Below are positions 1 through 64,000 of a stretch of DNA of 64,000 bases, in pieces; within the stretch, counting starts at the first letter, position 1; each line of letters starts with the position of its first letter. The stretch lies in sequence record NC_048821.1. One strand, 5' to 3'. The notes under the pieces were generated by a model. It did no database searches, had not been told where the DNA came from, and saw only the letters and a program-made list of their open reading frames with translations. The position numbers and the translations under genes were made by a program.

Positions 1-504
1 AATGCCATAAGACCGGAGCTTGGGTTTGAAGCGCATTTCTATCCAACTAAAAGAGAGAAAGTGGAAGAGTTTGTTAAAAGCATTGACGGGGAGGAGTTGG
101 AAATCTTTGCTTTCCGTGAAGGTCGTCAACGTCCAGCCTACGCTAAACCTCACATGCAACAATACTTCGGAAAGCGTGTCTACACGTTCCGTGGTGTGAA
201 TACTGACTCTCATTACTTGGACATTAACTTGTTGGGTGAACAGATCATCGACATTTGTTTGCAACAACAATTAACTACGTCTGAAGACCGTGTCAAGTTT
301 GATATGGGTCTGTTACGTGATCTATTGTTTGGATTCGAATACGAAGAGATGCAATTAGCTTCACAAGTGTATTCACCGGAGATGTTTAACTCTATCGTAT
401 CAGCGAGCAAAGAGTTCTCCAAAGTGAACGCATTGAGTTACAAAATCCAATCGGATTCTGTTCAACCTAAAGTTTCATACAAGTGGTTGCAACAACCAGC
501 ATGA
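1..504 (+). CDS. Hypothetical protein, 5'-truncated by the window edge
   Basis: The frame of ORF 61..504 is open from base 1; its stop overlaps the next ATG (ATGA at 501-504). Confidence 0.7.
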   Translation, partial: NAIRPELGFEAHFYPTKREKVEEFVKSIDGEELEIFAFREGRQRPAYAKPHMQQYFGKRVYTFRGVNTDSHYLDINLLGEQIIDICLQQQLTTSEDRVKFDMGLLRDLLFGFEYEEMQLASQVYSPEMFNSIVSASKEFSKVNALSYKIQSDSVQPKVSYKWLQQPA

Positions 505-983
505 CTTTAATGTGGATGGGATTATTGGTCGTGGTTTTAGTGGGGGCGGGGATACACGCCCTCAATACTAAATACCATGGTGTTGGTGACTTTTATTACG
601 TTACCTTGAGGACAGAGGAAGCCGGAAGATTGGTGCTCAATTTCGAGTGCTCTGACTCCAACAAGTCTTTCTCTTTAGTGTTAATTTCTAATGGATTAGA
701 AAACGTCTTAGATGAAGAATTGAACACCAGCAGTGACTCGTCCACTACTTATTTGAGTTACTACACTGGTAAACATTTCTACACGGGTATCATGAACCAG
801 ATTCAAACGTGTCTCTATCTAAGTAGAGGAGACCGTCAACTGAAAGAAAGGTTATTGATAGTCCATGATCTAATCGCTCTAATCTATCGTCAGCAAGACA
901 CGATGCGAATCACTGATAAAGGTAACTTTGAAGTGGGGTATCGTGCAGCTAGGTGTATCAAGGCTTTAGGGAGAATACCATGA
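501..983 (+). CDS. Hypothetical protein with N-terminal transmembrane helix
   Basis: ATGA coupling at 501; hydrophobic stretch LMWMGLLVVVLVGAGI. Confidence 0.7.
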   Translation: MTLMWMGLLVVVLVGAGIHALNTKYHGVGDFYYVTLRTEEAGRLVLNFECSDSNKSFSLVLISNGLENVLDEELNTSSDSSTTYLSYYTGKHFYTGIMNQIQTCLYLSRGDRQLKERLLIVHDLIALIYRQQDTMRITDKGNFEVGYRAARCIKALGRIP

Positions 984-1498
984 TCTTTGTATTAACGTTT
1001 ATCACATTACTGACCGTCGGGTCTTTATTTTCAGCAGATCAATACCAACCAATTTACATTTTTATGATCTTAGTAGTTTCAGCAGGATGGTGCATTATGA
1101 AACTACTCGACAATAAATCTCAAAAGCGTTTCCGCGTTAACGCCGTTCGTAAGGATGACGTAACTCGTTTTGAGATTTATGATCATAACGACAAGGTTAA
1201 GTTCGTACTAGTCGTTATGGAGAACACGGAGGGGTATAGTTTATTAGAACGAGATTATCATTCTTTAAACTCTTTAACTTGGTGCACTCCTAATCAAGAA
1301 CGCGACTCTTTGAATTTAGTCAAACTCCTTAGTTCATTGGACGAGTCGGAGCGCAATACCGTCACTGAACAATTCTTTAACTTACTGTTGGTGCTGACCC
1401 ACCAAAAACCCGTCATCAGTCATACTTGTTATGAAGACTACTCGATCTCTGAATCCGCAAAAGAACAGTTTGCGAGTTCGCTTCGTCTGGCTCTTTAA
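980..1498 (+). CDS. Hypothetical membrane protein with two N-terminal hydrophobic segments
   Basis: RBS GGAGA and ATG at 980 overlapping the upstream stop; IFVLTFITLLTVGSLF and IYIFMILVVSAGWCI segments. Confidence 0.7.
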   Translation: MIFVLTFITLLTVGSLFSADQYQPIYIFMILVVSAGWCIMKLLDNKSQKRFRVNAVRKDDVTRFEIYDHNDKVKFVLVVMENTEGYSLLERDYHSLNSLTWCTPNQERDSLNLVKLLSSLDESERNTVTEQFFNLLLVLTHQKPVISHTCYEDYSISESAKEQFASSLRLAL

Positions 1499-1536
1499 TA
1501 AGCGCTGATGTTCAATATACTCAGAAGGAAACAATA

Positions 1537-2013
1537 ATGAAAAGTAAATTCTCTTGTTTATTACTCATGTGCATCAGCATGGCTGTGTCAGCAGACTACG
1601 TTGTACTGGATCAAACCTCCACACAAAAATGGGAGTATAATCCAGGTAAGGACGCTTTCACCTACCAATTCAATTATCAAGTTAATCGTTCATTGGAATT
1701 GAGTTTCTTTTGTGACCCTATCCAGGGTGAAGGGAAATTTAAATTAATACTGGATGGGCGTATATATGAAGAGAAAGATTTGGGTAAGTTGTATGGCTAT
1801 GATTCGTACTACGACTTGGCTCAGAACATGGGGTTCGCTCCAGGTGAATGGAACTACGGTGACTTCGCTCATTTCTTCGCACAATACGAAACCATATGGT
1901 TTACTGATAAGGATGGGAAGGAACTCACTTCTTTCCCCAACGACAACAGGATGGCGGCTAATGAACTTTTCTCATTCAGAAAAGAGTGTCGTGCAGTTGT
2001 GCTAGATAAATAA
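1537..2013 (+). CDS. Secreted/periplasmic hypothetical protein
   Basis: RBS AGGAA; Sec-type signal MKSKFSCLLLMCISMAVSA|D. Confidence 0.7.
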   Translation: MKSKFSCLLLMCISMAVSADYVVLDQTSTQKWEYNPGKDAFTYQFNYQVNRSLELSFFCDPIQGEGKFKLILDGRIYEEKDLGKLYGYDSYYDLAQNMGFAPGEWNYGDFAHFFAQYETIWFTDKDGKELTSFPNDNRMAANELFSFRKECRAVVLDK

Positions 2014-2033
2014 TAATTAAAAAGGCTGATGTA

Positions 2034-2064
2034 GGGAGGTGGGTTATCCACCTCCCGTTCTTTT
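2034..2064 (+). terminator. Intrinsic terminator
   Basis: GGGAGGTGG-gttat-CCACCTCCC followed by a T-rich tract. Confidence 0.7.
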
Positions 2065-2091
2065 ACACTTTATTTTTTTACTAAATATTAT

Positions 2092-2107
2092 TAAATCTAT
2101 ATTATCA
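2092..2107 (+). promoter_or_regulatory. Putative phiKZ-type early promoter variant (AAATCTATATTATC)
   Basis: Resembles the TATATTAC early motif; lies after a terminator and before a new operon; similar to 10222-10235. Confidence 0.4.
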
Positions 2108-2144
2108 AAGTGTTATGAGACTTAGTTTTCTTAAGGAAGCAACT

Positions 2145-2936
2145 ATGAAAGAACGCATCGACAAATATCAAGCCAGGTTTTTATGGTTAGCTGAGCAAGC
2201 TGGAATTACCGTTAATAAACCTATTGTAGGTTTTTGCACATCAAGTATTAACAAGAACGACTCCGCACACAATCTAGAACATGTGTTAGCGGTTGTAAAG
2301 CTCGGGGTGGAGCTAGGAATAAAGAAGGGATACTACGGCACCAAAGAAATGCTAATCGTCTACTACGGATGTTTGATGCACGATTTAGGTTGCCGTTGGG
2401 ATAGAGCTTCGCATCATGTGGAGTCCGCTATATTAGCAGAGGAATTACTAACTTCATTTGGTGGTAAGGAATTAACTGGGGAACAAATAGCACAAGTGGG
2501 ACTGTGTTGTTTGGAACACCGCAGTAGTTATAAAGGTGGTCCGACTACGGAACTTAGTACCTTGGTGGCTTTAGCGGACCGAGGTAAACCTAACTTTCCT
2601 TTATACGTAATGCGGAGTTTCTTGTTTCGTTGTAAGGAAGAGTTGACCCAACGTCAAATGACTAACGAGATCTACAACCACTTGTTAGAAAAGTTTGGTC
2701 GTTCGGAAGGTTATAACTGGGATAGCTATCCTAGTAGTGGATTGGATTTGTTTGCTGAAGATTGGCGGACTTTTGATCGACTACTCCTACGCAAAAACGT
2801 AAATTCATTAGTCAATACCTACACTGAACAGTACAACCGAACGGGATTAGTTCGTCCGGTTGAGCACATAGACACCCACTACATGGGGTTGTGGGGTAAA
2901 CGTAATAATGACCGTAAGATACGGTTTAAGGGATAA
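2145..2936 (+). CDS. HD-domain metal-dependent phosphohydrolase
   Basis: Motifs HNLEH, LMHDLG, HHVES, EH, LAD; start moved to 2145 behind RBS AAGGAAG. Confidence 0.8.
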   Translation: MKERIDKYQARFLWLAEQAGITVNKPIVGFCTSSINKNDSAHNLEHVLAVVKLGVELGIKKGYYGTKEMLIVYYGCLMHDLGCRWDRASHHVESAILAEELLTSFGGKELTGEQIAQVGLCCLEHRSSYKGGPTTELSTLVALADRGKPNFPLYVMRSFLFRCKEELTQRQMTNEIYNHLLEKFGRSEGYNWDSYPSSGLDLFAEDWRTFDRLLLRKNVNSLVNTYTEQYNRTGLVRPVEHIDTHYMGLWGKRNNDRKIRFKG

Positions 2937-2939
2937 AGA

Positions 2940-3848
2940 GTGATTTATACAAACTTCAAAGAACTGGGCCAGCGTGTACTTAATGAAGGTGAGGTTATCC
3001 ATAACCAACGCACTGGTAAAAACTGCCTTACGGTAATTAATGCGGACCTAACGTATCATAATGACTTAGGCGCTGTACCAGCTAATACTCTTCGCCAATC
3101 ACCTTTCTATTTAGGTGTTGGTGAACTATTAGGTTACTGGAAGGGGTTAATGAATGCCGCGGATTTTCGTGCTTTGATGACTAAGTCTTGGGATGCGAAT
3201 GCCAACGAAAATAAAGCGTGGTTAAATAACCCCAACCGTCTTGGTGAAGATGACATGGGTGTGGTTTACGGTGCAGTTGCCAACCATTGGCCGATCATGG
3301 AGTTTGTGAATCGGTCAGCGCGCATTAAGGATGACGGTACTTTAGATTTACGTCATTCTGGCGAAATTGATATACTGCACAAGATCTATACGGATTTAAG
3401 TAATGGTCTGGATGATCGTGGTGAGATCCTTAACTTCTGGAATCCGGGGATGTTTGATTTAGGATGTTTACGTCCTTGTATGTATTCCCACCACTGGTCA
3501 CTGGTAAACGATAACATGTACCTGAACTCAACGCAACGCTCAGCGGATTTAGGATTGGGCGTAAGCTCCAACATGATTCAAGTTTTCTTGAGCAATGCGC
3601 TGATGGCACAGATTACAGGTCATCATGCTAAAGAGTCTTATCATAAGCTGGTTAACGTACATTTGTATGAAGACCAAATTGACCTGTTCCGTGGTGAGAT
3701 GGAGCGAGAACCTTTGGAAGCACCTACGTTGTGGATTAACCCAGACATTAAAACGCTGGAGGACGTTCGCACTTGGGTAACTCCTAAAGACTTCAAGCTT
3801 ATCGACTACAAGCATCACGACAAAATCGTGTATCCGTTTACCGTTTAG
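2940..3848 (+). CDS. thyA: Thymidylate synthase
   Basis: RTG N-terminal motif, LRPCM catalytic Cys, QRSADLGLG..N, HLYEDQ, C-terminal YPFTV. Confidence 0.97.
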   Translation: MIYTNFKELGQRVLNEGEVIHNQRTGKNCLTVINADLTYHNDLGAVPANTLRQSPFYLGVGELLGYWKGLMNAADFRALMTKSWDANANENKAWLNNPNRLGEDDMGVVYGAVANHWPIMEFVNRSARIKDDGTLDLRHSGEIDILHKIYTDLSNGLDDRGEILNFWNPGMFDLGCLRPCMYSHHWSLVNDNMYLNSTQRSADLGLGVSSNMIQVFLSNALMAQITGHHAKESYHKLVNVHLYEDQIDLFRGEMEREPLEAPTLWINPDIKTLEDVRTWVTPKDFKLIDYKHHDKIVYPFTV

Positions 3849-3860
3849 TTGATTAAATCA

Positions 3861-3893
3861 GGTGGGTCCTTCGGGACCCACTCCTTTTTTGCA
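3861..3893 (+). terminator. Intrinsic terminator with cUUCGg loop
   Basis: GTGGGTCC-TTCG-GGACCCAC then TCCTTTTTTGCA. Confidence 0.85.
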
Positions 3894-3920
3894 CTTTAAA
3901 AATTTATTAAGGATGTTTCC

Positions 3921-4370
3921 ATGCAAACTGAACCAAATAAGTTTGAATCAGAAAAGATTCGTTATCAAAGAAACAAAAAGTCAATTCTGGAACGCTGCGA
4001 TGTTTCATGTCGGGAGGTCATCCAGTCATTAAACCAATGTTGTTATCTGGGGACAAGATACTGCTGTGAGGGACATGAGACTAACGACAATGTAGTTTAT
4101 TCCATCCAAATGGTTTACCGTAATGAAGCATTTGAAAAACTTATTATGTTGTATCACCTGCTCACTGATGCTTTTGACGAACCCAATGTCGTTGAAATGA
4201 AGTTTGCAAGAAAAAGAACAACAGTCAGCAACAATAATGCCCTGCACGTAGTTACCTTCTTTGTACGTCGTGATACTTACAAGAAACCTAGCGCTGATGA
4301 AGTCTCTCAAATTTTCATGAATTGGATTGAGACTTACCGTGTTAGCGAACCGACTCATTTCTATTCATGA
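3921..4370 (+). CDS. Hypothetical protein with a TYW3/Taw3-like (T..CCEGH) motif
   Basis: VIQSLNQCCYLGTRYCCEGHE recalls the LN..G..T..SC.GH motif; RBS AAGGA. Confidence 0.45.
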   Translation: MQTEPNKFESEKIRYQRNKKSILERCDVSCREVIQSLNQCCYLGTRYCCEGHETNDNVVYSIQMVYRNEAFEKLIMLYHLLTDAFDEPNVVEMKFARKRTTVSNNNALHVVTFFVRRDTYKKPSADEVSQIFMNWIETYRVSEPTHFYS

Positions 4371-4376
4371 GGTTAA

Positions 4377-5015
4377 ATGATGAAAAATTTCTACATGCAA
4401 ATAAACGACGACAACTTCCGTGTTCAGTTTACTTCCGACCGAGACAGTTATTGGACTTGCGAAACCAGAGGTGGGAAACCCGTCTGGAGAGATAAGCTGA
4501 AATATCATCCGGAAGAAGGTGAACCCGAACGGGTGATGTTCGGTAGTCGACTGCTGTACGATAACGTTATGGATTTGTCATGTAACGACATGCTAGATGC
4601 TGCCAAAGTTTTTGGTCTCGATGAATTGAAACCGGGCACTTACAAGATCCGACCTCCTGGTTGTTATTTCTACGAGGTAGGTTTAACTTATTGGTATGGC
4701 ATTACTGAATCGGGCCGAGTCATAGCAGTGACGCTATCTAAATCTAACTTGACCATTGAAGAATATGATAAAGAAGGGAACTACTTTATCGACCCGGATA
4801 ATGAAGGCACGCGTGTGGCTGAAGCGGTTGGGATTTTCTCTGCCGAGGAAACGCTACTTTGGGTGATGATGGTCGTCATGCGACCTGAGGTACCTAAGAT
4901 GTTAAAAAGTTATTATCGTCCTGACGACACTATATCTATCCATACGGTAAATTACAGTGAAGGTCTGATCGAGGAATGGGTCGGTAAATTTGAAAAAGCA
5001 TTGGAGGAATTGTAA
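4377..5015 (+). CDS. Module gene A1, hypothetical (paralogue of 5726..6370)
   Basis: Shares PVW..EEG.PE.V..G and W.G.T..G..... L motifs with A2; TAATG-coupled to B1. Confidence 0.8.
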   Translation: MMKNFYMQINDDNFRVQFTSDRDSYWTCETRGGKPVWRDKLKYHPEEGEPERVMFGSRLLYDNVMDLSCNDMLDAAKVFGLDELKPGTYKIRPPGCYFYEVGLTYWYGITESGRVIAVTLSKSNLTIEEYDKEGNYFIDPDNEGTRVAEAVGIFSAEETLLWVMMVVMRPEVPKMLKSYYRPDDTISIHTVNYSEGLIEEWVGKFEKALEEL

Positions 5016-5722
5016 TGACCATCGTCGTTTTCCATAAAGGTACTTTCATGGCCGATTCATTAAGTCGTCACGGTGCCGAATTAGAAGCAGAACATCGAGG
5101 TCGAGAGGCTTCCAAATCACATCTTAAGATTTATCCGGTTCCTGAAGACGTGCCTAAGTTTGATGACGGAAGCGGTACGTTAAAGACTCCGGACTTCATG
5201 GGTTCAGCTGGATCGACTTTCGCTATTCGGGTGACTACACTTTTTTTAAGTGACTTGTTGACTCCGTTCGGACTAACTAATTTCGTTCCCGGAACTTATA
5301 ACTTACAAACCTGCAATTTACAAGTAAACACTAATCGTGTTGCATGGTTTTTATTCCGGGTAGGTGAACAATGTTTCCGGGTTGAATACGAAGGGAACAA
5401 ACTCATCATCGGTGAATTAAAAGACGCCGACATCATTGGGAGTGCCAAGGGTTCATATAACTTTTTATTGAAAGTGTTGTATGACACCTTTAATCCTCCG
5501 CTTAATAAGAAGTTTGTTGCGTTGAACTTTTTGTTGTTGTCGGGCATCGACGAAACCATTGGTGGTGATCTTTGGGTGGTAAACAAAGGTGAAAGAGAAA
5601 TTACCGCGTCATCTCCCAAACTTAGTGATAAAGTTAAAAAGAAACTGGTCAAGGATTATCGTGAGAATTTGTACAAAAAAGCTAATCTCACTTTACCTGT
5701 TGAAGAAAAGAAAGAGGATTAA
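5015..5722 (+). CDS. Module gene B1, proteasome-beta/HslV-like Ntn (Thr) hydrolase
   Basis: M-T1 start, MADS (D13), HLKI (K37), MGSAG, IGSA, D..IGG match the order of Ntn-protease catalytic motifs. Confidence 0.65.
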   Translation: MTIVVFHKGTFMADSLSRHGAELEAEHRGREASKSHLKIYPVPEDVPKFDDGSGTLKTPDFMGSAGSTFAIRVTTLFLSDLLTPFGLTNFVPGTYNLQTCNLQVNTNRVAWFLFRVGEQCFRVEYEGNKLIIGELKDADIIGSAKGSYNFLLKVLYDTFNPPLNKKFVALNFLLLSGIDETIGGDLWVVNKGEREITASSPKLSDKVKKKLVKDYRENLYKKANLTLPVEEKKED

Positions 5723-5725
5723 ACA

Positions 5726-6370
5726 ATGTCCATAATCAGTGTAGACAGAAGCGGGTTCATGGTTACCGCCGTTACTGAGCGCGGTCCCTTTTGGTGCATG
5801 ACGACTTCCGCTAGTCGCCCTGTCTGGAGCAAAGACTTCCCTATTGAACGTGAGGAAGGCGTACCAGAACATGTGATTTATGGTGCGGCTTACGACGATG
5901 GTGAAGGGAAAGATTTTTCTTCTAATGAATTTTACGACATCATGTGGTTGTATCAAGTTGAAAAGTTAGAGGAAGGGACGTATCCACTCCGTCACCCACT
6001 TATGGTGCACAGTAAGATGGGAGAGCATCGCTGGGCTGGTTTAACTAACAAAGGTACTTTAGTTACCTTAAAACTTAACGACAGAAATTTGGAGATTAAG
6101 TTTTACGATGTTAGCGACGGTGGCAGTTATCTCATTGACAATGACCAAGAGAAAGGTCTTCCGATCGCAAGCGAAGTTGTTGGGGTTATAGACGGTCCCG
6201 AAAGTTTGCAATGGGGGATGTTAGCTAGCCTCAGAAAGGACACCCCTAAGTTAGCCAAGGTGTTTTCTACTGATCGAGACATAAGTGTTGTAATGTCCAT
6301 GAATCCAAAACCTGAAACATTAGATAGTTGGGTGACTGCTCTGGATGAAAAGCTAGGAGAATTAGTATGA
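5726..6370 (+). CDS. Module gene A2, hypothetical (paralogue of 4377..5015)
   Basis: Motif sharing with A1; ATGA-coupled to B2. Confidence 0.8.
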   Translation: MSIISVDRSGFMVTAVTERGPFWCMTTSASRPVWSKDFPIEREEGVPEHVIYGAAYDDGEGKDFSSNEFYDIMWLYQVEKLEEGTYPLRHPLMVHSKMGEHRWAGLTNKGTLVTLKLNDRNLEIKFYDVSDGGSYLIDNDQEKGLPIASEVVGVIDGPESLQWGMLASLRKDTPKLAKVFSTDRDISVVMSMNPKPETLDSWVTALDEKLGELV

Positions 6371-7083
6371 CTTTAGTTGTTGGATTTTTAGGTGACATGA
6401 TGGCTGATTCTAAGGCGATGAGCTGCGCCGAAGAGTTAGAACGTCGTCCTCGGGTTGCCACGCATGATCATCTTAAGATCATGCCCGCACCTAACTTGAC
6501 CCCTCCTTATGTTGATGAAGAAGGAACAGAGCATGTTCCAGACTTTATGGGAGTGGCAGGGAACACTAATGCAGTAGAGATGCTTAAGTTAGACCCCACG
6601 GATATGTTAGGTTTGTTTGGTTTGGAGAAATTCATTCCTGGTGAATACAACATGTCTTTGATCAATTTTAACATGGATACTGACATCTCTTTAAAAGTCA
6701 TGTTCCGTGTTGGTGAGAAATTCTTTACCGTGGGATTTGACGGTTCTTCTTTGGAGATCTCTAAATTAACCAACTATGTTTCTATGGGTAGTGGTGCTGG
6801 ACCTTTCCGCGTCCTAACTAAGATGCTCTTTGATGACAAGGGGGTGACAGGTCAAGATCTCGCGACTACCTTTAAACTACTCATGTTATCAGGTGCGGAT
6901 GTAACCGTAGGAGGAAAATTCCAATTCCTGTTATCCGGAAAGGATAACGTTTTTAGCGAGACACCTAAGATCACTCAAGAAGACCGAGAGAAATTAGTAA
7001 AGCGTTACAAAGAGACGCTTTACAAACTAAGCGGTCACGAACTCCCTAAAGAAGCGGAAGAGGAAAAGATTGAGAAGGAGTAG
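6367..7083 (+). CDS. Module gene B2, proteasome-beta/HslV-like Ntn (Thr) hydrolase
   Basis: MTLVV..MADS, HLKI (K36), MGVAGN, SMGSGA, D.TVGG; clear paralogue of B1. Confidence 0.7.
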   Translation: MTLVVGFLGDMMADSKAMSCAEELERRPRVATHDHLKIMPAPNLTPPYVDEEGTEHVPDFMGVAGNTNAVEMLKLDPTDMLGLFGLEKFIPGEYNMSLINFNMDTDISLKVMFRVGEKFFTVGFDGSSLEISKLTNYVSMGSGAGPFRVLTKMLFDDKGVTGQDLATTFKLLMLSGADVTVGGKFQFLLSGKDNVFSETPKITQEDREKLVKRYKETLYKLSGHELPKEAEEEKIEKE

Positions 7084-7086
7084 GGT

Positions 7087-7656
7087 ATGAAGGAAAACAC
7101 CATCAAGTTGGTGTTACTGGACGTGATCAAAGCTTACCACTCATACCTTGGAAACGAGGTATGGGAGGAAACCCTATTGAAAGCCAACAATGGGGATTGC
7201 ATCTGGATAGCTCAACTTACGGCGTATGTGCTCAGACATGCGTTTGATTTTTCGATAGACATACAGAGTTCCCCTCACCATACATTCTTAGTGTATGACG
7301 GAAAGGTTTACGATTCTCTTAACTTTAACGGCGGAGATGTATTCAGTCTCCCCTTTTACGGAGTATCAAGTAAATGTCGAAAGGAAGTTTCTCCTCTGGA
7401 TTACTTTCATTTGGAACCTTGGGATGAAGATATCTATTCGGTAATTCACCATGTATGTAATCATTATGGAATAATCCCCATGGGGAACGTGGGGTATGAT
7501 TTTGGGAATCCTAAACCCATCGCTATTATTAGTAGTGCGGAAGAACAAAATCGTTTAGAGATTATGGACATTGATGTTGAGTATCGAATTTCAGCTGGAT
7601 ACGAGACGGAACATGTGCATGTTGTTGAAGTTAAAGATAATAACCTAGGTAATTAA
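7087..7656 (+). CDS. Papain/transglutaminase-like Cys-His-Asp protein
   Basis: NNGDC..A, PHHTF, YDGKVYDS; paralogous to the N-terminus of 8044..9306. Confidence 0.55.
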   Translation: MKENTIKLVLLDVIKAYHSYLGNEVWEETLLKANNGDCIWIAQLTAYVLRHAFDFSIDIQSSPHHTFLVYDGKVYDSLNFNGGDVFSLPFYGVSSKCRKEVSPLDYFHLEPWDEDIYSVIHHVCNHYGIIPMGNVGYDFGNPKPIAIISSAEEQNRLEIMDIDVEYRISAGYETEHVHVVEVKDNNLGN

Positions 7657-7658
7657 GA

Positions 7659-8051
7659 ATGTTGTTCACAGTCGGTGCGTTAATTAAAAATGCGGAAGGT
7701 AAACTATTGATCCAAAATCATAAAAAGATTGGTGGGTTAACCATCCCTAGTGGTAAATTGGATGATAACGAACGTGACGTGGTTGGACTGACCCGAGAAT
7801 TGAAAGAGGAATTGGGCGTAACAACCCTTTGGGTTGGTAAGCGTTTAGGTAAGTGGCGACAGACCTACGAGGGTTTAGGTGTTGTCGATCAAGCTCTATA
7901 CGAAGTGGTGTTAAACGAAGAACCTCGAAACATGGAACCAAACAAACACACTTCCCAAACTTGGATGTCCATTGAGGAGATCAAATCAAGTGGGGAGAAA
8001 CTCAGCGGATATTTAACTAAAGTTTTAGAACTGGAGAAAACAAATGAGTAA
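7659..8051 (+). CDS. Nudix hydrolase
   Basis: Nudix box GKLDDNERDVVGLTRELKEELGV (GX5EX7REUXEEXGU). Confidence 0.92.
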   Translation: MLFTVGALIKNAEGKLLIQNHKKIGGLTIPSGKLDDNERDVVGLTRELKEELGVTTLWVGKRLGKWRQTYEGLGVVDQALYEVVLNEEPRNMEPNKHTSQTWMSIEEIKSSGEKLSGYLTKVLELEKTNE

Positions 8052-9306
8052 ACAAATTAAAGAATTAATGTACCAACTGGTCGATTCATTCTCGATTATT
8101 GCTAACCTTAAACACCATAAAGCGGTTCAGTATTTGAACAGCGGGCATTGTTACGCGGTGGCGACGTTAGCACAACACATCTTAAAAGAGAAATATGACA
8201 TCACAGTGAACTTGAAGTCTCACCCACATCATAGTTTCTTTGAATATGACGGTGTCTACTACGATACTTTGTTTCCGGTAGGTTATCCACTACACCCTTC
8301 TGAGGTGTGGCGTATGGAAGAGGCTCGGTGTCGTAAGACTTTAGATGACTGGGCGTTTGGAGAGTGCATGATGGTTAACCCAGACCCAACTATCATCGCT
8401 TGGGTGGAGTACGTTACGGAAAGACTCGGAATCAGTCAACCTAAGTTTTACTGGGAGATGATAGAAACTTTCGAAGATCGTTCTACTTATGATAAGAAAG
8501 CAACTCGTAAAGTCTACCATCACAAACTAGGCAAGTACCGTCGTAAGGTTAAACGTTACCGTCTCCGAGCATGGAAGTTCCGTAACGTAGAATGGAAAAC
8601 GTTCATGATTGGTTGGATGGCGGAGTTTACCCCTTATCCGGAAGATCTTTGGGTGGATTTAGAAGTCATTGAATACGATAAGTGGGTGAAGAAAGTAATC
8701 TCTACCGTTTACCCTCCTTACGAAGAAGTGATGGAGAAGTGTTTTGGTGACGATGTCTTTGACTCCCCTAATGTTCAAGCGATGGGTCGATTAAGTGACA
8801 TCTGTACAGGTGGTGAAGTGGGGTTTAAGCGGGACAACCTTTGGGGTGTATGTGCCAGCACTGGTCTCGAGTTAAGTGCTTCTATGGAAGTGAAGTCTCC
8901 TGTGGGACCCCTAGAGGTTTCGGAGGAAGTGGATAAAATACTGGAAGACGCAGCACAGCACTTGAATGAGAAACACCAACAGTCTAGTTTCCCTCGTGGT
9001 TGTTCTGCTAACGTCAAAATGTACGATGATGCTTGTTATCAACATTACATGAATGCACGGTCTGAAGCCCCAGGTCTTTTGAACTTGACATGTCATCACT
9101 GGAAGGTAATCGACGAGGCTTGCAAAAGAATAAAGGACGGGGAAGTCTTTGATCCTAAAAGAGTGCTTACATTAGGTTCACCTGATAAACTAGAAGATGA
9201 TCCTAAACGTGTACTCTTTGCCGTCGAAGATAACGAGGGTAAAGTGAGCTACACGAGTGATCGAGAAGCGTGGTTAAATAGGGACTCCGGTGACTGCGAG
9301 GAATAA
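8044..9306 (+). CDS. Protein with N-terminal papain/transglutaminase-like domain and unknown C-terminal region
   Basis: NSGHC..A, PHHSF, YDGVYYDT; overlaps the Nudix stop. Confidence 0.55.
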   Translation: MSKQIKELMYQLVDSFSIIANLKHHKAVQYLNSGHCYAVATLAQHILKEKYDITVNLKSHPHHSFFEYDGVYYDTLFPVGYPLHPSEVWRMEEARCRKTLDDWAFGECMMVNPDPTIIAWVEYVTERLGISQPKFYWEMIETFEDRSTYDKKATRKVYHHKLGKYRRKVKRYRLRAWKFRNVEWKTFMIGWMAEFTPYPEDLWVDLEVIEYDKWVKKVISTVYPPYEEVMEKCFGDDVFDSPNVQAMGRLSDICTGGEVGFKRDNLWGVCASTGLELSASMEVKSPVGPLEVSEEVDKILEDAAQHLNEKHQQSSFPRGCSANVKMYDDACYQHYMNARSEAPGLLNLTCHHWKVIDEACKRIKDGEVFDPKRVLTLGSPDKLEDDPKRVLFAVEDNEGKVSYTSDREAWLNRDSGDCEE

Positions 9307-9327
9307 CATCGTATGTAAGGAGAATCT

Positions 9328-9534
9328 ATGAGTAAACTAGCAATAGCGGCTGTGGTGGCCGCTACTTTATCAGCACCACATCCACTAACAATAACGCGTG
9401 ATTGGGAAGAAAGTTTTGACTACGACTTTCTTGCAACTGAGTTAAGAAGACCGCCTCTCAAAATCAACGCGGTTGGCACGAGTAGTCAGAACAACATACG
9501 TCATTTTTATTATTACATTAGAAGGAACAACTGA
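9328..9534 (+). CDS. Small protein with signal-like N-terminus
   Basis: RBS AAGGAG; MSKLAIAAVVAATLSA. Confidence 0.6.
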   Translation: MSKLAIAAVVAATLSAPHPLTITRDWEESFDYDFLATELRRPPLKINAVGTSSQNNIRHFYYYIRRNN

Positions 9535-9535
9535 G

Positions 9536-9907
9536 ATGTTTAAAAAGGAAAACTTGAAGATTCTTGTTATAGGGGTAGTGTTAGCGATCAGTTATCAGGT
9601 TGCCCTGAGCCTGGTGCCCAATACTTATGAATCAGAAGGCGAAATTGTCAATATCCGCGAGGAGGTTCATCAGATCGATGTCATTAACTTTCCAACCGTC
9701 GGTGAGAGTAAACGTGTCGAACCAGAAAGTCACTCCTTCGTACGCTATGAGATAGAAGTCTTAATAAACAGAAAGATAGTCTCTTGCATATTAAAGGAAG
9801 AACAATACGGTTTGTTAAACGGGACTAATTTCGTTAACATGTCTTATGAGATGATGGACAACGGTGAGTACCGTTGCATGAATTTGAAACCTGCTGAGGA
9901 CGTGTAA
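9536..9907 (+). CDS. Membrane-anchored small beta protein (paralogue of 9907..10206)
   Basis: Start reassigned to the ATG at 9536 directly after the upstream stop; N-terminal TM; EG.(I/V)..(I/V), two Cys, GE..C motif. Confidence 0.65.
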   Translation: MFKKENLKILVIGVVLAISYQVALSLVPNTYESEGEIVNIREEVHQIDVINFPTVGESKRVEPESHSFVRYEIEVLINRKIVSCILKEEQYGLLNGTNFVNMSYEMMDNGEYRCMNLKPAEDV

Positions 9908-10206
9908 TGAAAACCAGTACTAGTTGGGTGTGTCGAGCTGTTTCTGCTTCCCTGATCACTGCACTGTCGTTGTTCATAATTTGGTGTGCGGTCAATTACC
10001 AGATATTCATTGTGGAAGGTTATGTTACCGATGTGTTTAAAGTTGATGGTTCTGAGTACGATTACTTCATTCGAACGGAAGTGGATTTATTCCAATGTCG
10101 GATTGGGGAAGAAGAACATCTCATCATTGGGGAGGAGCGTCACTTGAGTGTTATGTATGGTGAGTACCCAACCGGAGAACGGACTTGTCTCTATATCGGT
10201 ATTTAA
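9907..10206 (+). CDS. Membrane-anchored small beta protein (paralogue of 9536..9907)
   Basis: TAATG coupling; N-terminal TM; same Cys spacing and GE..C motif. Confidence 0.65.
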   Translation: MKTSTSWVCRAVSASLITALSLFIIWCAVNYQIFIVEGYVTDVFKVDGSEYDYFIRTEVDLFQCRIGEEEHLIIGEERHLSVMYGEYPTGERTCLYIGI

Positions 10207-10221
10207 CATACAGTTACTTTC

Positions 10222-10235
10222 AAATCTATATAACC
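10222..10235 (+). promoter_or_regulatory. Putative early promoter variant (AAATCTATATAACC)
   Basis: Intergenic; matches the 2092-2107 motif. Confidence 0.35.
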
Positions 10236-10284
10236 TAGGTGTTAAGTAACTATCTTTCATTAACCTTTAATAAGGAATATCACC

Positions 10285-10548
10285 ATGGACTTTCTAAAAG
10301 AAAAAGCTACTGTCAATGAACTTCGTGTAATCAAAGCTGTCACTGGTCTAGCTATCGGTGGTGTTTCAATCGCGATGAATGAAGAACTTCCAGTAGGCAA
10401 GCTTGCTTGTACCGCAGCAGGTACTACGATGGCAGTCATGAATACTTCAGAAAGAGACACTCGTCGTCTAGGTGCTCGTGAAAATGCTATCTGGGAAACT
10501 GTAGGTAGTGTTGCGCTTGTTAGTATCGTCGGAAGCCTATTCTCATAA
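10285..10548 (+). CDS. Small Gly/Ala-rich hydrophobic protein
   Basis: RBS AAGGA; strongly biased codons (gct, act, cgt, ggt, atc). Confidence 0.7.
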   Translation: MDFLKEKATVNELRVIKAVTGLAIGGVSIAMNEELPVGKLACTAAGTTMAVMNTSERDTRRLGARENAIWETVGSVALVSIVGSLFS

Positions 10549-10568
10549 ATCTTTAAAAGGAACCTGTC

Positions 10569-10970
10569 ATGGAAAACTTCATCTACAATGGGATCAACTA
10601 CATGGACCTTGTGAAAGCAAGCGTTGGTGAACACACTATCTATATCAGTAAATGGGATGTAGAAAAGAAGATCAAAAACGATGTTATTCAACTTACAGAA
10701 GAACGTCCAACTGAGTTCAACACAGAACTCCATATTGAAATTAACTTGACTATTTATTCAAGTGTGATTGTTCATGTGGTTGATTCCTTGCAAGCTCTGG
10801 AGATTGCTAAAGAGCTTTCTTCTAAGCTTAGTAAAGAAGTTACCATTTATTCACATGCTCGTCATTTAGCTCGATTCCTAAAAGGTGAGCAGGTCGGTCA
10901 GGTGAAAACATTGGACGATTTCTATACGAACATCACTGAAGAACAACGAGCACTGACTCGCTTAAAATAA
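10569..10970 (+). CDS. Hypothetical protein
   Basis: RBS AAGGAA; ends just before a terminator. Confidence 0.7.
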   Translation: MENFIYNGINYMDLVKASVGEHTIYISKWDVEKKIKNDVIQLTEERPTEFNTELHIEINLTIYSSVIVHVVDSLQALEIAKELSSKLSKEVTIYSHARHLARFLKGEQVGQVKTLDDFYTNITEEQRALTRLK

Positions 10971-10985
10971 ACAGAATGCAGAAAA

Positions 10986-11014
10986 CCTCCTACTACCCAA
11001 TGGGTAGTAGGAGG
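10986..11014. terminator. Bidirectional terminator between convergent genes
   Basis: 13-bp stem CCTCCTACTACCC-aat-GGGTAGTAGGAGG, A-tract on the left and T-tract on the right. Confidence 0.85.
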
Positions 11015-11049
11015 AACCTTTCAGTTTATTTTTTTTTTCGTTCAGGTTA

Positions 11050-11949
11050 TTAAACCATCACGTTTTTGTTCTTCACTTTAGAAGCACGGTCTTTCATCTG
11101 CTCCATGATACCAGTATCACGAAGAGACTCAAGTACTGCCGTACGATCTTTAAAGCCAGACGGAATGCTGGAACCGATGTTGTTATACAACGGTAGTTTC
11201 TTCAAGAAAGTACGAGCAACTTCACGTACCGCCAGAGTATCGAACTCCGTCAAACCTGTGTATTCCATGTTGATCTCACGGATTTGACCAGCTTCGTCTT
11301 TGTTACGACGAATACCCACTTCTACAGTCGAACGAGGCATGACCGCTAGAGTCATGGCGGCGTGAGCGATGTCACGCATGTTTTCTGTAGTGTTGAACAT
11401 CAGTAGTGTGGCTGAACGTTCATCGATAAGTAGGTCACCCGGCTCACTCAGAACAACAGCACGCGGAGCACCGATGTCGGTATCGTGACCACACCATTTC
11501 ACCCAGATAGAGTGTAGGTTAGTGAAGACTTCACCTACGACGTCATTGCCTTGGAATGAAATAGGGCCTAGGGTGCGAGTACCACCAGTAGGCACGCTTA
11601 ACGTACGACCAGACCAACGAACATCACCGAACTCTAGTTCAGTACGGTCCGTTGGACCTTGCCATGTACGGGCACGTGTTTCAAACCACGCTTTAGCCAA
11701 CGCATGCAGATAGTTACCCGCAGGTAGACGACTGAATAGCGCAGGAGTGGACATCACGAAACACCAACCTTGTTGGTCAATGTGTGGATGTTCACTAACG
11801 TAAGCGTAGGAATCCGGCGCAAAGCCGTATTGACCACCTTGAGTGCCGTCCAACGTAGCGCGATCGCCTTTGTCGGTGTTGGCAAAGAAGGCAGACGAGT
11901 TAGACAGGATTGTCTTATTGCCGCGATGCGGCTGGTTAGAAGCTGCCAT
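11050..11949 (-). CDS. Tail tube protein (phiKZ gp30-position homologue)
   Basis: 299 aa, directly downstream of the sheath gene; size and synteny as in phiKZ-like phages. Confidence 0.7.
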   Translation of the reverse strand: MAASNQPHRGNKTILSNSSAFFANTDKGDRATLDGTQGGQYGFAPDSYAYVSEHPHIDQQGWCFVMSTPALFSRLPAGNYLHALAKAWFETRARTWQGPTDRTELEFGDVRWSGRTLSVPTGGTRTLGPISFQGNDVVGEVFTNLHSIWVKWCGHDTDIGAPRAVVLSEPGDLLIDERSATLLMFNTTENMRDIAHAAMTLAVMPRSTVEVGIRRNKDEAGQIREINMEYTGLTEFDTLAVREVARTFLKKLPLYNNIGSSIPSGFKDRTAVLESLRDTGIMEQMKDRASKVKNKNVMV

Positions 11950-11954
11950 CTAAA

Positions 11955-14093
11955 TTACCCCTCAGCTGCCAAGTCTTGCTCGTTGCGGGCAACGAGAGAC
12001 ATATCCATCATGTACTTACCTTTACGGAAAGCAACATAACCTGTTACGTAAAGAACGGAACGAGAATCCGCAGCACCTTCGTTGTACGTAGGTTCAACCA
12101 CTATATCTTCGAACATTGTCCCTAGGTTTTCACGACATTTCGTTTCAGCACGATCTTTAACGATCGCCGCGTATTCTTCTGCCGTGATGGTGGTGTCGCC
12201 AGAAACCAACGTCCACGTATCTGCGATGATCTTCTCAACGTTTACCGCAGTGAACACCGTAGTCCAGTCCTTAAGAACTGAATCTTGGTGAGGGTAAATA
12301 GTTGGAAGCGCAGGACGGTAAAGTTGTTCTTGGTTGTACGGACGTAAAGTACAAGCACCACTGTCGAAGTTGTTTGCTGCGTTAGGATCCGCTTCCAAAT
12401 CTACTGTTGGGTCGTACATAGTACGAAGTAGACGGTTGTTAGCGTGATCTGGAGAATTCGCTTTTAGCAACTGACCTTGAGAGTTACCACCGAACAATGC
12501 CATGGCGTAAGCAAGGTCCAGTACATGAGAGAAACGCTCGCCAGACTCTTCATTGATCTTAGCCATTTCCCACATTGCAATCATCGCACGACATGCAGGT
12601 GTACCATATTTCTCTGATTCAGGGAACAGACGAAGACGGTTAGTGATGTACGTTTGACGAGAGTAGTGTTCTTCGATGGTTGCTTCTTTTAGCCATTCTG
12701 CCGAAGCAAAGATCGCCGCATGGTCTTTACGAGACGCAAGAAGTTGGATCAGTTCGTCAACGATCTCTGAGTTGAAACCAACATCAAAGATGATAGATTG
12801 ACGGTTACGAGTCCAGTCCAAGATCTCTAGAGACTTGCGGTACTTCATGATATCTTCAAGGTATAACGCTTGAGTTACCTGCCACGCATCCTTACGGTTC
12901 AACTCTTCCACCGGACCTTTCTCAGGATCGAAGTTGTAAGAACGAGAAAGTGTCACACCTTCTGGTACCGAACGATCTTTAGTAAGGAAAGGAGAAATAC
13001 CGCCCGTAGCGTCTAGCTGAGCACCCATGTTGAACAATCGAGTAGGCGCATCTACTTCGATTGCGTAGTAAGGGATGCCTTCGTGGTTTACAGCAGTCAG
13101 TGGGTTGATTTGTTTGTAAGGCTTAACACCTTCCAAGTAAACCAAGTTTTCTGGCTTAGCTGCTTCTTCGACACTGAATAGGTCTTTACACAGAGCTTCA
13201 ATAGACTCGTGGTAAACGTGAGCTTCGTAGAACGGAGCAGCACGTGGAGTCATTGGACGGTTAGCTGTTGCACCTGTGTAAGCACCGATCGCTTCTTTAA
13301 CACCGTAACGAACGTTGTTAGCACGAGTGTCAAACAAAGTGAACTGCACTTCTTCAGTATTGATCAGTGTTTTAGCAATCACGGGAGTGCCGTAGATTGA
13401 TTTCTCGTACAACTTCATGTTGAACGGGAAGACACCGAACTGAGATACAAACTCAGCAATACGAGAGAAGTCCGCTGAACCAGAGATACCTGCATAGTGA
13501 CCCATGCGGTTGTAGATATCACCGATGCCCGCCGGTAGCTCGTAAAGTGGATAGATGGTGAAACCAGGTTCACCTTCTGCACCTTCACCAGTAATCGGTT
13601 TCAAACCTTTGTACTCAGTATCAGTGATATCAAGTAACATCGGAGTAATTTTACGACCTGGTAAAGTTACGTCACCTGAGTCTACCGGAATACGAGCACC
13701 GTTGTCATCAAGTACGAATTGTTGAGCTGCGTCACGCTGGTATTGCTGAATGTCTCCAGCAGTAACTTTAACGCCCACTGCCACACGAGCAATCTCGTTG
13801 TTTGCTGTTAGACGACGCATGCCTAGTGAAGCCTGACCACCACTAGCTAGAGTTTGGATCAGTGCCGCGATCGGGTTGTAGTACGGACCATCAGTATCTT
13901 GGATATCCCCATAGAGATCAGCCAAGTCACTCACGTTGATGTACTTTTGTCCGAGAGGTCCTTTAGGAGTAACCGCACTAATAACTGGGAAGTTACAAGG
14001 GTAGGAAGCGAGCTGAGGAGACACGATAGGACGTGAATCATCGCCGATACCTTGGTTACGGACTTGTCCCGGAACTATAGATGTAAAGGACAT
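11955..14093 (-). CDS. Contractile tail sheath protein (phiKZ gp29-like)
   Basis: N-terminal VP...N.GI.D.S and FPES..YGT..CRAMI motifs match the phiKZ sheath as recalled; 712 aa. Confidence 0.88.
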   Translation of the reverse strand: MSFTSIVPGQVRNQGIGDDSRPIVSPQLASYPCNFPVISAVTPKGPLGQKYINVSDLADLYGDIQDTDGPYYNPIAALIQTLASGGQASLGMRRLTANNEIARVAVGVKVTAGDIQQYQRDAAQQFVLDDNGARIPVDSGDVTLPGRKITPMLLDITDTEYKGLKPITGEGAEGEPGFTIYPLYELPAGIGDIYNRMGHYAGISGSADFSRIAEFVSQFGVFPFNMKLYEKSIYGTPVIAKTLINTEEVQFTLFDTRANNVRYGVKEAIGAYTGATANRPMTPRAAPFYEAHVYHESIEALCKDLFSVEEAAKPENLVYLEGVKPYKQINPLTAVNHEGIPYYAIEVDAPTRLFNMGAQLDATGGISPFLTKDRSVPEGVTLSRSYNFDPEKGPVEELNRKDAWQVTQALYLEDIMKYRKSLEILDWTRNRQSIIFDVGFNSEIVDELIQLLASRKDHAAIFASAEWLKEATIEEHYSRQTYITNRLRLFPESEKYGTPACRAMIAMWEMAKINEESGERFSHVLDLAYAMALFGGNSQGQLLKANSPDHANNRLLRTMYDPTVDLEADPNAANNFDSGACTLRPYNQEQLYRPALPTIYPHQDSVLKDWTTVFTAVNVEKIIADTWTLVSGDTTITAEEYAAIVKDRAETKCRENLGTMFEDIVVEPTYNEGAADSRSVLYVTGYVAFRKGKYMMDMSLVARNEQDLAAEG

Positions 14094-14238
14094 AAATAAC
14101 TCCGTTGGTTATTGTTTGTTAACTACAAGTTTTTTGATCAAAAAACTCACTTCCCATCAATCGTATGACAGGAAACACTGTCTTATAACTGAAACGTAGA
14201 AAGTAAGTTTCTACATAGGATTCAATACGGAGTTTATC

Positions 14239-15117
14239 ATGTTTTCTAATGCTTACGACACATACGTGGGTAAACCATTAGCACACCTAGACCACGTCCC
14301 TTCTACGCTGAAACGTTTAGCGTTAATGAAAGACTTGGTAGACATGGGTGACGGTGTGCACACTATTAACCACAATAATGGTCAAGGTATCCCTTTCCTT
14401 AACTTCCCTCTCTCTATGGTGGGTCTAAACCGCAAACCAATTACGGTAATGGATGATCGCCCCTACACAAACAAAAACGGTCTGGTGACTAACAACTCTG
14501 AGCGCACCGCTCTGTTGGTTACTGCTTTCGTGCAACAAGACGTCATTGAAGGTAACTTGAGTACCATTCGTTCTACTTCATCTGTAGTGGGTCGAGCTGT
14601 TTCCCGAGCTTGGGGTAGTCAGATCGTTCGTACCGCAGGTTTAGAAGAAGAGAAAGCACTTAGCATTTACGTTATCCTAATGCACTACTACAACTGTCTT
14701 ATTAATAAAGATGAAGGTGACTTGATCTTTGTTACACAAAACATGTGCCAACAAGCCATGGGTATCCCTCGTAACCGCAGCCTTGAAGTTCTGGAACAAA
14801 TTGGTTACATCAATACACTTCCTCAGCTGCATGAGACTTTGGTTAACTACCCAGGCATGTACAAGCTGAAGAACCTTAAGTTGAAAGACTTGGTTGCACT
14901 AGGTCAACGTATCTGGTATTCGGCGACAGGTAAACAGATTGTTGGTGCAGGTCTGGAACATCCACCATTGTTAATCGGGATGTGTGCGGCAACCGTGGCT
15001 AACAAAAACGCTTACGGTAAAACACCACTAGGAATGCAGCTGGATCCTAAGTACAATGAGAAAGGTAACCGTTCATTAATGATGACTATCACTAACTCTT
15101 ACCCTATCATTCTTTAA
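14239..15117 (+). CDS. Virion structural protein (phiKZ gp28-position)
   Basis: 292 aa, divergent from the sheath gene as in phiKZ synteny; RBS GGAG. Confidence 0.6.
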   Translation: MFSNAYDTYVGKPLAHLDHVPSTLKRLALMKDLVDMGDGVHTINHNNGQGIPFLNFPLSMVGLNRKPITVMDDRPYTNKNGLVTNNSERTALLVTAFVQQDVIEGNLSTIRSTSSVVGRAVSRAWGSQIVRTAGLEEEKALSIYVILMHYYNCLINKDEGDLIFVTQNMCQQAMGIPRNRSLEVLEQIGYINTLPQLHETLVNYPGMYKLKNLKLKDLVALGQRIWYSATGKQIVGAGLEHPPLLIGMCAATVANKNAYGKTPLGMQLDPKYNEKGNRSLMMTITNSYPIIL

Positions 15118-15141
15118 CTATCACACGTCCAAGGGGTCTTT

Positions 15142-17724
15142 ATGACAGCCAATAACTACAGCAGCCCCTTAGCGCGTTACGCCATTAAAGAGATGTACTC
15201 TAACCCTGGGGTGGCTCGTCAGTTTCAATTGCAGCTGACGCAGGTCTCCCCGGACGTTGGGTATATCAACGTCTTCCAATTCATGGGGCGTTATATTAAA
15301 ACACCGATCGAACGAGAATACTTTTTGATGTTTAACATGGCGGGCTTTGACGGCTCGACATGGAACTTCAAAGACTTACTCACCAGAGTAGACCCGGTGA
15401 ACAAATGGATTAACGTAGCTAAGATCTGTAAAGATCGCGGGATGATTATCGACATCTATGGAGATGACGGTCGTCTATACCCTAGGGATAAATGTTGGGT
15501 GATGTCTACTTATGACGGACAACACATCCTTGCTATCCAAAAACTAAGGGCTTTCAAATACGGTTGGGAACAAGCACGTTACTTACACTGCTATACAGTC
15601 CAGACCGATTTGTACAACCCAGTAACTAATCCTGATAATAAAGACTGGCCTCGCTTTACTTCTAACAATGGCAACAGTGTTGAAGAAAAAGATCGAATGA
15701 AGATCATTTACAGCGAGTACAAAAACCTTCCAGGATTGACCTCTGTTTATTTGAACGGGTATTTGTGGAATGGCTTCCCTAGTGATAGTCAGCTACTAGG
15801 TTCAGAGACCATCGAGATCACCAACGACCCGAGTGTTTGGAAAACTGAGACCTACGCCATTGATTCCCTACAGAACTTTTATTCTATCCGGGATGAAACT
15901 CGTAAGCTTATCATCCACCCTAAGAAAGAAGAAGGGGACTTCCTTTACCGTTACGTTTCAGACGTTTCGTTCTACTTAGTGGAAGGAAAGGGACGTGGCA
16001 TTTACTTGCATCGAAACCGAGCTAGTAACTTCCGTCAGTTAACACACCGAGACTTTGCTGTGGATTCTACCTTAGTGGATGACATGAGTAACTTGGAAGA
16101 CATGTTAAAGGACGAAACACGCTACTTGCGATTGGTGTATCGTAAAAACGATTATGCTCAAGAAATGCAGCACGAGTCTAGCGGAGTTCGTTATTTGTAC
16201 CGCATGAATGACCAAAACATCGTCGGTGCGTTAGTAGGAATTAACTCCACGGTGGAAGAGTGGAAAGCAGCCAACCTAGAGAACGCTGAAACTAACCTTT
16301 ACTTAGACCGCCCTTACGGTGAGTTAACTCACGAGCAAGCGGTGGAAGCGATTGGGTATAACCGAGCAACTCAGGTGTTGTGTGGCACACCCGTTTCTTA
16401 TGACCCTACTAGTGGAATGGAACTGGATGTACCTCCAGCGTGTCGAGAACACTTGACGTTATTTGAATATGACGCAGACGGCTTGTTCTTAAGAATGCGG
16501 GACTTCGCCAAGATACGACACGTGTTACCTTCACCGGACGCTCACCTGGTTGAATTCTATCCTGGGAAACCTGGCTTACGAATCCACATGGATATCGGTC
16601 GGGACACGATGGTGGTGGATAAAAACACAACCCCGCGTTTTTATTACCAGAAAGTCACTACCGAAGGTAATTTGGTTGGGGAACGTTTCTACGCGGTGGA
16701 AGGGGAACACTACACCTTTGACCGTGAAACTGGTACGGTCAACTGGGGATTACCTAGTTCCATGTTTATTGGCATGATTTTGTACAATGACCAAACGTTG
16801 TACAAAGAGTTTACTCTAGATCATATCGATAACTCATTGTCTTTCAGTGTTACCGAGGAATGGGTGCAAGGCGGGATGCTTACTGATGTTGCCCCGGCTA
16901 ACATCATGGTGATTATGAATCGTCGCTCGTTAATTGAAAATGTCGATTACGTGGTTCGTTTCCCTCACATCTATATTGTGAATCACCAGTACCTGAAAGC
17001 TGACGGTAATGACTTCGTACTTTATTGTAGCGAGTGGAGTCCTATTAGTGATACAGAGCCTGTAGAGCAAACTGAGCTTGGTTACGTTACAGGTGGGGTG
17101 ATTGGTCACAATACTCGCTACAACATCCGAGAGGACCGTGTGACGCGCACTACCATAGGTGGTAAAGTTTGGGATCCACTGAAAGTACCGGTTGCGGAGT
17201 TACATCCCCCTAGTGAGTTATTAAACCCGTACAATGGTCTTCCTTATGGTGTGAAACACTGGTACTTACCAATTCGTGATTGGGTTCCTTATGACCTGAC
17301 AGCAGGATGGAAAGAAGCTCGGGACCAAGACAAACGTATGAGTGATTACTTGACGTTGTTTGCCCGTAAACCAGAACCAGAAGTAATTCCAAGTTTGATG
17401 GACAAGTATCGAGTATTCAGTCCCTTTATGAATGCGGTTGTTAACCAGATACTTTTAGGTTTAATCGAACTGGATGACCTACCTCCGGGGGAATCTTACT
17501 CGGAAGACTATGTATTGCGTAAAACAGCGGAGTTCCAATGGTTGTTAGAACACGACCCCGTTACTCGCAACTACGATAGACGGTACTTTGCCGTATTCCC
17601 TTATGTTCAACAAACGATGGTTTCGGTTACTCCTAAGGAACTCATCTTCATCCGACGTATTAACGAGGTGTTCTTACAAAGCCGCGTTAATATAAATGGA
17701 CACTTTGAGGTTAAACATGTTTGA
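15142..17724 (+). CDS. Virion structural/baseplate-type protein (phiKZ gp27-position)
   Basis: 860 aa; synteny between the sheath and terminase genes. Confidence 0.6.
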   Translation: MTANNYSSPLARYAIKEMYSNPGVARQFQLQLTQVSPDVGYINVFQFMGRYIKTPIEREYFLMFNMAGFDGSTWNFKDLLTRVDPVNKWINVAKICKDRGMIIDIYGDDGRLYPRDKCWVMSTYDGQHILAIQKLRAFKYGWEQARYLHCYTVQTDLYNPVTNPDNKDWPRFTSNNGNSVEEKDRMKIIYSEYKNLPGLTSVYLNGYLWNGFPSDSQLLGSETIEITNDPSVWKTETYAIDSLQNFYSIRDETRKLIIHPKKEEGDFLYRYVSDVSFYLVEGKGRGIYLHRNRASNFRQLTHRDFAVDSTLVDDMSNLEDMLKDETRYLRLVYRKNDYAQEMQHESSGVRYLYRMNDQNIVGALVGINSTVEEWKAANLENAETNLYLDRPYGELTHEQAVEAIGYNRATQVLCGTPVSYDPTSGMELDVPPACREHLTLFEYDADGLFLRMRDFAKIRHVLPSPDAHLVEFYPGKPGLRIHMDIGRDTMVVDKNTTPRFYYQKVTTEGNLVGERFYAVEGEHYTFDRETGTVNWGLPSSMFIGMILYNDQTLYKEFTLDHIDNSLSFSVTEEWVQGGMLTDVAPANIMVIMNRRSLIENVDYVVRFPHIYIVNHQYLKADGNDFVLYCSEWSPISDTEPVEQTELGYVTGGVIGHNTRYNIREDRVTRTTIGGKVWDPLKVPVAELHPPSELLNPYNGLPYGVKHWYLPIRDWVPYDLTAGWKEARDQDKRMSDYLTLFARKPEPEVIPSLMDKYRVFSPFMNAVVNQILLGLIELDDLPPGESYSEDYVLRKTAEFQWLLEHDPVTRNYDRRYFAVFPYVQQTMVSVTPKELIFIRRINEVFLQSRVNINGHFEVKHV

Positions 17725-20700
17725 GAAAGATTTAAAAAGTCCCTCTCAGTCATCCGTCATTCCGGGAGCTGGTCCACAGCTCCCTAATGAAAATGACCGT
17801 GGGCGTATGCACTATATCTGGGAGATTTATGATCCAGATACAGTGAAACCGGGTGAAGCGCATCGTTATGTAGTTCCCCGAGAAAAAGAAATCGTAATTG
17901 ATCCTATCGCAGAAAAGAACTACGTGGTCACCCGCGTTAACTGGGAATCGGATTTAAAATCTACACTGGAACCTATCTTTGATAATGGTGAAGGCGATGG
18001 TGGTGCGGATGGCATCTTTGGCCTCCCTTCTGGTTTCCAAGGTGAGGCTGTCGTTGCAATTGACTACTCAGTCCGTCCTAACCGTGCTGTGATCGATGGT
18101 CAGGTTATGGCTCCGGGCGCGGCGTACGCGTTGTTGTACGAAGGCAACACCGTAGGAGATGACGGCAAAGTTATCTCTGTTGTATACTCTAACAACAACC
18201 AGTTAGTATCGAACCGCGTCCCAGTTACACTGGCAGCTTACCATGAGCTCAGCAACAAAGAGATCATGATTACTCAACCGTTCTCTGTGAACCGTAATCC
18301 TGATGAGTTGCCGGATGGGGCACGCTGTACTTTGGTTTGGTACGATATCAACGGTAACGTGATTCCTAAAGCCCGTACGTTGTCAGTCCAACACACTGCA
18401 ATGATGCGTGACCACCAAGTTGGTAAACGTTACATCACCCGTGTCGAGCTCGTGGCTCCTTGGTTCCTGAACACCAGTGATCCTAAAACGCTGAACGTTC
18501 CAGTCAACACTATGTTGCAGAACTTAGCGTTCCGTGCAGTAGTGCACTACAGTGATGGTTCTAAGTCAGACGAGCTTAGTATTGACGGTCAAAAGATTCA
18601 GCTACTTGGGTTAAACGAACACAAACCATCTACACCTAGTCAGCGCGGTACGTTGACCTTGGTTTATAACTTAGATTCGGATGAGTACATCTACGAAGCA
18701 CAACCTGGCAACCCTAACCAGTTCCGTGATTCTTACTGGATGTTGGCGGTACCGTTTGACGGCGCTTACTCTCCTAAACTCTACTCTTATCCGACTTGGG
18801 TAAACGGCCAATACATCCTGAAGCACTTCCTAACGGATTTAGACCGTAACTTCATGATCGACGCAACTGATCACGTACGTATTAATGAACTGTCCCCAGC
18901 TTTCCGTCCTACCACTTACGGTGTGGAACAAACGCTGGAACTGAACTGTCGTTTAAGTGACGTAGTTCCTACGTTCAAACCGATGATCATGCGTCAGTCT
19001 ACAACATTCGTGTTGAAGACACCGGGTACTGAACCAGGCAGTAAGTTTGACGTTCGTTATTCTTACGATCAGGGTTCTTACTCGGACCCCACGTTTAAGG
19101 CAGTTAACCAAGCAGACGGTCGTCAAGAAATCATCTTTGGTGGTGAATACGATGACATGGAAGATTGGTTAGAGCAGACGTACAATGCCGTTGAACCAGG
19201 GTTTAACCCGCAGCGTGAGAAAGGTCCTATTCGTCCTACTCACTTCGAAGTATTGGCGAGTTCGGGTAAAACATACGAATACGAAATCAGCCGTTATGCT
19301 GAAAAGATGTATTTGGATGTTCAAGAACCTCAAGGTCGGACTATCTACGTTCGCTGGATTCATGAATCCATTCAGGGTGATCGCTTGATTCTGGCTACCA
19401 CTGGTATCTCTATTGATGTTACCGAAGGTCCAGATACAGAAACGCCAGTTCCAACTACTATCGAGTTTGACAGTTCGGTACCTAACAGTATCGGTGAAAT
19501 GCAAATCATCGAGTTCTCTGGACGTGTTTACGATCAGAAAGGTGCGTTGGTAACAGACGGTCTAACTAAGATGTTGGTTAAAGGTGGTGTGATCTATGAT
19601 TCGACACCTCGTAAGGTCGACATTGGTTTAGACGGGACATTCCGTTTCTTTACATGGTCTGAACGTGTTAGTGGTTCTACTGAAACCTTTGAATTTGATT
19701 TTGAAGTTGCAGGTGAGGAACCAGAATACTTCCTAAGCAAAGACATTCGTATCACGACCAACCCTGAACAACAAATTGGTGAGTTCTTCCCTTACACACC
19801 AACTAAGGCGAGCATTAACAAAGCGGGTCGAGCGTACGGTCAATTACTGGACGAAGAAGGTACTCCATTGCGAGACACTGAATTCTTCTCTTTTGTTGAC
19901 AACGACTTGGACTCTATTCGCCGTGAGACTACGGATGAACAAGGTAAGTTCCTACTCACCCGTATCCACAAAGAAGGTCAAGATCGTACCACGTTCCACA
20001 TCGCAACTATGGGTGGTCGTAAGGAACATCTTTTACGCTGGGTGGAAACGGAACCATATGGTGACCGCATCATGCTTGATGTGGAAGACATGGATTTCGT
20101 TGGCGAAGAACCTCTATCGGTTACAGGTCGTGTTTACGACCAATATGGTGACCTAGTAGTAGGCGTGCCGGTTAAAATCGGTTACGGTCCTTTGTGGGCT
20201 ACTTACACTGATACTTTATCGGTTGAGAATGGTAAATACGAGCTAACGGGTTCTCCTAAAGAGCCGGGCATGAGTTACCAAGTGGTGGTCTGGACTGAGA
20301 ACGATTTCTCCTTTGGTACAGTGGAATGGTCTGAAGCACCTAAGGTAGCCTTCGACATTGTCATGAGTCCGGATAATGCACCGGAAGCGCCGGCAGGCAC
20401 CAGTGTTCGCATTTCGGGTCAGTTGGTGGATGAAGAAGGTAACAACTTCACAAGCGATAGCCGTACACCGGTTTACATGAAGGAACTGAAAGACGCGGAC
20501 GAGACGATCATCTACGCTGGTTTCGATGGACGCTTTGAAGCCGAAGTAGGTCCTTACGGGGACTGGGAAGAAACCACGTTTGTGTTCCGTCTAGAAAACG
20601 GTAACCAAGGTAGTCACATGATTCGTTGGATGGGGGAACCTCCACGTCTTGCAAAGATTACATTTGACGATGGATTACCAGTAACGAGTAAAGTTGGTGA

Positions 20701-22480
20701 GTCAGTAACCCTAAGTGGCAAGACTTTCGACCAACATGATGAGGCTTACTTACCGGGCGTTCCATTTGAATTTGAAGTGGAGTTCGCAGGCACTATCGAG
20801 AAAGCCCAATCAGACGGCAATGGCAACTGGACTTATGAAGCGGTAGGGGTTAAGTCGGGTAGTACGACTTACGGATTCTCTGCTAACAACCGTGCAGTGG
20901 GTTCTTACACCATCAACTTCACTGGTGACATAACAGTTACACCACTACCAAACGACGATCGTTTATTCCGTGTTCCTAACGGCGTTAACCGTACTATTGG
21001 CTGGTATGTGTTGGACGAGTCTGGTGCAGCTAAGGCGAACGTAACGCTGTCTTTGCGTCAAAAGGCAACGATCTATTCACCTGAACGCGATCTCGGCACC
21101 ATTACTACGGATGAACACGGCATTGCTACATTCGAAGCCCCTTATTTAGAAGGTGAAGAAAGTGGTGCTTACATCGCATCTCTGGGTGTGAAAGAAGCCA
21201 CCGTCGTTGTTGGATGGAGTGATGAGTCGGGTATTAGTGTTACCATGACGCAAATGTCTGTACCTACGATTACCTACGGAAGAGAGTTGTTATTCACTGG
21301 TGTAATGCTGGATGAAAACGGTGACCCGTTAATTCCAGATGACGTTAACACGGGCATTAGACTGGGTGGTTACGATCGCAACACGTTCGAACACATCCCT
21401 GTTTCTATCCGCGGACTAGACCCTATTACGGGCGAGTTCACAGCGTACATGACCAGCGAGACTTTCGTTACTAAAGACATCGTGCTTTACAACGAAGTGA
21501 ACAACGAACTTCATACGGTCGAATGGGCTGCCCCAGATATTACCGGTGCGTACATTGAGTGGGATCTTTCAAGTTCACCTAGTGTGTTAGTTGCTGGTGA
21601 AACTTTCCCGTTCCGAGGTAAGATCTACCAAGCTAATGGTGAGCTATATACACCGCGTGCTCCAGAGACACTTTCTGTGACGACGGATGAAGGTCCTCAT
21701 GCGGATGCAAACATCTACCAAGATGGTACAGTGATGTTAGAGATCACTAATGCATCAAGAGGTGTGCTGACTTACTCATTGTACCGTGACCCTGCGGCAA
21801 CCATCGATGACTCTCTTGAGATCGAATGGGTAGAACAAGCGTCTGTGGGATTCACCCCATACTCATACAGTGAAGTCCCTCAAGGTGAATCTGGTGAAGT
21901 TTGGCTGATCTATAAGCAAGATGGTGACCAACCAATCCAATACCGTGATGTATTAGTGGGAGTTGGTAATCCGGGTCCGGATAACGTTCCTAGAACACTT
22001 ACTACCGATGAATTCGGTATTGTGAAAGTCACGTTACCTTACAACGACACCGAATCAAGTAAGTCTATTGCCGGCATCTTAGGGGAAACGGTTCCACTAG
22101 CCATCCATAACCTCACATGGGTTGAGGATACTGTTAAAGTGGGTACTTCTTTCCGTGACCTATCAGTCCCTAGTAAAGTAGAGATTGGTGCGGAAGTGGA
22201 AGTCGTCGGTGAGGTGTTGGATAAATCCGGCGCTCTTACTGATTACAACGGAGTAGGTATTTACGATAAGACCACTCATACTTTCCACGAAAATGCCGTG
22301 AACTCGGATGGTAGCTTTAGTGTCAAACTAGGACCTTTGAACGAAGGTGACCATCATTTAGTAGTTTACACGGGTGCTGAAATTTCAGAGCACGTTGTGC
22401 GTTGGGATTCAAGCTTTGTTAATTTTGACTCTGTTGGGATTGATGAAAGCTCTAACCGTGTGGCGTTAATCACTAAATAG
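17717..22480 (+). CDS. phiKZ gp26-position structural protein with a C-terminal extension of about 1000 aa of Ig-like repeats
   Basis: Start at ATG 17717 (RBS GAGG); non-repetitive N-terminal ~570 aa, then repeats with G(R/K)V.DQ.G, DG.F and TDE.G motifs. Confidence 0.75.
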   Translation: MFEKDLKSPSQSSVIPGAGPQLPNENDRGRMHYIWEIYDPDTVKPGEAHRYVVPREKEIVIDPIAEKNYVVTRVNWESDLKSTLEPIFDNGEGDGGADGIFGLPSGFQGEAVVAIDYSVRPNRAVIDGQVMAPGAAYALLYEGNTVGDDGKVISVVYSNNNQLVSNRVPVTLAAYHELSNKEIMITQPFSVNRNPDELPDGARCTLVWYDINGNVIPKARTLSVQHTAMMRDHQVGKRYITRVELVAPWFLNTSDPKTLNVPVNTMLQNLAFRAVVHYSDGSKSDELSIDGQKIQLLGLNEHKPSTPSQRGTLTLVYNLDSDEYIYEAQPGNPNQFRDSYWMLAVPFDGAYSPKLYSYPTWVNGQYILKHFLTDLDRNFMIDATDHVRINELSPAFRPTTYGVEQTLELNCRLSDVVPTFKPMIMRQSTTFVLKTPGTEPGSKFDVRYSYDQGSYSDPTFKAVNQADGRQEIIFGGEYDDMEDWLEQTYNAVEPGFNPQREKGPIRPTHFEVLASSGKTYEYEISRYAEKMYLDVQEPQGRTIYVRWIHESIQGDRLILATTGISIDVTEGPDTETPVPTTIEFDSSVPNSIGEMQIIEFSGRVYDQKGALVTDGLTKMLVKGGVIYDSTPRKVDIGLDGTFRFFTWSERVSGSTETFEFDFEVAGEEPEYFLSKDIRITTNPEQQIGEFFPYTPTKASINKAGRAYGQLLDEEGTPLRDTEFFSFVDNDLDSIRRETTDEQGKFLLTRIHKEGQDRTTFHIATMGGRKEHLLRWVETEPYGDRIMLDVEDMDFVGEEPLSVTGRVYDQYGDLVVGVPVKIGYGPLWATYTDTLSVENGKYELTGSPKEPGMSYQVVVWTENDFSFGTVEWSEAPKVAFDIVMSPDNAPEAPAGTSVRISGQLVDEEGNNFTSDSRTPVYMKELKDADETIIYAGFDGRFEAEVGPYGDWEETTFVFRLENGNQGSHMIRWMGEPPRLAKITFDDGLPVTSKVGESVTLSGKTFDQHDEAYLPGVPFEFEVEFAGTIEKAQSDGNGNWTYEAVGVKSGSTTYGFSANNRAVGSYTINFTGDITVTPLPNDDRLFRVPNGVNRTIGWYVLDESGAAKANVTLSLRQKATIYSPERDLGTITTDEHGIATFEAPYLEGEESGAYIASLGVKEATVVVGWSDESGISVTMTQMSVPTITYGRELLFTGVMLDENGDPLIPDDVNTGIRLGGYDRNTFEHIPVSIRGLDPITGEFTAYMTSETFVTKDIVLYNEVNNELHTVEWAAPDITGAYIEWDLSSSPSVLVAGETFPFRGKIYQANGELYTPRAPETLSVTTDEGPHADANIYQDGTVMLEITNASRGVLTYSLYRDPAATIDDSLEIEWVEQASVGFTPYSYSEVPQGESGEVWLIYKQDGDQPIQYRDVLVGVGNPGPDNVPRTLTTDEFGIVKVTLPYNDTESSKSIAGILGETVPLAIHNLTWVEDTVKVGTSFRDLSVPSKVEIGAEVEVVGEVLDKSGALTDYNGVGIYDKTTHTFHENAVNSDGSFSVKLGPLNEGDHHLVVYTGAEISEHVVRWDSSFVNFDSVGIDESSNRVALITK

Positions 22481-22490
22481 GAAATAATAA

Positions 22491-25400
22491 ATGGCAGGTA
22501 TTATCAGAGGGAACTTACTCGATGCTGAAGGCAACGAAGTAAACCCGGGTAAACCCGTCACATTAAAGGCCGTCCGATCGGACGGCCTACCTGATGTGAC
22601 TATCACGACCAATGATTCTGGTCATTGGTCCTTAGAAGTGAACGCTGAAGTCGACTCTCAGGTCGACTTCACTTTTATTTACAATGGGGTGGATGTAGGA
22701 GCACACGCAGTGCGTTTCATTGAAACAGCTGAAGTAGTAACCTTGCCGTATTCTAATTTCCGCGTTAAAGTGGGTAACACTGGTGTTATTGCATTTGCGG
22801 TAAAAGACGATCAAGGTAATGGGGTTCCGTATGCGGATGTAACTATCCACCGTGACGACGAAAACTCCGAACCAGTGACAACTCTAAGGACTGACCAATT
22901 TGGTATCGTCACTTATACGGTTCCGCCTCACAACGTTTATGAACGTGTGGGGTTCTGGGCTAAGTCTGGAGGCACTACTGCGTTTTGGGGTGTTCAGTAC
23001 GAAGATGGGGAAGAAGAGTTTGCTATTTCAATGGCTAACTTCCATTACACTGAGCAATTAGGTTTGGGTAATGAACTATTAGTCATGGGCGGTGGTAATG
23101 ACCCTTGGGGATCGTTAATTTACAACCCACCTAAAGTTCTTTTTAATAAAGACACTCTGACTGAGGTCACTTACACCGAGATCTCTGATGACTTAACCAA
23201 CAACGTATTCCTAACAGTCGCGGGGTTATCTGAAGGTAATCACAACTTTGTGTTTGCAATGGAATCCGAATACCGTGAGTTTGTTGTTGAATGTGGGGAC
23301 TTCCAAGAAGAAACCATTAACACAGTAAAGCGCCATTACCCGACAGCGACCAAGTTTTTTGTAAACATGTGGTCAACGCTGGAAGCGACAGTTCAAGTGG
23401 ATGGTGTGGACTATAAGCCTCACGGCGTAGTTTACATGACCGTTGAGAGAAACGAAGATTCGATACAATCTTTGGTTTGGCCTAATGGTAAATTCGGTTA
23501 TCCTGTTTCTGGTAAAAACGGTGACGTCTACCAATACACCATTAAGAACGGTGACGCGGAAGTTCTGGCAGAGCATCCGGCTTACGTCGTTGATGGTAGT
23601 GTAAAACTTTGTGAATACTCAGTGGATACCCTCCCTACCTTGGGCAAGGGCACAGTTGCGTTCGCTATTGTTGATGATGAAGAGAAGCCAGTGACTGGCG
23701 GGTTTACTCTCGTTAACCCTGGAACCAATGCATCTGAACAAGTTGAGGTTACTGACGAATTTGGTATCGTTGAAGTAGAAGTAAGTCGTGCTTCAGGTGA
23801 GAATGAAACATTCGTGTTGTGTAGTATCGGTGGGTTTGCTAGTGTGAATCACAAAGTTACCTTCACTGGCGCTCCTGTGGCTTCTGAGTTCCGTAACTTG
23901 GATATCCCAACACAAGGTGATACTGAGACTCCTATCACTGTAACAGGGCAAGTCTACGACCAAGGTGGAAGTGCATTTAAACCACCTCGATTGGGTGTGT
24001 TTGATAAACAGAGCTTAACACATCAAGCATTCGACGCTTCTCTTATCGGAAGTGACGGTACGTTCTCTTTTGAGTATGGTCCTTTGTCACAAGGTCAACA
24101 CGACCTCGTCTTAGGTTCTTCAGGTATCATCTCTGAGAAACGCACACATTGGTCCATTGGTTTCCCTGATGGTCTTCGCACCGAACGCATGAACTACTCC
24201 ACATACCCTAACGCTTATGTTGGTGACGACGCTATTGTGGCAGTCCGTGCAAGTATCGTAGAAGACGGGTTACTGGTTCCTGTTGTCGGTGTTCCTGCGA
24301 CAGCTTACATCAATGGCCCTGGTGTGACCGACGTTGAACTGGAAACTAAGTTAACTGACGCTAACGGTATTGCGGAATTCAACATCCCGGCTTCAGTCAA
24401 TGAAACTACCTTAAACGGCAACTACGCCATCACGATGGTGGTCGGCCCTAACGTAGTTAGAACTGACATTACTTGGTTGGAAGGTTCTGATGTAATATCA
24501 GGGTTTAGTGACTTGGATTACAACCCGACCATTAATACTGGTGGTGAACTGGTTTACACCTACCGTCCTTTAAACCAAGACGGCCAACCAATGGCGGACC
24601 GTGGCGTTTACGTGACTCCGATAGATCATTTCCAGATTGGTGCTTACAATGCTACCATTTATGAAAATGCTGACGGGTCCTACACTGCGGAATTCCCAAC
24701 AATGGAAGACGGGACTTACGACGTTGTATTCCATTCAGGAAACGCTCAGGAACGCATGTCATTGACTTGGGGTGCGTATCCGGTAATCAACCCTACCTCA
24801 GTACTACTTGACTTCCTATCACCTACCTCTGGTGTAGTAGGAAGTGACGCTATTGTGTCGGGTAAGATTGTGGATGAGAACGGTAGTGTGATCCGACCTA
24901 CCGCTGGAATGCGTTTAACTGTTCGTGATGAAACTGGCTCAGAAATCCACGTTAGGGTTAAACCTGATGGGTCTTGGTCATTCGCTGCGAACTCCACCAT
25001 CGCTAAGACTAAGTCTTACAACATCCTGCATAGCGGAACAAACCTCTATGTTCATCAGATCGATTTCCATGAAACTCCTACGGTTACTTTCACCGACTAC
25101 ACTGGTGACAAAGTCGCTAAGACTCACGAGGCGATGTTAGCTACTGTGGTTAAGGATGTGGATGGTAACGGCATTCCAGGGATGTTGGTGGAGTACAAGA
25201 ACGATGACACTCACTACGGTTCAGTAATCACTGATGAGTTTGGTATCGCGGAATTCACTATTCCGTTTAACCTAGAGACCATCGTTTCCCCTACAGTAGA
25301 ACAGGATTATGTTGTTGCTCATATTAGCGACACTATCTCTGATGACGTTACTGTTCGTTGGGCAGGTGATGATGAAAACTCCGCAATTGAAATCATTGAC

Positions 25401-28400
25401 TTGGTGGTGGACTCGGATGTGTACGAAGGTACCACCGCTACCATCACTGGTAGGTTGATCGGTTCATTGGGTACGAACGATAACGCTTGGATGTGGTTAA
25501 CAGTCTTTAACAAGACAACGCTGGAAAGTAAGATGTTCAATAACAACATCATGCTGGACGGCACGTTTGAGATCGAAGTGGGTCCTTACCCTATGGGTCT
25601 TAACCAATTGGTTATTGCAACCAACAGTTACACCACTCCTATTTCGTTAGAAGTTACAGAAGCGCCTATCGTGCTTAAAGAACTACGCACACTTCCTTAT
25701 TCAACCAGTAAGGTTAAGTCTGCTGGAAGCGCTACGCTTGCCTATGCTGCTATTAACTCTCTAGATAAGGCAATGGTGGGTGAAACTGTAGAACTACGCT
25801 TAGCGAGCGATACAGGCATCCTGTTGGACACTGTAGTGACCGACAAATACGGTATTGCGGAATTCACTGTTCCAGACAACGAAAGTACACCGAACACTGG
25901 TGACGTTACGTACGTTGCTGTGAGTGGTGAGTTCTCAGCTCAGTCGACCGCATCTTGGGGTGAAACTGGTGTTGTAATTGAATCCCTAGATGGGTTCGAG
26001 GCAACTGGGTTGGTTAGTAGTGGGGCTAAGGGTGTAATCAAACTGAGTCCTTTGAGTAAGCTTGTTTACGACTCAGGTTCTTTTGCACAAGACCCTAATG
26101 GTAAACTAACTCCTTGGGAGACCATGACGCATGTCCGTGGTGCCACAATTAACGTCTTTGATAAAGTTACGTTGACTGCGATCCCACACAGTCGTGTGAA
26201 TGTTGACGTTGACGTAGGCGGTGAGAAGTTTGACATTTACACAGTCGACGCTCTTCCAGATGGTTTCTACGATCTAGTTGTTTACTCAGACAACGCAATC
26301 GAAACAGCAACCATGACTTGGGACACTGAAACTGAACTAGCGAAGCCAGATCGTTTCGTATTAACAAACAGCATTACTACAGCGTTTGTACAAAACGACA
26401 CAAACCAATGGTTGGATGGTGATGTTCAGTCTACGTCGGGTCCTGCTTTTGAACTGACGGGTTACGTAGAACCAGTAATGGTTGGTTCACAAGAACACCC
26501 AGTTTGGATCACACCTAAAGGACGATTCGTGACTAAACTGAGCGAACCTCGTTCTGAAGGTGTTCATTCGTACGACTTTAAGGTTGACGGGACAGTGGTG
26601 GATACGAAGACTATCACGTTCTACGATAGCCTTAACGTAGAGCTACTTCCTTACACCACCCCTAACCCAGTTAAGGGCAAAGTTGCGACTATCGCAGCTG
26701 TAGTTAAAGACGGTAGTGGTGAGGTGGTTCCGGGTGCTTGTGTGACACTTACCCCGGGTGCACGTATTACTTACGAACACTCAGTTAACCTCAATAGTGA
26801 CTTTAATGGTTCTGTTGAAATGACGTGGGAGTACGACGAAGCTTATCCAGAGTTTACGTTAATCACTGGTTGTAACGGTAAGCGTAATGGGGAACGACAA
26901 CTATTACGTTGGGTTGAATCTCCTGAACTCACTGGGGATAGTTTTGAAACACTGGTTGTGCCTGAGAAAGTGGTTGGGGATGACAAAGCAACGATTACTG
27001 GTAAGATCTTAGATCAAGAAGGTAATCCTTACGCTAATGGTGAATTGTTGGTTTACAACAAAATCACTATGACGTCAACAGACCTTACTACAGCCATCCA
27101 GCCAGATGGGACGTTCTCTACGGAATTGGGACCTTACCCATTCAACGCTTATGAGTTAATCTTCGCGACTCGTGGTAACGTAGATCGTCGTACGGCAGTA
27201 TGGGGTGGTAGTGGTATCTTAGCAAGTATCGAAATTGATCCTGATAGCGGCACACGTGGTCTATTAGGTGATACGGTTGAGATCTTTGGTAGTTCCACGG
27301 ATACCATCGGGACACCCTTCACACCAGATGAAGGCATTTACACTCTGGATGTTGTGAATGACAAAAACGATGATGTTCTTCCAACGGTAATCGATGCACA
27401 AGGTAACTGGTCCTTTAATGCGACTCATGACGTAAGTGAAACGGTCACGTATACCTTTAAAGATGGCGAAACAGTCCTAGCGACTCATGCTGTTGAGTTC
27501 TTTGAAGGCGCAGGCACTTTACGTAACTTCGACGCCCCTAGCACGGTTAAGGTGGGTCTGAATGAAGACTTCACATTAACGGGTAAAGTGTACAACACCA
27601 TGAACAAACTTTACCGACCAATCGTTGAAGAATTGTTCACACTGGTGCTGGATGAGACTACTGAGTTCCAAGGCACGATTCATACTGACGGTACATTCAG
27701 CGTGAAGCCGACGAACGATAAAGTGGAAACTCAAAGCTTCACCTTTAAGGTCGGAGAAGACACTTACGACACGGTAGACATCAAGTGGTGTCAGACTGTA
27801 AGCTTAGCGTTTAACGCAGACTCTCAACCTAAAGCTGTTGTCGGTGATGATGCTTATGTGTCAATCCGAGTGGTGGATGAGAACGGTGAAAGCGTTACCG
27901 GACGCACAGTGGAGTTCTATGAAGGTGAAGTCACAGGTGAACCTCTAGATACTGAGGACGTCTACAGTGAGACCTACATTGGTTACTGGCCTAAAGAAGC
28001 CACTGAAGTGGGTGACGTAGTAATCACTGCTAAGTTGGGTGGTATCCAAGATACCTTGACGCTGTCTTGGGTAGGTAACGATCCTAAGATCGCGGCTGGA
28101 TTTGGTCGTAAGACCTCAAGAACTGGTTACGTGGTTGACACTAAACCGGCTTCTGGTACGACAGCAACACTACGAGGTACAGTTGTAGACCAAGACGGTA
28201 CGCCGTTAGCAGGCCCGCAATTCCTTAAAGTGTTTGATCAAGGGTCGTTTGACTTAACGGATTACTCTGCACAAGTTCAGGCTGATGGTACGTTCGATAT
28301 CGAACTCCCAGTCAAACCAGATGGTACTTACAACTACAGTCTTGTTACTGAAGGCAATGTGGGTTCTATCAGAGGTATTTCTTGGGACGCGGAAAACGAA

Positions 28401-31400
28401 GACCTGAAAGCGGTTAAGTTGGATGCGAGTGTTCCTACTCAGGTTAACGTTGCTAGTACACATACTCTCCAAGGTACTATCTTGGATAGCGCCGGTGACA
28501 CCATTGCTCCAGCTAAGAGTATTACGGTTTACGTAAACAGTAGTGAAGGTAACACCTACGAGTTCACAGTTACACCGGACGGTACATGGTCGTTTGCTTA
28601 CACCTTTAGCAATGAAGGGGATGTGTTGTTCGACTTCCACACTTACCAAGGTAAGTACTTGGGGTCTGTCACCATCACGGTTGAAGAAGCAGCGCCGGTA
28701 TTCACTTCTATTGAGTGGGTTGGTGAACAACCTACAGAAGGGATGGTCGGTGAGTCTGTGAAACTGACTGCGGTTACTTTAGATCAATACGGAAATCCGA
28801 TCGATGGCGTTTCGGTACGACCATTCATTAATGGTGAGCCACAAAACGCTTTCCGTTCTCCTCCGGGTGGTTCTTGGAGTCTGGATTACACTTCAACTGA
28901 AGCAGGCCCAGTACTTTACGAATTTGGTTGGGAACCAGACGTTGCTCGTATTGGGCATACTGTTGAGTGGAAGCTTCCAGTGGATTCAATCGAGGTCATG
29001 CGTTATTCTGACTCTAACGCAGTACCGGGACAAACCGCGTTTGTACCTTTCGCTGCACTAGATAGTTCAGGTAAGGGCATTGCGGGTGTTCCTATTGCTC
29101 TTCACTTGGATTCAGCATCAGGAACGTTATTGACCACGGTAACTACCAACGAGTTTGGTATTGCTGAGTTCAGCGTTCCTCAGAAAGGAAGTAACGCTAA
29201 CCGTTTGATCTACGCTAAATACGGCGATATTGTAAAAGAGCGTCGTCAATGGTGGGCTAACGATCCACTTACACCTCCAACTGGATTCGCTAACTTAACG
29301 GTTACTAACCCAGTACCTGAAGGTGAGCGCGCACTAGTTAGTGTTCAAGCAGTAGCAAGTGACGGTAGTCCTCGTCCGTTGTCCACGGTAGGCATCTTTG
29401 ATCCGGAAATATTGGATCAGGTATTATTTAACCGTGTAACCACTGGTGAGTCTAAATCTCACTTACTGGACTTTGCGCATAGCGGAACAGGAACTAAGAC
29501 TTACATCTTAACTACTGACGCTGGTCGTCAAGAGTTCTCGGTGACATGGGAAAGTAAACCGGCAGTCACGCCAAACGACTTAGTGTTCGACGCGGATTCT
29601 CCGGAATCATTAGTAGTGGGTGAATGGAACACGTTAAGCGGTAAATTAGCGGTAGACGGGGTTCCAGTAACTGAACTGGATCACTACGTTAAGGCGACAA
29701 TGACTGTGGGTGGTAAGGAGAGCTACCTAGACTTGGATGTTAGCAAAGGGACGTTCCGTGTACTGGTTAAACCAACAGCGGCAGGAACAGAAAACTACGA
29801 CTTCAAACTTAATGGTACGAGCGTTGTGGTAAAGTCCTTCCGTCACAGTGACAACGTGACGTTAAACGACGTGAGTGTGTTATCGGTCACCACACCTCAG
29901 ATAGGTGACCCTGTGGTACTGAGTACTGTAGTGAAAGATAGCGAAGGGAACCCTATCCCTAAACTTCCGGTGACGTTTAAACTAGCCGGCGGGAACACAC
30001 TCGCAACATTAAACACGGACGTCAAAGGAATGGTAACACATTCAGTGCCTTACCAATCCGGGACAATGTCTTCTGACTTTGAAATTAAAGTGGGAAGCGT
30101 CGTAGAAACAGTAACGGCAACTTGGAAGCCAACTAATGAACTTATCGACGTGGCGTTTGAAGGGCTAACTACCCCGGCAACGGTTTACGATGGTGAATTA
30201 GCGAAAGTAACAGGTAAGTTAATCAACCAACAAAACAATGGGACATCAACAACTAAGTTTGAGATTTACCATCGTGGGTTATTAACGCACACCAGTCATG
30301 CCACCGATGTACAGCCGGATGGTACGTTCGACTTTAATATTGGTCCGTTTGCAGTAGGGGTGAATGAGTTCTACTTCATCATCAACGGTAAACGCATTGA
30401 ACGTAGCATCGAGTACATTGAACGCACTGACCCAGAACTGAATCGTGTTGAGTTAGATGAGGGTAATCCTACGTCAGGGTTCTCTGGCGAAAACTTAACC
30501 ATCAGTGGTAAAGGTTACGATCAATACGGTGATCCAATTGCAAACGCTCAGGTTCAATGGGCGATCTCTGGTGATGCACAACCTGCATTAACCACAGGTC
30601 CAGATGGTTCATTCAGCACAACAGTTACGCACAACACCAACGCTAGCATCACCTACCGATTCGGTGGCAATGATGGTATACCGGTGGCTAACTTGAGCAT
30701 TGCGTGGACCGTAGCGACATCAAACACGATGGCGTTTGTTGGTACATCGCAATGTAAGCAAACTCAAAACAACGAGGCTAACATTGAGTTGTACGTGAAA
30801 GACCAAGACGGTGTTGGAGTTCAAGATGCTCAGATCGTAATTAGAGATCAGGGTTCAGAAACTCCTATTGCGACACTGACAACTAACGTACGTGGTTTAG
30901 CGTCTTACGCTATCCCTTATGAAGCAGGTAACGATAACCGTACTATCGAAGCGACTCTGGATCAACTGACCGAGACGTTAGACATTACGTGGTATCCTGC
31001 GGTGACTAAGTATGCGACCGGGTTTACTCGTCTCTACATGGATAACCGCCCTGCTTCAGGAAAATCAACGACAGTACGTGGTCAGTTAGTTGATCAAGAT
31101 GGCAATCCAATCACAACGGCTTCAACGTTGGGTATCTTTAACACGATTACCTTGGAGAACTATGATTACATCGATCGACTACAACCAGACGGTACGTTTG
31201 AGTTTGAGTATGGTCCTGAGGCTGACAGTAACTACCCTATCTCGCTCTTCACCGATGCTGGTCATTTCGATGAAACGATCATTTGGGATTTGAATAACGC
31301 TGACATGAAACGTGTGGTGTTTGACAACAACATTCCTAGAATGACGAAGAGTAACGGTAGAGTTAGTCTGCACGGTACGTTTGTGGACAGTGATGGTAAC

Positions 31401-33074
31401 CCATTCACTCCGTTGTCTAATACCGCGTGTACAGCCACTGGGGATAATGGTGACGCCTTTACGGGTACCATTAAAACGGATGGTACGTTCGAAGTTGAAG
31501 TATGGTTCCCTGAGTACCGTACTCACAAAGTCGACATATCAGCACCAGATAAGACTTACCTAGGAACTTACTCTCTGGTAGTGACCGCAGACAACATCAT
31601 TGATGAAATGCCTTACTCAGCTAACGTTGCAACCACGGGTCAACCGGCAACAATGGCAGTGAAAGTCGTGAACCAAAGTGATGTTGCGGTAGAGGACACT
31701 GTAGTTACTGCTCACTTGGGTGACCCAAGTAATCCGGCAGTGGTGACAGCGAACACCGACGCCAGAGGTATTGCGACCATGAATGTTCCGGCTCCAGCGG
31801 AAACAGGTAAAACGACGGTCTACTTTAAGAACGGTACTTCGGTACTTGACGCAGAGGTGGATTGGAAACCTGTGGAAGAATTGGTCGGTAAGACATTCGA
31901 AGATGTTGTGACGTCATCTCCAGCTGAATACGGCCAACCAGCTACAATCAGTGGTAAGCTGTTAGATCAGAACGGGGACGTGTTACCGGGTCGTAACCTT
32001 GGTGTGTATCACTTGAACGGAGGTACGTTGTTGAATACCACTGTAGTGAAGAACGATGGAACAGGGTTTACTCTGGAAGTTGGTCCTTTAACTACAGGAA
32101 CACATCAGTTAGTGTTGTTCACGGGTAATGCTGAACGTTATGAAGAGATTACATGGAACGTGGAAATTCCTCCTATTGGAAAACTAGAAACGGTCTCGTT
32201 CTCTTCAACGAAGGCCCCAAGTGGTCAACCTGCCAAAGTTCACTTCTACGTCCTTGCACCTAACTACGGTCGCGTCAAAGACGTTCCGGTAACTGCACGT
32301 TGGGGTAATGCTCAGGGTGAAGTTATTGCAACAGAAATGACGAACTCTGAAGGCTTGGTAAGTTACACCTTACCGGGAACGAATGAGTCTGGTGATCGAC
32401 TAGGCACACATACGGTTTACGTTGAAGTTGGTGGTAAGTCCATCACGGATACCGTGGAGTGGGTGGACGATGAATTGATCGGTGAATCCATCATTGAAAT
32501 CGACAACATGCAGAACATCGAATACGGGGAGAAATTCCTAGTTCGCATGACGGTCAGAGATCAAAACAACGAACCTATCCGTAATCCGGGATACAGTCTG
32601 TTCCAACCTAAATCTCGTCAAGAGGTTATCAATCTGGTTCGAATCGACTACCCGGGTGATGATGTGGTGTTCCAAGCAACCGCACAATCAAGTTCAGTAA
32701 CGGAGTTGTATGTGGGTACTGATAATGACTATCGTGTTATCCCTGTTAACTGGGATTACGCTAACGACATCATTAAACCAGTGACCGCAGCGATCGATGT
32801 TGATGTTCCTGAGTATCATCCTGTGGGTGTTGACTCAATAGTGAAAGGTAAAGTGCTCGACACCAATGGTTTAGAGTTCCGACCAACCACTATACTGAAG
32901 CTGAAAGCACGTCGTGTTAGCGATAATTCAGAAACTGAGTTGACGGTCATGCCAGATGGCGAATGGGCGTTTGTTGTGAACGAACCTACTGAGTCTGAAG
33001 TAGTGTACAAGTTAATGTACGGCAACGTAGAATTAATGGAATACACGGCTAAGTTCGGTACTCCTGCAAGCTAA
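22491..33074 (+). CDS. Giant Ig-like (Big/invasin-type) repeat protein, 3527 aa; probable virion fibre/adhesin
   Basis: About 12 super-repeats of roughly 290 aa containing TD(E/K)(F/Y)GI.EF, G.(L/V).DQ.G and DG(T/S)(F/W) motifs; rich in Thr/Val/Gly/Asp/Glu. Confidence 0.8.
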   Translation: MAGIIRGNLLDAEGNEVNPGKPVTLKAVRSDGLPDVTITTNDSGHWSLEVNAEVDSQVDFTFIYNGVDVGAHAVRFIETAEVVTLPYSNFRVKVGNTGVIAFAVKDDQGNGVPYADVTIHRDDENSEPVTTLRTDQFGIVTYTVPPHNVYERVGFWAKSGGTTAFWGVQYEDGEEEFAISMANFHYTEQLGLGNELLVMGGGNDPWGSLIYNPPKVLFNKDTLTEVTYTEISDDLTNNVFLTVAGLSEGNHNFVFAMESEYREFVVECGDFQEETINTVKRHYPTATKFFVNMWSTLEATVQVDGVDYKPHGVVYMTVERNEDSIQSLVWPNGKFGYPVSGKNGDVYQYTIKNGDAEVLAEHPAYVVDGSVKLCEYSVDTLPTLGKGTVAFAIVDDEEKPVTGGFTLVNPGTNASEQVEVTDEFGIVEVEVSRASGENETFVLCSIGGFASVNHKVTFTGAPVASEFRNLDIPTQGDTETPITVTGQVYDQGGSAFKPPRLGVFDKQSLTHQAFDASLIGSDGTFSFEYGPLSQGQHDLVLGSSGIISEKRTHWSIGFPDGLRTERMNYSTYPNAYVGDDAIVAVRASIVEDGLLVPVVGVPATAYINGPGVTDVELETKLTDANGIAEFNIPASVNETTLNGNYAITMVVGPNVVRTDITWLEGSDVISGFSDLDYNPTINTGGELVYTYRPLNQDGQPMADRGVYVTPIDHFQIGAYNATIYENADGSYTAEFPTMEDGTYDVVFHSGNAQERMSLTWGAYPVINPTSVLLDFLSPTSGVVGSDAIVSGKIVDENGSVIRPTAGMRLTVRDETGSEIHVRVKPDGSWSFAANSTIAKTKSYNILHSGTNLYVHQIDFHETPTVTFTDYTGDKVAKTHEAMLATVVKDVDGNGIPGMLVEYKNDDTHYGSVITDEFGIAEFTIPFNLETIVSPTVEQDYVVAHISDTISDDVTVRWAGDDENSAIEIIDLVVDSDVYEGTTATITGRLIGSLGTNDNAWMWLTVFNKTTLESKMFNNNIMLDGTFEIEVGPYPMGLNQLVIATNSYTTPISLEVTEAPIVLKELRTLPYSTSKVKSAGSATLAYAAINSLDKAMVGETVELRLASDTGILLDTVVTDKYGIAEFTVPDNESTPNTGDVTYVAVSGEFSAQSTASWGETGVVIESLDGFEATGLVSSGAKGVIKLSPLSKLVYDSGSFAQDPNGKLTPWETMTHVRGATINVFDKVTLTAIPHSRVNVDVDVGGEKFDIYTVDALPDGFYDLVVYSDNAIETATMTWDTETELAKPDRFVLTNSITTAFVQNDTNQWLDGDVQSTSGPAFELTGYVEPVMVGSQEHPVWITPKGRFVTKLSEPRSEGVHSYDFKVDGTVVDTKTITFYDSLNVELLPYTTPNPVKGKVATIAAVVKDGSGEVVPGACVTLTPGARITYEHSVNLNSDFNGSVEMTWEYDEAYPEFTLITGCNGKRNGERQLLRWVESPELTGDSFETLVVPEKVVGDDKATITGKILDQEGNPYANGELLVYNKITMTSTDLTTAIQPDGTFSTELGPYPFNAYELIFATRGNVDRRTAVWGGSGILASIEIDPDSGTRGLLGDTVEIFGSSTDTIGTPFTPDEGIYTLDVVNDKNDDVLPTVIDAQGNWSFNATHDVSETVTYTFKDGETVLATHAVEFFEGAGTLRNFDAPSTVKVGLNEDFTLTGKVYNTMNKLYRPIVEELFTLVLDETTEFQGTIHTDGTFSVKPTNDKVETQSFTFKVGEDTYDTVDIKWCQTVSLAFNADSQPKAVVGDDAYVSIRVVDENGESVTGRTVEFYEGEVTGEPLDTEDVYSETYIGYWPKEATEVGDVVITAKLGGIQDTLTLSWVGNDPKIAAGFGRKTSRTGYVVDTKPASGTTATLRGTVVDQDGTPLAGPQFLKVFDQGSFDLTDYSAQVQADGTFDIELPVKPDGTYNYSLVTEGNVGSIRGISWDAENEDLKAVKLDASVPTQVNVASTHTLQGTILDSAGDTIAPAKSITVYVNSSEGNTYEFTVTPDGTWSFAYTFSNEGDVLFDFHTYQGKYLGSVTITVEEAAPVFTSIEWVGEQPTEGMVGESVKLTAVTLDQYGNPIDGVSVRPFINGEPQNAFRSPPGGSWSLDYTSTEAGPVLYEFGWEPDVARIGHTVEWKLPVDSIEVMRYSDSNAVPGQTAFVPFAALDSSGKGIAGVPIALHLDSASGTLLTTVTTNEFGIAEFSVPQKGSNANRLIYAKYGDIVKERRQWWANDPLTPPTGFANLTVTNPVPEGERALVSVQAVASDGSPRPLSTVGIFDPEILDQVLFNRVTTGESKSHLLDFAHSGTGTKTYILTTDAGRQEFSVTWESKPAVTPNDLVFDADSPESLVVGEWNTLSGKLAVDGVPVTELDHYVKATMTVGGKESYLDLDVSKGTFRVLVKPTAAGTENYDFKLNGTSVVVKSFRHSDNVTLNDVSVLSVTTPQIGDPVVLSTVVKDSEGNPIPKLPVTFKLAGGNTLATLNTDVKGMVTHSVPYQSGTMSSDFEIKVGSVVETVTATWKPTNELIDVAFEGLTTPATVYDGELAKVTGKLINQQNNGTSTTKFEIYHRGLLTHTSHATDVQPDGTFDFNIGPFAVGVNEFYFIINGKRIERSIEYIERTDPELNRVELDEGNPTSGFSGENLTISGKGYDQYGDPIANAQVQWAISGDAQPALTTGPDGSFSTTVTHNTNASITYRFGGNDGIPVANLSIAWTVATSNTMAFVGTSQCKQTQNNEANIELYVKDQDGVGVQDAQIVIRDQGSETPIATLTTNVRGLASYAIPYEAGNDNRTIEATLDQLTETLDITWYPAVTKYATGFTRLYMDNRPASGKSTTVRGQLVDQDGNPITTASTLGIFNTITLENYDYIDRLQPDGTFEFEYGPEADSNYPISLFTDAGHFDETIIWDLNNADMKRVVFDNNIPRMTKSNGRVSLHGTFVDSDGNPFTPLSNTACTATGDNGDAFTGTIKTDGTFEVEVWFPEYRTHKVDISAPDKTYLGTYSLVVTADNIIDEMPYSANVATTGQPATMAVKVVNQSDVAVEDTVVTAHLGDPSNPAVVTANTDARGIATMNVPAPAETGKTTVYFKNGTSVLDAEVDWKPVEELVGKTFEDVVTSSPAEYGQPATISGKLLDQNGDVLPGRNLGVYHLNGGTLLNTTVVKNDGTGFTLEVGPLTTGTHQLVLFTGNAERYEEITWNVEIPPIGKLETVSFSSTKAPSGQPAKVHFYVLAPNYGRVKDVPVTARWGNAQGEVIATEMTNSEGLVSYTLPGTNESGDRLGTHTVYVEVGGKSITDTVEWVDDELIGESIIEIDNMQNIEYGEKFLVRMTVRDQNNEPIRNPGYSLFQPKSRQEVINLVRIDYPGDDVVFQATAQSSSVTELYVGTDNDYRVIPVNWDYANDIIKPVTAAIDVDVPEYHPVGVDSIVKGKVLDTNGLEFRPTTILKLKARRVSDNSETELTVMPDGEWAFVVNEPTESEVVYKLMYGNVELMEYTAKFGTPAS

Positions 33075-33083
33075 TGTAAAGTA

Positions 33084-33116
33084 ATAACTCAGGTGGGTTA
33101 GACCCACCTGAGTTAT
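33084..33116 (+). terminator. Intrinsic terminator
   Basis: 15-bp perfect stem ATAACTCAGGTGGGT-tag-ACCCACCTGAGTTAT followed by CTTTATTTT. Confidence 0.85.
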
Positions 33117-33221
33117 CTTTATTTTCCACTTATTTAAACCCCACTGAGAATTTATTGAACGAAACGCGTAACTGGGTTCTCCCTTGGCCCGGTGTGTATA
33201 ACAAGCAAAAGGAAGATACTA

Positions 33222-36200
33222 ATGACGGGTGTTATTAGAGGAAACTTGTTGAAAGGTGACACGACGGTAAAACCTGATGGACCCGTCAGTCTTACCTTGA
33301 AACGAGACGATGGACTTCCAGATACGGAAGTCGTAACTGATGCTGATGGTAACTGGCAAGTCGAGGTTGAGTCGGCAACGAAAAAGAAAGTCAAATTTAG
33401 TTTCTTTGACAAAAGCAAACCGCTTGGTGAACACGAAGTGGAGTTTGTCAAGGAATTGGAAATCATTCCTGCATCCGGTCGATTCACTAAAGAAAACCTG
33501 AATGGTTTCCACGGTCGATTAATTGATCAAGATCTGAATCCGATCTCTGATGCGGAGATCACTTACAAACGTAAGTACGACGACGCTGAAAACTGGATCG
33601 AAAGCAGCGTCACAACAAACGAACACGGTTACTTCAACGTAATGTGGGGGATTAACGAACTGGAGCCTAAGAAGCTTTACATTCAAATCTCGTACGGGGA
33701 TTTGAGTGATGAGTTTACTTACGACTTTTCTGATGGTTCTTTAACCACTTATTTTGTTGACCCTGTGGGACAAGAAGAGTTAGCCCCGGGTGAGACCTTG
33801 AAAGTAGTCGGACGTGCATTCCCGAATTACGGTTCAGGTGACGTTAACCTCACCGAGGATGCGTTCCTTGGTCACTTTGTGGACAACCCACTTTATTTCG
33901 TGGATAACAGTGAATCATTAGAGAGTGGCGGTAAGTTCTCCATCGATGTGGATGGGACACACGCCACTTTAATGAGTAACAACGGTAACCTAGAAGTAAA
34001 ACCACCTGTGGTTCAGGGGTTAAAGCCGCCCGCGATTATGCGATTTGGTGTACGCAGCGTGCTTATCAACAACCCGGATCTGCATTACAGTGGAAGTTTC
34101 CCACTTACTTGCTCGGTGTATACAGCGGATTACAAAAAGCCGAATGTGGATTCTAGTGAGTTGGAATTCTACGATTTCAATAACTCCCCGCATTCTTACG
34201 GCAGTTACCTGACAGAAGGTAATGACCGTTGGTATGCTGGTGAAGACTTTGTTAGTATTCGGGAAGGTGGGTATAAACACACAGTACTTTGTCGTGGCCG
34301 ACCACTAGCCGATAATTACGTCCGCTGTTTTACTGACGGTGATATGCTTAACTTGGTAGGCGGCACTAGAAACTGGGTCCATGTGGGCAACGAAGTCGTA
34401 AACCGTCTTGCGTTGACTGACAACCAAGGAAATCCAAGATCGGGAGTAACGGTTTCTTTCTTCAAAGGAGATTCGGAAACAGCGTTCCGTCAAGCAACCA
34501 CAGACGACCTAGGTTTAGTGGAAATCACGCTCCCTACGGAGAGTGAAGTAACTCGCACCTTTATGCGTGCAGAAGCAGATGGTGTTGAAGCAACATGGTA
34601 CAATGACTGGGTCCCAGTCACACTAGAAGTTGTAGAGAGTGTTTCTACACCTTTCCTTCCGGTTTATTTTGACCGAGATTTCTTCATGTTTTTAACTACT
34701 CCTTTGGGTAAAGATGGTCAACCATTTAACCCTCAGGACAGTGGTGTATACGAAGGTCTCACGATTCAGTTATTAGACCGTTGGTACGTTCGTCCTTACC
34801 TCAGTAAGCGCGATGGGGCTTGTGAATACCTCCTTCCACTACAAGACGATACCAACCCAATTAAAGGCGGTCGGTTATCTATGACCTGTGACCACTTCCA
34901 CACAGAAAAAGATGTCGTGGTTGGTAAGCGTGTGGGATTAAACCCACTGCCTTACGCTCAGGGAACAAGTGTTGCTAATCAAGACCTAACCACTGGGTGG
35001 TTGTTGTTGGACGACGCTCTGGAACCAGTAGAAGGTGGTGTGATTGATGTCTGGATCGATGATCGAAGTGGTGCAGTAGATCATAAACTAACCACCGACA
35101 AATACGGGATTGTGGAAATCACAGTTCCTTTTAAAGAAGGTGAGTTGGTACGCAAAGCTTACGCTAAACACGGGACGGATCAATTTGAACTAGAATTGAT
35201 GTGGACTGAGAAAAACGCAGCTTGTCAAATTACGATCACTCCTCCTCAAGGTGACATCGGTGTCGATGAACTCGTCACGTTTGACGTACGTTCGTTAGAT
35301 CAACACGGTAACGAAGTTAATGAAGAATCCCCAGTTCTCTTTAACATGTATGGCTTCTCTAACCTCGGTGTTTACGACAAAGTCACACACAAAGTCGAAT
35401 ACCTTGGGTCAGACCGCACTACCGATGTAAACGTACAGACTAACGATAAAGTTGGTGAGCAAGAGTTGGTGTTCTTTACCGAAGCTGGATTTAAAACGGT
35501 TAAGTTCAATGCCATCCAACGTCCGGTTCGTAATACAGATCGCTTAGAGTACAGCTCGAGTACCGCATTCCCTGATTCTGAAGCCTTGGTCGGCTTCCGT
35601 GTTTCTGATGATAATGGGCAAGGTGTTCCGGGTGAAACTGTCGAGATTCGATACTTAGGTGAAGAAGTCGATAAGTTAGTAGGCAATACTTGGATTAAGG
35701 TTCACGAAGGTGGGTCTGACGAAGTCATCACAACTTTGACTACGGATGAGTTCGGTATTGTCGAATTCCCTACCACCATGCCAACGGATACCGGAACTCA
35801 TAGCTGGAGTGGTACAACGGTAAGTGCGGGTCCTAAAGACAGAAAGGGTAAAACAGACGTTTACGTCCATTGGCGTGACGGGATTATCACTGACCTGAAG
35901 AATGTGAAGTCGATCCCGGTTACCGAGTCGGGTGAGAAAACGGTGTTCTCCGCAGAGTTGTGGGAAAACGTCAGTGCTGACAACCAAGTCATCACTGAAG
36001 ACAACATGCACATTCACGTTTACATAAAAGAACTAGATCGTACTCTAGAGAACACGGGCACTTTCTATAAGGGTCATAAAGTTTGTTCAATAGATGAGGT
36101 CTTACCGGACGGCACATACCACGCGGTACTCTATGTTCAGAACGCACAACACGAGGTTACTTTATCGTGGGGTTCTGTGGCAGGTGTTAATCCGACTTCA

Positions 36201-39200
36201 TTGGTTTACAACAACTTTGTTCCTAAGAAGTTCCCTATTGGTGCGCGTTACATATCTTCGGTCAGCCTTAACGATGATGACGGTAAGATTACTGCAATGA
36301 CTAGAGCGGTTAATGTAGAGGTTTACAACTCTGACAACCAAGTCATGGGCGAAGGTGTAATCGATGTTGATGGTAACGGTCGCATCCAATGGTCTACCAA
36401 CTACGGTACTCCGAACCCAATCGAAACGTATGAGTTCCGAGATGGTTCAAAGGTGTTGTTCTCTATGACGGCTGGTCTTGTTACGTGGCCTAAGATTAAG
36501 ATGACTCCTTACAACCTAACCAACCCGGTTATCGGTCAAACCATTACCGTTGGCGCGTTTGTTGAGAACGAGGAAGAGACGGAAGCAGTAGATGGCATCT
36601 ATGTGACGATGGAAGACAACTACGGTAACTTGCTTGCTGAAGGGGAAACGGATGAATTCGGTTTCTTTGACATCAGCTATGACCGTATTGGAGAAGAGTC
36701 ACATATGTTCGTTCGAGCTAAATGTGGTCAAAGTTCTAACTATGAGACCGCTCCTTGGACTGACACCAACTCACCTCGTTGGGTAGACTTGCAGCTCACC
36801 AACCCACCAACTAGCGTGGATAACGACGGAAGTGTCTTCATGAACGGTATGATGCGGGATCAGGATGGTAATCCTGCTGACCGTGTTGCTTACAGCGTTT
36901 ATGATGTTCGTAACCGTAGCAGTATCGGTGGTCGTAGTAAATCAGACGGTCGCATCGAACCTTCCTTGGACAACATTGCATTGGGTAAAAACCCTGTCGT
37001 TGTAACTAGTGCCAACGGGATGGTTAGACATGTGGTCAATTACAAAAAGATGCCGGCGTCTGCTGATATCGTAAGTGGTCATAGTGAAGCCATGGCCTTT
37101 GATGGCAATCCTGAGGTCACTTATCAGCTGAAGGATAGTGAAGGGAACAACTACGTGCCTAACGAGGGCGAGGTGGTAAACTTACTTACTCAAAGCGGGC
37201 GCTACCAGAAACACGGCACCCCAGTAGGTCCGACGGGTTTAGTTACGATGCCTTGGTTCAGTAAAGGTATAGGGCATGAAGTCTACATCCTTGCTAACGA
37301 AGACATGTCTAAGGCTCTCAACACCACGCCTACTGAGCACATTGCGATTAAGGAAGTTAAAGTATTCCACGCTAGTGACTACCCTCAGTCTGGTGACCCG
37401 GGCATCATGTTGGCAAACGTTCAAGACTTTAACGATAACCCTATCCCTAATATCGAGTTCCGTGTGAAAAGCACTACCGATGGTTTCGAGTTAGATGCGG
37501 TTTACAAAACTGATGCCAACGGTGTTGGTAAGGTGTTGTTAGCCGGCCAGTCTGACGGAACAAACATCTCGGTCGAATTGACCTGTGGTAATGCAGTTAC
37601 AAGCTACTCTATTGGTTGGGAAGATGGAGGTGAGTCTAGTCCCGGAACGGTGATTTTAGATGCATTACCTTCGGAAGCTTCGGAAGACGACAATCTTCCA
37701 ATTACAGGTAAAGTTGTTGATAGTGAAGGGAATGGGATTAGTGACGCGTTCGTTTACTTGTACATAGGGACGCCGAATAGTACCTATTACCAAGAGGACT
37801 CTGTTAACGCGGATGCCGATGGACGTTTCTCTATCACCCCTTGGCTGGAATCAGGAAACCTCAAGTTCCTTGTAGTTAACGGGAACGACTTTGATAGTGC
37901 CGAAGTATTGTGTTACTCAACACCTATGGTTACTATGACTAACCTCACTATTCGTGATATTCACGAAAATCAGCGTGGTCGTGTCTCTGCCCTCTATAAG
38001 GACAGATACGGTAATCCGGTCCAAGGTGAAACTGTTGAGTTCCGATTTGACAGCGCAAGTGGTGAGTTAATAGATACCAAAACCACTAACGAGAAGGGTC
38101 ATGCGTGGACTGAAGTTACTTGGACGCAAGCACAAGGACACAGTGAGATTTACGCTGTTTGTAATGAGGCATCGGACTCTACCTACATTAATGTTGCAGA
38201 AGCGGGTGATGTCGCTCCAGTGGTTTCTACTATCGCTTGGCACAACAATGTTGGTTTCGTTCATCCAGAAATGCCAGCACTGATAATGGGTAAGGTATTA
38301 GACCAACACGGCAACCCGTACTCTAAAGCGGAGGTGAACTATTATCGTCCTGACATCGGATCAAGGAATATGACTTATACTGACTCAGATGGTAACTTTA
38401 CCTTAGAGGTCAGTCCGGGTCGTTTCGATCCTACCCGTAAGGATTTGTTTGGTGTACGTGGTAAGTTTACTGAGATCGCTCCTAAGTGGAACATGGGAAC
38501 CAAGTTCAAGTCTGGAGCTATTAAGTTTAACAAACCTGATTTTCCTGAAGGCATTCCATACGACTCAACCATCACCTTATCCGGTACCGTAAAAGATACC
38601 GATGGAAGCATGGCTGAAGTGGGTGACGCTGTAATTAAACTGAAGGCGCGCGTTCGATCTGAAGGTTCGGAGCTAGGGTTGAAAGAGTTCACGGTTTCAC
38701 CTGACGGTACTTGGTCTGTTGACATCCCAACGCCGGATAAAGAAATTAAGTTCGATGTCTGGTTGGAAGATGAATACGGGAATGGTTGTGATCGTGTCGC
38801 ACTTTGGGCAGGTCCACCTAAGACCAAGACACTAGCGTTTGCTCCACCTACACATGACTACATCCCTGAAGGTCAGAATCATACACGAGTGGTTTACTAC
38901 TTGCTGGATGAAGAAGGCAAACCTATGCCTAACGTATCCATCGACTTTAAATATAAAGGCGATGCTGATTCTCGTTGGAATTATGGTTCAATGGATCGTA
39001 CGGATGAAGATGGTCACGTTAACACCCGTATTCAGTTACGCAACAGCACGACTATTGAGTTACGTATTAAAGCTGAAGGGTTAACGACCAAACACACTAT
39101 CGTCAGAACAAGTGATCCGGTCGGCACGAACTTAGTTGGGGTTTATTACCCAGACTCAACCAGTGTCTCTCGTGGATTAACTGGTTGGGCTAAGTTAACT

Positions 39201-40874
39201 GACATTAGCGGTAAAGCGATCCCTGACCTTAGTGATGTGAAGGTTGGTATCTACGACCTTGTGACTAGGGAAACATACGACCTGAAACCTTGGATGTTGG
39301 ATAACATCAACATTGCCTATAACTTTAATCCGCCAGCTGGCAGACATCGCTTCATGCAGTACTCCGACGCTTACATGGACTACTACCAAGTTCCTAAGGT
39401 GGTAGAGGTGACCGAAAGTGATCCTTCTGAGGTGGTAGTGCCTACGCAGGTAGTGTTATCTCCGACCATAGAAAACGGTGGTCTTGTGACACGGTCGAAC
39501 ATGAACATTAAAACGGGATTCCGTTTAGTTGACGACCAGTACCGTGATTGGAATGCAACTGGCGAGGTAAATGTTTACGATGATTACGTTGGGCTACTGC
39601 GTGAGACCAAATCAGAGGGTGAAGTTCATCAGGTTCAGATATATGATCCACTCGATCCTGGTTTACGCACTTGGCGTGTGTTCGCTGACTACAAAGAAGT
39701 TGGCACAATCCCAATCTTCATTGTGGAGGGTGACGACGTTATGAACTTGGTACCGGGATCTACTGTAGTTAACCGAGTGGATCAAACGGCGGTTGCGATG
39801 TTCGGTTGTTATTCAGCGACTAACATGACCCCTACTGTCGGTAAAACAGTAAACGTTTGGGAAGTTGGAAAGGAAGGAGCTAAACTGAGTCTAACCACTG
39901 ACGATAGAGGATTAGTTGCGTTTGACTTACCGGCACAAACCACACCGGGTGTTTACCACTACATAGTGGAGTACGACGGTAATCAAGTGCCGTTCGACTT
40001 CCATTGGGTAGCTGCGGATATGGTATTGGGTGAAAGCTTTGGTGAGACATTCTTCCCGACTGTATGGGCTGAAGAAGAGTACCAAGGGTTCAAGGCCGAG
40101 GTAGTCGACCAGAACGGTGACGTCGTAAGTAACGGTGTGAAAGGTATTTCGGTTAAGGACCTTGATGATCCTGAAATGAATTACTGGTACAACATCGATG
40201 GGGAATATGTGAGACCAGCTTACTTTACTAAGGGCAAACACTTAATTGGCATGTCGGCTGGTGCGGTAGCTGAGACGTTTAACATCTTCAGCGGTAATGC
40301 TACTGGACTCCGTACTTTGGCTTACGCTCAAGGTAAGGGTCTGGATGGTCAGAACCTGAAGGTGGCGTTTGGTCTAACTAACGAATCATTCGTACCGATT
40401 AACGGTGCAGTGGTTAAAGTGTGGATAGGAGAGAAATCAGGTGATTCTCATTACGAGGTGACTACTGGTACTTACGGTATCGCCGAGTTTGACATTCCTC
40501 AGCCTGAGGGTGTGACACGCACTTGGTTGTACGCGGAATCAAATGGTCATGAGTTGAAGATACCGGTTGTTTGGGCTAAGAAACCAACACCAAGTAAATT
40601 CAGCACACTGACAGTTCCGACTTCAATCCCGGCAGGATCTACGCTGGACTTCTCTGCAACGATTGTTAACCAAGATGATACGCCAGATAGCATCGATAGC
40701 TGGAAAGCTATTCATGGTGGTGTGTACGTTAAGGCTAACCAGAAGTTTGAGTACTTGTTCTCAGCGTCTGGCGATCATTCGTTAAACATCATTGGTGATC
40801 TATCACCGGGTACTCACGAAATTGTGTTCTTCACATTGGCTGGGTACGAGGTGAAACAAATCACTATCACTTAA
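33222..40874 (+). CDS. Second giant Ig-like repeat protein (~2550 aa), paralogue of 22491..33074
   Basis: Start reassigned to ATG 33222 (RBS AGGAAG); N-terminus MTGVIRGNLL parallels MAGIIRGNLL; about 10 TD..G repeat motifs. Confidence 0.8.
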   Translation: MTGVIRGNLLKGDTTVKPDGPVSLTLKRDDGLPDTEVVTDADGNWQVEVESATKKKVKFSFFDKSKPLGEHEVEFVKELEIIPASGRFTKENLNGFHGRLIDQDLNPISDAEITYKRKYDDAENWIESSVTTNEHGYFNVMWGINELEPKKLYIQISYGDLSDEFTYDFSDGSLTTYFVDPVGQEELAPGETLKVVGRAFPNYGSGDVNLTEDAFLGHFVDNPLYFVDNSESLESGGKFSIDVDGTHATLMSNNGNLEVKPPVVQGLKPPAIMRFGVRSVLINNPDLHYSGSFPLTCSVYTADYKKPNVDSSELEFYDFNNSPHSYGSYLTEGNDRWYAGEDFVSIREGGYKHTVLCRGRPLADNYVRCFTDGDMLNLVGGTRNWVHVGNEVVNRLALTDNQGNPRSGVTVSFFKGDSETAFRQATTDDLGLVEITLPTESEVTRTFMRAEADGVEATWYNDWVPVTLEVVESVSTPFLPVYFDRDFFMFLTTPLGKDGQPFNPQDSGVYEGLTIQLLDRWYVRPYLSKRDGACEYLLPLQDDTNPIKGGRLSMTCDHFHTEKDVVVGKRVGLNPLPYAQGTSVANQDLTTGWLLLDDALEPVEGGVIDVWIDDRSGAVDHKLTTDKYGIVEITVPFKEGELVRKAYAKHGTDQFELELMWTEKNAACQITITPPQGDIGVDELVTFDVRSLDQHGNEVNEESPVLFNMYGFSNLGVYDKVTHKVEYLGSDRTTDVNVQTNDKVGEQELVFFTEAGFKTVKFNAIQRPVRNTDRLEYSSSTAFPDSEALVGFRVSDDNGQGVPGETVEIRYLGEEVDKLVGNTWIKVHEGGSDEVITTLTTDEFGIVEFPTTMPTDTGTHSWSGTTVSAGPKDRKGKTDVYVHWRDGIITDLKNVKSIPVTESGEKTVFSAELWENVSADNQVITEDNMHIHVYIKELDRTLENTGTFYKGHKVCSIDEVLPDGTYHAVLYVQNAQHEVTLSWGSVAGVNPTSLVYNNFVPKKFPIGARYISSVSLNDDDGKITAMTRAVNVEVYNSDNQVMGEGVIDVDGNGRIQWSTNYGTPNPIETYEFRDGSKVLFSMTAGLVTWPKIKMTPYNLTNPVIGQTITVGAFVENEEETEAVDGIYVTMEDNYGNLLAEGETDEFGFFDISYDRIGEESHMFVRAKCGQSSNYETAPWTDTNSPRWVDLQLTNPPTSVDNDGSVFMNGMMRDQDGNPADRVAYSVYDVRNRSSIGGRSKSDGRIEPSLDNIALGKNPVVVTSANGMVRHVVNYKKMPASADIVSGHSEAMAFDGNPEVTYQLKDSEGNNYVPNEGEVVNLLTQSGRYQKHGTPVGPTGLVTMPWFSKGIGHEVYILANEDMSKALNTTPTEHIAIKEVKVFHASDYPQSGDPGIMLANVQDFNDNPIPNIEFRVKSTTDGFELDAVYKTDANGVGKVLLAGQSDGTNISVELTCGNAVTSYSIGWEDGGESSPGTVILDALPSEASEDDNLPITGKVVDSEGNGISDAFVYLYIGTPNSTYYQEDSVNADADGRFSITPWLESGNLKFLVVNGNDFDSAEVLCYSTPMVTMTNLTIRDIHENQRGRVSALYKDRYGNPVQGETVEFRFDSASGELIDTKTTNEKGHAWTEVTWTQAQGHSEIYAVCNEASDSTYINVAEAGDVAPVVSTIAWHNNVGFVHPEMPALIMGKVLDQHGNPYSKAEVNYYRPDIGSRNMTYTDSDGNFTLEVSPGRFDPTRKDLFGVRGKFTEIAPKWNMGTKFKSGAIKFNKPDFPEGIPYDSTITLSGTVKDTDGSMAEVGDAVIKLKARVRSEGSELGLKEFTVSPDGTWSVDIPTPDKEIKFDVWLEDEYGNGCDRVALWAGPPKTKTLAFAPPTHDYIPEGQNHTRVVYYLLDEEGKPMPNVSIDFKYKGDADSRWNYGSMDRTDEDGHVNTRIQLRNSTTIELRIKAEGLTTKHTIVRTSDPVGTNLVGVYYPDSTSVSRGLTGWAKLTDISGKAIPDLSDVKVGIYDLVTRETYDLKPWMLDNINIAYNFNPPAGRHRFMQYSDAYMDYYQVPKVVEVTESDPSEVVVPTQVVLSPTIENGGLVTRSNMNIKTGFRLVDDQYRDWNATGEVNVYDDYVGLLRETKSEGEVHQVQIYDPLDPGLRTWRVFADYKEVGTIPIFIVEGDDVMNLVPGSTVVNRVDQTAVAMFGCYSATNMTPTVGKTVNVWEVGKEGAKLSLTTDDRGLVAFDLPAQTTPGVYHYIVEYDGNQVPFDFHWVAADMVLGESFGETFFPTVWAEEEYQGFKAEVVDQNGDVVSNGVKGISVKDLDDPEMNYWYNIDGEYVRPAYFTKGKHLIGMSAGAVAETFNIFSGNATGLRTLAYAQGKGLDGQNLKVAFGLTNESFVPINGAVVKVWIGEKSGDSHYEVTTGTYGIAEFDIPQPEGVTRTWLYAESNGHELKIPVVWAKKPTPSKFSTLTVPTSIPAGSTLDFSATIVNQDDTPDSIDSWKAIHGGVYVKANQKFEYLFSASGDHSLNIIGDLSPGTHEIVFFTLAGYEVKQITIT

Positions 40875-40886
40875 TCATAACTAACT

Positions 40887-40920
40887 ATAACCGAGTAGGA
40901 CTTTCGTCCTACTCGGTTAT
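40887..40920 (+). terminator. Intrinsic terminator
   Basis: 15-bp perfect stem ATAACCGAGTAGGAC-tttc-GTCCTACTCGGTTAT followed by TTATGCA. Confidence 0.85.
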
Positions 40921-40962
40921 TTATGCATCGTATAGACCCTAGCCATTAAGCAAGGAGTTATC

Positions 40963-43900
40963 ATGGGTGCCAAATTAGAATTTAAATTTAACGAACAAGA
41001 ACAAGTTTTAAAATACCTAAGCATAGAGAAAGAAACACTCCCTACGAAGCTAGTGGATGAACCTTCAGACGACGTACCGGAGCGTAACTGGGAGGAGTTA
41101 TTAAAAGCACACTGGGAAGAAGACTCTCTGAGTTCTTTAAAGACCGTCCGATTCATGAAGGACTTTGAAAGATATCGAGCTAGACCTGATTTAAAGACCA
41201 CCAATAAATCTTTCATCCGTACTATGGACGTATTCCGCCGCATGGGCATCAAGAACTGTGCTTTCCACTTACAACTTAACAACCCTATGTTGGTTGGAGT
41301 GGACCCTCGTTCCCCAGACTTAACAGATGATCAACGACTAATGATCATGAAAGAGATGCAAGAGAACTTCTGGTATTTCTTAAGGGAAGTGTGTCACTTA
41401 AACGGTGGTATCCGTTTCCGTGCTAACCGTGCTAACATTTCCTTTGCGTGGTGTTGGTTAAACCACCTGACTACAATGTTAATCCTCCCACGTCAGCAAG
41501 GTAAAGAATTATCTGTTGATGCTAAAATCAAAACTATGAATGGATGGGTTCGAAACGGAGACCTTAAACCAGGTGATGTGATACTGACGTCTAAGGGTGA
41601 TCCATGTAAAGTTAAGGGGGTTTATCCTCAAGGGGTTAAGTCTTTATATTGGGTTACTATGGAAGACGGTCGTCGGGTGAAGGCAGGTCTTGATCACTTG
41701 TGGAAAGTATTTGACTGGGGTAAGAATCGTTGGAAGATATGCAGTACTCGGGAATTGATCTCTGATTTATGTAAAGGACGTAAATGCAGTATTCCTATCG
41801 CACTCCCAGAACACAAGACTGATGTTAAGCTTCCTGTCCACCCTTGGCTACTGGGGATGATCTTAGGAGGAAATGGGATTACTGGTGCGCTAACCAAGAT
41901 TGGAAACAAAGATCCAATTGTGCGTCAAAAACTAGATCACATTCTAAGCCTCCACGAGAAACCTATAGTGACCGGAAAGGGGATCCCAGACGAATACCTT
42001 ACCTCATCTTATTTGCAGCGTGTGGAGCTTGTACAGGGCTTAATGGACGCTCATGGGGAAGTGACACCTACAGGTAATTTGTTATGGGTAAATGACGACG
42101 TGGAATTCAACGTGCGTTTGACTGAGCTCGTTCGATCGGTAGGTGGCGTAGTTTATACAAGCGAAGATGGAACCTGTTTAGAAATCAACGACCCTGCGTT
42201 AGACTTATTGGTTTCAGTAGATTATAAACGTAATCTGTTGAGACATAACTCTAAGGGTGTAGCGAGACCCACTCAGTTAGAGATTACTTCTATTGAGTAT
42301 GCTTGTGACGAAGAAGCGTTATGTATCGAGATAGATGACCCAGAACACCTGTACGTTACAGACGATTACATCGTAACCCACAACACGGTTACTGCACAAT
42401 GTATCTTTTTCTGGTTAACTTACATATCTGGTCGTGCTTACGAGTCTCACCTCATTACTCTGAAAGACGATAACCGACAACAATTCGTTGATGCGATTAA
42501 GGGTATCCGTAACAATATCCCGTCGTGGATGACGAACGTCACCTACCGAGATAAAGACGCAGGTAACTCGTTAACGTACTCTGCCTTTGGTGATGAGGTT
42601 AAGAACAAACTCACTATATCGGTACCACAGATCGGTCAGGAAGCAGCACGAAACGTTGGTCGTGGTTTAACCATCAAGTCTCGTTTCATAGATGAGCCTG
42701 CGTACATTAAGTGGATGGAAGAAATCCTCAACGGTGCTGGCCCATCTACGTTGACGGCTCGTGAAAACGCCCGCAGACTAAATGAACCTTACGCTACTGG
42801 GTTCATTACAACACCTGCGAGTATACTGACAGAATCTGGTCAGTATATGTACAACATCCTCATGGAGTCTACGGAATGGCGTGAAAACTATTTCGATACT
42901 TACGGGGAATCTCATCTGTACGATGTGCTGTTGAAGAACGCACCCAAAGCCACTACTAGTCCGTCAGTTGGCATGGTCTTCAACTACCTGCAACTTGGTA
43001 AGAACCGAGACTGGGTTAAGAAAACCATCGACGAACTTAAGTTGTCACTCAGTGAAGCTAAGATCGACTTGTTGTTGATGTGGGATGATAATGGTAAAGG
43101 TAAGTTATTCGATGACGAAACTCGTGATGCGTTGAATGATGCTAAACGTGGTCGTAGTTGGAGTCAACAGATCTCCGGTACATCTTTGTTCTTTGACTGG
43201 TTCATCACAGAAGAAGAACATGCCGAGATTATGAGTGGTGGAAAGAACTCCACTTTCTACTTAATTGGTTTGGATACTTCTGGTGCGGTAGGTCGAGACG
43301 CTTGCACTATCGTAGTGCGAGATATCAGAGACGGCTCTGTAGCGGGTGTAGGGCGTTATCAGCGTGCTTTCTTAACCGAGGTAGGGATGGTGGTCCAAAC
43401 ATTGCTCATGGAGCTTCCTAACTCGCTATTGATACCAGAACGTAACTACGCTCACCACATGATCGATCAATTGTTACAATCACTCCCTGCTATGGGACTG
43501 GATCCATTTAAGAAGATCTATAACCGCATCTTCCAAGATCCGATGAAATACCAAAACCATTACCGTGATATTAAAGCCCGCGCCTTTGGTAATCGCAACG
43601 ACGTGTTCTATTTGAAATACAAAGAGTTCTTTGGTTTCAACACTGGAGCGAAATCACGTGAGACCATGTACGGGTTCTTAGAAGAAGCGGTGAGCTTAAC
43701 CGGGTCTGGGACCAACTACACTAAATTGATTGACGAGTTAACTAACTTGAAGATTAAGAACGGACGCATTGACCACGAAACTGGTAACCACGATGATATC
43801 GTAATCAGTTGGTTATTAACATACTGGTTTATTAAGTTAGGGGAAAACAAAAATGAATACGGTATTCCTGCTGGCATTGCCTTAACTAACGTTAATATGT

Positions 43901-44175
43901 TACGCCTTGGTGAAACCAAGAAAGAACTCTCCGATCCAGTAAAACAAAAACGCATTGCTTTCTACCGACAAAAAATCGATGAAGTAAGTGCGAAGTTGAT
44001 GGACTGTGATGACCCTATCATAGTCGCACGCCTTGAAGTGGCTCTGGAGCGTTTGCGTGATATGGTTCCGGATGATGTCCGTAAGTCGATTACAATTGAT
44101 GATATTAAACGTCAAGCTGAAACCGAGCGTAATAAACGTATGTTGGAAAACAAGCGTAAAGGGTATCGTCGTTAG
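40963..44175 (+). CDS. terL: Terminase large subunit (phiKZ gp25-like), intein-containing
   Basis: Walker A PRQQGK/T, Walker B FIDEP, FITTP, nuclease IGLDTS and HDD motifs; 777 aa after intein removal. Confidence 0.93.
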   Translation: MGAKLEFKFNEQEQVLKYLSIEKETLPTKLVDEPSDDVPERNWEELLKAHWEEDSLSSLKTVRFMKDFERYRARPDLKTTNKSFIRTMDVFRRMGIKNCAFHLQLNNPMLVGVDPRSPDLTDDQRLMIMKEMQENFWYFLREVCHLNGGIRFRANRANISFAWCWLNHLTTMLILPRQQGKELSVDAKIKTMNGWVRNGDLKPGDVILTSKGDPCKVKGVYPQGVKSLYWVTMEDGRRVKAGLDHLWKVFDWGKNRWKICSTRELISDLCKGRKCSIPIALPEHKTDVKLPVHPWLLGMILGGNGITGALTKIGNKDPIVRQKLDHILSLHEKPIVTGKGIPDEYLTSSYLQRVELVQGLMDAHGEVTPTGNLLWVNDDVEFNVRLTELVRSVGGVVYTSEDGTCLEINDPALDLLVSVDYKRNLLRHNSKGVARPTQLEITSIEYACDEEALCIEIDDPEHLYVTDDYIVTHNTVTAQCIFFWLTYISGRAYESHLITLKDDNRQQFVDAIKGIRNNIPSWMTNVTYRDKDAGNSLTYSAFGDEVKNKLTISVPQIGQEAARNVGRGLTIKSRFIDEPAYIKWMEEILNGAGPSTLTARENARRLNEPYATGFITTPASILTESGQYMYNILMESTEWRENYFDTYGESHLYDVLLKNAPKATTSPSVGMVFNYLQLGKNRDWVKKTIDELKLSLSEAKIDLLLMWDDNGKGKLFDDETRDALNDAKRGRSWSQQISGTSLFFDWFITEEEHAEIMSGGKNSTFYLIGLDTSGAVGRDACTIVVRDIRDGSVAGVGRYQRAFLTEVGMVVQTLLMELPNSLLIPERNYAHHMIDQLLQSLPAMGLDPFKKIYNRIFQDPMKYQNHYRDIKARAFGNRNDVFYLKYKEFFGFNTGAKSRETMYGFLEEAVSLTGSGTNYTKLIDELTNLKIKNGRIDHETGNHDDIVISWLLTYWFIKLGENKNEYGIPAGIALTNVNMLRLGETKKELSDPVKQKRIAFYRQKIDEVSAKLMDCDDPIIVARLEVALERLRDMVPDDVRKSITIDDIKRQAETERNKRMLENKRKGYRR
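41506..42384 (+). mobile_element. Intein (293 aa, class-3 WCT signature, Glu1, degenerate LAGLIDADG endonuclease) in terL Walker A
   Basis: GK|ELSVDAKIKT...GLDHLW...ALCIEID..HLYVT..IVTHN|T; LAGLIDADG remnants WLLGMILGGNG and LVQGLMDAHG. Confidence 0.92.
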
Positions 44176-44187
44176 GTAAAATGCAAA

Positions 44188-44223
44188 TATAACTCCTACC
44201 TCCCTAGGGAGGTAGGAGTTATA
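44188..44223. terminator. Near-perfect palindromic, probably bidirectional terminator
   Basis: TATAACTCCTACCTCCC-ta-GGGAGGTAGGAGTTATA between convergent terL and tmk. Confidence 0.8.
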
Positions 44224-44359
44224 ACTTTTATCGTCTTGCCGGAGCTTAAGTTACCGCCAAATAACTTAACGCAAGACTACCTTACCAAAAAGAGGAGTTA
44301 TCATGTGTCCCACTTTCCAAACCTAGACCACACATAAAATGTAACACTTGGGTAAAAGT

Positions 44360-44983
44360 TTACATCCCGAGTCGTTTTAACTCTTCATAAACTTCATCTG
44401 GATCATTAGAACGAATCACTTTAACGTTCGAACTTAATTGCAATAAACGCAATGAGTTCTGGTACTCTTTTTGGAAGTGACAGAAAACAGTTGGGTCACT
44501 GATGTGTGTCTCAATCGCTTCGGTTTCTTCTCGGTCTTTACCAAGTCGTTCGATGTAAGTTGGATGATCTATTTCCAAATAAACAACTACATCCGGCGTC
44601 ACGTTTTTAGATAGATAGCGACCTGCTTGTACGTTAGCCAGTAAAATGGCGTTGGCGTCGTGGTTTTTGTCTTGTTGGTAAACCATGGAGGTTAAGAGAC
44701 AACGGTCCGTGATAACACACTGTCCTGCCTTTAGAGCCGGGTTTACTTTTTCTTCATAGAGTGCGACACGTTGGGCGACACTCATATGGATCTGGGCAAC
44801 CTTAGGGATCGTAGGGGAAATAACCATCTTACGGATAGTCTTCCATTCCTCAGAGTCTTTACGAGGTTCAGCGAGCAGTACGGGGCGTTCTAGGTTGTCC
44901 GCCTGCATCTTCTCTAAGATCTTTTCGATCATGGTGGATTTGCCGGCGTAATCTAAGCCTTCAAACGCAATTACTTTATTCAC
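44360..44983 (-). CDS. tmk: Thymidylate (dTMP) kinase
   Basis: P-loop AFEGLDYAGKST, EP, VITDR..TS..YQ, PD.VVYL. Confidence 0.93.
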   Translation of the reverse strand: MNKVIAFEGLDYAGKSTMIEKILEKMQADNLERPVLLAEPRKDSEEWKTIRKMVISPTIPKVAQIHMSVAQRVALYEEKVNPALKAGQCVITDRCLLTSMVYQQDKNHDANAILLANVQAGRYLSKNVTPDVVVYLEIDHPTYIERLGKDREETEAIETHISDPTVFCHFQKEYQNSLRLLQLSSNVKVIRSNDPDEVYEELKRLGM

Positions 44984-45006
44984 AACTTAAAAAATCCTTA
45001 ATAAAA

Positions 45007-45032
45007 CGTAGGGAGTCTATAGACTCCCTACG
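45007..45032 (-). terminator. Intrinsic terminator (minus strand)
   Basis: CGTAGGGAGTC-tata-GACTCCCTACG with an A-tract on its left side (T-tract on the minus strand). Confidence 0.7.
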
Positions 45033-45041
45033 ATAGTAAAA

Positions 45042-46412
45042 TTAAACACGGTCTTTAGTTAATACACGTAGCACGATATACAACATTAGGGCAGTGCGTA
45101 ATGCAGAGTACGTAACACGAGTACGGATACCGGTCAGGTCTTGTACGATGTCATCTCCCATGGCACGCATTTTCAGAATAGATTCATTCTGGTTACGAGG
45201 GGATGCGTAAGTTCCCGCCATACGTGTGATTACCTCACGAAGATTAGTCTGACGAATTCGGTTAGAGTTTAAGTACTCAAACAAATGAGTCAGCACCTCA
45301 TCTACGAATTCCTGGTAATATTCGCCACGTTTATTCCGTGCCTGATAGTTACCAGGGAACTCTTTAAGAACACGTTCTAGTTTATCCTTAGGGGCGTTAT
45401 CGATCTTTTTAGTGATCACGTCCGCTAGTTCCTCTTTATAGAAACCAGTAGGGGCGGTAAGGATGATTTTAGCGTAGTTCTTATAAACGTTAACTTGCTT
45501 GGTAATCTCCTTGACAGTCATACCTTCTTCCATGTTAACTTGAGCTTTATCAAGCTGCATGATGTTAGTACGGTTTTTTACGTCATGGAACACTTTGTTG
45601 ATATCGTTAACTAGACCACGAAGACGGTCCTGAATATCACCTACCATGTAAATGATTTTCTTATCGTCGTTCATTTGTGTAAACGTTTTATAGTGTATCC
45701 CGGTAGTTGGGCTGATGATGTACTCAGCACGCGCCAAGAACAGCGCTCGCCAACTTTCATACTTTTTAATGTCGTACTTCAGGCTAAGGCGGTTATACGT
45801 CTCATAAACGATCTCAGGCTTCGCTAGGTACTTGTAGTCATTGTGAATCATTGAAGTGATACATTTACAATGATACATGAAAAGTACCATGATCTGGGCT
45901 TCACGTTTCATACCCGCCGGGAGTTGCTTGGAATGTTGGATCTTCCAAAGCAGATAAGGAATGGTCAAGTTAAAAACGTCACCGGTTACCGCCCAGTCTT
46001 TGTTAACCCACTTACACTCGTGGAGACTTTCCTTCAACTCTTCCTCATCGACATCCCAAATGTCGGTAAACCATTCGTTACGGTCAGCCGTAGTGAATGT
46101 GATTTTTTGCAAACCGAGATAAGGAGAACCAAAGAAGTCACCGTAGTCAGTGATACCGACTTTACGGGTCGTGAAGTTAAACATGTAACGCTTTAGACGA
46201 GTTGCCCACTTAACGTCGATGACTAGATCACGACCAAAGTGTTCACAAACATCCAAGATGGCATTATCACGTTTGTAGTTAAAGTTAGGAATCAACGACT
46301 CCATACCGTCGATCAGGAATTCATCCTGGGACTGGTACGGTTGATCGTTGAATAAAGATACGGTGGGTTCGTAGAAACTCTCCCCACCAAACACGTCGTG
46401 TTCTAAAAACAT
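45042..46412 (-). CDS. Conserved phiKZ-like hypothetical, probably structural (456 aa)
   Basis: Long ORF coupled (TAATG) to the upstream gene; late-gene-like codon usage. Confidence 0.6.
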   Translation of the reverse strand: MFLEHDVFGGESFYEPTVSLFNDQPYQSQDEFLIDGMESLIPNFNYKRDNAILDVCEHFGRDLVIDVKWATRLKRYMFNFTTRKVGITDYGDFFGSPYLGLQKITFTTADRNEWFTDIWDVDEEELKESLHECKWVNKDWAVTGDVFNLTIPYLLWKIQHSKQLPAGMKREAQIMVLFMYHCKCITSMIHNDYKYLAKPEIVYETYNRLSLKYDIKKYESWRALFLARAEYIISPTTGIHYKTFTQMNDDKKIIYMVGDIQDRLRGLVNDINKVFHDVKNRTNIMQLDKAQVNMEEGMTVKEITKQVNVYKNYAKIILTAPTGFYKEELADVITKKIDNAPKDKLERVLKEFPGNYQARNKRGEYYQEFVDEVLTHLFEYLNSNRIRQTNLREVITRMAGTYASPRNQNESILKMRAMGDDIVQDLTGIRTRVTYSALRTALMLYIVLRVLTKDRV

Positions 46413-47257
46413 TACATTCTCCCAGGAACAGTCTTACGAATCATTTCTGCTTTACGCTGAGTATCGGAGTAAGACATAAACTTGAGCCATTCATTTTCGA
46501 AGTACTCTTTGTAATCTTTCCAAGCATCTTGATATCCGTAAACTTCGTCTCGGATAGAGTCCACGTTTACTCCACCACGAACCACACCTTCGTTAATTTT
46601 GTTACGAACGTTTTTGTAAATGTGCGCTTTGGTTGCGTGTTCTACTAAAGTCGCAAAGTAAGGATAAGCTCGTGGGTTGATGTGGGATAAGGCATCGTCA
46701 GATTCCAATACCATACGAGCAGTCATAGAAAAGATGCCTGACGGACAATTGCTGATAATGAACGTGTTATTACCGATCACTTGGATGTTGGTAAACGTTT
46801 GCGGGATCGCTCGGTTAGATCGAAGTCCGTTCAACATACCTGCGGTCATGTCATTCAATGCACCTTCACCACAACCCACGTTTTGAGCGGCCATGGAAAG
46901 TGCACCACTAGAAGCTCCAATAGAACCTTGGTATACTTCCGCTACTGAGATGATCTTACGACCACCAGTTACGAAGTCTGGGACTTGTACTTGGATTTTA
47001 CCGTGACCTAACTGGATGATACTGGACCCAGTCAAATCAATTAATTCTGTTACGCCACCTTGGACGTTACACTGTTTGAGGACCACCCCATGGATAACAC
47101 GTTCTCGTAGACCCTGCTCAACGCTATAGTTGATCGGTTCTGATAACCAGTTATCCACTACGTTTTGGTTAGGGTTAGCAAACGCTAGCTCCAATACGTA
47201 ACTTGAGATGTCCCCGCCTTCTACTACTTCGTTGATTGCATAATCTACGCAGTTCAT
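46412..47257 (-). CDS. Conserved phiKZ-like hypothetical, probably structural (281 aa)
   Basis: Long ORF with RBS AAGGTAG; the TGGRKIISV segment resembles recalled phiKZ-family virion proteins. Confidence 0.55.
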   Translation of the reverse strand: MNCVDYAINEVVEGGDISSYVLELAFANPNQNVVDNWLSEPINYSVEQGLRERVIHGVVLKQCNVQGGVTELIDLTGSSIIQLGHGKIQVQVPDFVTGGRKIISVAEVYQGSIGASSGALSMAAQNVGCGEGALNDMTAGMLNGLRSNRAIPQTFTNIQVIGNNTFIISNCPSGIFSMTARMVLESDDALSHINPRAYPYFATLVEHATKAHIYKNVRNKINEGVVRGGVNVDSIRDEVYGYQDAWKDYKEYFENEWLKFMSYSDTQRKAEMIRKTVPGRM

Positions 47258-47325
47258 AATACGCTACCTTATGAGTTGTATGGTCGGTGAGTGGTTCAAT
47301 AAAATTCCAAAATGCAAAAATAAGG

Positions 47326-47347
47326 GGTAGGGGATGGGACCCCTACC
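47326..47347 (-). terminator. Intrinsic terminator (minus strand)
   Basis: GGTAGGGG-atggga-CCCCTACC preceded on the plus strand by TGCAAAAATAA. Confidence 0.65.
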
Positions 47348-47551
47348 GAACCTTAAAATCAACCTAAATATTGAAACCCAATCGCAAGACATTCCGGGCC
47401 AAATGACCATCGAAAGACAACCAACCACAGCGTCTATCGTTTAAGAGTTACCTTGCTATATAATAGGTTTTAGGATTTAATGTATAGTTTCTTTAACTGG
47501 GATTCTATATTTAATGTCAGATTTCAATAACTTATAACAGGAGTAACGACA

Positions 47552-48145
47552 ATGTCTTTTCCTTATAAAGACGTCGTAGCCGCGCTGCAATTTGTATTGC
47601 TCCGCATGATTTACGACAACTTCAGTACCATCGTTCACGCCGGCCATCGAGAACTCGTCCGCAATGGTGGAGTAGAAACTCACATCGTTTATTTTGGTTC
47701 CGCTCAAGGTGGTTTCCAAGTTATCATGCGTCGGGATACTAAAGCCCGATATCACTTGGATTTTTTAAATGTACCATTCCCTTTAGGGGAACGTGATTTT
47801 ACCGTCACCTTAGGTCGAGGAAAGAATTTGGTTAACCATAGGGTCATGAACGATGTGGGTGCTCGGCTTAACGCTTTCTTGGGTGATTCAACTTACGCTA
47901 AAAAGAAATCCTTATTAACTCGTCATGTGTTGGAATACGCCAGCAAGGATGTGGAGGTGGAAATCCCCGGATGGTTTACCCGTATGCTAGGAACTCATCA
48001 ATACAACTTTAACGGTCAGATTGATAAAACCGGACTCCCGGGATTAACTCTAGTCCACGAAACAAAATGGAAGTGGTTTGAAGGCAGCAGTGAAGTCGGT
48101 ATCCACGTCCATCTGTTTGGTGGAGTTAAGGAAGTCTTGAAATAA
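47552..48145 (+). CDS. Hypothetical protein
   Basis: RBS AGGAG; followed by a terminator. Confidence 0.75.
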   Translation: MSFPYKDVVAALQFVLLRMIYDNFSTIVHAGHRELVRNGGVETHIVYFGSAQGGFQVIMRRDTKARYHLDFLNVPFPLGERDFTVTLGRGKNLVNHRVMNDVGARLNAFLGDSTYAKKKSLLTRHVLEYASKDVEVEIPGWFTRMLGTHQYNFNGQIDKTGLPGLTLVHETKWKWFEGSSEVGIHVHLFGGVKEVLK

Positions 48146-48155
48146 ATTAGGATAT

Positions 48156-48185
48156 GTGGTGGGGTTACACCCACCACTTTTTTTT
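48156..48185 (+). terminator. Intrinsic terminator
   Basis: GTGGTGGG-gttaca-CCCACCAC followed by 8 T. Confidence 0.85.
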
Positions 48186-48205
48186 CGGCTTTTTATTATA
48201 AATCA

Positions 48206-48224
48206 GTTCTATATTACTAAAGGG
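48206..48224 (+). promoter_or_regulatory. Putative early (virion RNAP) promoter GTTCTATATTACT-AA-AGGG
   Basis: Contains the phiKZ early consensus TATATTAC; 17/19 identical to 56075-56093. Confidence 0.7.
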
Positions 48225-48257
48225 AAGGACATTAGTGTATCGCGTCAGGAGCTTATT

Positions 48258-48836
48258 ATGAACCACTTTATTGAAACGCTTTTATTCCAACAGTTTTACG
48301 ATAACCTGGATCAATGGTTGGCTTTACGTTTTAAGGCTATTGAAGAAGGGTTGTTAGAACAACCATGTGGACAAGTAGTAAGGTTTAATGAATTAGACGT
48401 TACTTATCAAATCACCCGCCACGGTGTGGTGAGGGTTCATGTGGATTGGCTACAACACCGGGCTTACGGGATGGTGTTTGATTTTCATAAAGACGAACAT
48501 TTAGCGGTAGATTTCTTTAAAGATACTTTTAAAAAATACGTCGGTAAGAAACGAGTTGAGGATGCTAAGTTTAAACTCACCGCTATTGTGAAACACAGTA
48601 TACCGGAAGCGATCATGCGGTCTATGGAATCCGGTACTTTAAAACACTACGAACCAGTGCAAGGTAACTTAGGTACTCCGTTCTCAGCATACGTACAACC
48701 ACGTGTACTGGAACTTGGTGGGGTGGTTTACGAACTTGTGTTTAGTTTCCAAAATTCATTAGGAGGATATGAAGAATGTGTGATGGGCGATCTAGAGGTC
48801 CGAACATGGACCTCGCTTACCGACACCACGTGTTAA
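48258..48836 (+). CDS. Hypothetical protein
   Basis: Start reassigned to ATG 48258 (RBS AGGAG); the track's start at 48156 lies inside a terminator. Confidence 0.75.
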   Translation: MNHFIETLLFQQFYDNLDQWLALRFKAIEEGLLEQPCGQVVRFNELDVTYQITRHGVVRVHVDWLQHRAYGMVFDFHKDEHLAVDFFKDTFKKYVGKKRVEDAKFKLTAIVKHSIPEAIMRSMESGTLKHYEPVQGNLGTPFSAYVQPRVLELGGVVYELVFSFQNSLGGYEECVMGDLEVRTWTSLTDTTC

Positions 48837-49399
48837 CGTTGTTGAAAGAATTGACTTTCAATTTAGGTCCTGTCTTAACAAGGCGGGTGAACGGTGGGTT
48901 TGCTGAAGAGTCTTACCCCTTGTTTGATTTGAACATCAACGGGGGTCAATGTCAGTGCACTATCTACGGTTTTGGTGACGAGGTAACACTAACCTTGTAT
49001 GGATTGCGATCTCTGCTAGGAGATAATGTCCAAGAAGGTGTTATCTACCGATTCAACGTTAATAACGAAGAAGAAGTAATCGAGGTACAAGATCTGTTAC
49101 GTGATCTATTGGGACCTTACTTTATTAAACACTTGACTCGTGAAACTGAAGAGGAAGCTAATGCTTTGTTCTTCACTCGTGTGAGTGCTATTAAGGATGC
49201 TGGTGCATTTCGTAATCGCAATTGGTTCCGTAAAGAACAGGTCATCGGATTCTTTTACTTAGACGCTTATTTACGTGTAGAACAAGTAGTGATTCGACGA
49301 GGTAAGGGTAGAGGTAGGTGTTATTATCATGTGACACGAACTTCGTTATTAGGTAAAGAGACTAAAGAAGTATTACCTTGTCCTAGAGTCTTAGATTAA
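48806..49399 (+). CDS. Hypothetical protein
   Basis: ATG 48806 with RBS GAGG. Confidence 0.7.
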   Translation: MDLAYRHHVLTLLKELTFNLGPVLTRRVNGGFAEESYPLFDLNINGGQCQCTIYGFGDEVTLTLYGLRSLLGDNVQEGVIYRFNVNNEEEVIEVQDLLRDLLGPYFIKHLTRETEEEANALFFTRVSAIKDAGAFRNRNWFRKEQVIGFFYLDAYLRVEQVVIRRGKGRGRCYYHVTRTSLLGKETKEVLPCPRVLD

Positions 49400-49406
49400 G
49401 TAAAGG

Positions 49407-50198
49407 GTGAGTTATATGGACTTAGATGAATTTATTGATCAACATAATTTGGTGGGAGATCTTCTCAACAAAGATATGTTCGATCTTTATCAGAGCCTTC
49501 CTCACTATAGTCGGCCCACGTTTCTATATCCAATTCTTCTATCTAAGATAAAGGAAGATCCGGATTTTGAACTGTGGGAGCGTCACTATCAGTGGGATTT
49601 TATCAAAAAGGGTAAAAGAGGTCAAGGTTTCTTTGAATCCCCTCATCTGTTTATAAGTAGTCACGGTAGAGTGTATAACTCAAAGAGTGGTAACTTTCTC
49701 AAAGGGTCGACGAAAGGAGGTAAAGGTGATTACTTGAGACATAACGATACTATTTCAGGTAGGAACATTCGCATCCATCGTGCCGTCGCATGCATGTTTG
49801 TAGGTAACTATACAAACAAACCTTTAACTAAGTTGCTGGTCAATCATAAAGACCTAGATAAACAACATAATTTCTTTGCTAACCTCGAGTGGTGTACTCA
49901 AAAAGGTAACACTCACCACGCTATAGATGAACTAGGTAGCTTCTCTGTTCCTCGGGTTTATTACCTTTGTGAAGTTGTTAAAGGGGGTCAATTCCTCAAC
50001 CACAAATTCATCATTTCAGGTGAAGTTGATTGTAAGAAGTACCGGATGACTCATGCTTATTTAGCGGCTAAAGATGAAAATAAAACTTGCAATAACTGTA
50101 AAGTGGAGGTAATCGATAAGAGTGAAGTCGATGATAGGTTATTAATTAAAAACCAATCTAATCGATTCAAAGGTTGGTTAAAGAAACCTAAAAGATAA
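49407..50198 (+). CDS. Free-standing HNH homing endonuclease (NUMOD4/HNH_3 type)
   Basis: ISSHGRVYN, IHRAVA..F, VNHKD.DK.HN...NLEWCT.K.N..HA; the true start may be ATG 49416. Confidence 0.88.
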   Translation: MSYMDLDEFIDQHNLVGDLLNKDMFDLYQSLPHYSRPTFLYPILLSKIKEDPDFELWERHYQWDFIKKGKRGQGFFESPHLFISSHGRVYNSKSGNFLKGSTKGGKGDYLRHNDTISGRNIRIHRAVACMFVGNYTNKPLTKLLVNHKDLDKQHNFFANLEWCTQKGNTHHAIDELGSFSVPRVYYLCEVVKGGQFLNHKFIISGEVDCKKYRMTHAYLAAKDENKTCNNCKVEVIDKSEVDDRLLIKNQSNRFKGWLKKPKR

Positions 50199-50337
50199 TT
50201 AAAAACTAAGTGACATGTATTATATGTTACAAAACCTTTTTACCCCATTTTTATTGAACGGTTACTTTGTACTCTAAAATCTTGTTATTTTACCTGTTTT
50301 TTCATCGTTATTTTCACCCCTAAAAGTGAAAGGCGAT

Positions 50338-50421
50338 GGGGAGAAAGAGGGGCAAGGTGATAGGGGCAAGGTGATAGGGGTGTCAAGGTTGAGTGGGTGT
50401 CAAGGTTAGTTGGTTCAAGTT
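50338..50421 (+). repeat. G-rich direct repeats (CAAGGT core x4 plus CAAGTT) with four GGGG runs
   Basis: GGGGCAAGGTGATA x2 (50349, 50363) and GGGTGTCAAGGTT x2; cores at 50353, 50367, 50384, 50401, 50416. Confidence 0.8.
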
Positions 50422-50651
50422 AGTTAAAAGATTCGGGCAAAGCCCAAGATAATTAATATTAATATATTAATATATCTAACTATAGAGTATGACTTCCTTA
50501 CAACGTAACGAGTATCACGAGTGAAGTGGTTAAGGTAAAGAGTCATACGTTAAAGGTATAGATACATAGTAGGATGTCCGTTAAGGAGTCCTACTAGGGT
50601 TTATACTGCTTTTTAAATATTTAAGTTAAGATTAATTAAGGTTATTAGACC

Positions 50652-51044
50652 ATGCAAGAAAAAGAAGTATTAGCGGGATTAGTAAGTAGAGCGTTGCATT
50701 TAGGAGTAGGGTTAGTACTAGAAGACGGAGATCATAAAGTACTGCTTAAGACTTACGAGATCCGTAATAAGTTAAAGCCACCGTATTATCGCTTAGAGGT
50801 TCACCTAGAGCGAATAGGAGAGCGTTATAGGTTACGTACCGTAGGGTTAGTTAAACTAGGGTATAGTGATATGACGTTAGACTATGGGTTAGGAGAACGA
50901 GTAGAGTTAAATACGTTCGGGGATTTAGATAAGGGCAGTTTAATTAGCTTTATAGGTAGCAGAGCACTAGACTTTATCGATTTACCCATTATCCACAATA
51001 ATGAATTAATCTTACATTACAACGTACCACCTATTAAGTTATAA
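50652..51044 (+). CDS. Hypothetical protein
   Basis: ORF of 130 aa; first gene after a 453-nt intergenic region. Confidence 0.6.
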   Translation: MQEKEVLAGLVSRALHLGVGLVLEDGDHKVLLKTYEIRNKLKPPYYRLEVHLERIGERYRLRTVGLVKLGYSDMTLDYGLGERVELNTFGDLDKGSLISFIGSRALDFIDLPIIHNNELILHYNVPPIKL

Positions 51045-51061
51045 GACTAGGAGTAACTAAC

Positions 51062-51532
51062 ATGAATGCAGTAAATCGAGTTAAAGTGAGTAAAGCGCTA
51101 ATCCCGGTGATCTTAGGTTGGGTAGAACTTGCTACCTTTACAGACGCTAAGCGATTAAAGACCAAACACCAAGGACATAAGGTTATAGCGAGCATTACGT
51201 TGCCTTGGGATAAAGATAAACAAATAGTCGTAAAAGTATTGTCAGTAGACTCCGTAAGTTTTACAGTCGTCGTAGAAGGTATGGTTTACGTAGATCGCAC
51301 TGGGATCTGTTTAAACGTGATGAATGAAGACGTACTATTTAACGAAGCGTATGAAGCTCTAAGAAGACGAGCTGAAGGTTACTTAGACGTTTTACACCAC
51401 TTAGCCAAAGAAACGCCGGAGTTATTACCAGAGCTTAGCTTCGAAGTAACGGATAGACACTTTACCGTTACGCATAAAACTATCCAAGATATCGGACTAG
51501 CTTTTCCTATTAACAAAAAACGAGAGTTTTAA
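51062..51532 (+). CDS. Hypothetical, paralogue family member 1
   Basis: RBS AGGAG; LIPVILGW and ITLPWDKD..IVVK motifs shared with the next genes. Confidence 0.7.
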   Translation: MNAVNRVKVSKALIPVILGWVELATFTDAKRLKTKHQGHKVIASITLPWDKDKQIVVKVLSVDSVSFTVVVEGMVYVDRTGICLNVMNEDVLFNEAYEALRRRAEGYLDVLHHLAKETPELLPELSFEVTDRHFTVTHKTIQDIGLAFPINKKREF

Positions 51533-51535
51533 ATC

Positions 51536-52579
51536 ATGAACTTAGTGACAAAATCTAAATTACAATTAGCTTTGGGATCGTTAGTAAAAGAGTGGTTACA
51601 ACACGCTCCTCGGGTCAGTGCTGCGAAACCGTTAGGGGAAGACTTGCTTATCGCTAAGTTTAAACTTCCTTGGGGGAACGACACGGTACTCATTAAAGCG
51701 ATAGCACGAACACGGAATGGTTGTACGATCGTTACCGAAGGTTTACGTCATCTGAATCTCGTTAACGTTTCCGGTAGAGTGGTTTACGCTCCTATATCCA
51801 GTGACCTTAATGATGGTTGGAAAAAGCAAACAGCATTTACTGTTTGTGATGACTCTTATCAAGAAAACATGGAGTTGGTTGGAGATCTGCACCGACACAC
51901 ACTCATGGAGCTAATCAGTGAAAATAAACTGGAGATAGCTGACATCACTTTAGAACATTGTGATAATGAAATAAAGATCGGAACCAAAGGAGGGGAGTGT
52001 ACATTTAGAACTTCTTTGGATTCACACATGACACGAGGTAGAGAAGACTATAGTGTACATGGTCAAGTCTTAATACAACGAGAGTGTTTGGCTAAGACTC
52101 TCCTTAATAAAGCGTTATACGAACTCCCAGACATCTTAGAACGGTTAATATTGAAACCGTTACCGGGTCCTCGGTTAACACCTAAACGAGAGCGTATCAT
52201 CAAACTCCCGATAAGTAACGTTACCCAATACACACTTCACTTAGAATACCGTCGTGAATTAATTTACTTGGTCCTAGATACCAGTGAAGGGTTAATGGAA
52301 TTCCTAGTTCCCCGAGAATACCTAGTTCGACAACGTTGGGTAAGAGATCTAGTGACCCATCTGAAGCACACTTTCTTACTCAGTAGACACATCGACTTAA
52401 AGGAGGCGTATCGTCTCTGTAAGGAGCTAGAAACCCTTAATAATGATTATGGTAGTATATCAGTCGATGAAGACAACGAAACGGCTCTGGTGAACGTACA
52501 CGAGCATTTATTACCATACCACCAAAAACGTGTTTTCGAGTTCACGACTAAAATCGAAAGCAAACCACTTAAATTTTAA
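51536..52579 (+). CDS. Hypothetical, paralogue family member 2
   Basis: LGSLVKEW, FKLPWGND..LIK, FLVP..Y motifs. Confidence 0.7.
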   Translation: MNLVTKSKLQLALGSLVKEWLQHAPRVSAAKPLGEDLLIAKFKLPWGNDTVLIKAIARTRNGCTIVTEGLRHLNLVNVSGRVVYAPISSDLNDGWKKQTAFTVCDDSYQENMELVGDLHRHTLMELISENKLEIADITLEHCDNEIKIGTKGGECTFRTSLDSHMTRGREDYSVHGQVLIQRECLAKTLLNKALYELPDILERLILKPLPGPRLTPKRERIIKLPISNVTQYTLHLEYRRELIYLVLDTSEGLMEFLVPREYLVRQRWVRDLVTHLKHTFLLSRHIDLKEAYRLCKELETLNNDYGSISVDEDNETALVNVHEHLLPYHQKRVFEFTTKIESKPLKF

Positions 52580-52610
52580 TTCAACCGCACCTAAAGAAGG
52601 AAACTCAATC

Positions 52611-53630
52611 ATGTTCTGTCAACAACCAGAAAAACTATCTCAAGCTAAACTTAACTTCATCACTCGTCCATTGGTAAAACACTGGATCCTAGAAGCACAC
52701 CGTATTGTCAAAGAACCCGGGTTTGTCGGTAAAATAGTGGTGGGTGCGTGTGGATACAGACACCAAGATATCATCATTAAGGTCGAAGCTATCGACGATA
52801 AACCAGATCATTACTTGATGACCGCTATGAACATTCCTTTCATGAACGGTGATTGGGAAGTGGAAGTCCATAAACACGTTAGCCTCCCAACCCAGCGTAT
52901 CCCAGAGATTAACGAGATCCTGGACTCTGTGACAACCTTCGGGGAGTGTGAGTTATTGAACCTAGCCATAACCAACCCATCTGGTCTAGCCGAAATAGGG
53001 ATTAACATCTATGACAACAATAGTGCGATACACCGCTTAGACCCTAAAGTTTTCAATGTTCATTATCAGGGCATCGGATACCCGCTAAGTATTAATGAAC
53101 CTGAGACTTACCCAGAGTCCGAGATGACTTACGATGAAACCATTTTGGAAACACGGGTCGCGATAGCTGAAATCATCTCTGCTGAGGTAGCTCGTTACCT
53201 ACCTTATGAAGTTGAGCAAGCTTTGATGAAGAATCAGATCTTGTTTGGTGATGATCGATACCACCCAGTAGTTTTAGTTAACGTTCCCGTACACCAGAAC
53301 GCTGGGTTCTCGGTCGTGCTGGATTACAACGGTGAGCACTTTAGCTTGTTTATTAACTTAGTTAACGGTCATCGTGAAAAGTTTGACTTAGCACTTAATC
53401 ACGTTGAACGCAATGAGCAACTTCATGAGATCAGTGGTTGGATTCGTGGAATGTGTCGTACAACCGAACGTCAGTTCGAACTCATTACTGAGTGTTATGA
53501 CCGAGTTCGTAGTCAACCGACTCATTACGGTCGACTAGATAAAAATTCAGAAACAGGTGAAATCAATTTGTTCTTGGATAAAGATCTCTTTACAAGGGAC
53601 ATTCGTGTGCTACTCGTACCGGGCAAATAA
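52611..53630 (+). CDS. Hypothetical, paralogue family member 3
   Basis: Start reassigned to ATG 52611 (RBS AAGGAA); RPLVKHWI and QDIIIK motifs. Confidence 0.7.
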   Translation: MFCQQPEKLSQAKLNFITRPLVKHWILEAHRIVKEPGFVGKIVVGACGYRHQDIIIKVEAIDDKPDHYLMTAMNIPFMNGDWEVEVHKHVSLPTQRIPEINEILDSVTTFGECELLNLAITNPSGLAEIGINIYDNNSAIHRLDPKVFNVHYQGIGYPLSINEPETYPESEMTYDETILETRVAIAEIISAEVARYLPYEVEQALMKNQILFGDDRYHPVVLVNVPVHQNAGFSVVLDYNGEHFSLFINLVNGHREKFDLALNHVERNEQLHEISGWIRGMCRTTERQFELITECYDRVRSQPTHYGRLDKNSETGEINLFLDKDLFTRDIRVLLVPGK

Positions 53631-53666
53631 CATAAATTAAATTAAACGTCAGTTGGACCAAGGAAA

Positions 53667-54011
53667 ATGGAAAAACATAATTACCAAGAAATGGCTTTGT
53701 CGTTAGTAGAACAAACTATTAGCGAAGGTAAAGGTGAGGTGTTAACACAAGAAGGTAAAGTTACCCTGATACTAGAAGGTAACGACCTGCACCTCATCGT
53801 CAATGAAATCGTACACCGTTATAACGGGCTACGCCTGCTGGACCGAAAGGGTCTGGCAGGTTCCATAGAACGAGTGCTTAGCTTAACTTTAAAGGTACCT
53901 GACTTAGAACAAGAAGCTCAGGTATTATTCGATTTAGATCGTGGGACGTTTTGGTTAGATCCCCTTAAGCGCGTCATCACCAACTACTTGCTAAACAGGA
54001 AAGTAGCATGA
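53667..54011 (+). CDS. Hypothetical protein
   Basis: RBS AAGGAA; ATGA-coupled to the next gene. Confidence 0.7.
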   Translation: MEKHNYQEMALSLVEQTISEGKGEVLTQEGKVTLILEGNDLHLIVNEIVHRYNGLRLLDRKGLAGSIERVLSLTLKVPDLEQEAQVLFDLDRGTFWLDPLKRVITNYLLNRKVA

Positions 54012-54961
54012 ATACCAAATTGGTTAATCTGGGTTTAAAGAGTTTATTTCAACACGCTTTACACTCAATCCCTACCATTATCAAAAGTGACTACTCGAAA
54101 GCCATGGAGCATGAACTTTACTCGGTAAAGATGCCTGACGGCATTTGGGTGTCGCTGTCGTTTTATTGGAAAGAAGGTGATACGATCACGATCACCACTA
54201 AAGGAATGACTCGCATCAAGCAAAGGGATTTTACATTTGACTATAATCCGAAATACGGTCATGACTTTGAAAAGCTCATCCCGTATCCATGGAATAAACG
54301 AGTTTCCGGTGGGATTATACGCAATTTCCTAAAAGCGGCGGAAACTTACAATTTCGATACACGACTAACTAAGGACGCGGAAGGAAAATACATTCGTTAT
54401 TCGATGTCGTGTCCTTTGGTTCCTAGTTTGTCATTTGAACCTAATCCAAGCTTGGTGTATGAACCCCACAAACTGTTAGTGTCTGTAAAAGAAAAACTTT
54501 ACTTGTTGTTGGTGAAGGTAGCACTTGGAGATCTAGAGAAATACGTGGAACATGAGATTGCTACTCAAGCGCATCTAAATGAACTAGGTAAACCTCTGCT
54601 GGATTTCCCTCACATCCAAGGTGACCGCTTGCAAATGGGATTAAGACAATACGGTAACCCCACCCTACGATTTGTAATCCCTTTGCCTTCTGGTGATGAT
54701 CTGACCTACCTGGTTCCTGCATCTCAAGAAGATCGCGTAGAGTGGTACAAGCACATCACGGAGATTGTTTACGAAGAATTAGAATCTTTCGATCATGCTC
54801 CAATTTGTCGTGTGTTAAAGGAGCACTACTATAACACGAACAATGATCTGTTAACTTTCAAACCAACACCCCATGATAACGTTTGGGCGATGACCATTAA
54901 TCAGTCATTAATGCCGTGGGGAAGTGAAAGTACTCGTCAGTTCCCTTACATGATCAAATAA
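54008..54961 (+). CDS. Hypothetical, probable paralogue family member 4
   Basis: LKSLFQHAL and YLVP...DRVEW motifs resemble member 2. Confidence 0.65.
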   Translation: MNTKLVNLGLKSLFQHALHSIPTIIKSDYSKAMEHELYSVKMPDGIWVSLSFYWKEGDTITITTKGMTRIKQRDFTFDYNPKYGHDFEKLIPYPWNKRVSGGIIRNFLKAAETYNFDTRLTKDAEGKYIRYSMSCPLVPSLSFEPNPSLVYEPHKLLVSVKEKLYLLLVKVALGDLEKYVEHEIATQAHLNELGKPLLDFPHIQGDRLQMGLRQYGNPTLRFVIPLPSGDDLTYLVPASQEDRVEWYKHITEIVYEELESFDHAPICRVLKEHYYNTNNDLLTFKPTPHDNVWAMTINQSLMPWGSESTRQFPYMIK

Positions 54962-54965
54962 GTCC

Positions 54966-54992
54966 CTAGGAGCTCCTTAGAGGAGCTCCTAG
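54966..54992. other. 12-bp perfect hairpin lacking a U-tract
   Basis: CTAGGAGCTCCT-tag-AGGAGCTCCTAG. Confidence 0.6.
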
Positions 54993-55056
54993 TTCATCAT
55001 CCAACACATAACACCGATTTACTTTAATTAAGCTCTTAGAGCCTTAAGGAACCATT

Positions 55057-55815
55057 ATGAACGAACAATGTCCTTTCACTTTACACATGGGTTATAACCG
55101 ACATGGATTACCTATCCCCCACCCACCTTCAAGTATCCACACGTTTGAATCTCGTTTAGAGATGATGTCTAAGTTGGCTTTCGCTTATCGAAGCTTTGAT
55201 AATGCGTTCCAATGGATTATTGATGTTTCTAATCAACTCCATCAAGACCGTGCTCAATCGTGGGACTTTGCTCATAAAAACCACCTCCTAATTTCTCCCA
55301 ACAATTACGATAACCGCCAGTTTTCAATCGAACACCATAACCGTAAACGCAGTAGCATCACCATAACGGAATCTTACAATAAACTGAATCCTGACTTTTC
55401 ATTTAAGCTGGAATTCAGAGAAGGTAGTGGATACGAACTCACTTGGGATTTACCTTGGGGTTTGTTTAAAAACCGGAACAACGAAGAGTGGTTTCATAAA
55501 CGTCACTTTAATTTCAAGTTCAACACGTTAACTGAACCTGGTATCAAAGCCATGGTGAAAACTATCACTCAACACATGTGGTTAGATCGTTTTAACGTAG
55601 ATAAAGAATTCGAAGCTTTCATGCACGTGGTGAGTCCCCGTCCTAAGTTTAACTGGTTTAAATCAGAGCACACTATCACCAGACCTTCTATCATCAATGA
55701 TGATTGCATGGAGTCGGAGTTGATCATCACTCGTGTTCCTTTAAGACGAGATGTGGTTACTTTACGTGGTACTTATAACGAACTCAGTGGTCTTAAGACA
55801 CACTTCATATTCTAA
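55057..55815 (+). CDS. Hypothetical protein
   Basis: RBS AAGGAA; 252 aa. Confidence 0.7.
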   Translation: MNEQCPFTLHMGYNRHGLPIPHPPSSIHTFESRLEMMSKLAFAYRSFDNAFQWIIDVSNQLHQDRAQSWDFAHKNHLLISPNNYDNRQFSIEHHNRKRSSITITESYNKLNPDFSFKLEFREGSGYELTWDLPWGLFKNRNNEEWFHKRHFNFKFNTLTEPGIKAMVKTITQHMWLDRFNVDKEFEAFMHVVSPRPKFNWFKSEHTITRPSIINDDCMESELIITRVPLRRDVVTLRGTYNELSGLKTHFIF

Positions 55816-56074
55816 AGTTATTTTTCTAACGGACAATATATTATATGTACTAAACTAAATCCGTCGAAGACCCCCTAGAAAGGATGGGAAAGGGTTATTT
55901 TTGCATACGAGTTATAGTAGTACTCCTTAGAGTGATCTATGAGGTACGAATAGTCACGGTGAGTGTTGTAGTACGAAGTACGTAAACACGATAAAAGGAG
56001 TGTACTACGTATAACGAGTAATGTGATGTACGAGTCCATGTAATAGGGAAATGATCTAGTAGAAAAGAATTTTG

Positions 56075-56093
56075 GTTCTATATTACTTTAGGG
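56075..56093 (+). promoter_or_regulatory. Putative early promoter GTTCTATATTACT-TT-AGGG
   Basis: Second copy of the 48206-48224 motif; upstream of 56153 and the AraC operon. Confidence 0.7.
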
Positions 56094-56152
56094 TAAATAA
56101 AACTGGATCATGTAAGTTATTAGTAAATAACGTTAGTAGGAGTAATTAGGAC

Positions 56153-56932
56153 ATGAGTAAAAGAATTCAACAGATAAAGAATACCAGCTTACACCATTTA
56201 CACGGAATGATCGTTACCGCTAAAGGTAAGCCTTATCGTCAAAACAACATTACGTTTACCGTAAAGGGGAACAAACAAGTACGTTTAACTCGAGCTCAAT
56301 TTTGGTTAGAACATTTAACTAAGCTACGAGAAGGGTTTCCCATCCATTTAGTGGACCAAGCGGAAGAGTTTCATTTCAAAGAAGTCTTATTACCGACTTA
56401 CGAAGACTACGTGGTGTTCGCTCCTTACGTTACTAAGGTGATCAGTTGGGAGGGATTGAACTTATACATCTTACCAGGGTTCTTAGGGAACGCTGTGGCG
56501 GAAGATGGTAAGATCTACGAGCTATACGTGGATGAAAGAGCGAAGCAGTGGTATTGGGGTGAGATCTATCCTAATCAAAACCAATGTTACGATTTGATCA
56601 ACAGTATCGATGGAGATATGTTAGAAGTTAGCACGGATGACATCATCTATTTGTTGAAGTCGTCAGTCGTTACTGGGGATGATTTGAGTGACTACTACGC
56701 TAAGCGTGTAGTGAATCGTCGAGCTGAAGTAGCGTTAGAAGACGGTTGGGTGGATATCGATCCAAAAGACATTCAATCACCAGATCACGTAGCTGCGTTG
56801 AAACACGCTGAAAAAGACAACATGTTAGTCAGAATAGAAGTGAAACCTAAAACCGTCGGAGAGGCTTTCTTGCAAGCTTATCGCCGAGGTGGTTTCGAAG
56901 CACTTCCTTGGGAAGGTCGAATGGCCTCCTAA
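56153..56932 (+). CDS. Hypothetical, possibly a degenerate NUMOD4/HNH-derived DNA-binding protein
   Basis: ILPGFLGNAVAEDGKIYE resembles the NUMOD4 IPGY..Y.VS..G.V motif; no HNH catalytic residues seen. Confidence 0.4.
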   Translation: MSKRIQQIKNTSLHHLHGMIVTAKGKPYRQNNITFTVKGNKQVRLTRAQFWLEHLTKLREGFPIHLVDQAEEFHFKEVLLPTYEDYVVFAPYVTKVISWEGLNLYILPGFLGNAVAEDGKIYELYVDERAKQWYWGEIYPNQNQCYDLINSIDGDMLEVSTDDIIYLLKSSVVTGDDLSDYYAKRVVNRRAEVALEDGWVDIDPKDIQSPDHVAALKHAEKDNMLVRIEVKPKTVGEAFLQAYRRGGFEALPWEGRMAS

Positions 56933-56939
56933 CCTTACG

Positions 56940-56971
56940 CCCTACTTGCTTAACGGCAAGTAGGGTTATTT
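56940..56971 (+). terminator. Intrinsic terminator
   Basis: CCCTACTTGC-ttaacg-GCAAGTAGGG followed by TTATTT. Confidence 0.75.
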
Positions 56972-57005
56972 CTACAAACTCAATATAAATCATTAAGGAT
57001 TAATT

Positions 57006-58184
57006 ATGTCCATCGAGTTACCTATCGCTGAAGATCCAATCACAGCATTGACTTTTAAGAACATAGAAAAGTACTATAAGGAAAAGCGGAAGTTTACTGA
57101 TATCGCTAAAATTCAAAAGATTTGTCCCAACGCGATTACCAAACGTTTTGAAATCCAAGGGTTCGAAACCCCGGTGTACTACTTGAAAGAGTTACGTAAA
57201 GAGTTAGCTAAAACTTTAGTCACCGAAGGTGAGCTCTCATTGAGTGAGATAGCAAAAACCCTCGGTTACGATAAGACAATGAATTTCTACGTTTGGTACC
57301 AGTCTGTTTTTGGAGAACGTCCTACTAAAGTGCGAGCAAGAATGGGTCTTAAGTCTAAGACTCCGTGTCTAGGTGTGATCGACGCTATCGCTGAATCTAT
57401 TGCCTCAAAGATCGATCTCAACCCTAACCTTTACAAAAACGCCACTGAGCTCATGGAAGGTCACGAATATAGTGTCGTTTACATTAAGCGCACATTTATC
57501 AAAATGTACGGTAAGACACCTCGAGCTTATTTATTGGACCGACAACTAGAGTACGTTGCAGGCCAAATAAAGAATCACGGTTATAAGGAAAGTCGTTTAA
57601 TGGAAATGACCATGCATAACGCACCTACCGGACTCAATAAGGCTTTCAAAGCTAAGTACGGTATGACGACCAGTGATTACGGTGAATCTTTGTCGATCGG
57701 CACGTGGGCTAAAGTTCATGGTGAAAACGTGTGGGTGATGCCCTCACTTATGGATGAGATCTTGGACAACGTTACTGAGAACTTACTTGACGACCGCTTT
57801 AACCTTTACCAACTAAGAGACTTCTACGGCCTCAACTCACATTCTTGGGAACGAATGTTTAAGCTCTACACAGGCATGCTTCCAAGTAAGGCGCGTCAGT
57901 GTATTCGTTTAGAGTTAATCGTTTACTTCCTGCAAAACACCCGCTGGAAGTTCGCAAAGATCTTGAGAAAGGTTGGTTCTGATTATGAGTATGACGTCAG
58001 ACGACAAATGAAAGAATGTTACGGGTTGACTCCGGTTGAGATCCGTAAACTAAAAGGTCCACTTACCCGCTTTCATAATACGGAACAATTCGTTCGTTTT
58101 GTTAAATCCAACGCCGACCAATGTATCGAAGACGATAAGATTCGCTTAGAGAAAATCAAGGAAATTGAATTATGTACCCCGTAG
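57006..58184 (+). CDS. Protein of three tandem AraC/XylS DNA-binding domains, no effector domain
   Basis: Three HTH-HTH units, e.g. LSEIAKTLGYDKTMNFY..FG.RP, F.K.YG.TP..Y, F..YTG..P..R..RL. Confidence 0.85.
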   Translation: MSIELPIAEDPITALTFKNIEKYYKEKRKFTDIAKIQKICPNAITKRFEIQGFETPVYYLKELRKELAKTLVTEGELSLSEIAKTLGYDKTMNFYVWYQSVFGERPTKVRARMGLKSKTPCLGVIDAIAESIASKIDLNPNLYKNATELMEGHEYSVVYIKRTFIKMYGKTPRAYLLDRQLEYVAGQIKNHGYKESRLMEMTMHNAPTGLNKAFKAKYGMTTSDYGESLSIGTWAKVHGENVWVMPSLMDEILDNVTENLLDDRFNLYQLRDFYGLNSHSWERMFKLYTGMLPSKARQCIRLELIVYFLQNTRWKFAKILRKVGSDYEYDVRRQMKECYGLTPVEIRKLKGPLTRFHNTEQFVRFVKSNADQCIEDDKIRLEKIKEIELCTP

Positions 58185-58897
58185 ATAAAGAATCCAGAAC
58201 TCGTTTAATGGATGATTTGGACAAATGGATAAGTGAACACTACCTAGAAAAAGTCACCGTCAAAGACTTAAGTCATCAACTAGGCGTGTACATTCCAGAT
58301 GTCTACCGTTTGTTTGCCGAGCAACGTAATACTACTCCTGGTGAATACCTTCGACGCAAACGCTTAGTCAAAGCCAAGTCTTTATTGGAGTCAGGAGTCA
58401 GACCAACGTTAGCCGGAGCCCACGTTGGTTATTCTCACTTTCAATCTTTCATCAAAGAGTACAAAGCTTTCTTTAAACGCCATCCTCGTGAGGATTATGT
58501 GGATTCCCTCGAGGTCCCGACTATGGATTCTTATTCTAAAGAAACTATGGACCGATATTATCCTAGTGAGTTGCGTGAGAAGATATTGGATCATTTGATT
58601 AAAAACATCAAAGTTAATTTTAATTACGCTGATGTAGAAAAGAAGTTTGGTTTACCAGATCGTAGCTTAAGCGAAATGTTTGAACACTATTACGGTAAAC
58701 CCTATCGTGAATGGAGAAAGGATACTAGGATGAAATTAGCTAAGGACTTGCTCCACAAAAATCCAAGTATTAAGATTGCTGACTTGGCGACTACTGTAGG
58801 TTCTTGTAGTGCGACCTATTTACGGAAGCAATACCAAGAAGTCTACGGAGTTAATATCGTTGAACTCCGGGAAACTTTGAGAGGCGCGTGTGTCTGA
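58172..58897 (+). CDS. Protein of two tandem AraC/XylS DNA-binding domains
   Basis: VTVKDLS..LG...LF....TTPGEYLRRKRL..AKSLL..VGY...SF; second unit RM..AKDLL..I.DLA..VG. Confidence 0.88.
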   Translation: MYPVDKESRTRLMDDLDKWISEHYLEKVTVKDLSHQLGVYIPDVYRLFAEQRNTTPGEYLRRKRLVKAKSLLESGVRPTLAGAHVGYSHFQSFIKEYKAFFKRHPREDYVDSLEVPTMDSYSKETMDRYYPSELREKILDHLIKNIKVNFNYADVEKKFGLPDRSLSEMFEHYYGKPYREWRKDTRMKLAKDLLHKNPSIKIADLATTVGSCSATYLRKQYQEVYGVNIVELRETLRGACV

Positions 58898-59591
58898 TAA
58901 GAAATCCAGAGAGCTCAAGAAACTCAAAAATGCGGCTAAGAAATATTGTCTGGAGCCTAATGCCTCGGAATTAGTTTTAAAGAAAACGAGGATGACTCCC
59001 TCTAAAGTCATTAAAATATTCCGTGATACAGGGGAGGGGAGTTTGTATGATTACATTACCCATTTAAAAATGTTAGAGGCGAAGAAACTCTTAGATGACA
59101 CAGATCTTAACCTAACCTCTATTTCTAGAGCAATTGGGTATGCTAATCATAAATCGTTGAGAGAAAACTTCATCAAACAATTTGGTATGTATCCCTTGAA
59201 TTACCGCAACCGACCGAAGACCAACGACCTGGCTTGGGATTTGTTTAAAACTCATCCCAAGTTAACGGTACACCGTCAGACGTTTTTGCTAGATCATATC
59301 AAGAAACATTACAAAAGTTCTGATTTAAGCATCCAGACTCTATCGGACCGATTCCGTTTAACCCACCAAGAAATAGAACTGATTATCAAACACCATTATA
59401 GATTGGGATTGAAACAACTCTTATTAGACTTGCGTTTAAATCAAGCACATACCAAACTGCCTAATTACTATAAGCCATTGCGTCAACTCGCTGAGGAGTT
59501 AGGCTTCCTTGACTTTAGTTATTTCGTAGCGAAGTTCGAAGGGAAATATGGAATGGGACCTAAACGTTATCAACAACACGCACGTCTTTAA
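58890..59591 (+). CDS. Protein of two tandem AraC/XylS DNA-binding domains
   Basis: KM.EAKKLLDDTDL.LTSIS.AIGY...F.KQFG.YP..YR; LAEELGF.D.SYF..KF..KYG.GP..Y. Confidence 0.88.
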   Translation: MSDKKSRELKKLKNAAKKYCLEPNASELVLKKTRMTPSKVIKIFRDTGEGSLYDYITHLKMLEAKKLLDDTDLNLTSISRAIGYANHKSLRENFIKQFGMYPLNYRNRPKTNDLAWDLFKTHPKLTVHRQTFLLDHIKKHYKSSDLSIQTLSDRFRLTHQEIELIIKHHYRLGLKQLLLDLRLNQAHTKLPNYYKPLRQLAEELGFLDFSYFVAKFEGKYGMGPKRYQQHARL

Positions 59592-59620
59592 ATTAATCTT
59601 TAACTCAGTGTACATTGTAT

Positions 59621-60189
59621 GTGAGCGGTACAAGATTAGGTTTAGCTAGACTAGCGTGTCCGAAAAGAAAAGGTGTATACCGCGAGTCCGACCTAGGAAG
59701 TTATTCCTTCATTACAACCGCTCACAGCTTACTCATATCGTGTTACGAGTATAAAGCGCAGATCGCCACCCCCATGGCGATCACTATTTTCAGTCCAGAA
59801 TGACGACCTGTATCCCTTGTCATCGATGTTAGTTACTTGTTCTGGACTGAACCCTATTTGATCTAATGCCTCCAAATGGTTTTCTCCCTGTGTTACACAG
59901 CCATCACCATTAGGTCAAATAACTAAACGGAAGCCGAGCCTTCTGTTTGTTGGACCGAGTTGCCTTTAACTCCTCGGTCCCCAGCGGTAAACCCCTTGAC
60001 CGCTATAAAAAAAGGAGAGCGTTTTCTGCCAGCTCCAACGCTCCAATAAAGGGATGCTACGCCGAGGCTAGCCGGCTGGGTTTTCGACCGCAAAAGACAA
60101 ATGTCTTTGAGAATCCAGTTCGGGTACTTTCAGCGAGGTACTGTGAAACACTGCTTTGACCATCCCGAAGCCCGGGATGGTACTTTTTT
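59621..60189 (+). ncRNA. Candidate large structured ncRNA (~570 nt), family not recognised
   Basis: At least nine stems with G-U pairs favouring the plus strand, a TATG late-promoter-like start and a terminator at the end; no credible ORF. Confidence 0.6.
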
Positions 60190-60192
60190 GCA
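60159..60192 (+). terminator. Intrinsic terminator upstream of phuZ
   Basis: ACCATCCCG-aagcc-CGGGATGGT followed by ACTTTTTTGCA. Confidence 0.85.
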
Positions 60193-60229
60193 TTTTAAAT
60201 ATTTTAGCTAAACTTTAAAGGAGTTTATT

Positions 60230-61195
60230 ATGTCTACATTACGTGCATGGTGTGTTGGTGGTGCGGGTATCAACATTGGTTCGGCATGGAACAAATCACT
60301 AAGAAATCTACCTTTAGCAAAAGTGGATTTCATTGGTCTAGATACGTCCATGAATAACCGTCCGGATGATGACGCCTTCACTGTCGAATCACCAGCAAAC
60401 ACCCGAGGTGGTGGTAAGAAGCGTACACTTAATCGTGACCTTATCCCAGACTTCGTAAAACAGATGCTTATCAAACACCGTCCAGGTGACTTCAACGTAG
60501 TCATCTACAGTGGTGCAGGTGCGTCAGGTTCTACGATTGGTCCTTACTTGGTTCGTGCGCTTATGGAAGCCGGTGTTCCAGTGGTTTCTTTCTTAGTTTT
60601 GGATCAAACTACAGACATCGAGTTTGAAAACACACTCGCAACCCTTCGCTCTCTGGATGGTCAACGTAAGTATTTCAACCAACCAGTCGTTCTAGATGTA
60701 TTAGAGAACAATGAGCGAATGAATCGTGGTCAGATGAACGAACTCGCGGTAGAGCGATTAAACCTACTCAGCTTGTTCTTAACCGATGTTCATGAGGAAT
60801 CCGACTACGAAGATGTTCGTCACTTACTGAACTACTCTAGTGCGATCGATATTCCACCTGCACTAACTCGTATTGAGTACTATGATGGTCAAACCATCGA
60901 CCAACGTCAAGGTGTTGCAGTAGCGAGTTTCTCTCTTTACTCTCACCGTAACGATATCCGTTCTGTACAGATTGGTAAGAGTTACCGTGTGACAGGTGTT
61001 ATGCACCCAGACACAATCACCCCTAACAAAACAGGTGAGTTACACATGATGTTAGAGTACGATAGTGTGACCGACCAACTTATCGAAGACCTACAGCGTT
61101 CTGAGCAACAAGCAGCAGAGCGTCAAGCACAGTTTCACAAGACCCGTGCTAAAGACCTCACAGAAGACGCTGATGGCGATTCAATGTGCTGGTAA
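60230..61195 (+). CDS. phuZ: PhuZ phage tubulin
   Basis: GGAGINIG (T1), IDTS-like LDTS, GGGKKR, SGAGASGS (T4 variant), acidic C-tail ending DGDSMCW; 321 aa. Confidence 0.92.
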   Translation: MSTLRAWCVGGAGINIGSAWNKSLRNLPLAKVDFIGLDTSMNNRPDDDAFTVESPANTRGGGKKRTLNRDLIPDFVKQMLIKHRPGDFNVVIYSGAGASGSTIGPYLVRALMEAGVPVVSFLVLDQTTDIEFENTLATLRSLDGQRKYFNQPVVLDVLENNERMNRGQMNELAVERLNLLSLFLTDVHEESDYEDVRHLLNYSSAIDIPPALTRIEYYDGQTIDQRQGVAVASFSLYSHRNDIRSVQIGKSYRVTGVMHPDTITPNKTGELHMMLEYDSVTDQLIEDLQRSEQQAAERQAQFHKTRAKDLTEDADGDSMCW

Positions 61196-61216
61196 TACCT
61201 AAGTAAGTCTTAACTG

Positions 61217-61243
61217 CGTATGGCATCTTCTAGGTGCCATACG
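61217..61243 (+). terminator. Intrinsic terminator after phuZ
   Basis: CGTATGGCATC-ttcta-GGTGCCATACG followed by an AT/T-rich tract. Confidence 0.7.
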
Positions 61244-61288
61244 TTTAATATTTATTATTTTTTAGTTTTATTAAAAACGGGAAGATAA

Positions 61289-61582
61289 ATGAGTAAAACT
61301 TGTATTCGAGTCATTTCCGTGACTCTTAACGAATTTACAGAGTTCATGAAAGACGAACAATCCGTTTTTAATGGAATTGCACTCGTCCAAGAAACTTTAA
61401 CTGATTTGGGATACCATGTCACAAATCGTCACTTAATAACTGGGGATGAAGCCTCGCTTTACCCAGTCAAACTTTTCATTAAAACCGCACTAGAGGGACA
61501 GACCAATGGAATACCTACTAACGTCAACGTTATGGTAAGACCGGCAAGTCCTGGGTGCTACGCTGTTATGTTTTTCAAATAA
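61289..61582 (+). CDS. Hypothetical protein
   Basis: 97-aa ORF with RBS GGGAAG. Confidence 0.65.
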   Translation: MSKTCIRVISVTLNEFTEFMKDEQSVFNGIALVQETLTDLGYHVTNRHLITGDEASLYPVKLFIKTALEGQTNGIPTNVNVMVRPASPGCYAVMFFK

Positions 61583-61591
61583 GGGGTTATT

Positions 61592-62080
61592 ATGTACGTT
61601 ATCAACACGGGTCAGATTATGCGAGATCTACTCACGTTCGATAAGTTAGATTTTGATGAATTCTTAATCCATGGTTATGTTCATGCCCTGGTGGAAGACG
61701 TGATTCGAGTTTTTAACTCTAAAGACTTCGACCAAGCTTACGATCGCATCGGACACCTAACTACATTGTTAGGTAATAACCCGGCGGTGGAAACCATTTA
61801 TATGGACCAGCTTGAAAATCTACGCAAGTATGTTCGTCAGGCTGGATGGGACCCACGTGTCCATATTAAGATTTGTGAAGATAAAAGCATAAAAGATCGA
61901 AGTGGGATTATTCAACAGATCTTACTTATCATGGACCTGGATGCCACATTCGAATCAATGTTAGTCGAAACAGATTCAACTACTTCTTTAGGAGAACTTG
62001 TCAGTGATAACCCTAGCCAGGACGATCTCGCAAAAGTTATCGAAGATGAAATTGCTAGCTCTGAGTCTGGAGCAAGTTAA
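61592..62080 (+). CDS. Hypothetical protein (phiKZ-like core-block position)
   Basis: RBS AAGGGG; acidic 162-aa ORF. Confidence 0.65.
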   Translation: MYVINTGQIMRDLLTFDKLDFDEFLIHGYVHALVEDVIRVFNSKDFDQAYDRIGHLTTLLGNNPAVETIYMDQLENLRKYVRQAGWDPRVHIKICEDKSIKDRSGIIQQILLIMDLDATFESMLVETDSTTSLGELVSDNPSQDDLAKVIEDEIASSESGAS

Positions 62081-62582
62081 AGCTTTAACCTGGGAGTTGA
62101 TGTACGAGAATGACCTCAGACCCATACCTTTAGAGAAAACTGCTGATGTTCACGCAGGTTTGTTGTACATGGGGATTAAGCTGGTGTGTGACCACCCAAA
62201 GTTCAAACTGGGCCCCGCTCCCTCCGAACCAATTAAATACGAACCCTTGTATTTTTACGACAAAGCGGCTGAACGAGAAGACTTTGAAATAGTAACACTG
62301 TATCCGGAATACGACATCTCTTTTTTGAATCGTTATTATTCCGCCAGAGTGTTAGATGAAATTACATCGGAAATACAATTCGGTGTCTTACAACTGTTGT
62401 ACAGCGTGACCCCGAATACTTATTTTGACCATATCGTTACAGTAACTGTACCGAATACTGAATTTATGGTCATCACTGTACACGAAGACGACTTAGAGGA
62501 AAGCGATGCTGACGATATATCAGATGCAACCGATGGCGGACTTCATTCAGAGACGATGTTTGACGGATTTCACCACAGTTAG
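61998..62582 (+). CDS. Hypothetical protein (start uncertain, possibly 62046)
   Basis: ORF in a tight gene array. Confidence 0.55.
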   Translation: MSVITLARTISQKLSKMKLLALSLEQVKALTWELMYENDLRPIPLEKTADVHAGLLYMGIKLVCDHPKFKLGPAPSEPIKYEPLYFYDKAAEREDFEIVTLYPEYDISFLNRYYSARVLDEITSEIQFGVLQLLYSVTPNTYFDHIVTVTVPNTEFMVITVHEDDLEESDADDISDATDGGLHSETMFDGFHHS

Positions 62583-62889
62583 TCAAGCGGACCTATTGCA
62601 TATCTTTTTCTATACAGCTTATGAAAATGTCGTGAGTTGGGGAAGAGAACAAGCGGTCCAACAAGCACAGTCCGGCATGTTAAGTAACGTACTCCGTGAA
62701 CTTATCCATGGGGATTGTGTGAACGATTTCCCATGGATCCTAGCGGACATGGAATTAAGTGCTATCGGTACAAATATGGTAGAGGATATTGATGACATGT
62801 TGCAATTACATGAACTCACCGCCTACAATCCTCTACCTAACGTAGAAAAACCAAATTCAATGATGTTGGAGCTCACTCATGAATGCTAA
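62506..62889 (+). CDS. Hypothetical protein (start uncertain)
   Basis: ORF in a tight gene array. Confidence 0.55.
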   Translation: MLTIYQMQPMADFIQRRCLTDFTTVSQADLLHIFFYTAYENVVSWGREQAVQQAQSGMLSNVLRELIHGDCVNDFPWILADMELSAIGTNMVEDIDDMLQLHELTAYNPLPNVEKPNSMMLELTHEC

Positions 62890-63205
62890 CACTATTAACC
62901 ACTCTTTCACCATCCCACCTGCGACGGACATCGAAGCCTTGATGACTTTCGTTGGGGGACTGCTAAATGCTCACCAAGTCCCAAACGGTATTCAAACTTT
63001 ACAGACTGTTGAGTTAGATCACCCTATCGAAGAGTCTAAGAAACAATTGATGCAAGAAGCGTATCGTCTTAACGAACTGATTAGTGGTTTGAAGTCACAA
63101 TACAGTTCCGTAGAAGTGACTGACGCGAAAATGGCGGGGTTAAACGTCATGATCGTGTTTAAAGTCTCAGGGGACCGATCTAATGAATTTATTTCTATTA
63201 GCTGA
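62879..63205 (+). CDS. Hypothetical protein
   Basis: RBS GGAG; overlaps both neighbours. Confidence 0.65.
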   Translation: MNANTINHSFTIPPATDIEALMTFVGGLLNAHQVPNGIQTLQTVELDHPIEESKKQLMQEAYRLNELISGLKSQYSSVEVTDAKMAGLNVMIVFKVSGDRSNEFISIS

Positions 63206-63509
63206 TATCGACTACCCATTAATGGCTCGTTACGTTAATTCGTTATACGACCCAGATGCATGGGTGTTAAGTTCCGACATGCTAGGAACACACCTGAATG
63301 ATCACTTCTATCACCTGAATGGGACCGAAGACCCAGACCCTACTCTCACCCAATTCATTTTCCCTGACGAAACTTTGTACAATTCTTTCGTCCCGGTTAT
63401 GAAAGATCACACCGCGGCAGTATTGGATATCGATGAAGGTATTTCTTGTTCTTGTCCCATGATCATGTTAGTGAGTCGTGCGTATTATGATCATTTCTAT
63501 AGGCAATAA
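63183..63509 (+). CDS. Hypothetical protein
   Basis: ORF in a tight gene array. Confidence 0.6.
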   Translation: MNLFLLADIDYPLMARYVNSLYDPDAWVLSSDMLGTHLNDHFYHLNGTEDPDPTLTQFIFPDETLYNSFVPVMKDHTAAVLDIDEGISCSCPMIMLVSRAYYDHFYRQ

Positions 63510-63538
63510 CTGCCTAACCAGACTATAGGAGTTCAAAC

Positions 63539-63946
63539 GTGATCTACAACATAGGTGATGAAGATCGCATTAGTTTCCGTATCGTTGAATCTGGTTTGAT
63601 GAACAGTTCTTTCGAAGGTGTAACCTACCAAGGCACAGTGTCTTATGCCGTGGCTTTGCAGTTAACCAAAGACATCAACATCAAACACCAGAATCTACGT
63701 GCGTACTTTAAAGGCGACTACCCTAATGCCATCAACCCTTCTGACTATAAGTACCTTCTGGTCAAACACCTTAATGGTAAAGTCGAAGCCATTGGCGAAC
63801 CTTGGATAGTTAAGAACTCACTCAAAGTAGTGAACGTTCAATCCAAGGTCATTACTATCTCTAACTGGTCTGCATGGTTTAATGACCCTATCGAAGATCT
63901 ATTAACTTCTTTAGGTGCAACTTACACCATCAGTGATAAAGAGTAA
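63539..63946 (+). CDS. Hypothetical protein (phiKZ-like conserved small beta protein)
   Basis: GTG start with RBS AGGAG; followed by a terminator. Confidence 0.7.
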   Translation: MIYNIGDEDRISFRIVESGLMNSSFEGVTYQGTVSYAVALQLTKDINIKHQNLRAYFKGDYPNAINPSDYKYLLVKHLNGKVEAIGEPWIVKNSLKVVNVQSKVITISNWSAWFNDPIEDLLTSLGATYTISDKE

Positions 63947-63951
63947 TCTCC

Positions 63952-63978
63952 CTACCCTACCCTCTATGGGTAGGGTAG
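63952..63978 (+). terminator. Intrinsic terminator
   Basis: CTACCCTACCC-tctat-GGGTAGGGTAG followed by a T-rich tract. Confidence 0.75.
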
Positions 63979-64000
63979 TTTCTACCTTCTTATTTTTTTT

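Follow-up and report, generated by a model that had tools for sequence, protein, structure and literature searches.

A candidate multi-domain structured RNA encoded upstream of phuZ in Photobacterium phage PDCC-1 and related jumbo phages

To our knowledge, few structured non-coding RNAs of bacteria and phages exceed about 400 nt in length, and nearly all large structured RNAs that we know to have been studied proved to be ribozymes, RNP cores or self-assembling particles. The large ornate RNAs GOLLD and ROOL occur in phages and Firmicutes (Rfam). We know of no large structured RNA described in nucleus-forming (chimallivirus-type) jumbo phages; in these phages, RNA has to pass through a protein shell, and the non-coding RNAs known so far are short. 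Among non-coding elements placed next to tubulin-family genes, tubC of the TubZRC systems consists of DNA iterons in an array, to which TubR binds, and this centromere is located upstream of the operon. The small RNAs of phages phiKZ and 201phi2-1, mapped by ONT-cappable-seq, are produced from a phage promoter followed by a close terminator, and some of them are conserved by position; the reported set was filtered to <250 nt, comes mostly from 5' UTRs and includes none upstream of phuZ (PMC11512511, PMC10914365).

The 64-kb stretch of DNA analyzed in this work (the window) was identified as a part of the genome of Photobacterium phage PDCC-1, a jumbo phage (100% match). Between the third AraC-like gene and phuZ there is a gap of 638 nt (59592-60229), which had been described as free of credible open reading frames (ORFs), and this was confirmed. 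The ORFs in the gap do not exceed 70 aa, start mostly with TTG and gave no family match in Pfam or PHROG, and no ORF is conserved in frame among the homologues, frame and strand shifting even at 95% DNA identity. The predicted transcript and its neighbors are as follows.

57006-59591, plus strand: three tandem genes with 3, 2 and 2 AraC-type HTH_18 domains (Pfam)
58890-59591: third AraC-like gene, directly upstream of the gap
59621-60189, plus strand: predicted transcript of the structured RNA, ~569 nt
60230-61195, plus strand: phuZ (phage tubulin), the downstream neighbor in every lineage

The AraC-like array is the upstream neighbor in every lineage (it was seen upstream of the RNA in L033, L068, L069, L071 and L072), and the structured RNA is present in one copy per genome. 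Like GOLLD and ROOL, the PDCC-1 RNA is encoded by a phage, consists of several domains totaling several hundred nucleotides, has a terminator of its own and combines conserved loops with variable peripheral hairpins; however, it gave no match to their covariance models even at E ≤ 10, and it differs from them in being located away from tRNA genes (ARAGORN found neither tRNA nor tmRNA genes in the whole window) and in occurring in Vibrionaceae jumbo phages, in six lineages only. With the small RNAs of phiKZ and 201phi2-1 it shares a non-coding nature and a nucleus-forming jumbo phage as its source, but it is longer by a factor of 2-3 and its fold is rich in junctions. We consider, with moderate confidence, that the gap encodes a discrete, non-coding, multi-domain plus-strand RNA founding a new family, for which a role as a scaffold acting in trans is offered as a guess.

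The fold of the plus strand is unusually stable, with an MFE of -203 kcal/mol against -158 ± 5.7 for the shuffles (z = -7.9); for the minus strand, z was -3.8. All stems listed in the preliminary description were found where it had placed them. It had also named covariation among homologues upstream of phuZ as a check, and compensatory pairs indeed exceeded the controls. In alignment A1 (five isolates, full length), comprising 126 pairs, 94.7% of the cells were paired and 21 pairs were compensatory, compared with 34-46% and 2-6 pairs in the slid controls; the observed values were reached by 0 of 500 shuffles, a control that overstates significance for kin, the dataset consisting of six lineages in total, of which two or three are very close pairs. 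In alignment A5, restricted to the 3' half of ten sequences from six lineages, 88% of the cells of 54 pairs were paired and 20 pairs were compensatory (1-12 in the slid controls). Judging from these alignments, purifying selection acts on the fold in six lineages.

It should be stressed that DNA palindromes are likewise preserved by compensatory changes, and that the element, similarly to tubC, is non-coding and directly adjoins a tubulin-family gene. A DNA element, i.e., a replication origin, a PhuZ-spindle centromere (tubC-like) or a set of protein-binding palindromes, was thus considered, but it is very improbable. Unlike tubC, the locus lacks iterons and direct-repeat arrays (only three two-copy direct repeats of 9-12 nt were found), and its conservation is strand-specific and of the RNA type. 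The earlier claim that G-U pairs favor the plus strand was borne out by consensus folding energies of -34.8 (plus) versus -14.8 (minus) in alignment A4 and of -132 versus -114 in A1. The helix cells contained 63 G-U and 17 A-C combinations, a biased count, the plus strand having served to derive the structure. Moreover, P1 is a long-range nested helix bridging ~100 nt, and one and the same strand carries the junction, the promoter and the terminator.

The homologous spacers of five isolate genomes and three uncultured lineages share one architecture, which comprises, from 5' to 3', a multibranch domain, variable hairpins, a four-hairpin junction, a long irregular hairpin and an intrinsic terminator. 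A few loops and one helix core are invariant in sequence. Whole hairpins were gained or lost as modules across the relatives, which is usual in large structured RNAs. The 5' half of the RNA is organized as follows.

59620-59726, plus strand: multibranch 5' domain, in which P1 (59620-29/59717-26) encloses P2 and P3
59658-59684, plus strand: invariant 5'-domain core, GUCCGAA (59658-64) and GGUGUAUACCGCG (59672-84)
59733-59782, plus strand: variable module of two peripheral hairpins (~59733-59757 and 59761-59782)
59789-59851, plus strand: long hairpin with a 12-bp stem (59789-800/59840-51; helix 7)
59855-59921, plus strand: variable module, a peripheral hairpin with a 14-bp stem (59855-68/59908-21; inverted repeat I1)

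The module 59733-59782 is present in PDCC-1, 2 TSL-2019 and phiKT1019 (two compensatory pairs in the hairpin 59761-82) and deleted entirely from USC-1 and Aphrodite1, which also miss the hairpin 59855-59921. In consequence, about 140 of the 570 nt are absent from the latter two phages, and the length of ~570 nt proposed previously fits PDCC-1, but the conserved core amounts to ~430 nt. In the long hairpin, 5 of 13 pairs of helix 7 were compensatory.

P1 occurs in five sequence versions (GUGAGCGGU, GUAAGCGAUGC, GUAGGGA.AG, GUGAGCAAGUGA and GUAAACAAAACUAA). The inner helices of the 5' domain were resolved only in part, and any tertiary contacts are putative. Lineages 1-5 share the invariant core of this domain without change except for one R position; in the L069 lineage it has diverged.

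The 5' boundary of the RNA is marked by a promoter-like element.

59598-59621, plus strand: promoter-like motif CTTTAACTCAGTGTACATTGTATG, with TATG at 59618-59621 and G59621 as the predicted +1

The sequence ATT-N-TATGT is invariant in nine sequences of six lineages, while its flanks diverge. All four copies of ATTNTATG in the 64-kb window are intergenic, against 0.2 expected (intergenic DNA constitutes 5.8%); the three plus-strand copies are localized 20-25 nt past a stop codon, head a long gap and share a CTAAC..G.ACA context. The G of TATG had been placed at the base of the first stem, and P1 does open at that G in six lineages. As the late promoters of the phiKZ nvRNAP are TATG with G as +1 (PMC4666361), we infer by analogy that transcription starts at G59621. 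Expression may be late, as was suggested earlier, by this same analogy only; considering a -20 element, the timing may also be middle.

The terminator scan revealed no terminator between 59591 and the RNA, so transcripts of the AraC-like operon would traverse the RNA too. This would suit a structured 3' untranslated end of the operon mRNA, a stabilizing or processing module without its own promoter, as would the co-occurrence of the array and the RNA in every lineage and the lack of both in Miami, RisingSun, ZPAH34 and FishSpeaker. Such a role nevertheless seems improbable, since ATTNTATG is located at the exact base of P1 and the motif is intergenic-specific, and since a 3' stabilizer requires only a terminal hairpin, not a conserved multi-domain fold of 430 nt with invariant loops.

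The 3' half of the RNA contains the junction and domain III.

59852-59855, plus strand: CCCU, junction-closing strand pairing with AGGG (60050-60053; RNAalifold helix 8)
59925-60043, plus strand: four-hairpin junction domain (HP1-HP4)
59925-48, plus strand: HP1, stem 59925-33/59940-48
59952-80, plus strand: HP2, stem 59952-59/59973-80, loop GCCUUUAAC
59983-60004, plus strand: HP3, stem 59983-88/59999-60004, loop ACCCCUUGA
60017-43, plus strand: HP4, stem GAGCGTT (60017-23)/AACGCTC (60037-43), loop CAGCUCC
60049-60057, plus strand: purine run AAGGGAUGC (DNA AAGGGATGC) at the junction, with a near-invariant AAGGGA
60055-60140, plus strand: domain III, a long irregular hairpin with the apical helix CTGGGTTTTC (60076-85)/GAGAATCCAG (60109-18)

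Helices 1-4 contained 4, 5, 1 and 3 compensatory pairs, respectively (model R1, alignment A5), and the same four hairpins with conserved loops were found in L033 and L038. The CCCU/AGGG helix shows no covariation because it is invariant. AAGGGA itself is conserved in lineages 1-5 and has several candidate partners, CCCU being a competing one. The preliminary description had proposed that this run forms a pseudoknot with the following strand.

59810-18, plus strand: GUAUCCCUU (DNA GTATCCCTT), in the loop of the long hairpin

The complementarity of 9 bp between 59810-18 and 60049-57 is real, but the partner is not unique, as at least three rival pyrimidine runs (UAUUCCUU in the 5' domain, CCCU and the HP3 loop) pair equally well with AAGGGA. 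Complementarity of the loop to AAGGGA is kept in lineages 1-3 (7 bp in TSL-2019, 9 bp in phiKT1019, and 6 bp in USC-1 and Aphrodite1), and a comparable segment, CUAUUCC, occurs within the variable region of the L038 lineage, where C-G has replaced G-C; in L033 and L069 the partner is absent. The pseudoknot may be regarded as plausible.

In domain III, helix 5 (23 pairs) was 92.5% paired, with seven compensatory pairs. Its invariant core is formed by CCGGCUG (60072-78) and CAG-U-UCGG (60116-23) and contains a bulged U as well as a purine-purine mismatch. In the L034/L069 lineage, domain III was the sole part found by model R1 (E = 2e-4). The possibility that UCCGAA of the 5' domain pairs at long range with UUCGG of domain III, considered by eye, was rejected: the change in L033 is compensated locally rather than distally, and the local domain III helix is therefore preferred.

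The predicted RNA is followed by a short segment leading to phuZ.

60159-60189, plus strand: intrinsic terminator, ACCAUCCCG-loop-CGGGAUGGU followed by AC and U6 (terminator scan)
60190-60229, plus strand: AT-rich segment GCATTTTAAATATTTTAGCTAAAC and the SD AAGGAG (60218-23), outside the RNA, near-invariant in all lineages

The terminator reported to close the unit at 60189 was recovered as a hairpin (60159-81) with T6 (60184-89); its stem has 9 bp, including six G-C pairs, and covaries (CCAUCCUAC/GUAGGAUGG, CCACUCCCC/GGGGAGUGG and CCACCUCC/GGAGGUGG), and the U-tract is invariant. The spacing between the terminator and phuZ (about 40 nt) is fixed in six lineages. The segment 60190-60229 is probably phuZ's own promoter and leader; TTTAAATATTT was also found ahead of the gene at 50652. 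Both ends of the RNA, and its discreteness, are predictions drawn from sequence.

The location of the RNA directly upstream of phuZ in six lineages would fit a cis role equally well, namely that of a phuZ leader or attenuator, whose fold (possibly with a bound factor) would set the ratio of stop to read-through or mask the RBS in transcripts that start at TATG or arrive from the AraC-like operon. Attenuation leaders (riboswitches, T-box) similarly have a terminator just upstream of the RBS of the gene. Furthermore, AAGGGAUG (60050-57) is the same as a part of the 3' arm of the terminator and could therefore act as an antiterminator by pairing with CAUCCC in the 5' arm; the loop of HP2 (CCUUUAA) is complementary to UUAAAGG overlapping the SD of phuZ; and in other chimalliviruses (RisingSun, Miami and L064), phuZ is likewise preceded by long structured non-coding stretches, which are not homologous to this RNA (z from -2.9 to -5.1). 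We nonetheless find this reading unlikely, if less so than the 3' untranslated end. A length of 430-690 nt with more than ten helices is far above the known size of attenuators, and the alternative GGGAUG/CAUCCC pairing, which reaches 6 bp in lineages 1 and 3, falls by eye to 3-5 bp without covariation in the others (phiKT1019, L033 and L069). In 570 nt, chance alone would produce a 7-mer complementary to a 20-nt target about half the time, and a conserved promoter-like segment separates the terminator from phuZ. Riboswitch and T-box models gave no match. The core element GGUGUAUACCGCG resembles the T-box sequence GGUGGUACCGCG, but it belongs to the 5' domain and lies 500 nt away from the terminator. 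Compared with attenuation leaders, the PDCC-1 RNA has no Rfam hit and no conserved antiterminator, is much larger and is followed by a separate promoter-like element before the gene.

The preliminary description had assigned the RNA to an unknown class, with an Rfam search as the check. In line with this, no Rfam 15 family reached its gathering threshold in the whole window, in a scan covering GOLLD, ROOL, OLE, HEARO, raiA, RNase P, 6S, tmRNA, group I/II introns, T-box, riboswitches and self-cleaving ribozymes. Within 59000-60800 there were four chance-level hits (E = 4-8), far below the threshold, and the RNAs of the five other lineages gave nothing at E ≤ 1.

Jumbo phages harbor introns and homing endonucleases (PMC13282480), and a decaying mobile-element or intron remnant (group I/II, IS guide RNA, retron), or a small protein gene, was also taken into account. 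We judge it highly unlikely: Rfam intron, ribozyme and guide-RNA models gave no hits at E ≤ 10 in any lineage, the locus is intergenic, without a split host gene and without RT, TnpB or endonuclease genes nearby, and there is no conserved ORF. Compensatory upkeep across lineages whose PhuZ proteins are 61-100% identical runs contrary to decay. A loose resemblance to group II domain V is seen in the lower stem of domain III (AGCCGG/UCGGGU with a bulge).

Several resemblances were examined against Rfam or ARAGORN scans or by eye and found unsupported, i.e., the tmRNA 5' end or CAGCUCCA, RNase P helix P4, the cobalamin B12 box, the T-box sequence, group II domain V, the U6 AGC triad with a bulged U, the CsrA site RUACARGGAUGU, and an antisense to the 530 loop of 16S rRNA. 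A CsrB/RsmZ-type sponge was rejected as well, as only one unpaired GGA run (AAGGGA) is conserved and the other GGAs are not.

No homologues were detected beyond the clade. PhuZ-guided scans of IMG/VR and JGI metagenomes yielded nothing besides the isolates and a single Miami-like contig, no phage genome was matched by the L033 and L069 RNAs in blastn, and model R1, with filters on or off, found nothing in Miami, RisingSun, L032, L064 and L066. Candidates from pattern searches were rejected: a 15-mer of domain III hit 18 loci in IMG/VR, of which nhmmer upheld only four isolate genomes; a degenerate domain III pattern gave three further IMG/VR contigs, in which the helix fails to form; the 5'-core pattern yielded 24 hits in GTDB genomes (about 35 expected by chance), without overlap with Rfam; and for an 11-nt identity in L064 (GCCGGCUGGGU), the homologous helix does not form. 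The best reading of the sequence comparisons is that of an RNA family confined to Aphroditevirus-like, phiKZ-type jumbo phages of Vibrio and Photobacterium.

Returning to the discrete plus-strand RNA that we favor, a phage RNA polymerase would initiate at G59621, a start with which the 5' end would form helix P1, and transcription would end in the U-tract (60184-60189), freeing an RNA of ~570 nt (in relatives, from a minimum of ~430 nt to ~690 nt in the longest version). Then, phuZ would be transcribed from its own AT-rich promoter in the next 40 nt. The leading guess is that the RNA acts in trans as a folded scaffold, whose invariant loops and CCGGCUG/CAG-U-UCGG core would serve a phage or host partner as binding or active sites; such an RNA would belong to an RNP or possibly be a ribozyme, a base-pairing regulator not being favored. 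The scaffold idea draws only on the size, modularity and invariant loops. As was suggested earlier, the RNA may be partnered with the AraC-like array or may regulate phuZ, strict synteny within one clade being the sole support.

The PDCC-1 RNA is small enough to be probed, and cultured hosts exist, i.e., Vibrio alginolyticus (for Aphrodite1 and USC-1) and Photobacterium damselae (for PDCC-1). The natural minimal (~430 nt) and expanded (~690 nt) versions outline its essential core, and the fixed site between a clade-specific AraC-type array and a tubulin gene leads to testable hypotheses. Tentatively, the RNA could be a trans-acting RNP core, a ribozyme or a self-assembling particle, and would then represent a new class of ornate RNA (430-690 nt) of nucleus-forming jumbo phages, which may have a link with the clade-specific AraC-like array or with the way in which PhuZ organizes the infected cell.

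The analyzed window is the right-hand end of the Photobacterium phage PDCC-1 genome; this jumbo phage is phiKZ-like and belongs to Aphroditevirus (Gorgonvirinae). The 638-nt spacer 59592-60229 (a 100% match to positions 233101-233738 of MN562221, where it carries no annotation) is located between the last gene of an AraC-like array, in which no sensor domain was found, and the tubulin gene phuZ. The array and the elements of the plus-strand RNA predicted in the spacer, whose plan is common to all lineages carrying it, are as follows:

57006-59591, AraC-like array: three overlapping tandem genes with solely AraC-type HTH_18 domains (3, 2, and 2 copies; seven in total)
5' domain, plus strand: closed by helix P1, with the invariant core GUCCGAA ... 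GGUGUAUACCGCG
Variable region, plus strand: one to four hairpins, depending on the lineage
Junction domain, plus strand: hairpins HP1 to HP4; GCCUUUAAC, ACCCCU.GA, and CAGCUCC are conserved loops; a near-invariant AAGGGA follows
Domain III, plus strand: long irregular hairpin with the invariant core CCGGCUG / CAG-U-UCGG, which contains a bulged U plus a purine-purine mismatch
Intrinsic terminator, plus strand: closes the unit at its 3' end

The ORFs of the spacer (at most 70 aa) matched no Pfam or PHROG family, and its open frames switch frame and strand among relatives, even at 95% DNA identity. This agrees with the preliminary description, which had seen no credible ORF here, and a hidden gene is unlikely. 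The minimum free energy of the plus strand was -203 kcal/mol vs -158 +/- 5.7 in dinucleotide shuffles (z = -7.9; minus strand z = -3.8). Based on the shuffle score, the short unmatched ORFs, and the frames shifting between relatives, we consider the spacer non-coding and unusually structured. The stems, the TATG, both pseudoknot strands, and the terminator listed in the preliminary description were each found where it had placed them. Downstream of phuZ, two plus-strand ORFs (61592-62080 and 61998-62582) share 83 nt, read in different frames, an overlap pattern also present in the gene calls of related contigs.

The RNA had been proposed to belong to an unknown class, and a search of Rfam 15 at permissive thresholds gave no family match in any lineage; ARAGORN indicated no tRNA or tmRNA. 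Likenesses considered for parts of the sequence, i.e., to a T-box, a tmRNA end, RNase P P4, the B12 box, group II domain V, a CsrA site, and an antisense of the 16S 530 loop, were not upheld by covariance-model scans or conservation. There is also no detectable relation to GOLLD and ROOL, with which the PDCC-1 RNA can be grouped in the loose kind of large ornate phage RNAs, or to the short mapped sRNAs of phiKZ and 201phi2-1 (PMC11512511, PMC10914365). In a recent jumbo-phage review, the only non-coding RNAs mentioned are unspecified ones in phiKZ (PMC13282480).

With blastn, the spacer was located in 10 database records, which represent five distinct isolate genomes, namely PDCC-1 and Vibrio phages 2 TSL-2019, USC-1 (identical to 5 TSL-2019), Aphrodite1, and phiKT1019. 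Each has a single copy, always ordered AraC-like array, spacer, phuZ. With PhuZ as a guide through a large protein collection, three further uncultured lineages were fetched from Logan and ENA assemblies (contig L033; L038, L068, L071, and L072; L034, L037, L069, and L070), which extended the collection of homologs upstream of phuZ suggested earlier and gave six lineages in total. Their PhuZ proteins are 61-65% identical to that of PDCC-1, they are unmatched by any deposited phage genome, and contigs of sufficient length show three AraC-like genes, then the spacer (493-760 nt), then phuZ. All three are lineages of Aphroditevirus-like jumbo phages, one of them represented on a 244-kb scaffold.

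R1, a covariance model built on the 3' half and run with filters off, had no match in the next-nearest chimalliviruses (Miami, RisingSun, and contigs L032, L064, and L066; PhuZ 34-43% identical), and pattern scans of IMG/VR and GTDB gave four isolates and chance matches, no more; therefore, as far as can be seen, the family is restricted to the Aphroditevirus-like clade. All six lineages that carry the RNA have the AraC-like array; Miami, RisingSun, ZPAH34, and FishSpeaker lack it upstream of phuZ. Long stretches upstream of phuZ with tiny or no annotated ORFs occur in RisingSun (L029:2675-4000), Miami (L028:1000-4000), and L064 (3646-4580 and 1912-2788). They are moderately structured (z = -2.9, -5.1, and -3.3) and, by covariance model, show no homology to the PDCC-1 RNA; the surroundings of phuZ may generally host non-coding elements.

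Since hairpin modules were lost (two entire ones, about 140 nt, in USC-1 and Aphrodite1) or gained (L069), the predicted length ranges from about 430 nt in minimal versions, through about 570 nt in PDCC-1, to about 690 nt in L069. Above its core, the helix of domain III covaries freely (GGGUU/GAAUCC, GAGCU/AGCUC, GAACUUUC/GAGAGUUC, and GGAUUCU/AGAGUCC). In PDCC-1, two sequences are each present twice: the 9-mer CTTTAACTC in the promoter-like -20 region (59598-59606) and the HP2 loop (59964-59972), and the near-palindrome TTTAGCTA(G/A)AC, not kept in relatives, in the 5' domain (59640-59653) and in the phuZ-proximal segment (60200-60213).

The RNAalifold structure of the five isolates comprises 126 pairs, with 94.7% of cells paired and 21 pairs showing compensatory double changes; with partners slid by 1-3 columns, 34-46% were paired and 2-6 pairs were compensatory, and none of 500 shuffles attained the observed values. 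Realignment of ten sequences of all six lineages with R1 gave, for the 3' half, 54 pairs, 88% paired and 20 compensatory, well above controls. This is strong evidence, though not formal proof (the shuffles take no account of phylogeny, and the lineages number only six), that the fold is conserved by compensatory change. The proposed plus-strand preference was borne out by consensus energies (-34.8 vs -14.8 for the 3' half and -132 vs -114 at full length, plus vs minus); helix cells contained 63 G-U vs 17 A-C, a count biased by deriving the structure on the plus strand. No iterons were found in the spacer. A DNA-level element is unlikely, and so is a mobile-element relic.

The 9-bp complementarity of GUAUCCCUU (59810-18) and AAGGGAUGC (60049-57), proposed as a pseudoknot, is real, and the loop of the hairpin bearing the first of these strands is likewise complementary to the AAGGGA run in 2 TSL-2019 (7 bp), phiKT1019 (9 bp), and USC-1 and Aphrodite1 (6 bp, the flanking pair alternating C-G / U-A). 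In the L038 lineage, CUAUUCC of the variable region pairs with GGGAUAG (7 bp) via a G-C to C-G swap. L033 and L069 lack the partner proposed for the pseudoknot. The run also has rival partners: UAUUCCUU of the 5' domain (8-9 bp across four lineages, L033 showing two compensatory changes), the junction-closing CCCU strand chosen by RNAalifold, and the HP3 loop, in which CCCUU changes to CCCCU in phiKT1019 alongside AAGGG to AGGGG. Once G-U pairs are allowed, partners for such a G-rich 10-mer are plentiful; phiKT1019 by itself offers 12 helices of 7 bp or longer. The pseudoknot is plausible, but not established.

The unit is framed on both sides. The 5' end, with a promoter-like TATG in register with P1, is the most telling boundary feature: ATT-N-TATGT is unchanged in nine sequences while its flanks diverge, and P1 starts exactly at the G of TATG in every lineage, despite five different helix sequences (GUGAGCGGU, GUAAGCGAUGC, GUAGGGA.AG, GUGAGCAAGUGA, and GUAAACAAAACUAA). 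The promoter of the phiKZ non-virion RNA polymerase is TATG with G as +1 (PMC4666361). All four copies of ATTNTATG in the window are intergenic (0.2 expected at an intergenic share of 5.8%). The three on the plus strand lie 20-25 nt past a stop codon, heading a long gene-free gap, and share the upstream context CTAAC..G.ACA. The fourth (44333-44340, minus strand), in the convergent gap 44176-44359, is directed into the final part of gene 40963-44175 (plus strand) and could signal a small transcript that is antisense or non-coding.

The terminator, as had been proposed, closes the unit, with a covarying stem (AUCCC/GGGAU, AUCCUAC/GUAGGAU, CUCCCC/GGGGAG, and CACCUCC/GGAGGUG) and an invariant U-tract. 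The 40 nt from there to the phuZ start are AT-rich and nearly invariant, and their TTTAAATATTT motif recurs before another gene, which would fit phuZ having its own promoter. A cis role for phuZ is considered less likely than not. The invariable linkage speaks for it, as do candidate antiterminator (AAGGGAUG/CAUCCC) and anti-SD (CCUUUAA/UUAAAGG) pairings, neither of which covaries or beats chance. As no terminator was found ahead of the RNA, transcription of the AraC-like operon would stop within it as well; a 3'-UTR module of that operon is improbable. The simplest reading is a self-contained promoter-RNA-terminator unit, with a predicted discrete transcript from G59621 to about 60189.

Two other gaps open with the promoter-like ATTATATGT. 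The gene-free gap 50199-50651 (453 nt; motif at 50219; folding z = -7.2) contains tandem G-rich repeats (GGGGCAAGGTGATA and GGGTGTCAAGGTT, each twice, about 50340-50410), an AT palindrome run (about 50450-50475), and a 3' hairpin followed by TTTTTAAATATTTAAG ahead of the gene at 50652; either a further non-coding RNA or a region resembling an origin is conceivable. In the gap 55816-56152 (337 nt; motif at 55840), a small hairpin and TTATTTTTGCAT follow. Its sequence is kept in the distant L033 (722-1052) and L068 (661-968), e.g., GAGTTATAG..GTACTCCTTAGAGTGA.CTATGAGGTACGAATAG, its z-score is only -2.5, and it may combine a short TATG-led RNA with a conserved leader.

The size of the PDCC-1 RNA, its modular and junction-rich build, its invariant loops, and a non-canonical helix core that does not vary are typical of RNAs that function through their fold, and not of attenuators or of regulators working by base pairing. 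We favor, with moderate confidence, a discrete non-coding RNA, and more tentatively one that would act in trans as a scaffold, RNP core, or ribozyme. The predicted RNA is a new family within the loose kind of large ornate phage RNAs of unknown function, and it merits follow-up, since phage-host pairs are in culture and its core is already outlined by naturally occurring minimal and expanded variants.
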